Assembly (NCBI RefSeq): GCF_016026235.1
Contig: NZ_CP065613.1
Source: Escherichia coli
GTDB lineage: Bacteria > Pseudomonadota > Gammaproteobacteria > Enterobacterales > Enterobacteriaceae
DNA length: 64,000 nucleotides
Strand: one strand, 5' to 3'
Position numbers and translations under genes: made by a program. The notes beneath the pieces were generated by a model. It searched no databases. It saw nothing but the letters and a program-made list of their open reading frames with translations, and had not been told where the DNA came from. The stretch's first letter is position 1; the number at the start of each line of letters is the position of its first letter. This document shows positions 1 through 64,000 of this stretch, in pieces.

Positions 1-9858: not shown

Positions 9859-11346
9859 TTATTCCGACACAGCTGGCTTTTTTTCACACTTTTGCGGTTC
9901 GGGTCGAGGGTATTTCCACAGCCAACGTCCAGTAACCATTCGCCAGTAAAACAGCACGGCCCGCACAGCCCAGTCGGCAAACATTCCCATCCAGACACCA
10001 ACCACACCCCAGCCAAGCATGATGCCCAGCACATAACCGACGACAACCCGGCAACCCCACATGCTCAACATAGAAACCCACATAGCGTAACGGGCGTCAC
10101 GAGCCCCCTTAAATCCAGCGGGTAGCACCCATGAAGCGGACCAAATAGGCATAAATAAAGCATTTAGCCAAATCAGAATCACAACGACATGTTTAACCTG
10201 TGGATCCTGGGTGTAAAACGATGCCATAACCCCGGCAAAGGGAGCCGTTAGCCAGGCGATGGCCGTTAATCCAAGAGTGGACAGCCAAAACACATGCCGC
10301 AACTGAATCTCTGCTTGCGCTATCTGCCCTACCCCCAACCTTCGGCCTGTAATGATCGTAGAAGCAGAACCGAGCGCACTTCCGGGTAAGTTGATAAGAG
10401 CCGCAATTGAAAACGCGATAAAATTTCCGGCAATAACACTGGTCCCCATTCCGGCAACGAACATTTGGGTTAATAACCGACCACTGGTAAATAACACTGA
10501 TTCGACACTCGCTGGAATACCAATCCCCATGACTTCCCAGATAATGCTAAAATTCAGCGGTTTAAAATAGCTCTTTAACGAAATCCTTAGCGCAGGATTA
10601 AAACCAATCGCCAGCACCCACAAAATTGCAACTGCGCCAATATAACGAGAAATGGTTAAACCCAACCCAGCCCCGACAAATCCCAGTCCCGGCCAGGAGA
10701 AAAGGCCGTAAATCAATATGCCGCTAATAATAATATTAAGAATATTCAGGCTACCGTTAATCAGTAGCGGTATTTTCGTATTCCCTGCACCACGAAGTGC
10801 CCCGCTACCAATTAGAGTGATGGCAGCTGCTGGATAACTGAGTACCGTCAGCTCCAGATAAGTCAACGCCAGTGCTTTAACTTCTGTCGTGGCATCACCC
10901 GCGACGAAATCAATAATTTGCTCGCCAAAATGATGAATAAGCGTTGCCAACAGTACGGCAAACAACGTCATGATCACCAATGACTGCCGCGTCGCCACCC
11001 TCGCTCGTCGTCGATCCCGCTTACCGAGACTAAATGCCACAACGACAGTAGTACCAAGATCGATAGCAGCAAAAAAAGCCATAATGACCATATTGAAGCT
11101 GTCCGCCAATCCCACGCCGGCCATCGCATCTTTTCCCAGCCAGCTGACCAGAAAAGTGCTCAGAACCCCCATCAACAGGACACAGGCATTCTCCATGAAG
11201 ATAGGAACAGCAAGCGGGGTTATCTCGCGCCAGAACAACACTTTGTAGCTCTTGCGTTTAGCGTGCCAGCGAGTGCCGTGAACAACCTGGCGTAAAGCAG
11301 AGGAGATATTCAAAGCCGACCTTAATTGCAGAAAGTGAAACCACAT
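9859..11346 (-). CDS. yeeO: MATE-family multidrug/flavin efflux transporter
   Basis: Polytopic membrane protein. Chosen start MWFHFLQLRS gives 495 aa; the ORF extends a further 51 codons upstream to 11499. Confidence 0.85.
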   Translation of the reverse strand: MWFHFLQLRSALNISSALRQVVHGTRWHAKRKSYKVLFWREITPLAVPIFMENACVLLMGVLSTFLVSWLGKDAMAGVGLADSFNMVIMAFFAAIDLGTTVVVAFSLGKRDRRRARVATRQSLVIMTLFAVLLATLIHHFGEQIIDFVAGDATTEVKALALTYLELTVLSYPAAAITLIGSGALRGAGNTKIPLLINGSLNILNIIISGILIYGLFSWPGLGFVGAGLGLTISRYIGAVAILWVLAIGFNPALRISLKSYFKPLNFSIIWEVMGIGIPASVESVLFTSGRLLTQMFVAGMGTSVIAGNFIAFSIAALINLPGSALGSASTIITGRRLGVGQIAQAEIQLRHVFWLSTLGLTAIAWLTAPFAGVMASFYTQDPQVKHVVVILIWLNALFMPIWSASWVLPAGFKGARDARYAMWVSMLSMWGCRVVVGYVLGIMLGWGVVGVWMGMFADWAVRAVLFYWRMVTGRWLWKYPRPEPQKCEKKPAVSE

Positions 11347-11506
11347 TTCAAATAATGAGGGAGAATCAGCAAAGCTGCAAAGATTTTCGCCATCAAATTG
11401 TCTGCAAATGCAACAAACTGTTGATAGAAACGGCAAACAGTTGGGAAAATTAAAAATCGGGTTTGACAAAAGATTTTTCGCCGTTAAGATGTGCCTCAAC
11501 AGCGAT

Positions 11507-11582
11507 TCCTCTGTAGTTCAGTCGGTAGAACGGCGGACTGTTAATCCGTATGTCACTGGTTCGAGTCCAGTCAGAGGAGCCA
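11507..11582 (+). tRNA. asnU: tRNA-Asn (GUU)
   Basis: Exact 76-nt tRNA-Asn sequence, identical to the asnW and asnV copies. Confidence 0.95.
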
Positions 11583-11590
11583 AATTTCTG

Positions 11591-11619
11591 AAAAGCCCGC
11601 TTTTATAGCGGGCTTTTTG
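11591..11619. terminator. Bidirectional terminator between asnU and cbl
   Basis: Hairpin aaaagcccgc ttttata gcgggctttt with T/A runs on both sides. Confidence 0.5.
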
Positions 11620-12570
11620 CTATATCTGATAATCAATTTCCTCTTCACTGTTTTCCATCACCTGCCGCTTGATATCCTCAACTGAAAGTCCTGCATTACA
11701 AAGTTCCAGAAAGCGCCAGACATAGTTACGCTGAAGTTGTCCTCGCTTCAGTCCCAACCAGACAGTATTAGCATCGAAAAGATGCCGCGTATCCAGGCGG
11801 ATTAAATTCTTTTCCTCTTGTTCACCGCTGGATTGTTCGGCAACTAATCCGATCCCAAGCCCAAGAGCAACATAGGTTTTAATGACATCAGAATCCTGCG
11901 CACTTAATATAATATCTGCCAGCAAACCTTTGCGGGCAAATGCGTCATCAATACGTGAGCGCCCCGTAATCCCCTGTCGGTAAGTGATTAACGGCCACTT
12001 CGCTATTGATTCCAGCGTCAATGGTGTAATTTGCGTCAAGGGATGATCGTGTGGAACAAGCAAACTATGGTGCCAACGAAACCACGGGAAGGCGACGAGC
12101 TGCGGGTCATTACTCAAACGCTCGCTGGCGATACCAATATCAGCTTCACCATTATGCAACAACGTCGCAATTTCCTGTGGCGTCCCCTGGATTAGCTCGA
12201 GCCGAACCTCCGGGAAAAGTTCGCGAAAAGCTTTAATGACCTCTGGCAAGCTATAACGTGCCTGAGTATGCGTCGTTGCAATAGTGAGAACGCCAGACGT
12301 ATCGTTGGTAAACAGGTCTGCAAGCCGACGAACATTACTGGCTTCATTGAGAATACGTTCTGCAATGACCAGTAATGCTTTGCCCGGTTCAGTCATGCCC
12401 AGCAGTCGCTTACCTCGTCGAACAAATATTTCGATGCCAAGTTCATCCTCCAGTTCCCGAATATGACGGCTGACGCCTGACTGTGAGGTAAAAAGCATAT
12501 TCGCAACCTCTGTCAGGTTGTAATCCTGACGTGCAGCTTCGCGGATTATCTTTAGTTGTTGGAAATTCAC
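11620..12570 (-). CDS. cbl: LysR-family regulator of sulfonate utilisation
   Basis: 316-aa LysR-type protein (N-terminal HTH, MNFQQLKIIREAARQDYNLTEVANMLFTSQSGVSRHIRELE); recognised as Cbl. Confidence 0.9.
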   Translation of the reverse strand: MNFQQLKIIREAARQDYNLTEVANMLFTSQSGVSRHIRELEDELGIEIFVRRGKRLLGMTEPGKALLVIAERILNEASNVRRLADLFTNDTSGVLTIATTHTQARYSLPEVIKAFRELFPEVRLELIQGTPQEIATLLHNGEADIGIASERLSNDPQLVAFPWFRWHHSLLVPHDHPLTQITPLTLESIAKWPLITYRQGITGRSRIDDAFARKGLLADIILSAQDSDVIKTYVALGLGIGLVAEQSSGEQEEKNLIRLDTRHLFDANTVWLGLKRGQLQRNYVWRFLELCNAGLSVEDIKRQVMENSEEEIDYQI

Positions 12571-12671
12571 GGTAAACTCCGGGCAGTTCAGATATCCCGT
12601 TATTGTTAAAGTCTAACGCCCAGCATAACAAATAATAAAAACCCGCATCTTATTCCATCCCGATATAACGC

Positions 12672-13589
12672 TTAGCTCACCAATTGCCACTGCCTTTTTT
12701 CCATCACTGGAGAACTAATCACTGACATTAACAACTCTTTCACTGCCTGTGCCTGTGGCGATAAGTTCGCTCTGGCGGGTAAATTTAATGACAAAGAGAG
12801 ACTCATGGAAGGCGTGGTAATGCGTGACATCCACCCATTTACTGCGCCACATAACGAACGCGCGGCCGATTCGGGTAATACTGCAACGCCCATGCCGCTG
12901 GCAATCGCTGCGGTAAGCGTAGCAATAGACTCAATTTCACCAATGACTTTTGCCGTGAGCCGCCGTAGGGAAAACGCCTCATCAACACGAAGTCTAACAG
13001 CGCTGTAATCACTGGGGAGAAAAAGGTTCATTTGTGCAATAGCATTAACATCAACGCTTTGCCCCGGGCAATCTTGAGTTCCTACCAGGAAAAGAGCTTC
13101 TTTCAGCAAAGCCTGACTGGATACACCAGCCACAGGGGAATGCTCATAAATCACCGCCATATCGAGTTGGTGATTTATCAGTTTTTCGTTAAGCACTGCA
13201 CCGCTATTTTCATGAAGATAGATAACGACCTCCGGGAATTCAGCGCGAACCGCCTGTAATAAGGGCATGGTGATGGATGACGCAGCGGTTCCTGGCGCAA
13301 AGCCAATCGAGACTTGCCCCGATAATGCCTGACCAACGTTATGCACCGCCAGTTGGGCCTGCTCACACTGACGTAAAATGGCCCGCGCATGGGTATAGAG
13401 AATTTTTCCGGCGTCTGTTGGCGTAACGCCCCGTTTTGTGCGAATCAAAAGTTGTTGATTTAACTCACCTTCGAGTGTGGCAACCTGCTGGCTGAGCGCT
13501 GGTTGTGCGATATGCAATACTTCAGCAGCCTGAGTCAGGCTACCAATATCTACAATTTTTACGAAGTATTTCAGGCGTCTGAAGTTCAT
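12672..13589 (-). CDS. nac: Nitrogen assimilation control protein (LysR family)
   Basis: 305-aa product from MNFRRLKYFVKIVDIGSLTQAAEVLHIAQPALSQQ; recognised as Nac. ORF has a 10-codon upstream extension. Confidence 0.9.
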   Translation of the reverse strand: MNFRRLKYFVKIVDIGSLTQAAEVLHIAQPALSQQVATLEGELNQQLLIRTKRGVTPTDAGKILYTHARAILRQCEQAQLAVHNVGQALSGQVSIGFAPGTAASSITMPLLQAVRAEFPEVVIYLHENSGAVLNEKLINHQLDMAVIYEHSPVAGVSSQALLKEALFLVGTQDCPGQSVDVNAIAQMNLFLPSDYSAVRLRVDEAFSLRRLTAKVIGEIESIATLTAAIASGMGVAVLPESAARSLCGAVNGWMSRITTPSMSLSLSLNLPARANLSPQAQAVKELLMSVISSPVMEKRQWQLVS

Positions 13590-13914
13590 GTTGCCTCCGG
13601 TTTTTGAGAATCGGCCCAAGTGCCGCCATTACTTACAACCAGATTGCAAGATGCTTGCCAGTTTTATTTTGGCGTTGATGTACAAGCTAACCAACTGTCA
13701 AATAAGAGATTATGATAGATTCGTCATTGGCTCTTTTCACCAGCAGTCGCGTTCCCCTGCCCTATAAAAGGAGGGTATGCACCACGATGGTTCATTACCA
13801 ATAAGATTGAAATCTCATCACTTTGTTGAAATTGACAGCAAACAAACAAAAAAATGCATTTCACCCTTTGACATCACCATGCACTGCCATTAATATGCGC
13901 CCCGTTCACACGAT

Positions 13915-13990
13915 TCCTCTGTAGTTCAGTCGGTAGAACGGCGGACTGTTAATCCGTATGTCACTGGTTCGAGTCCAGTCAGAGGAGCCA
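13915..13990 (+). tRNA. asnV: tRNA-Asn (GUU)
   Basis: Exact 76-nt tRNA-Asn sequence. Confidence 0.95.
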
Positions 13991-13997
13991 AATTCAA

Positions 13998-14027
13998 AAA
14001 AGCCTGCTTTCTAGCAGGCTTTTTGCT
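13998..14027 (+). terminator. Terminator after asnV
   Basis: Hairpin aaaagcctgctttctagcaggcttttt. Confidence 0.5.
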
Positions 14028-14045
14028 TTCTAATTACCAACGCTC

Positions 14046-14978
14046 TTAAAACATCTGTCTTGAACCAGAACTAATTTGCACAGGCATTCCCGATCGACGT
14101 TGCAACGCAGCATTTGCGCGATTCACATCAACTTCTTGCCCGTTGATAAACGCCCGCAAAGATGGGGTTACCGGCAATGGCACTTTTCGGTCAGACTCAT
14201 ATTCAGCACGATTGCGCGACAGCGGCTCATGAACTTCCAGCCACTTTGAACCATCCGGTTCCGTTGTGTATTTCACTGGCTGATCAATAATTTGCACACG
14301 AGTACCTACAGGAACATTATCAAACAGATATTTGATATCGTCATTGCGCAGACGAATACAGCCCTGACTTACCCGGAGCCCAATACCAAAATTGGCATTG
14401 GTACCGTGGATGGCATATAGCCTGCCAATATAAATCGCGTACAGCCCCATGGGATTATCGGGCCCCGCAGGAACAAATGCGGGCAAACTCTCCCCTCGTT
14501 TCGCATATTCGCGCCGGGTGTTCGGCGTTGGCGTCCAGGTTGGTGCTTCTTGTTTACGTTCAACGGTAGTCACCCAGTTACGCGGGGTTTCTCGCCCAGC
14601 CTGGCCGATACCAATAGGAAAGACTTCCACAGTATTACTGTCTGGTGGGTAGTAATAAAGACGCATCTCAGCGACGTTAACCACAATCCCTTTACGAACA
14701 GTGGCGGGCAAAATCAGTTGCTGCGGAATGGTGAGTTGCGAACCTGACTTCGGTAAGAAGACATCAGCGCCCGGATTCGCTTCCAGCATGTTACTTAACC
14801 CTTGCCCGTATTGTGCGGCAAAAGTCTCCAGCGGCTGGGTATTGTGATCAGGAACAGTTACAGTAAGCGACTGCCCCACTAAACGGCTACCCTCTGGAGG
14901 TAATGGATAAGTTACCGCCAGGCTAGTATGGCTGGCAAAAAGCAGAGCAAATGAGCAAAGAATATTTACACGACGCAT
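14046..14978 (-). CDS. ldtA: L,D-transpeptidase (YkuD/ErfK family)
   Basis: Signal peptide followed by an L,D-transpeptidase catalytic domain (HGT...GCIRL motif: [23 protein letters not shown]); recognised as ErfK/LdtA. Confidence 0.9.
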
Positions 14979-15042
14979 CATGTCCCTTTCCTAAGTCGCG
15001 AAAGCTATCGGTTAAGTATAGCTTTTATCAGACTTTTCGTTT

Positions 15043-16122
15043 TTAACTGTTCAAATCAGAAGTCGTATTCCCCGGTAGAACAATTTTACTGGCAGCAAGT
15101 TCGCCCATGTTGTTGTATATCGCACAAGCAGCTTCGATGATGGGCATCGCCAGAGCTGCGCCACTCCCCTCACCTAAACGCATCTCCATATTGAGAAAAG
15201 GCTCCAGCCCCAAATGCGACAGCGCTATACGCGCCCCTTTTTCTGCCGACAGGTGAGAAGGAATGAGATACGGTTTGATTGCAGGAGACATCTGGCAGGC
15301 TGCGAGCGCAGCAGCATAAGAAAGAAATCCATCCAGCAACACGGGTAAACCGCAGGAAGCAGCGCCTAACATCACGCCAGCCATTCCGACCAAATCAAAT
15401 CCACCCACTTTTGCCAGAACATTAACGCCATCCTGCGGATTTGGCTGATTCAACGTAATCGCCCGGCGCACAACATCAATTTTATTAGCCAGTTTATCTG
15501 TCGGCAGGTTTGCGCCAATCCCAACCACTTCTTCAGGATCCCGGCCAGTGATTGTGCTGACTATTGCTGCTGCCGGTGTCGTGTTTGCCATCCCCAGTTC
15601 ACCTACACCAAACAGCGTGACACCGTTTTTTGCCAGCTCCCGCGTATAACATATGACGTCCAAAAGTAACTTTTCAGCCTGACGGCGACTCATTGCCGGA
15701 GCTGAAGCAATATTGCCGCTACCTCGTGCGACACGCATGTTGATAAGCCCGGGGATAGGCTCAGCAGTATCAATACCAACATCAATTACGTGGACGTTAG
15801 CGCCCGCTTGTGCTGCCAGCACACACACGCCGGTTGTTCCGCGGGTCATATTTTCAGCCTGAATGGCTGTCACTTCTTTTGGGGAAATAGCGACCCCTTC
15901 CTCCCAGACGCCGTGATCGGCACACATAACCAGTACCGCTTTTTTGCCCACATGCGGTATGCCATTCAACCCCGGCATTCCCGCCAGTTGTACGCCAAGC
16001 GCCTCCAGCCTTCCCAGGCTACCAACAGGTTTGAGTAACCCGTCAATATGCCGTTGTGCACGCGACATAGCGGCAGGATCGATGGCAGGGATCGTATTCA
16101 GTAAATTGGCAAGTGTTTGCAT
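15043..16122 (-). CDS. cobT: Nicotinate-nucleotide--dimethylbenzimidazole phosphoribosyltransferase
   Basis: 359-aa product; recognised as CobT. Confidence 0.9.
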
Positions 16123-16133
16123 GTCACGTCTCT

Positions 16134-16877
16134 TTATAGCAGTGCCAGCAGGAAGACCAGTTCACCAAGCTCTATGGCTGCTCCCAGCGTATCGCCGGTT
16201 TGCCCGCCCAGCGTACGTTTGAGAAGCTGACCGAGGATGAAAATCGCCACCATCGTCACCACCATAGCAGCCACACCATGCATACCCGGCAATAATACGG
16301 CAGCAAAAATAGCGGCTAAGCCGAGTGTGACGCAGGTTTGTCGCCCATCAATTTTGCCAATGAACACATTGCCAAGCCCTTCTTCCCGGGCATAACGATG
16401 ACGATACATCAATAATGCGGCAGTCCCGCGGCTGACCGCACATGCTGCCGCCAGCGATGCAAGGATCGGTTCGCCACGCAGAGCCAACTCGCTTAACACC
16501 AAAATCTTTGCCAGTACAACAAAAATCAATGCCAGACCGCCGTGGGTACCTAAACGGCTATCACGCATGATTTCCAACATGCGATCGCGGCTACGTGCAG
16601 AAAATACGCCATCACAGGTATCAGCGAGGCCGTCCAGATGGAATCCCCCGGTCATCAGCACCAGCACAAGTACGCTAAACAGTGCCGCCAGTGGTGCGCC
16701 ACACCATGCCTGCAGCACCATGAAGACCAGCCCGCTAATCGCGCCAAGCAATAATCCAATCAAAGGAAAAGTAATAATACCGCGAGAATAATGCTCGAAA
16801 TCCAGTCCCTGGGACCAGCGACGCGGTACAGGCAGACGCGTAATAAATGAGAGCATCGCCCAAAATAATTTACTCAT
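16134..16877 (-). CDS. cobS: Cobalamin (5'-phosphate) synthase
   Basis: 247-aa membrane protein from [16 protein letters not shown]. Start overlaps the cobU stop by 4 nt (ATGA), typical of translational coupling. Confidence 0.9.
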
Positions 16878-17419
16878 TTGATTTTTACTCCAATACCCGA
16901 AACCACCAGCCATACTTCATTTGCCGCAGCGGCCAACTGCTGATTTACCCGCCCGGCAATATCACGAAAATGTCGTGCCAGACGACTCTCCGGCACAATC
17001 CCCATTCCCACTTCGTTAGTCACTAATACAACCTTTGCGGGGCAACGTTGGCAGGCAGCAATCAACGACTGAATCTCAGCATTAATCGCCTGTTCCATCG
17101 CCTGATAATCCCATTCATCAGGGTCTTTATCGCCGCCATAATCAAACAACAGATTAGTCACCATTGTGGTAACGCATTCAAGCAACACAACCTCATTCGG
17201 GTTAATGTCTGCATGAATTAATTCATCAAGATGTTGCCAGCGCTCCACTGTGCGCCAGTGCTCCGGGCGGCCTTGCCGATGATGTTCTATCCGTGCAGCC
17301 ATCTCATCATCAAGGATTTGCGAGGTAGCGATATACAGAACCTGTGAAGAGTCCCCAATAAGCGCCTCTGCGTGGCGACTCTTCCCGCTCCGTGCGCCCC
17401 CCGTCACCAAAATCATCAT
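16874..17419 (-). CDS. cobU: Adenosylcobinamide kinase / adenosylcobinamide-phosphate guanylyltransferase
   Basis: 181-aa product with P-loop GGARSGKS; recognised as CobU. Confidence 0.9.
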
Positions 17420-18692
17420 ACCGACTCCTGATTCAAATGTATGATGGTATTCATTGAACAGAACAATGGATCCCCCACCGTTGCTGACCGCAAAACATTT
17501 ACGCGATTAATACTGCGCGTAATATAATTAAAAATCCAGCATTCTCAATCCATTACGAAATAAGATGGCATTACGGAATAGCCAGACTTTCTCGTGTTAA
17601 CGTCCGACAAAATGCGTCATTGACAGCGGTTTCTGTGGATTGACACATTTCATTCAGATAATGAATTAATGCTACTGCCGGAACAACCAGCAAACGGGCA
17701 TTGTGTTCTGAAATCCAGGCTATTGATTCAACGTCAGCGACAGATCTGCGCTGTAAAAGAACTTGTAAAACAACGTAATAGAATTATCCGGAATGGTGGC
17801 GACTATGCACTAGAACACCACAATTTCGCTCTCTCGGTAAGGCACTGTCACAGCATTCAACAGAATGTGACTTGCCAGATTTATTAGCGCCACCAGATGT
17901 TTAACCGGGTAACCACGACCCAGTCGGGGATATATTCCATCTTCTCGCTGACATCATCAAGAATAAAAAGGTTTATCACACTCAGAGCAACGTTCTTCAG
18001 CAGGCGGGATAATTCTTCAACATTTAAAAGATGTGTTATTAAAGGCATACAAACTGGACGTATTGTATTTTCTTTTGGTGGTTGACCTAAGGTAGCAGTT
18101 TATCCTGATGCGCTGAGATTTCTGTAATATCTACGTCAACATTCTCCTCGAATAGAAAATGCAGCCCCGGCAAGTGATTCACATTTTTTAACAAAACGTT
18201 GTTAGCGTGCCATTTTCAGAAGCTCTCCAAGAAAGCGAATTCTTTTCTCAAATTCTGCATTCTCAGACACAGCTTTCTACTCCATGGCAATGGCCCAAAT
18301 ACGAAGTTGCTCAGGATCATTAGTGGTGCTGAGAAGTTAAATAACCATGCGGAGTACCACTCGTCATCACGTATTTATATATCATGAAGCTATTGTTGTG
18401 TTTTGTACATCAGTAGATGTATTCTGATATACTCCTTTTGCTAGACATAACCTTTCACCTGCTTGCAAAGCTTCTGTGTTCTGACATTGCCAAATTGTTG
18501 CAATTCTGTATCCAGCCTTCTTTCAGTCATAGCTTCGGGCCGCGATAAGACTCACTGATCTGACCCTGATTCCTCTTGCAGACTTTATAGACCAATTAAA
18601 ATGCAGTTTCTGCAGGTCAACGTCTGACCATCATTGTCATCACTCTGGCCATTAGAGTAACCTTCTGCATTCATCCTTTTGTAAAAAGTTTA

Positions 18693-19335
18693 TAGACTGG
18701 CCCCCTGAATCTCCAGACAACCAATATCACTTAAATAAGTGATAGTCCTGATACAAGTTTTTAGAGTAGTCATTAGTGAACAGATAATTGTTAACTTAGA
18801 ACCAGTAAAATGCAAACGACGCACCACGCTGGGAAAATCGCTGCTATTCAGCAGAGTTTTGTACCGAGAATTGTGGCCAGCCACTTATTGCTCTCGCGTA
18901 AGCAGGTATCCCTATCGTTTACCAGTCCAGCACATCTTGTGGTCAGGCAGAAGAAGAGCAAACTGTTACTGGACTCACTGCATGCATGGTGGAGAAAAAT
19001 GCCACGCTATCCAAAAATCCAGACTGGGAGAATGGTTCAGCTGTGTACTGAATCAGTGGGGCGCACTCTGTTATTACAGTGTTGACGGTCAGGCGGAGGC
19101 AGACATAATGCCGCGGAAAAAGCCCTTTGTGCCATCTGTCTCGGAAATAAAAACTTTATGTTCTTCGGCGGCGAGCGCAGTGCACTGTTGTATGGGCTTA
19201 TCGGCACTTGCCTTCTGAACGACATTGATCCGGAAGCGTATCTGCGCCATATCCTGAGCGTACTGCCGGAATAACCTTCCAACCGTATTGATGAACTCCT
19301 GCCATGGAACGTAGCACTCACCAATAAATAAGCGT
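18693..19335 (+). mobile_element. Composite IS relic: IS2-type left end with decayed orfA, followed by the C-terminal fragment of an IS66-family TnpC
   Basis: 18693-18747 is identical to the first ~55 bp of the IS2 left end at 27064, then diverges. At 19150-19330 the translation KNFMFFGGERSALLYGLIGTCLLNDIDPEAYLRHILSVLPE ... DELLPWNVALTNK matches the conserved IS66 TnpC C-terminus. No intact ORF. Confidence 0.5.
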
Positions 19336-19360
19336 CAATACGGCACTCCGTTAACGCTGA

Positions 19361-20871
19361 TATGACTTTCCGTGTCAAACCGGAATCTCTAATTTTGACG
19401 ATTTTCTTTTTAGGTTTAATTCCCTGAGGGCGACGTAGCAGTAAATCCGACGGTGAATCACGCTGATATTCGCGGGTTGGATACCGCATTACAGAGGTCC
19501 GTCATATGAGCCTGCCACTTTCTTACGTCGCGAATCAGCTTTGTTCCGCCGTCGCCAAGCGCTAACGTGGGTTACTCTTGTACCGGGCTACGTCGCCTTC
19601 AGGGAACTGGTTATTCTCATTTTTTATTTGTGACATTGTGGTTGTTGTGCGACAGACATTGCTATTCGGCCCATATCCCAGATAAAACCCGCCAGCTCAC
19701 GTGCAACAGCAACAATTGTAATATTGACATTCTTTCCTTTGGCCTGAAGTTTTCGATACCTCTTACAAAGCCTGAGTTGAGCATCCCATGCTCTGTCAAT
19801 GACGGGGCGGGGTAAATTTTCCTGCCTTTTTGTATTGCCGGACTGATGCGTGCCGGATGACGGTAACTCCACGCTGCCTCGACCAATAGCTTTCTGGCAT
19901 AGCTGTTTCCGGCTTTGGTAATGCTGCCCTGATGTCTGCTTCCACCCGATGAATATTCTGATGGCGTGATACCAAACCATGACATCAGTTGTCGTGGATG
20001 TTCAAAACGGGTCAGATCACCCAGTTCAGAAATTAATCCAACCGCAGTAATAAACTGAATCCCTCGCATGGCTTGCAGCGCCTCTACTACCGGATACAGC
20101 CTCCATTCGGTAACGGCCTCCTTCAGGGCGGATTCCAGCCGTTCACATTGTGCCTGCCGGTCTTCTATTGTACGACGGTGTTCGTCAAAAGCTAATTGTC
20201 GCCAGGGACTTTCGAATGAGTATTTGCTGAGCCAGCGTCGGTGTGCAGGGCCCCAATCTGCTCGCCCGACATAATGGACCCCATGAACCAGAAGAAACGA
20301 TTTCAGACGTTGCCTTGCATGCCGTAAATCATCGCGGGCAGATGCCCATGCCCGGGCCAAATCCCGGAATGCCTCATCTTCAATGCCGGGTACGTAGACA
20401 GCAGAAAGATCTCCTGCACGCAGTGAACGCACAAGTCTGATGGCATCACGGCGATCGGTTTTAACCCGCTCCCCCGGTTTTTTCGGGATAAGTGAGGGGG
20501 CGCAGACCATGCAGTCAAAACCGGATTTCACCAGCCGACGATAAAGTCCATAACCACAGGGCCCCGCTTCATAAACGATACTGACCTGCGATGACTTTGA
20601 CCTGAGACGTTTACAAAGATTCTGAATATCAGTAGGTGATGTGCCAATTTTACCCATCAGTTCAACAGGTTCTGAATTGATAGCATAAGCGACAGTAATC
20701 GATTCTTTGTGAACATCTAACCCGACGTACAATGTGTTATTGTTGTTCATGCTGGCCTCCGTGGTGGAAATACCGGGGTGTAGCAACAGCTCACCCATGC
20801 GGCTCTGACAACGATGTTAACCCGCGTTAAATATCCCACGTTGGCCAGCATCTGTCTCACGGAAAGTCATA
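19361..20871 (-). mobile_element. IS110/IS1111-family insertion sequence (about 1.5 kb) bounded by 14-bp inverted repeats
   Basis: Perfect inverted repeat TATGACTTTCCGTG at 19361-19374 and its reverse complement CACGGAAAGTCATA at 20858-20871 enclose a single transposase gene plus about 290 bp of non-coding sequence on its 3' side. Confidence 0.6.
19662..20750 (-). CDS. IS110-family (DEDD-type) transposase/recombinase
   Basis: Product MNNNNTLYVGLDVHKESI... has the N-terminal DEDD/RuvC-like domain and the C-terminal transposase_20-type domain (…FGITPSEYSSGGSRHQGSITKAGNSYARKLLVEAAW…). Confidence 0.8.
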   Translation of the reverse strand: MNNNNTLYVGLDVHKESITVAYAINSEPVELMGKIGTSPTDIQNLCKRLRSKSSQVSIVYEAGPCGYGLYRRLVKSGFDCMVCAPSLIPKKPGERVKTDRRDAIRLVRSLRAGDLSAVYVPGIEDEAFRDLARAWASARDDLRHARQRLKSFLLVHGVHYVGRADWGPAHRRWLSKYSFESPWRQLAFDEHRRTIEDRQAQCERLESALKEAVTEWRLYPVVEALQAMRGIQFITAVGLISELGDLTRFEHPRQLMSWFGITPSEYSSGGSRHQGSITKAGNSYARKLLVEAAWSYRHPARISPAIQKGRKIYPAPSLTEHGMLNSGFVRGIENFRPKERMSILQLLLLHVSWRVLSGIWAE

Positions 20872-20988
20872 CTGCCTTACCTTTTCTCAGGCTATTTTTG
20901 CTTTTTTTTGCTTTTCCCCGCCACTTTATGGTGATTATCACATCAATATACATCGATAGATATTAACGTAACTGAAGTGAGGTGAAGC

Positions 20989-22203
20989 ATGAAATTTGAA
21001 CGCCATCATGAAATATTGAAACGACTCAGTAAATTCGGTTCTGTAAAAGTATCCGATCTGTCCAATAGCCTCAATGTAACGAAAGAAACTATTCGTTCAG
21101 ATCTTAATGAACTTGCCAGGCTTGGCTATCTGACTCGATGTCATGGCGGTGCTTTTATCGTCCTAGACTCGCTTGATACTATTGCGAAAAATGAAATCGC
21201 TTATGCGCTTGAAAATTATGATACAGCCCAGGGAATAAAAAAAGGCCACTCAACTATGAAAAGTCAAGTATGCGTTATTGGTTCGTTTAATGTTGATATC
21301 ATCAGTTATTTGCCGAGGCTTCCCACTATCGGAGAATCGCTTCTGGCAAGTAATTTTATATTTTCACCGGGGGGAAAAGGCTGTAACCAGGCGCTGGCAG
21401 CAAGCTTTGCCGATACTGATGTTTATTTCATAACAAAAGTAGGTACAGATCACTTTAGTGATTATGCGATCAACTTTATGAATTCGTCTAAGATTTATAA
21501 AAGTATAATTTATCAAACGAAAGAAACGCAAACCGGAACTGCCACGATCCTTGTTAATGAAGGTACTGGCGATAATGTTATTGCGATCTATCCCGGTGCC
21601 AACATGACAATGTCGTCCGATGAAATAACTATTCAGAAAGAAGCGATTATTAATTCTGATGTCATACTTCTGCAGCTCGAAACAAATTATACCGCTCTGC
21701 AACAAGCGATCACATTGGCGCAAAAAAACAGTATCCCGGTCATTATTAACCCGGCACCCTATAATGATATCGTCAACGAACTTATTCAGGATGTTGATTA
21801 TATCACCCCCAATGAAACAGAAGCTGGTTTACTGTCCGGCATAGACGTACACGATCTTGAATCAGCTAAACGAGCTGCAGAAGCTATCCACAATAAAGGG
21901 GTAAAAAACACGGTTATCACGCTCGGTAGCAAGGGCTCGCTCGCATTTGATGGCAAAAAATTCATTCATTCGCCAGCGTTTCCAGCGGTCGTTAAAAATA
22001 CGGCAGGAGCCGGGGATGCGTTTAACGGCTCTCTGGCATCAGGACTTGCGAAAGGAAAATCACTGGAATCAGCACTGTGTTATGCCAGCGCCTTTGCATC
22101 CCTAGCGGTGGAGACAAGCAATGCTTCCGACATGCCTGAACATGAATCTGTGATACATCGAATTCAGAGTATACATTATCAGCAAACTATTTTTACGCAT
22201 TAA
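20989..22203 (+). CDS. Fusion protein: N-terminal DeoR-type HTH domain plus PfkB/ribokinase-family carbohydrate kinase
   Basis: Single 404-codon ORF. Residues 1-60 look like a DeoR HTH (VKVSDLSNSLNVTKETIRSDLNELARLGYLTR). The remainder carries both PfkB signatures (GGKGCNQA and AGAGDAFNG). Confidence 0.7.
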   Translation: MKFERHHEILKRLSKFGSVKVSDLSNSLNVTKETIRSDLNELARLGYLTRCHGGAFIVLDSLDTIAKNEIAYALENYDTAQGIKKGHSTMKSQVCVIGSFNVDIISYLPRLPTIGESLLASNFIFSPGGKGCNQALAASFADTDVYFITKVGTDHFSDYAINFMNSSKIYKSIIYQTKETQTGTATILVNEGTGDNVIAIYPGANMTMSSDEITIQKEAIINSDVILLQLETNYTALQQAITLAQKNSIPVIINPAPYNDIVNELIQDVDYITPNETEAGLLSGIDVHDLESAKRAAEAIHNKGVKNTVITLGSKGSLAFDGKKFIHSPAFPAVVKNTAGAGDAFNGSLASGLAKGKSLESALCYASAFASLAVETSNASDMPEHESVIHRIQSIHYQQTIFTH

Positions 22204-22216
22204 GAAGGGACAGAGA

Positions 22217-22975
22217 ATGAATAACACCAAAAAATCACTAAAAGTGCTCTTTATTGGGGAATCCTGGCATATTCATATGATTCATTCAAAAGGATATGAC
22301 AGTTTTACCTCAAGTAAATATGAAGAAGGTGCGACCTGGTTACTCCAGTGTCTGAAAAATAGTCAGGTAGATGTCACCTATATGCCAGCACATACGGTAC
22401 AAATTGCCTTCCCTGAAGATGTGGCACAGTTAGAACAATATGATGCCATCGTTATTAGTGATATTGGTAGTAATACTTTCCTGCTACAAAATGATACTTT
22501 TTATCAGCTTCGCATAAAACCAAACGCTCTCGAACTGATTAAAGAATATGTGAATAACGGTGGTGGGTTATTGATGATTGGCGGCTATCTCTCATTCATG
22601 GGAATTGAAGCAAAAGCCAATTATAAAAATACAGTTCTGGCTGATGTGCTCCCGGTTACGATGTTAGATGGTGACGATCGTGTCGAAAAACCAGAGGGTG
22701 TTATTGCACAGCCATCACAACCTGAACATCCAGTTATTAAAGGGTTCTCTGAATATCCTTTTTTCCTAGGTTATAACCGGGCGATCGCTAAAGAAAATGC
22801 TGAGGTGGTATTAACAATAAACAACGCTCCATTACTGGTCTTTGGTAACTATCACAACGGGAAAATAGCCTGCTTTATGAGTGACTGTTCACCGCACTGG
22901 GGTACACAGCAGTTTATGTCCTGGCCGTTCTATACCGCGTTGTGGGTAAATATACTGACTCATATTGCAAGATAA
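22217..22975 (+). CDS. Hypothetical protein (possible class-I glutamine-amidotransferase-like / ThuA-like fold)
   Basis: 252-aa ORF 14 bp downstream of the kinase gene. Fold assignment comes only from the overall pattern (VLFIGESWH..., NGGGLLMIGGY) and is weak. Confidence 0.35.
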   Translation: MNNTKKSLKVLFIGESWHIHMIHSKGYDSFTSSKYEEGATWLLQCLKNSQVDVTYMPAHTVQIAFPEDVAQLEQYDAIVISDIGSNTFLLQNDTFYQLRIKPNALELIKEYVNNGGGLLMIGGYLSFMGIEAKANYKNTVLADVLPVTMLDGDDRVEKPEGVIAQPSQPEHPVIKGFSEYPFFLGYNRAIAKENAEVVLTINNAPLLVFGNYHNGKIACFMSDCSPHWGTQQFMSWPFYTALWVNILTHIAR

Positions 22976-23031
22976 TAATAATAATGGGGTAACTCCAGTT
23001 ACTCCATTTACTATAATAGAAGGATTGATGT

Positions 23032-23997
23032 ATGAAAAAGAATAAGTACTCAACTCCCTTATGGATGCTTGCCACGATTCTTGCGGGTATGCTCTCCCCT
23101 ATGCAATCAGCGGTGAATGGTCAATTAGGTCACTGGTTACAGGATGGTAATGCATGCGCAGTTATCTCCTTTGCCAGTGGTTTAGTCGTGATGTTTTTTA
23201 TTATTATGGCGCGAAAAGAAACCCGGCAACAATTTGCGGCAATTCCTTCTCTGATTAAAAACCGAAAAGTTCCTCTCTGGAACTGGTTTGCCGGTCTCTG
23301 TGGAGCGATGGTGGTATTTTCTGAAGGCGCATCAGCCAGCGCACTCGGGGTCGCAACGTTTCAAACCGCACTGATCTCCGCGCTATTGCTGTCTGGTTTA
23401 CTTTGCGATCGCTTTGGTATCGGTGTCGACGAGAAAAAATACTTTACCCCTTATCGCATCATCGGTGCATTATTTGCGGTTATTGCTACGATTTTTGTTG
23501 TGTCACCTCAGTGGCATTCTACCTCTTTCATCTTACTTGCCATTCTTCCGTTCTTAGCTGGTTTGCTTGCAGGATGGCAGCCCGCTGGAAATGCAAAAGT
23601 AGCTGAAGCTACGGGATCCATGCTGGTTTCAATCACCTAGAATTTCATCGTTGGATTTTGTGTTTTAGGCACAGCGCTAGCTATTCGTGTCGCATTAGGG
23701 CACGTCACTGTTCAATTACCAGATGTCTGGTGGATGTATCTTGGCGGCCCGCTTGGACTAATGTCTATCGGTTTAATGGCCATTTTGGTCAGAGGTCTGG
23801 GGTTACTGATGCTGGGGGTTGCTTCAACGGCGGGCCAGTTACTGGGATCAGTATTGATTGACGTATTAATTCCATCGCTGGGCAATAGCGTTTATCTGGT
23901 CACGATCATCGGAACACTGTTTGCACTGGTCGGTGCAATTGTTACCACTATTCCGGAATACAGAACCTCGAAAACAATGAAGAAAATGGAGGTATAA
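23032..23997 (+). pseudogene. DMT-superfamily (tandem DUF606 / YdcZ-like) inner-membrane transporter interrupted by an in-frame amber codon
   Basis: ORFs 23032-23640 and 23734-23997 are in the same frame. The intervening codons read on as membrane-protein sequence (...NFIVGFCVLGTALAIRVALGHVTVQLPDVWW-MYLGGPLGLMSIGL...) once TAG at 23638-23640 is read through. Confidence 0.55.
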
Positions 23998-23999
23998 TC

Positions 24000-25034
24000 A
24001 TGAAAGATTATCTACAAACTGTGACGGGCCCCGTCGCCCGTGAAGATATGGGGCTAACACTTCCTCATGAACATCTGTTCAACGATCTTTCCTCTGTTGT
24101 GGATGCTCCTTGCTATCCTTTTTCACAACGGCTTGTTGATAAAAAAGTCACGGCAGAAATCCAGTGGGCATTAAAACACGATCCTTATTGCTGCGCTGAT
24201 AATATGGACCGCAAACCTATTGAAGATGTGATCTTCGAAATTAATAACTTTATCTCGCTCGGTGGTCGCACCATTGTTGATGCCACAGGGTCTGAGTCTA
24301 TCGGACGAGATGCGCAGGCATTACGAGAAGTCGCATTAAAAACAGGTCTGAATATTGTTGCTTCCTCCGGTCCCTACCTGGAAAAATTTGAAAGCCAGAG
24401 AATTCATAAAACGGTTGATGAACTGGCGACAACGATCGATAAAGAATTGAATCAAGGGATTGGCGATACGGATATTCGTGCCGGAATGATCGGTGAAATA
24501 GGTGTTTCACCGACATTTACCGAAGCCGAGCATAACAGCTTGCGGGCTGCCTCGCTGGCACAGATTAACAATCCTCATGTGGCGATGAATATTCACATGC
24601 CGGGCTGGCTTCGTCGCGGTGATGAAGTACTCGACATTGTGTTAGGTGAAATGGGCGTCTCGCCAAATAAAGTCTCTCTCGCACACTCGGATCCGTCAGG
24701 AAAAGACGTGGCGTATCAGCGGAAAATGCTTGATAGAGGTGTCTGGCTGGAATTCGACATGATTGGCCTAGACATTACCTTCCCGAAAGAGGGAATAGCG
24801 CCAGGGGTGCAGGAGACTGCCGATGCCGTCGCTCATCTCATTGAGTTGGGATACGCCGATCAGCTTGTTCTCAGCCACGATGTCTTCCTTAAACAAATGT
24901 GGGCTAAAAATGGCGGTAATGGCTGGGGATTTGTTCCAGATGTTTTTCTGGCCTATCTGGCGGAGCGCGGCGTCGATAAAACGATCCTCAAAAAACTCTG
25001 TATCGATAATCCCGGACGATTATTGACCGCATAA
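24000..25034 (+). CDS. Phosphotriesterase-family (PTE/Php-like) metal-dependent hydrolase
   Basis: 344-aa product with the N-terminal metal-binding motif TLPHEHL and overall amidohydrolase/PTE layout. Confidence 0.75.
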   Translation: MKDYLQTVTGPVAREDMGLTLPHEHLFNDLSSVVDAPCYPFSQRLVDKKVTAEIQWALKHDPYCCADNMDRKPIEDVIFEINNFISLGGRTIVDATGSESIGRDAQALREVALKTGLNIVASSGPYLEKFESQRIHKTVDELATTIDKELNQGIGDTDIRAGMIGEIGVSPTFTEAEHNSLRAASLAQINNPHVAMNIHMPGWLRRGDEVLDIVLGEMGVSPNKVSLAHSDPSGKDVAYQRKMLDRGVWLEFDMIGLDITFPKEGIAPGVQETADAVAHLIELGYADQLVLSHDVFLKQMWAKNGGNGWGFVPDVFLAYLAERGVDKTILKKLCIDNPGRLLTA

Positions 25035-25043
25035 AACCATTAT

Positions 25044-25066
25044 CCCCCGGCACATTGCGCCGGGGG
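25044..25066. terminator. Bidirectional terminator between the PTE-like gene and the ggt remnant
   Basis: Perfect hairpin cccccggcacattgcgccggggg. Confidence 0.45.
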
Positions 25067-25073
25067 ATGTCAA

Positions 25074-25410
25074 TTAATACCCCGCCGTTAAATCATCCAC
25101 CAAGCGCGAGTCGGATGCGCCGTACAACTCACCATCCGACCCAACCATAATGCTTTGCGTGCTGCCCAACACCTCATTCAGCGCCACTTTCTGACCTTTT
25201 GCTTCCAGCAGCTTGAGCGTATCCGGACTAACCCCTTTTCAACACGCAGCTCGTCCGGCAACCACTGATGGTGGAAACGAGGCGTATTGGTCGCTTCGGC
25301 AACATTCATTCCACAATTGATGCTGTTCACCACCATTTGCAGCACGGTAGTGATGATCCAGCTACCGGTAACAAAGTGAGTACATAAAGGCCATACTGTC
25401 ACGAACAGTG
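25074..25410 (-). pseudogene. 3' remnant of a gamma-glutamyltranspeptidase paralogue, truncated by the ISL3 element
   Basis: Minus-strand translation gives the GGT C-terminus ...IITTVLQMVVNSINCGMNVAEATNTPRFHHQWLPDELRVEKG and ...ALNEVLGSTQSIMVGSDGELYGASDSRLVDDLTAGY with one frameshift. It ends at the ISL3 inverted repeat at 25411. Confidence 0.55.
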
Positions 25411-25685
25411 CAAAAGTGGCTCTTCCGCAACCTAGGTGAAGATTTTCATGCCAGTGGACTCATTACCCTCCGCCTAAGTAGTTCAAGTCCGGCTCGACCA
25501 TACATCTGGCGTATCAGCACCTTCAGGCGATTTACATGACCTTCGACAACACCAGTACTCCAGCGACTGCTGATTGCCTCACGTATAGCCGCAGCATCAG
25601 CTTCCATCCCCGCAGCTACGCACCGAAGTTCTGCTGAGCCGCTTTCGTGGACCCGAGTGAACCAGCTGCTTAGCTGTGATTTATT

Positions 25686-27063
25686 TTAGGTTTTCAGAAT
25701 ACGGTAGAACTCGAGTACCAGTTGCTGCGCTATTTTCAACTCCGGTTCTTTTTCACACATCAGACTAATAAATCGGAAAGCATAATTTTCTTCACCCCTG
25801 ATTATTCTCCGGGGCATCAACCAGCGGCTTACCCGGGACACTGAAGGAAGTCTTGCGGCAGTAGTAACCGGTGGGATCCAGCCTTTACGCCATTTGGCAA
25901 CAGCATCCCTGACGATGGTTTCACTGCCTGTAACCCCCCTGGCCACCATTTCCCGCCATATCCGGCCGGAGTTATAATTACCACATTCTCGTTGCTCTTT
26001 TAACCACTCCCTCCATGGGTCCAGAAGCCCTCGCTTTGGAGGCCTAGTTGACATTTCAGGGAATGTTCCTGAACCCACCCAGCGACTGACTGTCACTCGC
26101 GACAGGCCTGTAATACGGGATATTTCCCTGAAACTACATCCCTTGTTATGCAGGGCCATAACCTCTGTCCAACGCTGATGCCGTTTTTTGCGGGTGTGCT
26201 GTTTAAGGCGTTCCAGACGACGGAGCGATGCTACAGGCACAGATATTTCTGGCTCAGGTGATTTCTTCAGTGATAACTCTCTGACAACAAGACGTATCAG
26301 AGGCATATGTCTGTACATCATTCGTTCAGGCTCATCACCAATATTTTTTAGCAGGTGCCATCGATAGGCCACCTGTCTGGCCTGAGGTGCACCTTCACGT
26401 GCTGCTGTCGCATAGACTCCACTGCGATCACGCGATACAACCTGTATTTCCGGACCTTTTCTGAACCAGGTCGCCAGCGTACGCTGATCACGGCCGGGAA
26501 GCAGGACCAGGGGGCGGTGAGTATCAAGATTGAATATTAACGTACCGTAACGGTGGCCCCAATGCCACGCCCACTCATCAATACCGACATGAGGCGCGCC
26601 TGACTGTTTCGTCTCCGGGGTATTGATAAGCCTGCGAAGAAGAGTATCAGCACTGCAACGGAGACCCGCTGCCGTTGCAGCCCGTTTTCCAGCCTCACCT
26701 CCAGCTATTAATCCCAGTTGACGTTGTTAATTTTGTAACGCCTGTGAAGACTGCTGGTGTGAACTGGCGAAGGGAGCAAGCGACTCGGCAAAAATTTTAC
26801 GTGACAAGCCGGGTTACGGCAGTACCAGTGGCGGACGGAAAATACAAGCCATAGCGTCTGCCCTGAGCAGGGTAGATGCTGTATCCGGCGCCGACGACAA
26901 CTATGAACAGAGTCGCTACGCTTAAAGCATTCAGGACATTGTGCTGTTTTGCGTTTTCCGTGGAGATGGAGGGTTATACCGTCAGAGCTAATAATTTGTC
27001 GACTGCATCGCCATCCGCAAGGTAACTTTAGAAGTGTCTTAAGAGAGTGCATTGCGTTGCCCA
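25686..27063 (-). pseudogene. ISL3-family transposase, frameshifted; its start region is separated from the body by the IS2 insertion
   Basis: N-terminal zf-ISL3-like region (...CPECFKRSDSVHSCRRRRIQHLP...RHWYCRNPAC), a central part in another frame, and a C-terminal part (…YRWHLLKNIGDE…). The first two codons (ATG GGC) lie beyond the IS2, at 28395-28400 on the minus strand. Confidence 0.6.
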
Positions 27064-27155
27064 TTAGACTGGCCCCCTGAATCTCCAGACAACCAATATC
27101 ACTTAAATAAGTGATAGTCTTAATACTAGTTTTTAGACTAGTCATTGGAGAGCAG

Positions 27156-27521
27156 ATGATTGATGTCTTAGGACCGGAGAAACGCAGACGGCGTACTACA
27201 CAGGAAAAGATCGCTATTGTTCAGCAGAGTTTTGAACCGGGAATGACGGTCTCCCTTGTTGCCCGGCAACACGGTGTGGCAGCCAGCCAGTTATTTCTCT
27301 GGCGCAAGCAATACCAGGAGGGAAGTCTTACTGCTGTGGCCGCAGGAGAGCAGGTCGTTCCTGCCTCTGAACTTGCTGCTGCCATGAAGCAGATTAAAGA
27401 ACTCCAGCGCCTGCTCGGCAAAAAAACGATGGAAAATGAACTCCTTAAAGAAGCCGTTGAATACGGGCGTGCAAAAAAGTGGATAGCGCACGCGCCCTTA
27501 TTGCCCGGGGATGGGGAGTAA
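27156..27521 (+). CDS. insC: IS2 OrfA (InsC)
   Basis: [56 protein letters not shown]... recognised as InsC. Confidence 0.85.
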
Positions 27522-28384
27522 GCTTAGTCAGCCGTTGTCTCCGGGTGTCGCGTGCGCAGTTGCACGTAATTCTCAGACGAACCGATAACTGGAAAGATGG
27601 TCGCCGCAGCCGTCACTCAGATGATACGGATGTGCTTCTCCGTATACACCATGTTATCGGAGAGCTGCCCACGTATGGTTATCGTCGGGTATGGGCGCTG
27701 CTTCGCAGACAGGCCGAACTTGATGGTATGCCTGCGATCAATGCCAAACGTGTTTACCGGATCATGCGCCAGAATGCGCTGTTGCTTGAGCGAAAAACCG
27801 CTGTACCGCCATCGAAACGGGCACATACTGGCAAAGTGGCCGTGAAAGAAAGCAATCAACGATGGTGCTCTGACGGGTTCGAGTTCCGCTGTGATAACGG
27901 AGAAAAACTGCGAGTCACGTTCGCGCTGGACTGCTGTGACCGTGAGGCACTGCACTGGGCAGTCACTACGGGCGGCTTCGACAGTGAAACAGTACAGGAC
28001 GTAATGCTGGGAGCGGTGGAACGCCGCTTCGGCAACGAGCTTCCGGCGTCTCCAGTAGAGTGGCTGACGGATAATGGTTCATGCTACCGGGCTAATGAAA
28101 CACGGCAGTTTGCCCGGATGTTGGGGCTTGAACCGAAGAACACGGCGGTGCGGAGTCCGGAGAGTAACGGCATAGCAGAGAGCTTCGTGAAAACGATAAA
28201 GCGTGACTACATCAGTATCATGCCTAAACCAGACGGGTTAACGGCAGCAAAGAACCTTGCAGAGGCGTTCGAGCATTATAACGAATGGCATCCGCATAGT
28301 GCACTGGGTTATCGCTCGCCACGGGAATATCTGCGGCAGCAGGCCAGTAATGGGTTAAGTGATAACAGGTGTCTGGAAATATAG
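27479..28384 (+). CDS. insD: IS2 OrfB (InsD, DDE transposase)
   Basis: 301-aa product overlapping insC in the -1 frame (programmed frameshift arrangement of IS3-family elements). Confidence 0.85.
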
Positions 28385-28518
28385 GGGCAAATCCACCCAT
28401 AACTTAAATCAGCTTAGATTGCGTATTCCGCTCTATTCGATCACGGATTGGCATCGAAGTCCGATCAGCGATTCGCATACATTCGATCAACCGGGAACTT
28501 AACTTTTTCTACCGCTTT

Positions 28519-29274
28519 TTAACTCGTTTTTTCGCTGCTTTCCACTGTCGGGGGATTTTTCCTCAGGGACTCTCCCTGAAGGACCACTCTGTGTGAGTTA
28601 TGTACCAGTCTGTCCAGGATGGCATCTGCTGTTGTTGGGATTTCCATCAGACCATGCCATTTATCTACCGGGAACTGGCTTACCACTATCGTGCTGCTTT
28701 GTCCGTAACGATCCTCTATGATCTCCAGAAGGTCATTACACTGGGCGTTACTTAACTGTTCCAGCCCCAGATCGTCCAGGATTAGAACCTGTATTTTTTG
28801 CAACTGTTTCAGATATTTCAGCCAGCTGCCATCAACACGTCCCTGAGCCAGCTGTTCCAGTAATCGCCCGGTTCTACTGTACCGGACGCTGTATTTCTGT
28901 CGACATGCCTGTTCGCCCAGCGCATTGGCTATCCAGCTCTTACCGCATCCTGTCGGACCGGTTATCAGCAGGTTTTTCCTGTGGATTATGTAGTGACCGT
29001 TCAGCAGCTCCCTCATCTGTTCAGCCCGCAGACCTCTTGAGGCCGGATAACGCAGCCCTTCCGGTGTTGCCTGGTATTTCAGGCCGGCATTTTTTCTCAA
29101 CCGTGCCACACGACTGTTTTCTCTGCTCAGAAGCTCGTCATCAACCAGCAGTGTCAGCCTTTCCTCGAAAGACAGCTCGTCATAGGTCTGAGGCGTTTCC
29201 CGCTGCCGTATCAGGCTCCCGGCCATCGCCGGGAGTTTCAGTTGGGTCAGTTTGTTTAACAGGTTATCACTCAT
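28519..29274 (-). CDS. istB: IS21-family helper ATPase IstB
   Basis: Walker A GPTGCGKS and IstB-like layout; start MSDNLLNKL. Confidence 0.8.
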   Translation of the reverse strand: MSDNLLNKLTQLKLPAMAGSLIRQRETPQTYDELSFEERLTLLVDDELLSRENSRVARLRKNAGLKYQATPEGLRYPASRGLRAEQMRELLNGHYIIHRKNLLITGPTGCGKSWIANALGEQACRQKYSVRYSRTGRLLEQLAQGRVDGSWLKYLKQLQKIQVLILDDLGLEQLSNAQCNDLLEIIEDRYGQSSTIVVSQFPVDKWHGLMEIPTTADAILDRLVHNSHRVVLQGESLRKNPPTVESSEKTS

Positions 29275-29290
29275 ACTGTTGTTCCTTTTG

Positions 29291-30826
29291 TCAGTGGTAG
29301 TAGCCCGGGCCACGCAGGTTTTCATGCTCTGAAGCATATGCCGGATGTTGTTCGCCCTGGCGGGATAATGGAAGCTCAAGGTTTTCCCGATGGTGACGCA
29401 GCAGATTGTCGATAAAGCGTCTGTCCGGGGCGTTATAGTGCAGGGCAACGTAACAGGCCTTTTCCAGCCGTTCCGGGCCGTATTTTTTCTGAAGAGCCAG
29501 CAGCCCCAGGACTGCACGGTAAGCCAGTTCCGGATGGGGTTTTGCCTTCAGCATGGATTCAACCACCCGGCCAGTGGACGGGCCTGTACGTTTTCCCTGC
29601 CCGATAAGGCGTTCCGGTGTCCATGTCCCGTGCCGCCGGTGGCGCTCTGGCATGTGAAGCGGATTGGTTGTGTGTTTATATTCATGTGTGCTGCGCGGAT
29701 GTTGCGCCACACACTGCCCCTTGTGCCAGAGTTGTACCACAGACTGCCCCGCCTTCAGTGACAGACGCTGACCGACCAGTTCGTGTGGAACGGAGTACCA
29801 GTGACGGGCATATTCAACGTGATAGTCAGGGCCAACCTTCACGGCTTTGTATTCCGTGTATTCATAAGGTGCCAGAGGCAGCGGAGAGAGTGCTGGCGCA
29901 TCCAGCATGCGGAAGCGTTCTGCACGGGTTTGATTGCCGTACCCCTTCATTGGCCGGTTATTCATGTCCATCAGTAACTCCCGAAGGCGCGCATTCAGCG
30001 CCCTGAGCGTGTGGAAGGTTTCATTACGGATGCGGGCAAGAAGCCATCGTTCGACGATGAGGACGCCGTTTTCTGCTTTTGGTTTATCTTTAGGTTTGCG
30101 CGGGCGGGCCGGGATAATAACCGTGCCATAGTGCTCAGCCAGCGCCTGATAACTGTCGTTGATGACAGGCTCATAGCGATCGGCTTTTTTGACTGCACTT
30201 TTGAGATTATCGGGGATGAGCAGCTTCGGCACGCCGCCCAGGAAGGTCAGGCAACGGCTGTGGGCATTTAACCATGACATCATGTCCTGACCTTCGCACG
30301 CTTCAACGTAGGTATAGTTGGATGCCTCCATCACGGCCACGAAGATTGCCACGCGGCGTATCTCTCCGGTGTCCGGATTAATAACAGGAACCGTAGGACC
30401 GCAGAAGTCGATAAAGAGCTTTTCGCCGGCACGATGCTCCTGGCGCATGGAGAGGCGTCGCGTTTTTTTCCACTCCCGGTAGCAACGGCAGAAGTGCGAG
30501 TATCCCATCGCTTTGTCACCCGCCTGTGCCTTGTATTCCATCCACAACAGCTGGCGCGTCACGCCCGGTTTTCTCATTTCCGTATCGAAGTACAGCATGT
30601 CAGGCATAACAAGCTCTGACGCAGAGGTGTCTTTGGGCGGGTAAATGAGTTTCTCCAGCGTGTCATGGGATATATCAGCAGGTAATGGCCATGACAGAGA
30701 AGAGGCTTTGAAGCGTGCAAGAACCTCAAAAACGGTTGAGGCGCTGATGTGTAACGTCAGTCCGATACAACGGTTAGTCAGCTTCTGGTCGAACTTGAGC
30801 TGAAGGATCTTAAAACAGGTTTCCAT
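29291..30826 (-). CDS. istA: IS21-family transposase IstA
   Basis: N-terminal HTH followed by a DDE domain (…LFIDFCGPTVPVINPDTGEIRRVAIFVAVMEASNYTYVEA…); start chosen at METCFKILQ. Confidence 0.8.
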   Translation of the reverse strand: METCFKILQLKFDQKLTNRCIGLTLHISASTVFEVLARFKASSLSWPLPADISHDTLEKLIYPPKDTSASELVMPDMLYFDTEMRKPGVTRQLLWMEYKAQAGDKAMGYSHFCRCYREWKKTRRLSMRQEHRAGEKLFIDFCGPTVPVINPDTGEIRRVAIFVAVMEASNYTYVEACEGQDMMSWLNAHSRCLTFLGGVPKLLIPDNLKSAVKKADRYEPVINDSYQALAEHYGTVIIPARPRKPKDKPKAENGVLIVERWLLARIRNETFHTLRALNARLRELLMDMNNRPMKGYGNQTRAERFRMLDAPALSPLPLAPYEYTEYKAVKVGPDYHVEYARHWYSVPHELVGQRLSLKAGQSVVQLWHKGQCVAQHPRSTHEYKHTTNPLHMPERHRRHGTWTPERLIGQGKRTGPSTGRVVESMLKAKPHPELAYRAVLGLLALQKKYGPERLEKACYVALHYNAPDRRFIDNLLRHHRENLELPLSRQGEQHPAYASEHENLRGPGYYH

Positions 30827-31289
30827 AGTGCTCCTGGATTTTCTCTTTCTGGACATTGCCGTCTCCACTGGTTTAAACACGGCAATGAAGACTGTGGTGA
30901 AAAGAGTTAATTCCCGGAGTGACTGGCAGGATGCCAATCAATGATCGGAAGCATGCCAAATCGTGATCGATTTAGATGCCAAACCATGATCGATTCAGAT
31001 GCCATTTTGCACTTAGATCCTTGTTCACCAGAAAGTTTCATCCATTTTCTTCCACCCAAGTTGCGGAAGAACCACTTTTCATCCGTCGTTGACAGCTGTG
31101 AAGTATGCGGGAGAAAAAGCGAATATCTAACTGTAATAACTCAGGCCGGTACGAGTACTCGGGACGTCTACAATCATTCAGGGCAAAGTGCTAAAATTTC
31201 TCTATCCCGGGATGCCCCTACCAACGCAGCACTCCAGGAGATATCATTACAGCTCTGCAACTGATTTCCGCGACTGAACCGCTCAGTTC

Positions 31290-31694
31290 CTATCCTTCCA
31301 GTTGCCCTCCTGCAGCCCCCCTCTCCCTGCTGTATACCCCGGTACCACAACGCGGGCAGCACTTTTCCCCCTCATAATCTTCGTCACACATCACACAAAA
31401 CCACTTTCTCACCTTCACCGTATAATCCGGAACCGTCATGCCCTGCAGATGCAAACGACGGGCCTCTTTCTCTGCCGGGTCAAGCCAGGTGCATCGCAGC
31501 AGGATTTTCGCAGCAACAGTCATCTGGTCATGTTCAAACCACGGCGGTTGTCCGTCATTGCCCCGCTTAAGTGTTAACGGACAACCACAGGACACACAGC
31601 ACAAAACGTCCTGTCGGTTGTTCTTCGCGGCTTCTTTCGCCGTAACAAAATGGCCTTTGCTGTCATTCGCCATATAGCAGTTCAGAATTCGCAT
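31290..31694 (-). CDS. Hypothetical Cys-rich (putative zinc-binding) protein, paralogue A
   Basis: 134-aa ORF with CxxC...PWFEH...WFCxxC...CCPRC arrangement; paralogous to the ORF at 32852-33256. Confidence 0.5.
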   Translation of the reverse strand: MRILNCYMANDSKGHFVTAKEAAKNNRQDVLCCVSCGCPLTLKRGNDGQPPWFEHDQMTVAAKILLRCTWLDPAEKEARRLHLQGMTVPDYTVKVRKWFCVMCDEDYEGEKCCPRCGTGVYSRERGAAGGQLEG

Positions 31695-31879
31695 ATCTCC
31701 TCCTTGTATCTTGACAATTGGTTAAAATAACTGTGATTAGATTTGGCAAGGTGTATGCAGCCCGATCCCTCAAGGGGTTCATAGCCCGTAGCTCAGCGAA
31801 TGGCGCATACACTGAGCCACTCATCAGAAACCCGAACAGTTGTCAGTACGCCATAACGCATTTGCAAGGATGGGTAATC

Positions 31880-32848
<969 letters not shown>

Positions 32849-32851
32849 TTT

Positions 32852-33256
32852 TTACGTGCAAGACAGTTGCTGAGCTGTCCGGGGAAGACTGAATCCTCCG
32901 GTCTGGCAGTGTGTGCAGTACCACTCCCCATAATAATCGTGGTGACATTGTCTGCAGTGCCAGCTGGCTTTACGCACCACGGGTAAGGCATCCGGTACGA
33001 ATTGCTGCAGACGTTTAATCAACTGTATTTCTCTGCGCTCCGGCCTGACATAAGGGCACTGTTGACCGTGCTCTGTCAGCCTGTCGTCAGTGTGTTCAAA
33101 CCAAGGAAGTTCAGTGTCGTATTGCGGATGGTATCTGAGTGCACTGCCACACAAGTGGCAGGTGTAGTTAGCATAAGGTGCGGCCTGTGCTGTACGGGCG
33201 CCCGTCAGACGTCCGTTGCCATCAAGAGCGATAAAGGATTTTGCGTACATAGTCAT
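32852..33256 (-). CDS. Hypothetical Cys-rich (putative zinc-binding) protein, paralogue B
   Basis: 134-aa ORF with CHLC...PWFEH...WHCRQC...CTHC; same cysteine architecture as paralogue A. Confidence 0.5.
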   Translation of the reverse strand: MTMYAKSFIALDGNGRLTGARTAQAAPYANYTCHLCGSALRYHPQYDTELPWFEHTDDRLTEHGQQCPYVRPERREIQLIKRLQQFVPDALPVVRKASWHCRQCHHDYYGEWYCTHCQTGGFSLPRTAQQLSCT

Positions 33257-33415
33257 ATTCCTCAGCCGCCAGACGACACGCAGGCAACAGCCGTCCCGGT
33301 ACGGGCAGCGTGGTCCGGTGTGAATGGCGGTTTCAGTTCAGTCTCAGAAGGGAAAATCAGTGTGGTGGCCGTGAACACGTCATCACACTGAAGTCAGATA
33401 ACTCGTCTGTCTGGC

Positions 33416-33985
33416 TCAGCCACGACTGCAGCCAAAGTTGCGCTCACCGGTGCAGTGAGCTTTGGTATGCTCCTTCGCCAGATAGTCAGCACGTTCCAGC
33501 ACTTGCTGAAAGCCGGTGTCATCATTACGCGCCAGCCACACCGCCGGCCAGGCCGGAAAATGCACCAGCGTGGCATGGCACCCGACATCCACTCCCAGGG
33601 CACTGCACCACGCCTGTTTAATCATCCCGGCCAGTGATCCCGGAGCGCGGTAATCACCGGCACGACACCAGGTATCCCGGTTGACCAGCAGCATCAGGTG
33701 ATAGTGTTTTTTACCTTTGCACTCCCCAAACTCCCGGGCCCAGACGTAATGCAGGGTTGTGGGATGCACGCGTTTACCTTCCCGATGCTTACGTTTCTGG
33801 TAAGCGTCGATTCGGGCTTTCAGGGCATTGATGAAGCGGGATATCACAGCTGCGTCCGTTGCTGCCGGTACATCCGGGAGACGCAGGTCAACCCGCAATG
33901 CCGTCAGGCGGGGATGAACATTCAGTGCGTGCCGCACCGTCTCACGAATACGTTGCTGCCAGAAGGGGTTGTATTTGTAGGTCAT
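33416..33985 (-). CDS. YagK/YfjJ-family (inovirus Gp2-like) prophage protein
   Basis: Product starting MTYKYNPFWQQRIRETV... resembles the CP4-type YagK/YfjJ family; assigned from memory only. Confidence 0.55.
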   Translation of the reverse strand: MTYKYNPFWQQRIRETVRHALNVHPRLTALRVDLRLPDVPAATDAAVISRFINALKARIDAYQKRKHREGKRVHPTTLHYVWAREFGECKGKKHYHLMLLVNRDTWCRAGDYRAPGSLAGMIKQAWCSALGVDVGCHATLVHFPAWPAVWLARNDDTGFQQVLERADYLAKEHTKAHCTGERNFGCSRG

Positions 33986-34183
33986 GGTTAAATCTCCGTA
34001 TGGTTCATACGGAATAGCCACGTCGTAAAAAATGCGCAGAGTCCCTGAAGTGACCTCCGGCAGGACACTGTCTCAGGCACTCTGTGATAACCCGAACGGT
34101 CGTCTCCGGACTGACGGTTGAATTTTCAGCGTTGTTTTTTAATGTAAAAAACCGGTTACGGGTAAGGCTGTGAGGAGGGAGTT

Positions 34184-34384
34184 ATGGTGATACGCAAAAA
34201 GAAGTGCAGGGACTGTGGAAACGCGATTACTCATAATACAGTGTGTTGCCCGTATTGTGGTTCTGTCGACCCCTTCGGCTACTACCGGAATACAGACCGT
34301 ATCGTTACCATACTGCTGGCGCTGATTATTGTGGTCCTGCTGACTACTGTCAGCGTCAGTGTGTGTATACTGTGTAGCTGGTGA
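34184..34384 (+). CDS. Small zinc-ribbon protein with a C-terminal transmembrane helix
   Basis: 66-aa ORF preceded by a strong Shine-Dalgarno (gaggagggag). CRDCGN...CCPYCGS zinc-ribbon followed by a hydrophobic segment IVTILLALIIVVLLTTVSVSVCIL. Confidence 0.4.
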   Translation: MVIRKKKCRDCGNAITHNTVCCPYCGSVDPFGYYRNTDRIVTILLALIIVVLLTTVSVSVCILCSW

Positions 34385-35614
34385 GATAACGGTTCATGTA
34401 TCCCCTGAGCTGACAGTGTACCGTGTATATTAAGCGTAACCGACAGGTTCTCCTTCATACCATATTAAATTTTTCCAGGTATTGCCGCTGCCTTATTTCG
34501 TCCCATACAGGAAAACTCATCTGGGTTTCTGACAAATACGCGAAACTCACAGCCCCTCAATATCAACCACACGTTGTAAGCCGGTAATACCTGAAAATCA
34601 GCCTATTACCGCCCACGCCTCCGGCACCATTCCCTTTTGATTTCGAATTCTTTGTTGTCGCTATACCGCTTAATGTTCCCGGTCCTCCGGTGCAGATAAC
34701 ACCGGAGTCATCGTAGCGCTGCTTCAATATTCAGGTGACATATTTCCAGACAGAAGCCGGCGCGCGATCGTAAAGTTTGTTCATTGTCAGTTCTGCCAGC
34801 CGGTTGTCAACGGCAGAGTTAAAGGCTTCCAGCTCCGCAAGGGTAAGTTTATAACGCGTGTGGGAATTCACTTTTCCCGCGTCTCCTGACGTATTACGGG
34901 CTGCCACTTACCTGGTGTCCCGCAATACAGCCTTAGTGTTCCGTTATCGGGGATCCGGACGCACCGCAACAACCGGGGAAGTATTTCTGGTTTAGAGCAG
35001 TGTCAAGAGGGATTTCTCAGCCCCTCACTCACCGGCTCAGTCTCAAGGCAGGAGAATTAATACGCTCAGTTCATGTCTTATACAGGAATGGGCACAGGGG
35101 GAGCTAGCGTGTCACTGCTGATTTTACGCATCAGCGTTCATGTATCTGCACTCTGATACATGAACGATTCACAGCGCTCTGTTACCGGAGAGATTTACTC
35201 TCTTAGCTTACTCTGGCAAATCCTTTACGTTACTCTCTGATGACTTCTTATATTTATAATACCAATCAGACAGCCTTATCCCATCGGTGATATCAGTCTC
35301 CTCCTCGCCAGGAACGGGCTGACTCACTGTAACCACCTCCGAAAACAACTCTGCAATTATCAGAACGCCTGCTTCTCTCCCTGTCCTCACGAAAACTATC
35401 CCCTCTTTATCGCGCGTGCGTGCGGAAGCATCTTTTCGCAACAACCACCCAGTATACCGGTACGGCTCAGCCACCGCAACCTCCCCGTTTATCTCCTGGC
35501 GGTCACATTCCCGATTATTTTTTACGTTTCTCCCCGGTTGTTATGCCGGTGAAGGTGGCGCGCTGTTTTCATGACCACACCGGCTGGTTTAACAACATCC
35601 GGAGGAACATTCTC

Positions 35615-35821
35615 ATGGCTACCCCAGTTTCACTGATGGATGACCAGATGGTCGACATGGCATTTATCACTCAACTGACCGGCCTGACAGATAAGTGGTT
35701 TTACAGGCTCATCAGGGATGGGGCCTTTCCGGCTCCCATCAAGCTGGGCCGCAGCTCCCGCTGGCTGAAAAGTGAAGTGGAAGCCTGGCTGCAGGCGCGT
35801 ATTGCACAGCCCCGCCCGTAA
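35615..35821 (+). CDS. alpA: AlpA-family phage/prophage transcriptional regulator
   Basis: 68-aa product with the AlpA pattern ...ITQLTGLTDKWFYRLIRDGAFPAPIKLGRSSRWLKSEVEAWL... Confidence 0.7.
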   Translation: MATPVSLMDDQMVDMAFITQLTGLTDKWFYRLIRDGAFPAPIKLGRSSRWLKSEVEAWLQARIAQPRP

Positions 35822-35909
35822 TTTCTGACCGTTATCCGTTCACCCGCAGCAGACGTAATCCCCGGCCTGCCGGCGGCATTCTGCTGCCTGTTATATCCCC
35901 GTGAGGAAT

Positions 35910-36518
35910 ATGAAAATGAAACAACAGTATCAGACCCGCTACGAATGGCTCCACGAAAGCTACCAGAAATGGCTGACCGGCTTCACCCGGCACGCCGTAT
36001 CCTGGGGCGTGTGTCATCCGAATATCTACTACTTCCATAATCTGACGCCCGGTTGGGTGTCATTCAATGGTGAAAAACCGGAGATTGCCATCGTACCCCA
36101 GAGCCTGCACCGGCTGATTTATGGCCCTGACAAACGGGCCACGCCGCCCCTGGATGATGATCTGATCGTGAATTTATGCACCAGTGAACATCTGCTGGTT
36201 CATCATCCGATGCTGGAAGGCATTCTCCTGTCTGAATGTGAACGTCTGAGGCAGCGTTCTCTGGCAAATAAACTGATCAGCCTCTTCCGTCAGTTTGGTG
36301 GCACGGAGTTGCGCCTCAAACTGGTCTGGCTTTGCTGGCTTGATTTAATGACCGGAAACAGCCTTGAAGACTGGAAAGAGAACCTGAAACGGAAATCAGA
36401 AAAAGAGCTGGAGGAATGGATCATCAACCGTCAGAGGCAGAGCGCAGCACTGACGGATCTGATGGATCAGTACGTGCTCCTGGCATACCGCACAACGGTT
36501 GACGATAACCGCAACTGA
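35910..36518 (+). CDS. Hypothetical protein (island-encoded)
   Basis: About 200-aa ORF directly downstream of alpA with a Shine-Dalgarno (gagga) upstream of tandem ATGs; no recognisable domain. Confidence 0.5.
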   Translation: MKMKQQYQTRYEWLHESYQKWLTGFTRHAVSWGVCHPNIYYFHNLTPGWVSFNGEKPEIAIVPQSLHRLIYGPDKRATPPLDDDLIVNLCTSEHLLVHHPMLEGILLSECERLRQRSLANKLISLFRQFGGTELRLKLVWLCWLDLMTGNSLEDWKENLKRKSEKELEEWIINRQRQSAALTDLMDQYVLLAYRTTVDDNRN

Positions 36519-37718
36519 TGCCGGTTGCTTCCGGAAGGTGTGACAAAATACGGAAATGATGATGCTCCCGGCCCCGCATGCTCACCTGCAGAGCGTGTTC
36601 GTCGTCATCATACTGAGCCATGACGGGCGTCTTAAGGGCATCCTGTCATTGCTGAGCAGGCAACACCACCAGAGGAGCCACGGACAGGGATGTTCTTTAC
36701 AGCCCGATGCACGCCAGGTTCTCAGCAGACTGAATGTGCAGGTGCGGTTATTCACCAGAAATGGCATGCTGCGGTACATACCCATCCTGGTGACAATATG
36801 TACGTGGCGACAGCGATCCCGGCACTGTGGAAGAGACTCACTCAGCCTGCAGGATATTCTTTCCGGCATCCGGGAATGTCCGCCTGAATGCAAACAGGAT
36901 GATATTTGAATCCGTAATACTGTTCTTTCATCATAAATAATTTATGCAGATACAGTTAACCGTCACAGTAGCAGGTTTGTTTTCCCGGGAAATAATATCC
37001 GTCAGACTGATGCCGGAACATATCTGAAACACGTTATGATGTTTTGTTATCAGAAATGTTGTATATTCTTATCCGTGACGGCAGTTTAATGCCCTCTGGT
37101 ATCACCTGATAATGCATATCCTGCGATGATTCGTTATATTTACGGGACACGTCTCTTTTCATTGTGCTCCTTTTCAGACTTCATTTTCCATAAGTGTTCC
37201 CCGGCATAAAGGAGGTACCTTTCTGGCGTTTATAACTCTCTTTATCGGTGACGCCGGTAATACAGGGAATACCACACCGACAAACGAGGTATTAACGGAC
37301 GATATTTCAGTGTCCATAATTTTGCTGTCCGGTTAAATAACGTCAGTCTGCTGCCCTCTGACTGTAATCATCAAAGCCGGAATGCATACCGGGTTACAAC
37401 GTAAAAAAAGTGATGCTGGCCCCCGGTGCAGCTGGCGGGCGAAACATGTTTACCTTTCAATACCCCCTGTCTGCAGTCTCCACTCTTCCATCCTCTTAAG
37501 CTACGTCGGCCACATGAGTGCACTTCCATGATAACAGGTATTCCTGTCAGCATAACGAAGCCGGTTACCTTCCCTTCCTCCTGCATTTCCTATCAGAATG
37601 ACTGTACAGCGCGCAGATTGCCTTTTTATTGACCACCTTAATATACCATTATAAACTTCTTTTTATCATGTTATTATCACCTTATTATGTTTAATTTTTA
37701 AGCAGCCAGAGAAAGAGG

Positions 37719-38636
37719 ATGGTTCAGAAAATTTTGTCGGATAAGGTTATGAATGAAAGAACAAATGCGTATTACTCTTATTATCTTGGAGGGCGTAATA
37801 TCTCCGTACTGCCCCTTAATGTTTATGATCCCCCGGAACGTTTTATCGCTTACATAAAAAAAAACAGAGAAAATCTGAACATCACACTTTCAGATTTTGA
37901 ACTTGAACAAATAATTTCTGGTATGCGTCTGAAGGCCCTGGCCTTCCTGGTCCCCCTGGAAAAAATATCCTGGATCGCAGGCAGTGAACGCGCATGCTTA
38001 TTTTCCTGGTATCTGTTGATGCAGTTTATCCAGAATAACAGGGCAAAAATAAGCGCAGACTTGCTTCAAAAGAATAAACTGTATCTTAAAGAAGAGTATC
38101 TGGAAGGGAATGCCTTCCCGTCGGACTCATCGACACAGTTCAGACAAATACTCAGAGTTCTCGATATTCTTTCTGATAAGAATTTGCGGGATGAGTGGAT
38201 AATCCAGACCAAAGACAGATGGATACGGGCATTTAAATCAAAGAGTCCTTTCAGTTACCTCCTCCCGGAGAACGAACATGAATGCATATGGACATGGAAT
38301 TATTTGAAGGGAAAAAATATTGCACTGGAAAAACTGGCCAGTTTTCCTGATTCTGCTGATATTTACCACGCAATTCACCTTTCATTTGACATATGGGTTA
38401 CCTGTACACTCACCTCACCTGACGATATAAAAAATTTCAGAAACAGTTTCAATAAGGCCAAGGCGCAGCGCAAGTACAAAAAAATGCAGGAAGATAAAGT
38501 CAATGTACAGTTTTTTCTTGACGCAGAAACCAGGGCGCAGCTCAAAGAATTATCGAGGGTCAGAAGACTCAGTACCGGCGAAATGCTGCATGACCTGATT
38601 GTTGAAGAGTATAAAAGGTACCGACATTCCAGATAA
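37719..38636 (+). CDS. Hypothetical protein with a C-terminal ribbon-helix-helix-like motif
   Basis: 305-aa ORF, visibly AT-rich. C-terminus VNVQFFLDAETRAQLKELSRVRRLSTGEMLHDLIVEEY resembles an RHH (CopG/Arc-type) DNA-binding module. Confidence 0.5.
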   Translation: MVQKILSDKVMNERTNAYYSYYLGGRNISVLPLNVYDPPERFIAYIKKNRENLNITLSDFELEQIISGMRLKALAFLVPLEKISWIAGSERACLFSWYLLMQFIQNNRAKISADLLQKNKLYLKEEYLEGNAFPSDSSTQFRQILRVLDILSDKNLRDEWIIQTKDRWIRAFKSKSPFSYLLPENEHECIWTWNYLKGKNIALEKLASFPDSADIYHAIHLSFDIWVTCTLTSPDDIKNFRNSFNKAKAQRKYKKMQEDKVNVQFFLDAETRAQLKELSRVRRLSTGEMLHDLIVEEYKRYRHSR

Positions 38637-38905
38637 TTTCAGACATATATTATCTCCGTGAGTCCCCCGCCACCTTTCCGGTGTGCGGGGTTTTTGTCTT
38701 TTTTCACCGGGAATACATGTATGAATCCGTCTGATGCCATTGAGGCAATTGAAAAACCGCTCTCCTCCCTGCCTTACTCACTTTCCCGTCACATCCTGGA
38801 ACATCTGCGCAAACTCACCAGTCACGAACCCGTGATTGGCATTATGGGTAAAAGCGGGGCCGGTAAATCCTCACTCTGTAATGCACTGTTTCAGGGGGAG
38901 GTCAC

Positions 38906-40199
38906 CTGAGGGATCCCCAGAAAATTTAGTAAACCATTATCATATTGGTATACCGTTGCTGTAGAACTTTCAGCCCTGCGTCAAGTGACAGTGTGTTTAG
39001 TATGAGTGGAGAATGTCGAATCACATTCTCCGCCAGTTTTAATAACGAGATGACTCGCCTGTGCTTCACTGTATTTGCCTGATATTTATGATGTATCCCT
39101 TTGTTTTCCAGGCTGAAACCGCTTAACCACATAATGATACTGGCTAATGTTGCGATCAGACTCAATACCGTGACCCGCCCGGATGAATGACTGGCACCAA
39201 ACCGTAATCCAAATCCCCAGCGAGGATTTTTTTCATCCCTGAAATTTTGCTCAATTTGCATTCTACGGCTGTATAATTTCATTACCTGTTTTGGCGAGAA
39301 CTCAGTACTGTTTGTGAAAATAAACCATGGTGATTTCCCGGCAGTACGAGCTTTAGCCGTCACCGATGGTCTGGTTGCTCTTTCCTTCGAGCGTTTAAAT
39401 CAACGACCTTTAGGCTTACTTTTATAAAGATAAAAATGCCCTTCATGTTGTGCATTTTTATCTCGACCCAGCAGGCCTTCACCTAAATAAATTGCTGTCG
39501 TTGATGCTTTTGTGCCTGAGTCCGACACCTTTTCCCAGCCATTACCAACATTGTAATAATGATTGCCCAGTACCCGGCAAATATAGGTCCAGCCACGGGA
39601 GCGGAGCTGTTGGAACCATCGCCCCTGAAAACCGGCATCTGTAATAACAATGACATCAGTCCCGGGGGAAAAGCACTCAGCAAGCGATTCCAGAAAACGC
39701 TCATGTACATCTGCATTCGCTGTCTGTGATGATGGAACGACACAACTCATCAACGGTAAAGAACGCCCGTCACATGCCAGGCTTGCCCGCAAAAGCTGAA
39801 AACGAGAGGCATGATAAGCACTCCAGTCAATGAGTATCACAACACGAGACATTCCCCGCGTAATCTTTTGGGTAATTCGCTGAAAAATGGTGGAAACCTC
39901 ATTTTGCAAATGTCGATTCCCCAACAGTCGATCCACCCGCTTTATTTTGTTTTTAACTGATGCCGTACCGGTTAAATGACGCCCGATACTGGTAAGTGTG
40001 AGGGAAGCGCCATTTATTACAGCATTAGTTGCGTCAATCAGTGATTTTTGACGGTAAAGATGCAAAGGGGCCAGTATGTTGTTAAGGAAATTTTGGCATA
40101 ATGAACGTGCAGGCATAGTGGTGATCTCCTTGAAATTGTTAGCACAATCAATTAGATCACATCTCACTATGCCTGTCTTGTTTTCTGGGGATTCCTCAG
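38906..40199 (-). mobile_element. IS10-like IS4-family insertion sequence inside yeeP
   Basis: Terminal inverted repeats CTGAGGGATCCCCAGAAAA (38906-38924) and CTGAGGAATCCCCAGAAAA (reverse complement of 40181-40199). Flanking direct repeat GGGAGGTCAC at 38896-38905 and 40200-40209. Confidence 0.7.
38926..40116 (-). pseudogene. IS4-family (IS10-like) DDE transposase, in two frames
   Basis: Segments resemble the IS10 transposase (NKIKRVDRLLGNRHL; VIVITDAGFQGRWF; YSRRMQIEQNFRDEKNPRWGFGLRF) but are split between ORFs 39400-40116 and 38926-39363. Confidence 0.7.
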
Positions 40200-41009
40200 G
40201 GGAGGTCACCCCGGTCAGTGATGTTCACGCCGGCACCCGGGAAGTGCGGCGCTTCCGTCTGAGTGGCCACGGTCACAGCATGATTATCACTGACCTGCCC
40301 GGGGTGGGCGAGAGCCGGGACAGGGATGCAGAGTATGAAGCCCTGTACCGTGACATTCTGCCTGAACTTGACCTGGTACTGTGGCTGATTAAAGCCGATG
40401 ACCGTGCCCTGTCTGTGGATGAGTATTTCTGGCGACACATCCTGCACCGGGGACATCAGCAGGTGCTGTTTGTGGTGACGCAGGCCGACAAAACGGAGCC
40501 CTGCCATGAATGGGATATGGCCGGCATTCAGCCTTCTCCCGCACAGGCACAGAACATTCGTGAGAAAACAGATGCGGTATTCCGGCTGTTCCGGCCCGTA
40601 CATCCGGTTGTGGCCGTATCGGCCTGCACCGGCTGGGAACTGGATACGCTGGTCAGTGCGCTCATGACAGCGCTTCCCGACCATGCCGCCAGTCCCCTGA
40701 TGACCCGCCTGCAGGACGAGCTGCGCACGGAATCTGTCCGGTCTCAGGCCCGTGAACAGTTTACCGGTGCGGTGGACCGGATATTTGACACGGCGGAGAG
40801 CGTCTGTATTGCCTCTGTTGCACGCACGGTTCTGCGTGCCGTCCGTGACTCGGTGGTCTCTGTTGCCCGCGCTGTATGGAACTGGATTTTCTTCTGAACA
40901 GTCTGCCAGGGGAAATGCCTGATTACATTGCGTTAACCAACTGAAAACATGATACACCCCCCTCATATCCACCTCTTTCTCTTGCGTGACTGCCTTGCTG
41001 TTAATAGAA

Positions 41010-41060
41010 TAAAACGATCGATAAAACAGGTATCGATCGTTGATATCGATCGTTTATAGT
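41010..41060 (+). promoter_or_regulatory. flu (agn43) phase-variation switch: three GATC Dam sites in the OxyR-binding region
   Basis: GATC at 41016, 41035 and 41048, clustered about 220-250 bp upstream of the flu start codon, as described for the agn43 regulatory region. Confidence 0.6.
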
Positions 41061-43251
41061 GGTTAATGGCCTGCGAAAAGGCAGCTGAATCTCTTCATCA
41101 TGCAGAACGGAATTGCACACAACGGACTGATACTTCTCTGGCGGATGAGAGAGGGGAAGCATTTATGTCCGGGAAAAACCACTTTATCTGACCATGCTGT
41201 TTTGTACCTGCCGGTATCCACATTTGTGGGTACCGGCTTTTTTATTCACCCTCTGTAAGGAAAAGCTGATGAAACGACATCTGAACACCAGCTACAGGCT
41301 GGTATGGAATCACATTACGGGCACCCTGGTGGTGGCTTCCGAACTGGCGCGCTCACGGGGAAAACGCACCGGTGTGGCGGTTGCGCTGTCTCTTGCTGCT
41401 GTCACGTCAGTCCCGGTACTGGCTGCTGACACGGTCGTACAGGCGGGAGAAACCGTGAGCGGCGGAACACTGACAAATCATGACAACCAGATTGTCTTCG
41501 GTACGGCCAACGGAATGACCATCAGTACCGGTCTGGAGTATGGGCCGGATAACGAGGCCAATACCGGCGGACAATGGATACAAAATGGCGGTATCGCCAA
41601 CAACACTACTGTCACCGGTGGTGGTCTTCAGAGAGTGAATGCTGGAGGAAGCGTTTCAGACACGGTTATCAGTGCCGGAGGCGGACAGAGCCTTCAGGGG
41701 CAGGCAGTGAACACCACTCTGAACGGCGGTGAGCAGTGGGTACATGAAGGCGGGATTGCAACGGTTACCGTCATTAATGAGAAGGGCTGGCAGGCCGTCA
41801 AATCCGGCGCAATGGCAACCGACACGGTTGTGAATACCGGCGCGGAAGGGGGACCGGATGCAGAAAATGGTGATACCGGGCAGACCGTCTACGGAGATGC
41901 CGTACGCACCACCATCAATAAAAATGGTCGTCAGATTGTGGCTGCTGAAGGAACGGCAAATACCACTGTGGTTTATGCCGGCGGCGACCAGACTGTACAT
42001 GGTCACGCACTGGATACCACGCTGAATGGGGGGTACCAGTATGTGCACAACGGCGGTACGGCGTCTGGCACTGTTGTAAACAGTGACGGCTGGCAGATTA
42101 TCAAGGAAGGTGGTCTGGCGGATTTCACCACCGTTAACCAGAAAGGCAAACTGCAGGTGAACGCCGGTGGTACCGCCACACATGTCACCCTGAAACAGGG
42201 TGGAGCACTGGTTACCAGTACTGCGGCAACGGTTCTTGGCAGCAACCGTTTGGGCAATTTCACGGTGGAAAACGGTAAGGCTGACGGCGTTGTTCTGGAG
42301 TCCGGCGGTCGCCTAGATGTACTGGAAGGCCATTCAGCGCAGAAAACACGGGTGGATGACGGCGGAACCCTGGCAGTGTCTGCCGGTGGTAAGGCAACAG
42401 GTGTCACCATGACATCCGGTGGTGCCCTGATTGCAGACAGTGGTGCCACTGTTGAGGGGACCAATGCCAGCGGTAAGTTCAGTATTGATGGCATATCCGG
42501 TCAGGCCAGCGGCCTGCTGCTGGAAAATGGCGGCAGCTTTACGGTTAATGCCGGGGGACAGGCCAGCAACACCACTGTCGGACATCGTGGAACACTGATG
42601 CTGGCTGCCGGGGGAAGTCTGAGTGGCAGAACACAGCTCAGTAAAGGCGCCAGCATGGTACTGAATGGTGATGTGGTCAGTACCGGCGATATTGTTAACG
42701 CAGGGGAGATTTACTTTGACAATCAGACAACACCGGATGCCGTACTGAGCCGTGCTGTTGCAAAAGGCAACGCCCCGGTAACGTTCCATAAACTGACAAC
42801 CAGTAACCTCACCGGTCAGGGTGGCACCATCAATATGCGTGTTCGCCTTGATGGCAGCAATGCCTCTGACCAGCTGGTGATTAATGGTGGTCAGGCAACC
42901 GGCAAAACCTGGCTTGCGTTTACAAATGTCGGAAACAGCAACCTCGGGGTGGCAACCACCGGACAGGGTATCCGGGTTGTGGATGCACAGAATGGCGCCA
43001 CCACAGAAGAAGGTGCGTTTGCCCTGAGTCGCCCGCTTCAGGCCGGCGCCTTTAACTACACCCTGAACCGTGACAGCGATGAAGACTGGTACCTGCGCAG
43101 TGAAAATGCTTATCGTGCTGAAGTCCCCCTGTATACATCCATGTTGACACAGGCAATGGACTATGATGCGTATTACCGTGAAGGAGATCGGTGAGTAACA
43201 TCGATGGAGATCGGTTCGTGTCACTTTCACAGAACCGTTTTTAAATTACCT

Positions 43252-44001
43252 TCACTGATCTCCTTCGGTCAACGGAGATTGTATTTTCCGCATTGATTCT
43301 CCTTTAAGTTCAATCTTGATACTGCCATGAACCAGTCGATCTAGGATGGCATCCGCATGTGTGGAGTCTCCGATCATTTTGTACCAGTTTTCCACCGGCA
43401 ACTGGCTCACTACGATGATTGAGCCTCGTTGGTACATCAGATCCACTATTTCCAGCAGGTCGCTACGCTGTTCTGATGAGAGAGGTTCCAGCCCCCAGTC
43501 ATCCAGAAGCAGCAGATCGCTATTATTCAGCCTAGTCAAAAGTTTGCTGTATCTTCCATCAGCATGCCCCTGATAGCACTGTTCCATCAGCGCTTTAAGG
43601 CGATAATAGTAGACCTTGTATCCCTGTCGGCAGGCATTATGACCAAGTGCACATGCCAGGAACGTTTTACCGCTGCCGGTGGCCCCGGTCAGTAAAATAT
43701 TTTGTTTCAGGGTTAACCAGTTTCCCTGACTGAGTGAACGGATGAGGGCCCTGTCCAGCCCTCTATTGTTACGATAATCCAGCTTTGATAACTCAGCATT
43801 AAGTCTGAACCGTGCATGTTTGATCAGACGCTCTGCCTTCCTGTTTTCACGGCAGGTTAGTTCTTCTGCTGTCAGTAATGACAGGCGTTCTTCGAAGCCC
43901 AGCTCCTGGTATGTGCCCGGCTGAGCAAGTTGCTTTTTAAGCGCATCACGGAAGCCGGTGAGTTTAAGTGCGGTCAGTTGTTCGTAAAGATGATTCATCA
44001 T
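43252..44001 (-). CDS. istB: IS21-family helper ATPase IstB
   Basis: Walker A GATGSGKT; 249 aa. Confidence 0.8.
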   Translation of the reverse strand: MMNHLYEQLTALKLTGFRDALKKQLAQPGTYQELGFEERLSLLTAEELTCRENRKAERLIKHARFRLNAELSKLDYRNNRGLDRALIRSLSQGNWLTLKQNILLTGATGSGKTFLACALGHNACRQGYKVYYYRLKALMEQCYQGHADGRYSKLLTRLNNSDLLLLDDWGLEPLSSEQRSDLLEIVDLMYQRGSIIVVSQLPVENWYKMIGDSTHADAILDRLVHGSIKIELKGESMRKIQSPLTEGDQ

Positions 44002-44012
44002 TGGATCCCGTA

Positions 44013-45533
44013 TCAGTGGTAATACTCACTGCCGCGTACGTTTTCGTGTTCCATCGTGGATAACAGATCTGGTTTTGGATCCTGAACAGGTTGTTTATCC
44101 AGACCTTTTTCCAGGATCGATTTAATACCTGACAGACGCCATACCTTTGTTTTCAGAGCTCTTGCACATGCTGCATTAAGTCTGGCTTTACTGTATTTTT
44201 TATGAAGGTTCAGGAGTCCAAGGCAGAAGCGATAGCTTTGTTCCGGATGTGGACGAGAGTTCAGTATATGAAGCACATAACTATGAGTTTCACTGCCTAT
44301 GTGCCCCGCCCATTCCAGAAGACGCTCTGGCGTCCAGGTGGCATGCTGTCGATGAGCTTCAGGCATGTGCTCGTTGCGGGTACTGTAGCCATAAGTACGC
44401 TTGCGCGGGTGCACAGCAACCTCCTGCCCCTGATTGAAGAGTCTTACCAGTTCTCCGGAGATCCATGCTTCCAGTTGCTGGCCTAACAGCGAACATGGAA
44501 CCGAGTAGTAATGTTTGTCGATTTCCACGTGGTAATCGGCATGAACTCTGACTTTCTTCACCAGGGTGTAACTGTAACTGGCTTCAGGAAGAGGCTTCAG
44601 TGCGGGTTTATCAAGCTGGATGAAGAGTTCTGCACGTGAATAACCCAACTTCTGCATTATTTTGTTATTCAGTCTTTCCAGCAACTCCCGAATGCGCTGA
44701 TTAAGCGATGCAAGGCTGTAGAAGATCTCATGCCTGATTCGGGCCATGATCCAGCGTTCAACAACCTGAACGCCAACTTCAGCTTTGGCTTTATCTTTCG
44801 GTTTACGTGGCCGCGCAGGCAAAACTGCGACATTATAATGCTCAAGCATCTGCTGGTAGGTAGGGTTAACGTCAGGATCATACTTACATGCCCTGGATGT
44901 GGCGCTTTTCAGATTGTCCGGAACAACAAGTTCAGGAACGCCACCCAACCACTGGAAGCAGCGAACATGACTCATCACCCAGTCTTCAAGCTGCTGAGAC
45001 CAGGTGGCCTCTGCCCATGTGTAACTTGATGCCCCGAGAACAGCTACGATGACCTGAGCAGTTCTTATTTCTCCGGTCTCAGGGTCGGTAACGCCAACGG
45101 TAGGTCCACAGTAATCAACGAAAAGTTTTTCGCCAGCTTTATGTACCTGACGCATTGATGGTGAAGTGGTTTTGAGCCATTCACGGTACATCCGGCAGTA
45201 ATGGTTATAGCTGTAAAAACCGCCTGGATTACGCTCACAGTATTCTTCCCAGAGTAGCTGCAGCGTCACGCATTTATTACGCAGTTCCCAGTGTACTGTA
45301 GCCCAGTCAGGCAGAGAGTGCTTCTTCATCTTAACCTGGGTCTGAAGGAACGCATGTTTTAGTTTTGTATCATCCCATCCTGTAGGTAAGGGCCACTGCT
45401 TTATGCCAAGTTGAGCCGCCCGATTAGCATATCTGGATACAACGGAAGGGGAGATTGCAAGACTACGACCAATTTGTCGATGGCTGAGTCCAACACCGTA
45501 TTTAAGCCTAAGAATTTCTTTAAGTTTTCTCAT
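44013..45533 (-). CDS. istA: IS21-family transposase IstA
   Basis: HTH plus DDE domain; about 50% similar to the IstA of copy 1. Confidence 0.8.
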   Translation of the reverse strand: MRKLKEILRLKYGVGLSHRQIGRSLAISPSVVSRYANRAAQLGIKQWPLPTGWDDTKLKHAFLQTQVKMKKHSLPDWATVHWELRNKCVTLQLLWEEYCERNPGGFYSYNHYCRMYREWLKTTSPSMRQVHKAGEKLFVDYCGPTVGVTDPETGEIRTAQVIVAVLGASSYTWAEATWSQQLEDWVMSHVRCFQWLGGVPELVVPDNLKSATSRACKYDPDVNPTYQQMLEHYNVAVLPARPRKPKDKAKAEVGVQVVERWIMARIRHEIFYSLASLNQRIRELLERLNNKIMQKLGYSRAELFIQLDKPALKPLPEASYSYTLVKKVRVHADYHVEIDKHYYSVPCSLLGQQLEAWISGELVRLFNQGQEVAVHPRKRTYGYSTRNEHMPEAHRQHATWTPERLLEWAGHIGSETHSYVLHILNSRPHPEQSYRFCLGLLNLHKKYSKARLNAACARALKTKVWRLSGIKSILEKGLDKQPVQDPKPDLLSTMEHENVRGSEYYH

Positions 45534-46724
45534 AGAAATTGGAACTGTTGGCATAGGTATCCTTTACCGGAATGGCAAAAGATACAGATCAACACACCTG
45601 TGAAGTTCCAATAACATTGATGGAGATCACTGAATAACAAAATGAGTCAAAAGTGATCTCCATCGATGTTATTCAGCGATCTGTTCAAATGTTATTACCC
45701 GATCTCGATGGAAGTTATTGAGTGATCTCCTTTCATGAAAATACGCACTATGACCGGATTCTGGCAGGCTCCCGCAGCCATCAGACCGGTGTAAACGGTG
45801 AAAATAACAGCGTCCGTCTCAGCATTCAGGGCGGTCATCTCGGTCACGATAACAACGGCGGTATTGCCCGTGGAGCCACGCCGGAAAGCAGCGGCAGCTA
45901 TGGCTTCGTCCGTCTGGAGGGTGACCTGCTGAGAACAGAGGTTGCCGGTATGTCTCTGACGACAGGGGTGTATGGTGCCGCAGGCCATTCTTCCGTTGAT
46001 GTTAAGGATGATGACGGTTCCCGCGCCGGCACGGTCCGGGATGATGCCGGCAGCCTGGGCGGATACCTGAATCTGACACACACGTCCTCCGGCCTGTGGG
46101 CTGACATTGTGGCACAGGGAACCCGCCACAGCATGAAAGCGTCATCGGACAATAACGACTTCCGCGCCCGGGGCTGGGGCTGGCTGGGCTCACTGGAAAC
46201 CGGTCTGCCCTTCAGTATCACTGACAACCTGATGCTGGAGCCACAACTGCAGTACACCTGGCAGGGGCTCTCCCTGGATGACGGCCAGGATAACGCCGGT
46301 TATGTGAAGTTCGGGCATGGCAGTACACAACATGTGCGTGCCGGTTTCCGTCTGGGCAGCCACAACGATATGACCTTTGGTGAAGGCACCTCATCCCGTG
46401 ACACCCTGCGCGACAGTACAAAACACGGTGTGAGTGAACTGCCTGTGAACTGGTGGGTACAGCCTTCTGTTATCCGCACTTTCAGCTCCCGGGGTGACAT
46501 GAGCATGGGTACAGCCGCCGCCGGCAGTAACATGACGTTCTCACCGTCCCGGAATGGCACGTCACTGGACCTGCAGGCCGGACTGGAAGCCCGTGTCCGG
46601 GAAAATATCACCCTGGGCGTTCAGGCCGGTTATGCCCACAGCGTCAGCGGCAGCAGCGCTGAAGGTTATAACGGTCAGGCCACGCTGAATGTGACTTTCT
46701 GATAATCAGGTCACTCTCCTTCAG

Positions 46725-46751
46725 GCCCCGGTCATCATGACCGGGGCTTTT
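46725..46751 (+). terminator. Terminator after flu
   Basis: Hairpin ccccggtcatcatgaccgggg followed by cttttt. Confidence 0.45.
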
Positions 46752-47085
46752 TACTTTCAGGGAGCAACAGATATGCCGGGTTGTACATCACGTTTATTGC
46801 CCGAAGGCCCTTTCTCACGCGAACAGGCTGTTGCCGTCAAAACAGCTTACCGCAATGTGTTTACTGAAGATGACTAGGGAACATATTCCCGGCTGGTTAT
46901 CCGTAATGCTGAAGGTCAGTTGCGCTGGTGATGCCGGAACACAGCTTAATACTCAGCTCGCCAGTTAAGGGCTTCTCAGACAATAAACGTCATTCATTTC
47001 ATCTGTCAGGCCGCGTCTTCTCCGGGAGACGTGGCTTTTTCATTTATTACACCAGTAAATCTTAACCACCGATAAGGAGCAAATT

Positions 47086-47904
47086 ATGCGACTAGCCAGT
47101 CGTTTTGGTTATACGAACCAGATACGCCGTGACCGTCCGCTGACACACGAAGAACTGATGCACTATGTTCCCAGTATTTTCGGTGAAGACCGGCATACTT
47201 CCCGCAGTAAACGATATGCGTACATTCCCACCATCACCGTACTGGAAAGCCTGCAGCGGGAAGGCTTTCAGCCATTCTTCGCCTGCCAGACCCGTGTGCG
47301 CGACCCGGGCCGCCGGGGATACACAAAACATATGCTGCGTCTGCGGCGGGCCGGAGAGATAAACGGAGAACATGTCCCTGAAATCATTCTGCTCAACTCC
47401 CATGACGGTACCTCCAGCTACCAGATGCTGCCGGGTTACTTCAGGTTCGTCTGTCAGAACGGATGCGTCTGTGGTCAGTCTCTGGGGGAAGTGCGTGTTC
47501 CGCACCGGGGAAATGTGGTGGAGAAAGTTATCGAAGGGGCTTACGAGGTGGTGGGCGTGTTTGACCGGATAGAGGAGAAGCGTGATGCCATGCAGTCGCT
47601 GGTCCTGCCGCCACCGGCACGCCAGGCGCTGGCACAGGCGGCACTGACTTACCGTTATGGTGACGAACATCAGCCCGTCACCACCGCCGACATTCTGACG
47701 CCACGACGCCGGGAGGATTACGGTAAGGACCTGTGGAGTGCTTATCAGACCATCCAGGAGAATATGCTGAAAGGCGGGATTTCCGGTCGCAGTGCAAAAG
47801 GAAAACGTATCCATACCCGGGCCATTCACAGCATTGATACCGACATTAAGCTCAATCGCGCATTGTGGGTGATGGCAGAAACGATGCTGGAGAGCCTGCG
47901 CTGA
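47086..47904 (+). CDS. DUF932-family protein (YfjQ/YafZ-like)
   Basis: 272-aa product MRLASRFGYTNQIRRDRPLTHEELMHYVPSIFGEDRHTSRS...; recognised from memory as the CP4-type DUF932 family. Confidence 0.65.
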   Translation: MRLASRFGYTNQIRRDRPLTHEELMHYVPSIFGEDRHTSRSKRYAYIPTITVLESLQREGFQPFFACQTRVRDPGRRGYTKHMLRLRRAGEINGEHVPEIILLNSHDGTSSYQMLPGYFRFVCQNGCVCGQSLGEVRVPHRGNVVEKVIEGAYEVVGVFDRIEEKRDAMQSLVLPPPARQALAQAALTYRYGDEHQPVTTADILTPRRREDYGKDLWSAYQTIQENMLKGGISGRSAKGKRIHTRAIHSIDTDIKLNRALWVMAETMLESLR

Positions 47905-47985
47905 TGCCGTTTCCCTGAGTGAGGGAATCATTCAGCTTTCGTTCCTGAAAAACACACATTTATTTGTTATTTAAGGAGTTATCTC

Positions 47986-48465
47986 ATGAAAAGCGTTTCT
48001 CAGAATACCCCCACAATTTATTCAGCTACAACACCAGAGAATAATCCGCCTCAGTTTGTTGCCAGCCTCGTCCCTGATGAACAGCGCATCAGCTTCTGGC
48101 CGCAGCACTTTGGCCTCATTCCACAGTGGGTGACCCTGGAGCCCCGTGTCTTCGGCTGGATGGACCGTCTGTGCGAAGACTACTGCGGTGGTATCTGGAA
48201 TCTGTACACCCTGAACAACGGCGGGGCATTTATGGCACCCGAACCGGATGACGATGATGACGAAACATGGGTACTGTTCAATGCCATGAACGGTAACCGC
48301 GCTGAAATGAGCCCGGAAGCCGCCGGTATTGCCGCCTGTCTGATGACGTACAGTCATCATGCCTGTCGTATGGAGAATTATGCCATGACGGTCCATTATT
48401 ACCGGTTGCGGGATTACGCCCTGCAGCATCCGGAATGCAGCGCCATTATGCGCATCATCGACTGA
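47986..48465 (+). CDS. Antirestriction protein (KlcA/ArdB-like, YfjX/YafX family)
   Basis: 159-aa acidic protein (…APEPDDDDDETWVLFNAMNG…) in the position and of the size typical for CP4 antirestriction proteins. Confidence 0.6.
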   Translation: MKSVSQNTPTIYSATTPENNPPQFVASLVPDEQRISFWPQHFGLIPQWVTLEPRVFGWMDRLCEDYCGGIWNLYTLNNGGAFMAPEPDDDDDETWVLFNAMNGNRAEMSPEAAGIAACLMTYSHHACRMENYAMTVHYYRLRDYALQHPECSAIMRIID

Positions 48466-48480
48466 ATGGAGAGAAGCACA

Positions 48481-48957
48481 ATGCAACAACTTTCCTTTCT
48501 GCCCGGAGAGATGACGCCCGGCGAGCGCAGCCTCATTCAACGGGCCCTGAAAACCCTGGACCGCCATCTTCATGAACCCGGCGTGGCCTTCACCTCCACC
48601 CGGGCGGCACGGGAATGGCTGATTCTGAACATGGCGGGACTGGAGCGTGAAGAGTTCCGGGTGCTGTATCTGAACAACCAGAATCAGCTGATTGCCGGTG
48701 AAACCCTCTTCACCGGCACCATCAACCGCACGGAAGTCCATCCCCGGGAAGTGATTAAACGCGCCCTGTACCACAATGCCGCTGCCGTGGTACTGGCACA
48801 CAATCACCCGTCCGGTGAAGTCACACCCAGTAAGGCAGACCGGCTTATCACCGAACGTCTGGTACAGGCACTGGGCCTGGTGGATATCCGGGTGCCGGAC
48901 CATCTGATAGTCGGTGGCAACCAGGTTTTCTCCTTTGCCGAACATGGTCTGCTTTAA
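48481..48957 (+). CDS. yeeS: RadC-like JAB-domain protein
   Basis: JAMM-like motif HNHPSGEVTPSKAD and RadC-family layout. Confidence 0.75.
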   Translation: MQQLSFLPGEMTPGERSLIQRALKTLDRHLHEPGVAFTSTRAAREWLILNMAGLEREEFRVLYLNNQNQLIAGETLFTGTINRTEVHPREVIKRALYHNAAAVVLAHNHPSGEVTPSKADRLITERLVQALGLVDIRVPDHLIVGGNQVFSFAEHGLL

Positions 48958-49019
48958 CCCGTCACAACCACATCACACCTGTTTTCACTTTTATCTTCTG
49001 TCTTCAGAGGTATCCCATT

Positions 49020-49241
49020 ATGAAAATTATCACCCGTGGTGAAGCCATGCGTATTCACCAACAACATCCGACATCCCGTCTTTTTCCGTTCTGTACCGGC
49101 AAATACCGCTGGCACGGCAGTGCTGAAGCGTATACCGGTCGTGAAGTGCAGGATATTCCCGGTGTGCTGGCCGTGTTTGCAGAACGCCGTAAGGACAGTT
49201 TTGGTCCGTATGTCCGGCTGATGAGCGTCACCCTGAACTGA
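49020..49241 (+). CDS. yeeT: DUF987 protein YeeT
   Basis: 73-aa product MKIITRGEAMRIHQQHPTSRLFPFCTGKYRWHG...; recognised as YeeT. Confidence 0.8.
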   Translation: MKIITRGEAMRIHQQHPTSRLFPFCTGKYRWHGSAEAYTGREVQDIPGVLAVFAERRKDSFGPYVRLMSVTLN

Positions 49242-49403
49242 TGTTCCGTCACCCGGAAAACGAGTACGACTGGCTGAGCTCAGACGCCGCTGTGGATGAG
49301 GTCCTGCTCATCAACGAATACACCTTTACCGAAGCCGGTCTGCGCGCCGGCTGACCCGTCATCGTTAAACTATCATTCACCGATTTTCTGTGAGGATTTT
49401 ATC

Positions 49404-49772
49404 GTGTCAGACACACTTTCCGGGACAACGCATCCCGATGACAATGACGACCATCCCTGGTGGGGACTACCCTGCACAGTGACGCCCTGTTTCGGCGCCC
49501 GTCTGGTGCAGGAGGGTAACCGGTTGCATTACCTTGCCGACCGTGCCGGTATCAGAGGCCGGTTCAGAGATGCGGATGCGTACCCTCTGGACCAGGCCTT
49601 TCCGCTGCTGATGAAACAACTGAAATTAATGCTCACCAGTGGTGAACTGAATCCCCGCCATCAGCATACCGTGACACTGTATGCGAAGGGGCTGACCTGT
49701 GAAGCCGACACCCTCGGCTCCTGTGGTTACGTTTATCTGGCTGTTTATCCGACACCTGAAACGAAAAAGTAA
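49404..49772 (+). CDS. cbeA: Type IV antitoxin CbeA (YeeU)
   Basis: 122-aa product with GTG start (VSDTLSGTTHPDDNDDHPWWGLPCTVTPCFGARLVQEGNRLHYLADRAG...). Confidence 0.85.
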   Translation: MSDTLSGTTHPDDNDDHPWWGLPCTVTPCFGARLVQEGNRLHYLADRAGIRGRFRDADAYPLDQAFPLLMKQLKLMLTSGELNPRHQHTVTLYAKGLTCEADTLGSCGYVYLAVYPTPETKK

Positions 49773-49861
49773 ACCACCAGAATAACCTTCTGCTCCGGCC
49801 TGGTGTTTTCACCACGCCACTGTCCCATTTTTTATCTCTGCATATCAGGAAAATCTTCAGT

Positions 49862-50239
49862 ATGAAAACATTACCCGACACGCATGTACGGGAGGTATCG
49901 TGCTGCCCGTCTCTCGTCACCATCTGGCAGACACTGCTCACCCGACTGCTGGACCAGCACTACGGCCTTACGCTGAATGACACACCGTTCGCTGATGAAC
50001 GTGTGATTGAACAGCATATTGAGGCAGGCATTTCACTGTGTGACGCGGTGAACTTTCTCGTTGTAAAATACGCGCTGGTACGTACCGACCAGTCGGGATT
50101 CAGCGCCTGTACCCACTCTCAGTTAATAAACAGCATCGATATCCTCCGAGCTCGCCGGGCAACAGGCCTGATGACCCGCGACAATTACAGAACGGTAAAT
50201 AACATTACCCTGGGGAAGCATCCGGAGGCGAAACGATGA
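49862..50239 (+). CDS. cbtA: Type IV toxin CbtA (YeeV), cytoskeleton-targeting
   Basis: 125-aa product MKTLPDTHVREVSCCPSLVTIWQTLLTRLLDQHYGLTLNDTPF... Confidence 0.85.
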   Translation: MKTLPDTHVREVSCCPSLVTIWQTLLTRLLDQHYGLTLNDTPFADERVIEQHIEAGISLCDAVNFLVVKYALVRTDQSGFSACTHSQLINSIDILRARRATGLMTRDNYRTVNNITLGKHPEAKR

Positions 50240-50439
50240 AACTGGCCCTGACGCTGGAAGCCGACAGCGTTAACGTGCAGGCGCTGAACATGGGGCGCAT
50301 TGTCGTTGACGTCGATGGTGTTAATCTCGCTGAACTGATTAACAAGGTCGCTGAAAACGGTGATTCACTCCGCGTGGTGGATGAACGTGACTCTACCGAA
50401 ACACCGGCAACTTATGCCAGCCCTCACCAGTTGCTGTAA
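50236..50439 (+). CDS. yeeW: Small CP4-type protein YeeW
   Basis: 67-aa ORF overlapping the cbtA stop by 4 nt (ATGA). Confidence 0.7.
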   Translation: MKLALTLEADSVNVQALNMGRIVVDVDGVNLAELINKVAENGDSLRVVDERDSTETPATYASPHQLL

Positions 50440-50713
50440 GACAATGCAGTGATACAGGGTATAGTGCCATTAACCACAGAAACAGCACTGTTGTCCTGTA
50501 TTAAGCAGGCAAGAGAAGATGTCCTTACCCTGCGCCATCTGCAGCTTCTGCACCAGAACCAGTGAATCTCACTCAACAGGCTTCATTTCCCCTGACGCCA
50601 GCCTGAATACAGCTGGCGTTTTCATTTATAAACAGAAAGGAAAACCGATAATAATGGAATGGACGCCCCTACCATGAAGCAACGGTAGGATATTACTGAT
50701 AAACCTTCCAGTG

Positions 50714-51752
50714 GAGGTGCGTTATGGCCGTTTTAACGATTAGCATTGACCTGACAAAAAATGAATTCCAAATCCACGGTCTGGGTAGGAACAGAAAAAT
50801 CTAAGCTCAGAAAACGGATTAAACGTTCCCTGATGCCCGTATTCTTCGCGAATATGTCTTCCTGTCGGATTGGGATGGAGGTCTGCGCCGGAGCGCGTCA
50901 TTAGTGAGAATGCTGTCTACTTAGGGGCATAATGTCAGACTAATGCCCGCGATTTGTAAAGCCATATGTGAAAACAAACAAGAATGATATGGCTGCTGCC
51001 GAGGCCATCTGTGAAGCCGTTACCCGACCTAATATGCGGTTTGTCAGCATCAAGACGCCTGAGCAGTAGTCATTACTGTCTTTTCATCGTGCCCAAACGG
51101 GATTTGTTAAATCAAGGACTGCGCAGATAAACCAGATCAGAGGATTACTGGCTGAATTTGGCATCGTTCTCCCGCCCGACATTGTAGCATTCAGTCGTCA
51201 TGTCCCTGCCCTGCTTGAAGACGCGGAAAACTGTTTAACAATGCCGTTCAGACAGCTGTCGTCCTATCTCTAATGAAAATGTGTAACAACTGAGCGTACA
51301 CATTGAAACCATAGAAGCCGTGAGCAACGAACACGTCGGGAACGACGAACTGTGCAGGAAAATTGCCACCATTTCGGGGATTGCTATTCTTACCACCACT
51401 GCAATTGTCAGCACCGGGTAGTATCGGCTTCAAAAACCGGCGTCAGCTTGCTGCATGGCTTGGACTGGTTCCCCGACAGTGCTTCAGCGTAGGTAAAAAC
51501 ACGCTGGGGTCTATCAGTAAACAGGACGATGTCTATATCAGAACGCTACTGTTCCATGGTGCGAAGACAGTGTCAAACGCCAGAAAGGGCAGACAGGTCC
51601 AGGAAAGTTGGCTGGGCAGACCAGTCTCGCGGCGGAATAAAAATGTTGCCACCGTAGCGCTGAACAACAAAAATGCCAGAGTGCTCTGGGTATTGCTAAC
51701 CAACGATAAAGAGATTTCACCAGAAGAAGTGATGGTAGCTGCATATATGTAA
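50714..51752 (+). pseudogene. Degraded IS110-family transposase (yoeD-like remnant)
   Basis: N-terminal stub MAVLTISIDLTKNEFQIHGLG and C-terminal segment ...RQLAAWLGLVPRQCFSVGKNTLGSISKQDDVYIRTLLFHGAKTV..., separated by frameshifts and stops. Confidence 0.6.
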
Positions 51753-52189
51753 ATGAAACTACTTCTGTCTGTTGAAAAATAAAACCAACCTACTGATTGC
51801 TAAGGATAAACAAGTATTAAAGGCCAGACTGATAAGACCGCGACTAAGTGAACCTGTATCTGACATTGCATAGCTTCGCTAATGTGTCAATCATGATTAG
51901 GACTAAATCTGTGAATTCCTTTAGGAAGCACGGACACAGGCCAATCTGAGTCCATATGTATGATTGGAATCTTACACAGATGACTTTTTGACACGGGGAC
52001 TTGGCAAACAGGGGCGACCATGTATGTCAGATATGACAATCTCACTTCCGAAAGAAGTCAACGGGCACGTTATCTGTTCAACCAGAATCCGACACATTCT
52101 GGCTATACGAAAGAGCATACTTATGCAAATCTATATGCTTTTCCGGCAACAAGCAGGAATCTCAGCGCTGAGGCAGGAATTAGAGGTAA

Positions 52190-52389
52190 AAACGCCCTAC
52201 CGGGCCATGAATCACCCGGTCATTGGAGTAGTAACCAAAGCAGATTTAGCCAGCATGGAACACATATCTTTGGTGAAATGTTGGTTACGGGAAGCTGGAG
52301 CGCACAACGTGTTAGTAACCAGTGCGGTTAATAACAATGGAGTTACAGAACTTTTTGCCTTGCTGCATACAGAAGAAGGCTGTTGCTAA
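52190..52389 (+). pseudogene. Remnant resembling the C-terminus of a EutP/PduV-type GTPase (yoeF-like)
   Basis: Translation PVIGVVTKADLASMEHISLVKCWLREAGAHNVLVTSAVNNNGVTELFAL; no intact N-terminal part. Confidence 0.35.
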
Positions 52390-52489
52390 TTTCGATAGGT
52401 TCTCAGATGAGAATGATGACGGTGATACACAGATAAGAATCAATGAGCAATGAGGGTTGCCGGGCAACCCTCATTGAATAAAACAGGAA

Positions 52490-52819
52490 TTACTTCGCTT
52501 CGCCGTTTTTCATTTCGCCCATAGCTTTCAGCTTTTTGGAGATATCGCGGCGTTCTTTGGAGAGCTCGGCATTTTTGATGATGTAATCGTCAACGCGATC
52601 TTCATAGTCACCTTTCATGCTGGCGATGATGCCCTGGATTGCTTCAACGCTCATCCCGGGCTTGATGTAATCGCTCAGGTTGTCCAGCAACAGGACGCGC
52701 TTCTGGTTGTCACGGATCTTTTTCTCAACGTCCTGAATTTCACGTTGCAGTTTGTTCTTACGACGGAACAGACGAACAAATTCCAGTACGTCCTGGAATG
52801 AAGGCTTGGTAGTTTCCAT
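52490..52819 (-). CDS. yeeX: UPF0265 / DUF496 protein
   Basis: 109-aa product [30 protein letters not shown]... Confidence 0.85.
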
Positions 52820-52990
52820 TTTTATACCCCTGATAATGTGAGAGTCGGATTCGTTTAAGCAACCGCTATTCGTTAGGGCCAACATTACTCATAGCTGCCG
52901 CAGATGACAATGCTTTTATCCCTTTTCACTATCATACCCTTTATCCTTGCTGAATCGAAGCAGCAGCAAGATGATTCTGAAGTTCAGGAA

Positions 52991-54049
52991 TTATTTGCGC
53001 AAGGCCCGGCAAATCAGACTCGATAGCAACTCAAGCTGATGTGCCGTTTCCATGTTCAGCCACACATAACCATAGATTGGTGTTTCCACAACCTTCAGGT
53101 CATGGTGGTTATTCAGCAACTGACGCAGCTCTTCCACAGCATCGTTCAATTTTTCCGTATTGGCAAAAACCGGCTGCGGATTACCTTCGTACAGCGCATG
53201 AACAAGGCTCAGCAGTATTTGCTGCATCATGTGCTGGGTATCACGAAGTTTTTGCGCGTTCAATAACACGAAATGGCTGGGGCGCGTGGCCCAGTATGCA
53301 TTGATTTGCAACTCCAGCATACAAACCAGATTGCGGTTAATGGTCTGGATACCTTCATATATCGATTTTGGAATACGAGTTTCTTTGCTGGCGGGCGCAA
53401 TCAGCCCACGCATTTTCACGGCATCGGTCAGGAGTTTTTGTAGATGGCTTTCCAGACGTGGGCGTTCGAGTAAGTTCGGTGAGAATGCAGATTGATAAAC
53501 CCGATTATACTCGGTCAGACTTTTCGCCAGTTGAATGCGCCAGTGGATGAACGCCCGTTGTGGCCAGATACCGGTAAACAACATTGCCAGTAAAGAGCCG
53601 AGGATCACATCGCCGCTTCGCCATAACGCCGTATCAATTTCACCTGTCGGGGAACCCACAACAATTGCCAGCGTCACCCCAATCAATAATCCTTGATACG
53701 GTTTCTTGCCCAGCGCCAGCCAACCGCAAAGAAACATAGCCGCCGCGCACCAGACTAACATCAGCGGTAACGAAATTAACTCCAGTTGCAGAGCGATAAG
53801 ACCTAAAATCGAACCCAACACCGTACCGCCAATACGTTCGAAGGCGCGAGGGACAACGTTACCCCAGAACGAGATTGGCCCCATAATCACCACCATGGTG
53901 ACCAGCGGCCAGGTGCTTTCCGGGATAGTAAACAGGCGGATAATGAGAAAAGTGAGCAGGAATGCCAGCGCGACCCGAGTACCATGCACAATGCGGTAAT
54001 GGCGGTATACCCGGATTTCAAACGGGCTTAATGACTTATCGGCACGCAC
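52991..54049 (-). CDS. yeeA: Inner-membrane protein YeeA (FUSC-like)
   Basis: 352-aa protein with an N-terminal membrane domain. Confidence 0.85.
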   Translation of the reverse strand: MRADKSLSPFEIRVYRHYRIVHGTRVALAFLLTFLIIRLFTIPESTWPLVTMVVIMGPISFWGNVVPRAFERIGGTVLGSILGLIALQLELISLPLMLVWCAAAMFLCGWLALGKKPYQGLLIGVTLAIVVGSPTGEIDTALWRSGDVILGSLLAMLFTGIWPQRAFIHWRIQLAKSLTEYNRVYQSAFSPNLLERPRLESHLQKLLTDAVKMRGLIAPASKETRIPKSIYEGIQTINRNLVCMLELQINAYWATRPSHFVLLNAQKLRDTQHMMQQILLSLVHALYEGNPQPVFANTEKLNDAVEELRQLLNNHHDLKVVETPIYGYVWLNMETAHQLELLSSLICRALRK

Positions 54050-54246
54050 GCAGAAACTCCGTAATGAAGATTAAAAGCGCTCATAACACATCTGTCGGCC
54101 AGAAGGCGCGCCTCTGAGTTATCCGACGGACATACCGGGAACAGTGTAATTTCCCGGCAGGAGCGAAAAATTTGAAAGGCGCATCTTACTCTTTTCGCTT
54201 TCAAAAAAAGAGTGGTCTTCGCGTCAACACACCGCCCTGAGATGAA

Positions 54247-54720
54247 TTAGTGATGTTTTGGCTGCACCGCAACATACATTTCGATATCCCAGTACCCATC
54301 TTCCGCGCCATTGTTCAAGTAAACCTCGAAGCAGGGCTTTGGTAACATTTCATAAGCACTGTCCTGCAAGAGGCTATTAAAGAACTGATACCAGGGTTTA
54401 GCAAAATCATCACCGACTACACGAGCTACCGCCACCGCATACTGACCACCTGAAATTTCTGTCAGAATGACGCCCTCACTGTTTTCGGGAAGCGTAAAGT
54501 AACCCGGCACCGTCACGACGGTGTCGCAGCGTAATTTTTCGGCGGGTGTTTCATCTGGATTGTCGTAATAGATAGCAACCCACTCCTTCGGCACAATATT
54601 TTTACTATCTACCCACATCATCAACTGCTCAAAACCTTTCTTTACCGTCTGTTCCCACGGGCCAACGAGATGGAAACCTGCAACGGTACGTTTATCTTCC
54701 TGCTTAATCTCGTAGTTCAT
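54247..54720 (-). CDS. sbmC: DNA gyrase inhibitor SbmC (GyrI)
   Basis: 157-aa product [26 protein letters not shown]... Confidence 0.9.
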
Positions 54721-54838
54721 GACGCCTCCATTAATACTGTTTTTATATACAGTATAGTTGCAAAATTAAAACCACAAGGAATGAGTGTTGATTATGCGAG
54801 CAGACTCGCACTCCTGCCAGTCTGCTGCAAAAGAAAGG

Positions 54839-56011
54839 TCAGGCCTTATGGTGGAAATAATCACTCAGGCGGGAAAACATGCCGCCTTCCCCGACAGATT
54901 CCAGGGTAACCAGCGGCCAGTGCGCCACCTGTTTATCACGGTCGTAAAGTTCAATTTCCCCTACCCGCTGATGGGCGCTAATTGGCGCGGTGAGCTCTTT
55001 ACCATCAAGGGTATATTTGGCTTTGATATGTGGAATTTCGGCTTTCGGTAGCACCATCCAGAACTCTTGTTCCGTTCCCAGGTCGATATTTTCTTTATCG
55101 CCATACCAGATGCGTTCCGTTCCGACCTTTTTCCCACGGCGCAAAATTTGCACCGTAGTAAAGTTTTGTTGCCCCCAACGTAGTAATTTTCTTGCCTCTT
55201 CCTCACGACCTTTTGCACTGTCAGCCCCCATTACCACTGCAATGAGACGACGCTGCCCATCTACAGCCGAAGCAATGAGATTAAACCCGGCACCAGAAGT
55301 ATGACCCGTTTTCAGGCCGTCAACATTCATGGTTTTATCCCACAACAACCCGTTACGGTTTTGCTGGGTGATACCGTTCCAGGTGAGGCTTTTCTCACTG
55401 TACATATGATAAAACTCGGGCTCGCCGTGGATGATAGCGCGAGAAAGCACAGCTAAATCATAAGCCAAGCTATGCTGGCCAGGTGCATCCAGACCATGCA
55501 CTGTTTCAAAATGCGTATCCTTGAGATGCAGCTTCTCGGCATAGTTGTTCATCATTTCAACAAACTGCCGTTGCCCACCGGCAATATAGTCAGCCAGTGC
55601 AACACAAGCGTCATTTCCGGAATCCACAATTAAACCACGGCTTAAATCACGTACCGATACGCGATCGCCCTCTTTCAAAAACATCAGTGAAGAACCGACA
55701 AACACCGGATTATCTTTCGCCCACGCATCGCGCCCCACGGTGACAATATCGTCTGGCGTAATGCGATGACTATCGATAGCGCGATCCACGACATAGCCCG
55801 TCATCAGCTTTGTCAGGCTGGCGGGATTGCGCTGTTGATGCTCATTACCCGCGGTGAGAATCTGACCGGTGGTGTAATCCATCAATACCCAGGACCCGGC
55901 ATGAATCTCTGGAGGCTGAGGTGAAAAAGGAATGTTTTCCGCCGCAAAACCAGACGATAAATTAAAAACGAACAAAGAAGCAGCAATAATAAGACGGCGT
56001 TTCAACAGCAA
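54839..56011 (-). CDS. dacD: D-alanyl-D-alanine carboxypeptidase (PBP6b)
   Basis: Signal peptide plus serine-peptidase S11 motifs (SLTK, SGN, KTG). Confidence 0.9.
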   Translation of the reverse strand: MLLKRRLIIAASLFVFNLSSGFAAENIPFSPQPPEIHAGSWVLMDYTTGQILTAGNEHQQRNPASLTKLMTGYVVDRAIDSHRITPDDIVTVGRDAWAKDNPVFVGSSLMFLKEGDRVSVRDLSRGLIVDSGNDACVALADYIAGGQRQFVEMMNNYAEKLHLKDTHFETVHGLDAPGQHSLAYDLAVLSRAIIHGEPEFYHMYSEKSLTWNGITQQNRNGLLWDKTMNVDGLKTGHTSGAGFNLIASAVDGQRRLIAVVMGADSAKGREEEARKLLRWGQQNFTTVQILRRGKKVGTERIWYGDKENIDLGTEQEFWMVLPKAEIPHIKAKYTLDGKELTAPISAHQRVGEIELYDRDKQVAHWPLVTLESVGEGGMFSRLSDYFHHKA

Positions 56012-56213
56012 ACCCTCAGGTGTTTCAAATAGCTGTTCTTTTTACGGAAATACTTATGAACTGGCTGGAATAAAGTGCAAGAAAATGTGACTACTATCTC
56101 ATTTTTATCTGACATGATCTGTTGCCACTCGCTGCCAAATTGTCGCGCTAAAGCTGATTAGCACGGTGATATTTGATACTCTGGCAGACAGCAGAAATAA
56201 CGGATTTAACCTA

Positions 56214-57641
56214 ATGATGAATGACGGTAAGCAACAATCTACCTTTTTGTTTCACGATTACGAAACCTTTGGAACGCACCCCGCGTTAGATCGCCCTGCA
56301 CAGTTCGCAGCCATTCGCACTGATAACGAATTCAATGTCATCGGCGAACCCGAAGTCTTTTACTGCAAGCCCGCGGATGACTATTTACCCCAGCCTGGAG
56401 CAGTATTAATTACCGGTATTACCCCGCAGGAGGCACGGGCGAAAGGAGAAAACGAAGCCGCGTTTGCCGCCCGTATTCACTCGCTTTTTACCGTACCGAA
56501 GACCTGTATTCTGGGCTACAACAATGTGCGTTTCGACGACGAAGTCACACGCAACGTTTTTTATCGTAATTTCTACGATCCTTACGCCTGGAGCTGGCAG
56601 CATGATAACTCGCGCTGGGATTTACTGGATGTTATGCGTGCCTGTTATGCCCTGCGCCCGGAAGGAATAAACTGGCCTGAAAATGATGACGGTCTACCGA
56701 GCTTTCGCCTTGAGCATTTAACCAAAGCGAATGGCATTGAACATAGCAACGCCCACGATGCGATGGCTGATGTGTACGCCACTATTGCGATGGCGAAACT
56801 GGTAAAAACGCGTCAGCCACGCCTGTTTGATTATCTCTTTACCCATCGTAATAAACACAAACTGATGGCGTTGATTGATGTTCCGCAGATGAAACCCCTG
56901 GTTCACGTTTCCGGAATGTTTGGGGCATGGCGCGGCAATACCAGCTGGGTGGCACCGCTGGCGTGGCATCCTGAAAATCGCAATGCCGTAATTATGGTGG
57001 ATTTGGCAGGAGACATTTCGCCATTACTGGAGCTGGATAGCGACACATTGCGCGAGCGTTTATATACCGCAAAAGCCGATCTTGGCGATAACGCCGCCGT
57101 TCCGGTTAAGCTGGTGCATATCAATAAATGTCCGGTACTGGCCCAGGCGAATACGCTACGCCCGGAAGATGCCGACCGACTGGGAATTAATCGTCAGCAT
57201 TGCCTCGATAACCTAAAAATTCTGCGTGAAAATCCGCAAGTGCGTGAAAAAGTGGTGGCGATATTCGCGGAAGCCGAACCGTTTACGCCTTCAGATAACG
57301 TGGATGCACAGCTTTATAATGGCTTTTTCAGTGACGCCGATCGTGCAGCAATGAAAATTGTGCTGGAAACCGAGCCGCGTAATTTACCGGCACTGGATAT
57401 CACTTTTGTTGATAAACGAATTGAAAAACTGTTGTTCAATTATCGAGCGCGCAACTTCCCGGGGACGCTGGATTATGCCGAGCAGCAACGCTGGCTGGAG
57501 CACCGCCGCCAGGTCTTCACGCCAGAGTTTTTGCAGGTCTACGCTGATGAATTGCAGATGCTGGCACAACAGTATGCCGATGACAAAGAGAAAGTGGCGC
57601 TGTTAAAAGCGCTTTGGCAGTACGCGGAAGAGATCGTCTGA
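56214..57641 (+). CDS. sbcB: Exodeoxyribonuclease I
   Basis: 475-aa product from MMNDGKQQSTFLFHDYETFGTHPALDRPAQFAAIR (DnaQ-like exonuclease motif). Confidence 0.9.
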   Translation: MMNDGKQQSTFLFHDYETFGTHPALDRPAQFAAIRTDNEFNVIGEPEVFYCKPADDYLPQPGAVLITGITPQEARAKGENEAAFAARIHSLFTVPKTCILGYNNVRFDDEVTRNVFYRNFYDPYAWSWQHDNSRWDLLDVMRACYALRPEGINWPENDDGLPSFRLEHLTKANGIEHSNAHDAMADVYATIAMAKLVKTRQPRLFDYLFTHRNKHKLMALIDVPQMKPLVHVSGMFGAWRGNTSWVAPLAWHPENRNAVIMVDLAGDISPLLELDSDTLRERLYTAKADLGDNAAVPVKLVHINKCPVLAQANTLRPEDADRLGINRQHCLDNLKILRENPQVREKVVAIFAEAEPFTPSDNVDAQLYNGFFSDADRAAMKIVLETEPRNLPALDITFVDKRIEKLLFNYRARNFPGTLDYAEQQRWLEHRRQVFTPEFLQVYADELQMLAQQYADDKEKVALLKALWQYAEEIV

Positions 57642-57644
57642 AAC

Positions 57645-57677
57645 AAAAAAGCCGGAGCGACAAACTCCGGCTTTTTG
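57645..57677. terminator. Bidirectional terminator between convergent sbcB and plaP
   Basis: Hairpin aaaaaagccggagcgacaaactccggcttttt; a second hairpin accggatgattatgtcatccggt follows at 57684-57706. Confidence 0.5.
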
Positions 57678-57714
57678 AGATTTACCGGATGATTATGTCA
57701 TCCGGTTTGTAAGA

Positions 57715-59073
57715 TTACGCTACGTCTTCGTACTGCGGAACCGGGTTACGGAAACTCTTGGTTACGCAAGCCAGATAAATCAGGCCGATAGCAGCCCAGA
57801 TCAGACCCAGAACCATTGAGCTTTCTTCCAGGTTAACCCACAGCGCACCAACGGTCAGCGCACCACACATCGGCAGGAACAGATACTGGAAGTGATCTTT
57901 CAGCGTCTTGTTACGCTTCTCACGGATCCAAAACTGCGAGATGACCGACAGGTTAACGAAGGTGAACGCCACCAACGCACCAAAGTTAATCAGCGCCGTA
58001 GCCATTACCAGGTCGAAGTTGATTGCCAGCAGGGCAATCGCGCCAACCAGGATGATGTTCATCGCCGGAGTACGCCATTTCGGGTGTACATAACCGAAGA
58101 AGCTTTTCGGGAACACGCCGTCACGACCCATTACGTACATCAGACGCGCAACGCCTGCGTGCGCCGCCATACCGGACGCCAGTACGGTAATGGTGGAGAA
58201 GATCAGCGCGCCAACCTGGAACGCTTTACCCGCCACGTACAGCATGATTTCAGGCTGTGACGCATCCGGATCTTTAAAGCGAGAGATATCCGGGAAGTAC
58301 AACTGCAGGAAGTAAGTTGCAAAGATGAAGATCATGCCGCCGATCAGCGCGGTCAGGAAAATCGCACGCGGGATCACGCGCTCTGCATCTTTGGTTTCTT
58401 CCGACAGGTTGCTGATGCCGTCAAAGCCGGTAAAGGAGAAGCACAGGATTGTCGCCCCGGTAATCATCGGGATAACATGCGCATCGCCAGACCAGAACGG
58501 ACGCGTGCTCGCCAGCGTACCAGCGCCTTCACCTTCAAATACGCCATAAACAACCATGCCCAGAATCACCGCGATCAGCACTACCTGCAACACGACGATT
58601 ACAGTGTTGAAGTTCGCTACGGATTTCAGACTACGCAGGTTAAAGGCGGTCATAAAGGCCACCAGCGCCACCACAAACATCCACGATGGAATGGAAGGCA
58701 CCAGAGCTTCAAAATAGATTTTCGCCAGCAGAATGTTGATCATCGGCGCGAACAGATAGTCGAGCAGAGAAGACCACCCCACCATAAAGCCGACAGTCGG
58801 GCTAATGGATTTCTGGGCGTAAGTGTATGCAGAGCCAGCAGAAGGATAGCGGCGAACCAGCTTCCCGTAGCTCAGAGCCGTAAACAGGATCGCAATCAAT
58901 GCGAACGCATAGGCTGTCGGCACATGACCATCCGTGAGGCCTGAAACGATACCAAATGTATCAAACAGCGTCATCGGCTGCATATAGGCTAGACCCATCA
59001 TTACAACCGGAACTAACGTAAGCGTTTTACGCAATTCCACGCGAGAGGTGTTTGGAGTAACGTTATGCGACAT
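57715..59073 (-). CDS. plaP: Putrescine importer (APC family)
   Basis: 452-aa 12-TM permease from [24 protein letters not shown]... Confidence 0.9.
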
Positions 59074-59339
59074 GGTCATTCTCCTTTACGGTGATAACCG
59101 TCGCGTAAGCAAAAAATTGCCCCATTTTTTTGGATTCCTCAGCGACAACAACTGTCGATTTTTAGTAAATATCTATCCGGTACGAAGCCCGGCCTCTTGG
59201 TATGAATGATTGGTTTGAAGCAAAAAATAACCGACGCTGATGAAACGTCGGTTTTTAGTCATTTTTTGACAGCGGCGCATTGTGCCTAAATGGGGGGGAA
59301 ATGACAAGAGAATGAGAGGCTTGTCATAATAATTTTTCT

Positions 59340-60269
59340 TTAAATGGCTGATTTTCCGTCATCAGATTTTGCATAAACACCGGCGATCGCACTATTTGCT
59401 AAAATTTCATCTCGCCACCAGCCGCTGGCAAGCCCTGCGGTCTGTTCGTTCCAGCCAATCCAGACGGGTTCAAAGAGAGTTTGGGCGACCACTTTCTTCT
59501 CGATTAACGCGCCACTATCGAGAAAACGTTGCGCCAGATAACGGGGTAAATAGCCGCAGCCGAGGCCGCTAATTTGCAGCTCCAGCTTGGTTTTAAAATC
59601 GAAAACGGTAATGGCTTCTTGTTCGTCGAGAAGTTGTGAGGCCGTAGAAGCGCCTGCCTGCACAGTATCCCCCACCACAATCGCCCGATATCGCTTAATA
59701 ATACGACGATTTAACGGATCTTCTTCCAGGGCTAACGGATGATGAGGCGCGACCGCAAAGACTTGTTCCAGATCGCCCAACCGCGAGAAACCAAACTCAC
59801 TGGAAGATGGTGGCTCATGCATTGCGCCAACAATAATATCCGCTCGCCCCTGAGTCAGGGCATCCCAGGAACCACCGAGTACGCCATTGATAAACTTCAG
59901 GCGCGTCACGCTATGATGTTGATAAAAAGCTTCAATGAGTGGAGCAAGCAGAGAAAAAGGAAACGTGTCGTCCACGCCAATCACCAGCTCGTTTTCCCAG
60001 CCTTCGTGCAGTTTGATCGCCTGCTTTTCCAGTTCCCGCACGGTATGCAGAACTTCCCGCCCTTTCTCTAATAACATTTTTCCGGTACGGGTGAATTTAG
60101 CGCGGTGACCGCTACGATCAAGCAATTGAATATTAAGGTCGCTTTCCAGCTTGTGAACGGTGTAACTCAGAGCGGACGGCGTCTTGTAGAGTTTGGCCGA
60201 CGCCGCCGCAAAACTGCCTTCTTTTTCTAAGGCATCGAGGATCATCAACACATCCAGCAGTGGTTTCAT
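59340..60269 (-). CDS. yeeY: LysR-family transcriptional regulator
   Basis: N-terminal HTH (…FAAASAKLYKTPSALSYTVHKLE…); start chosen at MKPLLDVL. Confidence 0.85.
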   Translation of the reverse strand: MKPLLDVLMILDALEKEGSFAAASAKLYKTPSALSYTVHKLESDLNIQLLDRSGHRAKFTRTGKMLLEKGREVLHTVRELEKQAIKLHEGWENELVIGVDDTFPFSLLAPLIEAFYQHHSVTRLKFINGVLGGSWDALTQGRADIIVGAMHEPPSSSEFGFSRLGDLEQVFAVAPHHPLALEEDPLNRRIIKRYRAIVVGDTVQAGASTASQLLDEQEAITVFDFKTKLELQISGLGCGYLPRYLAQRFLDSGALIEKKVVAQTLFEPVWIGWNEQTAGLASGWWRDEILANSAIAGVYAKSDDGKSAI

Positions 60270-60314
60270 ACACGCCCCCTTGCAGTGCATGCGGCGTCCT
60301 GCTGGCGTGATCGT

Positions 60315-61139
60315 TTACTCCAGCGGCATTACCAGCGGATCGGGATACTGGTATTCAAATCCCAGTTCATTACAAATCCGACTGCCATCAATAATCTTAC
60401 CTTTGCCGCTGTCCAGACTATTTCTGAACTGCGGAGGTTCCAGCCCCAGTAAACGGGCCATCTGCGGATAGAAAACATTACGCGCAGGGTGAGCTGGCGC
60501 ACATATATTATAGATGTGTCCGCCTTTAGGTGCCTGTAACAACAGAGTGATAGCGCCAATAACATCTTCTAAATGGACTAAATTAACACCATGTTCACCA
60601 TCAGGCGCGGTTTTTCCGGCAAAGAAGCGTCCGGGATGACGCCCCGGTCCGACCAGCCCCGCAAGACGCAGAATATCGACCGAAGTACCGGGTAAATTGT
60701 GCAACCAGTCTTCGAGTTCTTCTAATACTCGTCCACTGTTGGTCACCGGATTACGCGGGGTGGTTTCTTTCACCGTGCCTTGCGCGTCGCCATAGACAGA
60801 CGTTGAGCTGGTAAAAATAATTCGGGGAATACGATGGGCCAGCGCGCTATCCACTAACTCTTGTACCGCTTGTAAATAGAACTCATCGCCGGGGCCGCTA
60901 CGACGTGCCGGAAGCGTAATGACCAGCGCATCGGCATCCATCAGGGCATCCAGATCGTCAGAATCGCAAACTAACTCAGGCTCCATGCGAAGCAGATAGC
61001 TGTCAATGCCACTCATTCGGGCCGCTTCGACACCATCTTGTGTGGTTTTACTCCCGGTGACTTGCCAGCCTCGCGCTGAAAGTGACATCGCCAGCGGCAT
61101 GCCTAACCACCCTAACCCGACAATTGCGACCTTTTTCAT
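60315..61139 (-). CDS. yeeZ: NAD(P)-binding epimerase/dehydratase-family protein
   Basis: Rossmann motif VAIVGLGWLG at the N-terminus. Confidence 0.85.
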   Translation of the reverse strand: MKKVAIVGLGWLGMPLAMSLSARGWQVTGSKTTQDGVEAARMSGIDSYLLRMEPELVCDSDDLDALMDADALVITLPARRSGPGDEFYLQAVQELVDSALAHRIPRIIFTSSTSVYGDAQGTVKETTPRNPVTNSGRVLEELEDWLHNLPGTSVDILRLAGLVGPGRHPGRFFAGKTAPDGEHGVNLVHLEDVIGAITLLLQAPKGGHIYNICAPAHPARNVFYPQMARLLGLEPPQFRNSLDSGKGKIIDGSRICNELGFEYQYPDPLVMPLE

Positions 61140-61221
61140 CCGTTATCTCCTGATACACCTTAGATCTATAAGGCTACGCTAGCGTATCAAAACTGACAAT
61201 TCATTCTATGAATGAATCTGT

Positions 61222-61476
61222 TCAATAATGATAACGACATGCTGCAATGAGCAGTGAATCATCAGTAACCGCGTATACCAGACGGTGCTCCTCTGTAATG
61301 CGTCGGGACCAGAAACCTGACAAATTATGTTTCAGGGGTTCTGGTTTCCCCTTACCTTCAAATGGTGTTCTGCGGGTATCTTTGATAAGTTCATTGATCT
61401 TTTTAACAATTCGCTTATCTGTTTCCTGCCAGTACAGATAATCATCCCATGATTCCTCAGACCAGATTAGTTTCAC
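61222..61476 (-). CDS. yoeB: Type II toxin YoeB (ribosome-dependent mRNA interferase)
   Basis: 84-aa product [50 protein letters not shown]... Confidence 0.9.
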
Positions 61477-61724
61477 TCAATAATGTCCTTTTCCGTTCCT
61501 TTGCCTGATTTCAGGCTATCGATTGAGTCCATCAATCTCCGGGCGTTAGCGGGGGAACGCAGTAGATAAGCCGTCTCTTCCAGCGAGTTGTATTCTTCGA
61601 GTGACATCAGAACACAAGCCTCTCCATTCTGACGAGTAATGAGGATCGGGGCATGATCTTCAACGGCTTTCATCATTGTTGCCGACAAATTCTGACGCGC
61701 TTCGCTGTAGCTAATTGTACGCAT
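61473..61724 (-). CDS. yefM: Type II antitoxin YefM
   Basis: 83-aa product [45 protein letters not shown]...; its stop overlaps the yoeB start (ATGA). Confidence 0.9.
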
Positions 61725-61737
61725 GTAAATCTCCTCT

Positions 61738-61765
61738 TTTGTACAGTTCATTGTACAATGATGGG
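61738..61765 (-). promoter_or_regulatory. yefM-yoeB operator (paired TGTACA palindromes)
   Basis: ttgtacagttcattgtacaatg immediately upstream of yefM contains two TGTACA cores (61742-61747 and 61754-61759). Confidence 0.5.
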
Positions 61766-62006
61766 TGTTAATTAACTATTTATTAATTAGTTTGTAGATC
61801 AAGACATTGTCAGCGAGACGAAAAATCAGACTTTGCTCTTTTTGGTGCTGTCAAGTTAGAGGACAGTCCTCTTAGCCCCCTCCTTTCCCCGCTCATTCAT
61901 TAAACAAATCCATCGCCATAAAATATATAAAAAAGCCCTTGCTTTCTAACGTGAAAGTGGTTTAGGTTAAAAGACATCAGTTGAATAAACATTCACAGAG
62001 ACTTTT

Positions 62007-62057
62007 ATGACACGCGTTCAATTTAAACACCACCATCATCACCATCATCCTGACTAG
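62007..62057 (+). CDS. hisL: his operon leader peptide
   Basis: ATG ACA CGC GTT CAA TTT AAA followed by seven consecutive His codons, CCT GAC TAG (MTRVQFKHHHHHHHPD). Confidence 0.9.
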   Translation: MTRVQFKHHHHHHHPD

Positions 62058-62119
62058 TCTTTCAGGCGATGTGTGCTGGAAGACATTCAGATCTTCCAGT
62101 GGTGCATGAACGCATGAGA

Positions 62120-62154
62120 AAGCCCCCGGAAGATCACCTTCCGGGGGCTTTTTT
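62120..62154 (+). terminator. his attenuator terminator
   Basis: agcccccggaagatcaccttccgggggct followed by tttttt, between hisL and hisG. Confidence 0.8.
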
Positions 62155-62202
62155 ATTGCGCGGTTGATAACGGTTCAGACAGGTTTAAAGAGGAATAACA
62201 AA

Positions 62203-63102
62203 ATGACAGACAACACTCGTTTACGCATAGCTATGCAGAAATCCGGCCGTTTAAGTGATGACTCACGCGAATTGCTGGCGCGCTGTGGCATTAAAATTAA
62301 TCTTCACACCCAGCGCCTGATCGCGATGGCAGAAAACATGCCGATTGATATTCTGCGCGTGCGTGACGACGACATTCCCGGTCTGGTAATGGACGGCGTG
62401 GTAGACCTTGGAATTATCGGCGAAAACGTGCTGGAAGAAGAACTGCTTAACCGCCGCGCCCAGGGTGAAGATCCGCGCTACTTTACCTTGCGTCGTCTGG
62501 ATTTCGGCGGCTGCCGCCTTTCGCTGGCAACGCCGGTTGATGAAGCCTGGGACGGCCCGCTCTCCTTAAATGGTAAACGTATCGCCACCTCTTATCCTCA
62601 CCTGCTCAAGCGTTATCTCGACCAGAAAGGCATCTCTTTTAAATCCTGCTTACTGAACGGTTCTGTTGAAGTCGCCCCGCGTGCCGGACTGGCGGATGCG
62701 ATTTGCGATCTGGTTTCCACCGGTGCCACGCTGGAAGCTAACGGCCTGCGAGAAGTCGAAGTTATCTACCGCTCGAAAGCCTGCCTGATCCAGCGCGATG
62801 GCGAAATGGAAGAATCCAAACAGCAACTGATCGACAAACTGCTGACCCGTATTCAGGGTGTGATCCAGGCACGCGAATCAAAATACATCATGATGCACGC
62901 ACCGACCGAACGTCTGGATGAAGTCATCGCCCTGCTGCCAGGTGCCGAACGCCCAACCATTCTGCCGCTGGCGGGAGACCAACAACGCGTAGCGATGCAC
63001 ATGGTCAGTAGCGAAACCCTGTTCTGGGAAACGATGGAAAAACTGAAAGCGCTGGGTGCCAGTTCAATCCTGGTCTTGCCGATTGAGAAGATGATGGAGT
63101 GA
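62203..63102 (+). CDS. hisG: ATP phosphoribosyltransferase
   Basis: 299-aa product from [20 protein letters not shown]... Confidence 0.9.
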
Positions 63103-63107
63103 TCGCC

Positions 63108-64000
63108 ATGAGCTTTAACACAATCATTGACTGGAATAGCTGTACTGCGGAGCAACAACGCCAGTTGTTAATGCGCCCGGCGATCTCCGCTTCTGAAAGC
63201 ATTACCCGCACTGTTAACGTTATTCTCGATAACGTGAAAGCACGCGGCGATGAGGCCCTGCGGGAATACAGCGCGAAGTTTGATAAAACCACGGTTACCG
63301 CGCTGAAGGTGTCTGCAGAGGAAATTGCCGCCCCCAGCGAACGCCTGAGCGACGAGCTAAAACAGGCGATGGCGGTGGCAGTAAAGAATATTGAAACCTT
63401 CCACACTGCGCAAAAACTACCGCCGGTAGATGTAGAAACGCAGCCAGGCGTACGTTGCCGGCAGGTCACGCGCCCGGTGGCTTCAGTGGGTTTGTATATT
63501 CCTGGCGGCTCCGCCCCGCTCTTCTCAACGGTATTAATGCTGGCAACTCCGGCGCGTATTGCGGGCTGTAAAAAAGTGGTGCTGTGCTCACCGCCGCCGA
63601 TTGCCGATGAGATCCTTTATGCGGCGCAGCTGTGCGGTGTGCAGGACGTGTTTAACGTCGGCGGCGCACAGGCCATTGCCGCGCTGGCGTTTGGTACGGA
63701 ATCTGTGCCGAAAGTGGACAAAATCTTCGGGCCGGGTAACGCCTTTGTCACCGAAGCAAAACGCCAGGTAAGCCAGCGTCTGGACGGTGCGGCGATCGAT
63801 ATGCCCGCAGGCCCGTCGGAAGTGCTGGTGATTGCTGACAGCGGCGCTACGCCGGATTTCGTGGCTTCTGATTTGCTTTCTCAGGCTGAACACGGTCCGG
63901 ACTCACAGGTGATTTTACTGACGCCCGATGCTGATATGGCGCGTCGCGTTGCCGAGGCTGTCGAACGCCAATTGGCAGAACTGCCGCGTGCCGAAACCGC
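63108..64000 (+). CDS. hisD: Histidinol dehydrogenase, N-terminal part (3' end outside window)
   Basis: ATG at 63108, 5 bp after the hisG stop; frame open to the window end ([27 protein letters not shown]...). Confidence 0.9.

Follow-up and report, generated by a model that had tools for sequence, protein, structure and literature searches.

A tsuBA-less allele of the sbcB-plaP interval in Escherichia coli, with a candidate bidirectional terminator between the two convergent genes

In the window analysed here, a 64-kb stretch of Escherichia coli DNA, the convergent genes sbcB and plaP are direct neighbours, and the stretch between them encodes neither TsuA nor TsuB. The adjacency itself is confirmed. 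It is highly probable that the window carries the tsuBA-less allele, one of two old and common alleles of the sbcB-plaP interval in Escherichia and other Enterobacteriaceae, in which one conserved hairpin would terminate both genes and whose scattered distribution would be due to recombination. The arrangement is an ordinary presence/absence polymorphism that has already been documented: E. coli strains without yeeD and yeeE (tsuB and tsuA) were reported by Iguchi et al. 2011 (PMC3158064), together with a strain in which an IS200-like element separates sbcB from yeeF. The yeeD/yeeE-less strains of that study show the same arrangement as the window, with no substantive difference.

The stop codon of sbcB (TGA, 57639-57641) and that of plaP (57715-57717, TTA on the + strand) leave a spacer of exactly 73 bp between the two genes (Table 1), as the initial annotation had stated. 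By tblastn with K-12 proteins, SbcB, PlaP, YeeY and YeeZ are placed in the window in K-12 order. The same search without a coverage filter found no remnant of TsuA or TsuB in the 64-kb window, where all matches had E>1 and were of the kind given by chance, which bears out the earlier statement that yeeD and yeeE are missing here. In a genome that is locally 100% identical to the window (L002), PGAP names sbcB and plaP and annotates no gene in between; the PlaP accession it assigns, WP_000019197.1, is also given in a K-12 derivative (L001). The adjacency being a matter of gene order, it has no chance expectation with which it could be compared.

Table 1. Features of the sbcB-plaP locus in the window
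Feature	Coordinates	Strand	Evidence
sbcB (exodeoxyribonuclease I), 475 aa	56214..57641	+	ORF list; tblastn, 99% identity to K-12 SbcB; PGAP on L002
sbcB-plaP spacer, 73 bp, empty-site allele without tsuB-tsuA	57642..57714		sequence; 1210 of 5426 E. coli genomes; near-identical in E. whittamii (L004); homologous to K-12 L001 3445-3502
Predicted bidirectional intrinsic-terminator hairpin, AAAAAGCCGGAG / loop CGACAAA / CTCCGGCTTTTT	57646..57676		predicted fold; conservation
Second hairpin, ACCGGATGA-TTATG-TCATCCGGT, perfect 9-bp, no T-run, beside plaP	57684..57706		fold; specific to the Escherichia empty allele
plaP (putrescine/proton symporter), 452 aa	57715..59073	-	tblastn, 100% identity to K-12 PlaP; PGAP

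The reference arrangement is given by the annotation of the K-12 derivative L001, in which sbcB (555-1982, +) is followed by tsuB/yeeD (2025-2252, -), tsuA/yeeE (2266-3324, -) and plaP (3503-4861, -), with a stop-to-stop interval of 1520 bp between sbcB and plaP. The yeeD-yeeE pair, which the initial annotation had placed between the two genes, is indeed there, and sbcB and plaP are not directly adjacent in this reference. The window and K-12 share the flanking genes and their orientation, with protein identities of 100% for PlaP and 99% for SbcB and a nucleotide identity of 98.0-98.6% over the flanks, and the plaP-proximal terminator hairpin of K-12 is homologous to the spacer hairpin of the window. 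By contrast, an additional 1462 bp (L001 1983-3444) is present in K-12, made up of the CCTCCGCCG/CGGCGGAGG hairpin, the tsuB and tsuA genes and the region upstream of tsuA. K-12 is also without the 22 bp that make up the second hairpin of the window, and its sbcB ends with TAA instead of TGA. In the full allele, found in K-12 and ~78% of E. coli, the extra segment would represent a self-contained 1.46-kb module that comprises a hairpin of its own, both tsu genes and the promoter region of tsuA, and that is seated between the stop codon of sbcB and the terminator of plaP. The CCTCCGCCG/CGGCGGAGG hairpin would then be common to sbcB and tsuB, and the conserved hairpin would serve plaP only.

Alignment of the two alleles showed that the left-hand homology stops at the sbcB stop codon. 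Within the 1520-bp interval of K-12, similarity to the window spacer is confined to the plaP terminator; in the 5' part of the spacer, AACAAAAAAGCCGGAGCGACAAA aligns with AATAAAAAAACCGGAGC..CAAA of the K-12 terminator, with 19 of 21 positions matching. In addition, GATGATTATG is common to K-12 and the window near the plaP stop codon. In K-12 it overlaps this stop codon; in the window it is the left arm of the second hairpin, with 22 bp between it and the stop. From these two homologies, the whole 73-bp spacer corresponds to L001 3445-3502, and the difference between the alleles to L001 1983-3444. No direct repeats were found at the ends of the K-12 cassette, and neither cassette sequence nor the sbcB-tsuB hairpin was found at the window junction. 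The clean deletion scar for which the initial annotation suggested a search is absent; the spacer represents the conserved region of the plaP terminator, and homology to K-12 breaks off at the sbcB stop codon. The GC content of the cassette, 48.8%, is similar to that of the flanks.

The spacer hairpin has a GC core in which positions 57651-57657 are paired with 57665-57671, with an A-run on its 5' side and a T-run on its 3' side, and it lies 3-4 nt past the sbcB stop codon in the empty allele. A 12-bp stem is present in the predicted RNA fold of both strands, and the 96-nt region folds with -34 and -34.7 kcal/mol, corresponding to z of -4.5 and -5.4 against shuffled sequences. In the predicted fold, both strands have a stem-loop followed by a U-run (AAAAAAGCCGGAG…CTCCGGCTTTTT); after the stem comes UUUUUGAG on the strand of sbcB (+) and UUUUUUGUUU on that of plaP (-). 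Intrinsic terminators that act in both directions between convergent genes form a known general class. The spacer hairpin has the architecture of this class, namely a GC-rich stem with a 5' A-tract and a 3' T-tract, such that each of the converging transcripts would end in a hairpin and a U-run. It differs in that its function is here predicted from sequence and folding, and in that the U-run of the + (sbcB) strand is shorter than that of the - strand. Because the hairpin is flanked by an A-run and a T-run, and is predicted to fold on both strands, the earlier proposal that the two convergent genes share a bidirectional terminator gains support: in the empty allele, where the plaP hairpin lies just past the sbcB stop codon, it most plausibly ends the transcription of both genes.

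The hairpin was not listed by a simple consensus scan for promoters and terminators, probably because the A- and T-runs are taken up in its stem. Rfam covariance models gave no family in the spacer, the best match being Thr_leader with 18.6 bits compared to a gathering score of 55 (E 0.7). Among the Enterobacteriaceae loci listed in our survey, an A-run/CCGGAG…CTCCGG/T-run hairpin lies beside plaP in 43 of the 47 tsuBA-less and in all 21 tsuBA-bearing loci, and the tsuBA cassette is always on the sbcB side of it. This conservation in empty and full loci alike points to the hairpin as the conserved terminator of plaP. The second hairpin has a single occurrence in the window and is also present in E. 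whittamii and in another E. coli genome (L086). The 22-bp stretch absent from K-12 is bounded by the near-identical repeats GATTATG and GATTA(C/T)G, and this difference beside the plaP stop codon would fit slippage, as a small deletion or duplication, or a template-switch event.

The frequency of the two alleles was assessed in 5426 complete E. coli genomes. A 1073-bp junction query matched 5424 of them, contiguously in 1212 and split in the remainder, and an independent query derived from E. whittamii retrieved the same 1212 contiguous genomes. The K-12 tsuBA cassette is present in 4209 genomes (~78%), and the site is empty in ~22%. As the two counts sum up to 5421, the two states are essentially complementary, and from these counts the empty-site genomes appear to have no cassette elsewhere. 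Moreover, an 85-bp spacer query matched 1210 E. coli genomes, 997 of which at 99% identity or higher, and none that bears tsuBA; the empty sites of E. coli thus form one allele family. The named empty-site strains include ST131, F11, PMV-1 and 042, in addition to small-genome swine and ETEC strains. By strain name, ST131, F11 and PMV-1 would belong to phylogroup B2 and 042 to phylogroup D. The tsuBA-less RefSeq genomes (ST131, 042, F11, PMV-1 and others) have the same arrangement as the window, with a 73-bp spacer that is the same or nearly so, and PGAP annotates the sbcB-plaP adjacency in >1200 RefSeq genomes. A PlaP search of contigs yielded short matches at contig edges, in which both arrangements were seen.

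The ST131 genome examined here (L085) carries an IS200C of about 712 bp (1003-1712) between the sbcB stop codon and the terminator foot AACAAAAAAGCC. The insertion site, which corresponds to window 57641/57642, is the same point as that of the tsuBA cassette in K-12. About one-third of the spacer matches listed end early, like that of this IS200C-bearing genome.

Species-representative genomes were scanned with SbcB, giving a list of 80 loci that is without E. albertii, E. fergusonii, E. marmotae, E. ruysiae and Salmonella. Among the loci listed, tsuB-tsuA lies between sbcB and plaP in 21, from some Citrobacter, all sampled Kluyvera, Pseudocitrobacter, Superficieibacter, some Kosakonia, one Lelliottia and Huaxiibacter. 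It is absent, with a spacer of 52-163 bp, in 47 of the loci listed, which come from E. whittamii, other Citrobacter, all sampled Enterobacter, other Kosakonia and Lelliottia, Leclercia, Phytobacter and others. Presence and absence both occur within Escherichia, Citrobacter, Kosakonia and Lelliottia. E. whittamii (L004) is colinear with the window, with a nucleotide identity of 91.3% over 11.4 kb, and its spacer is also 73 bp long, with ~6 differences from that of the window. The empty allele, including the second hairpin, is thus at least as old as the split between E. coli and E. whittamii, unless it was exchanged between the two species long ago.

The full allele also bears signs of age. Over 210 pairs, the identity of TsuA rises and falls with that of SbcB (Pearson 0.77). 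Among the loci listed, K-12 TsuA is closest to the Citrobacter proteins (88-89.5%), as is K-12 SbcB (92-93%). The parallel between the two proteins and their shared nearest relatives argue against a recent import of the cassette. Both states are thus old alleles at a fixed site. As the flanks of the window and K-12 are only ~2% diverged, the age of the polymorphism within E. coli is not readable from them.

Several loci of the survey have other arrangements. In place of tsuBA, Raoultella, Klebsiella-like and some Enterobacter-labelled loci (L026, L031, L032, L054, L055, L064, L065) have 2.8-3.0 kb of other sequence; sbcB and plaP are separated by 649 bp in L073; and plaP does not occur within 6 kb in several Klebsiella loci. 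In Escherichia sp. MOD1-EC7003 (L003 7426-7709), a hairpin, GGAGGCGGGATCACTCCCGCC, is found 3' of sbcB, followed by unrelated sequence up to the contig end. This downstream sequence corresponds to neither tsuB nor the empty spacer and may represent a mobile element. In addition, PlaP itself falls into two allele classes at the same locus across Enterobacteriaceae, among the loci listed (L004-L082). Class I, with identities of 94.5-100%, is found in E. coli, E. whittamii, some Citrobacter, some Enterobacter, Kluyvera georgiana and Pseudocitrobacter; class II has a median identity of 94.9%, and identities between the classes are 85-91%. The neighbouring SbcB has no such class split, with a median of ~85% in all comparisons, and the PlaP class is independent of genus and of tsuBA presence. 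This pattern suggests either an old plaP dimorphism or a transfer of plaP between genera.

The surroundings of the locus are mosaic. The 1-kb junction is 100% identical to that of strain 2009C-3133, whereas the 11.8-kb neighbourhood is closest to other strains, its best matches (99.4%) being small-genome swine, ETEC and human strains, and the whole window is only 98-99% identical to 2009C-3133, with rearrangements. The sbcB-plaP locus lies in the segment flanking the his and O-antigen genes, which is covered by comparisons of O-antigen exchange and for which an exchange of large segments has been described (PMC3158064, PMC5359238). In view of the patchy spread over lineages, the local mosaicism and this location, the scattered distribution of the alleles is best explained by allelic replacement, which would proceed through homologous recombination in the conserved flanks.

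Upstream of ~52.1 kb, the window is mosaic with respect to 2009C-3133, with blocks of 90-99% identity in a changed order. According to the annotation of that strain, the blocks of window 1-52000 contain CP4-44-like prophage or island genes (yeeS/T, cbeA/cbtA, dynamin-family, patatin-like), together with IS elements, cobUST, tRNA-Asn genes, nac/cbl and shiA/amn. A further genome labelled E. coli, CUWW06 (L087), has a foreign-looking sbcB-tsuB-tsuA-plaP-yeeZ-his segment, with a nucleotide identity of only 73-86% to the window. In this genome yeeY and yefM-yoeB are missing from the locus, and a gene for a tyrosine recombinase lies upstream of sbcB. The segment has the appearance of an import from a different genus by way of the his/O-antigen region.

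Other origins of the arrangement were weighed against this evidence. A recent, strain- or lineage-specific deletion of yeeD-yeeE from a K-12-like ancestor, with a scar at the junction, would agree with the presence of the genes in K-12 and 78% of E. coli. The cassette also seems to be an old resident, given that TsuA tracks SbcB, so that at some depth of the tree the empty alleles may derive from deletions. However, a recent event is very improbable: the same 73-bp spacer is shared by 1210 genomes of different lineages and recurs in E. whittamii, in a region ~9% diverged from the window, while the junction retains no cassette sequence, sbcB-tsuB hairpin or direct repeats and instead consists of the conserved plaP terminator region. 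A loss of ~1.5 kb from the window through misassembly or collapse has nothing in its favour and was rejected as virtually impossible: the identical junction is shared by >1200 complete genomes that were finished independently, sbcB and plaP are both intact, and the spacer itself is conserved.

A third account takes the empty site as ancestral in Escherichia, with tsuBA inserted or imported later in an ancestor of the A/B1/C/E-type lineages, so that the window would simply have kept the original state. E. whittamii, the B2 strains (ST131, F11, PMV-1) and phylogroup D 042 are all empty, as are most of the sampled species, with 47 short spacers compared to 21 full intervals among the loci listed, and the IS200C at the same point in ST131 indicates that the site tolerates insertions. 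Salmonella LT2, in which sbcB also adjoins yeeF, counts for this account as well. Against it, the TsuA divergence between E. coli and Citrobacter is about that of SbcB and the GC content matches the flanks, which gives no sign of a foreign donor, and the empty allele is also carried by small-genome swine and ETEC strains that look non-B2, so that the tree is not split cleanly. We therefore regard a later acquisition as possible but doubtful, and prefer the reading of two old alleles at a fixed site. A more elaborate version of that reading, in which tsuBA presence/absence is a long-lived polymorphism that crosses species, is selected by niche on thiosulfate use, is moved by recombination and stands beside an independent plaP dimorphism, is speculative and on present evidence unlikely.

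TsuA (YeeE) and TsuB (YeeD) form a thiosulfate uptake route that is redundant with CysPUWA, and MG1655 ΔcysPUWA ΔyeeE cannot use thiosulfate as sole sulfur source (PMC11073785). By extension of these published K-12 genetics, empty-allele strains, which are without the TsuA/TsuB importer, should rely on CysPUWA alone for thiosulfate uptake. Metabolic and regulatory models based on K-12 should accordingly not be carried over unchanged to ~22% of E. coli, including ST131 and other extraintestinal pathogenic lineages, although the practical consequence would be modest and no new question is opened. The site offers a small and clean example of a conserved terminator that would serve one gene or two, depending on the allele.

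Follow-up and report, generated by a model that had tools for sequence, protein, structure and literature searches.

Does the DNA beside the his operon in this chromosome hold a complete yefM-yoeB toxin-antitoxin operon together with the elements that regulate it, and how does this copy compare with the one studied in K-12? The DNA analysed is a stretch of 64,000 nucleotides, here called the window, in which a sequence-only reading had placed the type II module yefM-yoeB at 61222-61765. We conclude, with a probability of about 0.97, that the window carries an intact chromosomal type II toxin-antitoxin operon, yefM-yoeB of Escherichia coli, divergent from the his operon. The pair is already known and there is nothing unusual about the window copy; the annotation is correct, and the copy, which looks functional, belongs to a module that ranks among the best characterised of the E. 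coli type II toxin-antitoxin systems.

Gene pair and products

The assignment as a type II operon is upheld by the reading frames, by the protein families, by alignment with K-12 and by identity to the crystallised proteins. The operon lies on the minus strand, which the sequence-only reading did not state, so that upstream corresponds to higher coordinates. Its coding features are as follows.

61222-61476, minus strand: yoeB, toxin gene, 84 amino acids, GTG start and TGA stop, from the open reading frame listing
61473-61724, minus strand: yefM, antitoxin and autorepressor gene, 83 amino acids, ATG start and TGA stop
61473-61476, minus strand: four-nucleotide overlap GTGA, in which the yefM stop TGA overlaps the yoeB start GTG

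The arrangement is that expected of a type II module, with small, adjacent genes on the same strand, the antitoxin gene ahead of the toxin gene and their ends overlapping. The overlap of four nucleotides had been proposed from the letters alone and is found at exactly this point; the minus-strand junction reads ...ATTATTGAGTGAAACTAATC, or over a longer span ATTGAGTGAAAC. The GTGA overlap suggests that translation of yoeB is coupled to that of yefM.

The order yeeY, yeeZ, yoeB, yefM, followed by hisL-hisG-hisD on the other strand, is the K-12 order, and the spacers of 82 bp between yoeB and yeeZ and 282 bp between yefM and hisL equal the K-12 values tabulated in PMC5120126. The module had been described as a neighbour of the his operon; hisL (62007-62057) indeed lies 282 nucleotides away, and both it and the His leader RNA are on the strand opposite to yefM-yoeB. 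The leader peptide encoded by hisL is MTRVQFKHHHHHHHPD, the His operon attenuator is matched by Rfam RF00514 at 62033-62156 (131.6 bits), and hisG follows at 62203-63102.

Profile searches place both products in their families. YoeB matches Pfam YoeB_toxin PF06769 (2.8e-43; 146.3 bits against a cut-off of 27; profile positions 1-80 of 80) and the NCBIfam equivalog TIGR02116 (132.8 bits against 51.8), with weak, sub-threshold matches to RelE/ParE families as well. YefM matches Pfam PhdYeFM_antitox PF02604 (6.1e-28; 96.8 bits against 29.8) and the NCBIfam equivalog NF008499 (186.6 bits against 121; positions 1-83 of 83).

All 84 residues of YoeB are identical to those of chain 2A6Q_E and all 83 of YefM to those of 2A6Q_A, the YefM-YoeB complex having been crystallised with these same sequences (2A6Q). 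The YoeB sequence is also that of the chain in the ribosome complexes 4V8X and 6OXA. Identity to these and other solved chains gives the window YoeB the fold of a RelE-like microbial RNase. In the structure of YoeB on the 70S ribosome, Glu46 serves as general base, Arg65 stabilises the transition state, His83 is the general acid and Tyr84 orients (PMC3814384); E46, R65, H83 and Y84 are all found in the window protein, whose last residues are CRYHY. Ribosome-dependent cleavage of mRNA and inhibition of growth have been demonstrated for the identical YoeB (PMC3814384, PMC6821326).

Promoter and operator

The regulatory elements upstream of yefM were located by mapping the published K-12 elements on to the window.

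61731-61736, minus strand: Shine-Dalgarno sequence GAGGAG of yefM, 6 nucleotides before the ATG, read from the sequence
61740-61745, minus strand: short operator repeat (S), core TGTACA, which holds the +1 G at 61744
61744, minus strand: transcription start +1, a G inside S, derived from ATG = +21 (PMC1802561) and +1 = G (PMC7730913)
61748-61761, minus strand: long operator repeat (L), TCATTGTACAATGA, a perfect 14-bp palindrome and the primary YefM binding site
61750-61755, minus strand: -10 hexamer TACAAT of the promoter pyy, within L (sequence from PMC7730913, position mapped in the window)
61773-61778, minus strand: -35 hexamer TAGTTA, separated from the -10 hexamer by a 17-bp spacer (PMC7730913)

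Two TGTACA palindromes had been reported directly upstream of the genes, and they are there, at 61740-61745 and 61752-61757, 15 and 27 nucleotides upstream of the yefM ATG and 12 bp apart from centre to centre. The distal one forms the centre of the L palindrome TCATTGTACAATGA. The arrangement is that described for the K-12 operator (PMC1802561), with paired TGTACA cores within 80 bp of the yefM start and the 5' core embedded in a longer palindrome; the L repeat given there, 5'-TCATTGTACAATGA-3', is identical to that in the window, and S has the same TGTACA core, 12 bp off from centre to centre. The interval 61222-61765 includes both genes and both repeats but stops short of the -35 hexamer, which falls outside it.

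All the published pyy and operator elements are present and unchanged. For pyy these are the -10 hexamer TACAAT, the -35 hexamer TAGTTA, the 17-bp spacer and +1 = G (PMC7730913, Kedzierska et al. 2020), and in K-12 transcription starts in vivo 20 nucleotides before the yefM ATG (PMC1802561, Kedzierska et al. 2007). The operator overlaps the core promoter, with the -10 hexamer inside L and +1 inside S, and the DNase I footprints of YefM and of YefM-YoeB span the -10 hexamer (PMC1802561). In K-12, YefM represses about 5.5-fold and YefM-YoeB to background; mutation of the S repeat impairs repression, and the sequences flanking the palindromes may influence binding (PMC1802561). The K-12 operator, whose sequence over 61738-61761 is that of the window, is repressed by YefM and more strongly with YoeB, and by analogy the same would be expected of the window allele.

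A scan for consensus promoters did not call the yefM promoter, because its -35 hexamer TAGTTA matches the consensus at only 3 of 6 positions. The miss reflects what the tool can detect and does not argue that the promoter is absent; a poor -35 match is in keeping with the published weakness of pyy.

The start of yefM is fixed by experiment. In K-12 it has been mapped at +21 (PMC1802561), with a ribosome binding site 6 bp from the ATG (PMC1802561), and an alternative ATG at -7 to -5, equal to the ATG at 61751 in the window, is not used (PMC1802561). The longest mechanical open reading frame for yefM, 92 amino acids from the ATG at 61751 inside the operator, was accordingly rejected, this ATG not being the real start (PMC1802561).

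Might the two TGTACA motifs have arisen by chance, with no operator there at all? The motif is not enriched across the 64-kb window, which has 19 sites: dinucleotide shuffles give 13.8 ± 3.5, and as many as 19 occur in 10 of 100. This is what a chance origin has in its favour. The spacing, however, is unique. No other pair of TGTACA sites in the 64 kb lies 12 nucleotides apart, the next-smallest gap being 101 nucleotides; a spacing of exactly 12 turned up in just 2 of 1000 shuffles, and a particular 60-nucleotide leader would hold at least two sites with a probability of about 1.6e-4. Furthermore, the cores are invariant across alleles in which neighbouring positions vary, and footprinting and mutagenesis have been carried out on these same sequences (PMC1802561). 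Chance does not account for the paired cores; we give that explanation a vanishingly small probability.

Alignment with the K-12 locus, proposed as a check in the sequence-only reading, leaves both reading frames and both palindromes undisrupted. Against MG1655 (NC_000913.3, 2087500-2091500), the alignment from yeeZ to hisG spans 2,788 columns with no indels and 55 substitutions. All eight coding changes, five in yoeB and three in yefM, are synonymous, and the operator at 61738-61761 is unchanged. The K-12 operon (b2017/b4539; PDB 2A6Q) shares with the window copy its proteins, gene overlap, L and S repeats, -10 and -35 hexamers, position of the transcription start, Shine-Dalgarno sequence and yeeZ-hisL site. 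The window copy differs from it by the eight synonymous changes, by three substitutions in regulatory spacers and by a more divergent patch upstream of the promoter. One of the spacer substitutions, at 61727, lies between the Shine-Dalgarno sequence and the ATG (ATTTAC compared with ATTGAC in K-12); the others, at 61764 and 61766, are just 5' of L in the spacer between the -35 and -10 hexamers. As flanking sequence may influence binding (PMC1802561), the repression set-point of this allele may differ from that of K-12.

The differences from K-12 are natural allelic differences. Stretches of 871 bp and 1,701 bp from the window recur without a single mismatch in other sequenced strains (SCZE5 and XH993 among them), in which RefSeq labels the copies yoeB, yefM and hisL, and identical DNA is annotated as yoeB/yefM by RefSeq in thousands of genomes.

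A decaying or inactive copy, either a pseudogene or a toxin-dead variant with a dead operator, would be a rival to this assignment, and such states are known elsewhere at the locus (a relic in strain HH97, a short allele and the R65L substitution in strain THO-015, all described below). In the window, however, both reading frames are full length and encode proteins identical to the crystallised, active ones, the catalytic residues are all present, and the operator and promoter hexamers are unchanged. We regard an inactive copy as very improbable. Identity and regulatory anatomy of the window operon, as read from its sequence, are firm. The operon serves as a positive control for annotation from the letters alone, the original call having been accurate to the base.

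Allelic variation at the yeeZ-hisL site

Constraint on the operon was assessed by aligning 11 leader sequences, namely those of the window, of K-12, of eight further intact alleles (97.6-99.3% identity) and of the HH97 relic. L, S and the -10 and -35 hexamers are invariant in all 11, that is, in the ten intact alleles and in the relic. Variation is found in 4-6 nucleotides just 5' of L (ACACCC, ACGCTC, ACGCCC, ACGCCT, ACGTCT or ACATCC), in the L-S spacer and the base after S in one strain, and in the spacer between the Shine-Dalgarno sequence and the ATG. This pattern of invariant hexamers and palindromes set among variable spacers gives independent comparative support to the published operator and promoter assignment. 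The exact 30-mer that covers S and L occurs in 3,492 genomes; the remaining ∼725 genomes that bear the module presumably carry spacer substitutions of the kind seen in the sample.

The genes show a similar pattern. Among the sampled alleles, the polymorphic codons divide into synonymous and non-synonymous in the ratio 7:1 for yefM and 10:5 for yoeB, and 9 of 10 diverse alleles encode the same YefM protein. Taken together, the sequence comparisons indicate purifying selection on the yefM-yoeB genes and on the defined DNA elements.

One of the eight further intact alleles sampled, that of strain THO-015 (L012 301-555), has in YoeB the substitution R65L, at the arginine that stabilises the transition state, together with T19A, and in YefM the substitution G74D. 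Judged from its sequence, the R65L protein might be a naturally attenuated toxin.

Across 5,426 complete E. coli genomes, the module is present in 4,217 and its flanks in 5,416-5,423. About 22% of complete genomes are without it, and the module is therefore dispensable. In 1,193 of the 5,426, including O157:H7, the site is occupied instead by a short allele, a 425-bp REP-containing yeeZ-hisL intergenic region with the REP core CGCCGCATCCGGC. In E. coli ERL05-0623, for example, the short allele (L002 941-1365) replaces window positions 61140-62006. The absence of yoeB and yefM from O157:H7 Sakai, with REP sequences in the same spacer, has been published (PMC3158064). The hisL gene of ERL05-0623 carries a single C to G change, giving the codon CAG for CAC.

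A single genome, that of HH97 (NZ_CP116409.1, L003 976-1624, equivalent to window 61217-61864), has a frameshifted yefM together with a relic of the 5' part of yoeB. The relic is ∼64-75% identical to the window, with 75% identity over 604 nucleotides (E = 8e-109) that take in the 5' end of yoeB, yefM and the leader. It contains numerous indels that are not multiples of three, lacks the yefM start codon and Shine-Dalgarno sequence, and has unrelated sequence in place of yoeB codons 24-84. Its promoter-operator block (window 61738-61777, 40 nucleotides) is nevertheless 97-100% identical to the functional alleles, with the longest exact run at 61736-65. This conserved block could reflect selection on an orphan operator or very local gene conversion.

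The relation between these alleles is less direct. A three-way MAFFT alignment suggested that the short allele is itself a relic of yefM, but this was withdrawn, since local BLAST finds no significant similarity between the short allele and the window cassette outside the flanks. Local BLAST does match the short allele, at 86% identity, to the left part of the HH97 allele. What is retained is an indirect chain from the short allele through HH97 to yefM, which we treat as a lead only. It suggests, by way of one intermediate genome, that the "empty" site derives from a decayed, divergent lineage of the cassette. The yeeZ-hisL site would then carry two ancient allelic lineages of a ∼650-bp cassette (61217-61864), one intact and the other ∼25-35% divergent and decayed; we put this forward tentatively, as a history that is rather unlikely as matters stand. 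The same proposal, with the same doubt, takes the short allele of the 1,193 genomes and the HH97 relic for what remains of the decayed lineage. If it were true, the HH97 block would point to selection on an orphan promoter that binds YefM, perhaps to drive or insulate yeeZ, or else to very local gene conversion. Two lineages would supply population context and leave the content of the window unaffected.

The boundaries of the variable cassette can be placed from the same comparisons. Its left boundary lies just beyond the 3' end of yoeB, at a hairpin.

61200-61216, minus strand: AT-rich hairpin TTCATTC-TAT-GAATGAA, 6 nucleotides after the yoeB stop, present in the minimum free energy fold of 61140-61230 (z = -2.1)

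The three alleles compared (window, short and HH97) all conserve the hairpin and show no differences as far as 61216; the variable cassette (61217-61864) starts exactly where the hairpin ends. A terminator scan called no terminators on the minus strand, and the hairpin is not a canonical one. Because of this, yeeZ (60315-61139) may be co-transcribed with yefM-yoeB by read-through; it has been listed as "likely cotranscribed" (PMC5120126).

At the right end of the cassette, upstream of the yefM promoter, the patch 61804-61857 holds 13 of the 55 differences from K-12 within 54 nucleotides (∼24%, compared with ∼2% elsewhere), and the sampled alleles form discrete haplotypes over it. Folding of 61790-61880 gave no RNA structure better than those of shuffled sequences (z = +0.98 and -0.12), and the His leader is the only Rfam match. 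The patch may mark a recombination junction or may merely be unconstrained sequence.

Working and role of the operon

What is known of the biochemistry comes from experiments in which the proteins and the operator were identical to those of the window, and by analogy it would carry over to the window operon. On this basis, a weak sigma-70 promoter (-35 TAGTTA, 17-bp spacer, -10 TACAAT, +1 G at 61744) would give rise to a bicistronic mRNA, from which yefM would be translated by way of a good Shine-Dalgarno sequence and yoeB from the GTG that overlaps the yefM stop. Synthesis of the toxin would probably be coupled to that of the antitoxin and lie below it, such coupling holding the amount of toxin at or below that of antitoxin. 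A YefM dimer would bind L first and then S, and the YefM2-YoeB complex would bind both repeats ∼100-fold more avidly and block RNA polymerase, as shown for the identical K-12 operator. With the -10 hexamer and the transcription start lying under the repeats, binding would shut the operon off.

When YefM is depleted, free YoeB would enter the ribosomal A site and cut the mRNA behind the second position of the codon; Glu46 would serve as base in this reaction and His83 as acid, with stabilisation by Arg65 and Tyr84. Proteolytic loss of YefM is Lon-dependent (PMC7167474), and its depletion, with activation of the toxin, has been shown with Lon overproduction and at 42 °C (PMC7167474).

What the operon does for its host is another matter. 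The physiological role of yefM-yoeB is still disputed, and according to reviews stress-triggered activation is not a general rule (PMC7167474). The genes could be intact and the module still be a selfish, addiction-type element or a neutral passenger with no host-beneficial stress function, persisting through its own stability and by hitch-hiking beside the recombination-prone his/O-antigen region. Its variable presence (4,217 genomes with the module and 1,193 with the alternative allele at the same site), the decayed copy in HH97 and the R65L substitution at a catalytic residue in one sampled allele are all consistent with such an element, as are the lack of a fitness effect at 42 °C and the questions raised over stress activation (PMC7167474), and papers on the O-antigen flank treat the region as exchangeable (PMC3158064). 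Against this, YefM is identical in 9 of 10 alleles despite seven synonymous polymorphic codons, and the operator is invariant, which shows that the module is being maintained. Maintenance is also expected of an addictive element, however, and the data do not separate the two readings; we judge the selfish or passenger explanation to have a little less than an even chance. It concerns the biological role only, and the identity and mechanism of the operon are not at issue.

Comparison with related systems places the operon among the RelE-superfamily type II modules. Like relBE and others of this group, yefM-yoeB has its antitoxin gene first, is autorepressed, and encodes a ribosome-dependent mRNA endonuclease with a RelE-like fold. 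Unlike the relBE toxins, YoeB has a complete Glu/His acid-base pair, as in RNase T1 and RNase Sa, and a weak ribosome-independent activity (PMC3814384), and its antitoxin has the Phd/YefM fold rather than the RelB fold (PMC3814384).

Another related system is axe-txe from the Enterococcus faecium plasmid pRUM, which pairs a homologous Phd/YefM-type antitoxin with a YoeB/Txe-type toxin. Its L and S repeats likewise place two TGTACA cores at a distance of 12 bp, and its -10 hexamer, TACAAT, is the same (PMC7730913). In contrast to yefM-yoeB, axe-txe is plasmid-borne, its -35 hexamer is TTGCTT and its promoter is ∼20-40 times stronger (PMC1802561, PMC7730913); it has a further promoter upstream and is repressed at a different step (PMC1802561, PMC7730913). 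The two systems do not cross-repress in vivo (PMC1802561, PMC7730913).

The window holds a second toxin-antitoxin module, of type IV, at 48466-50439. Its antitoxin, of the CbeA family, is encoded at 49296-49772 (plus strand) and its toxin, of the CbtA family, at 49862-50239 (plus strand), with RadC/YeeS-like (48466-48957), DUF987/YeeT (49020-49241) and DUF5983/YeeW (50236-50439) genes as neighbours. This module is only 91% identical to the SCZE5 copy.

A CP4-44-like genomic island of ∼33 kb occupies window positions ∼18700-52100, between cobU and tmaR/yeeX. Comparison with NCTC9008 assigns to it IS21, ISL3, IS110 and IS3 elements, Ag43/AIDA-type autotransporter fragments, an antirestriction gene and a PfkB kinase cluster. 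Coverage of 27100-52000 reaches 80% or more in only 8 of the 5,426 genomes. Three genes for tRNA-Asn (GTT) are spread over ∼4.3 kb upstream of the cob genes and the island, at 9683-9758 (minus strand), 11507-11582 (plus strand) and 13915-13990 (plus strand); tRNA-Asn genes are classic sites of island integration.
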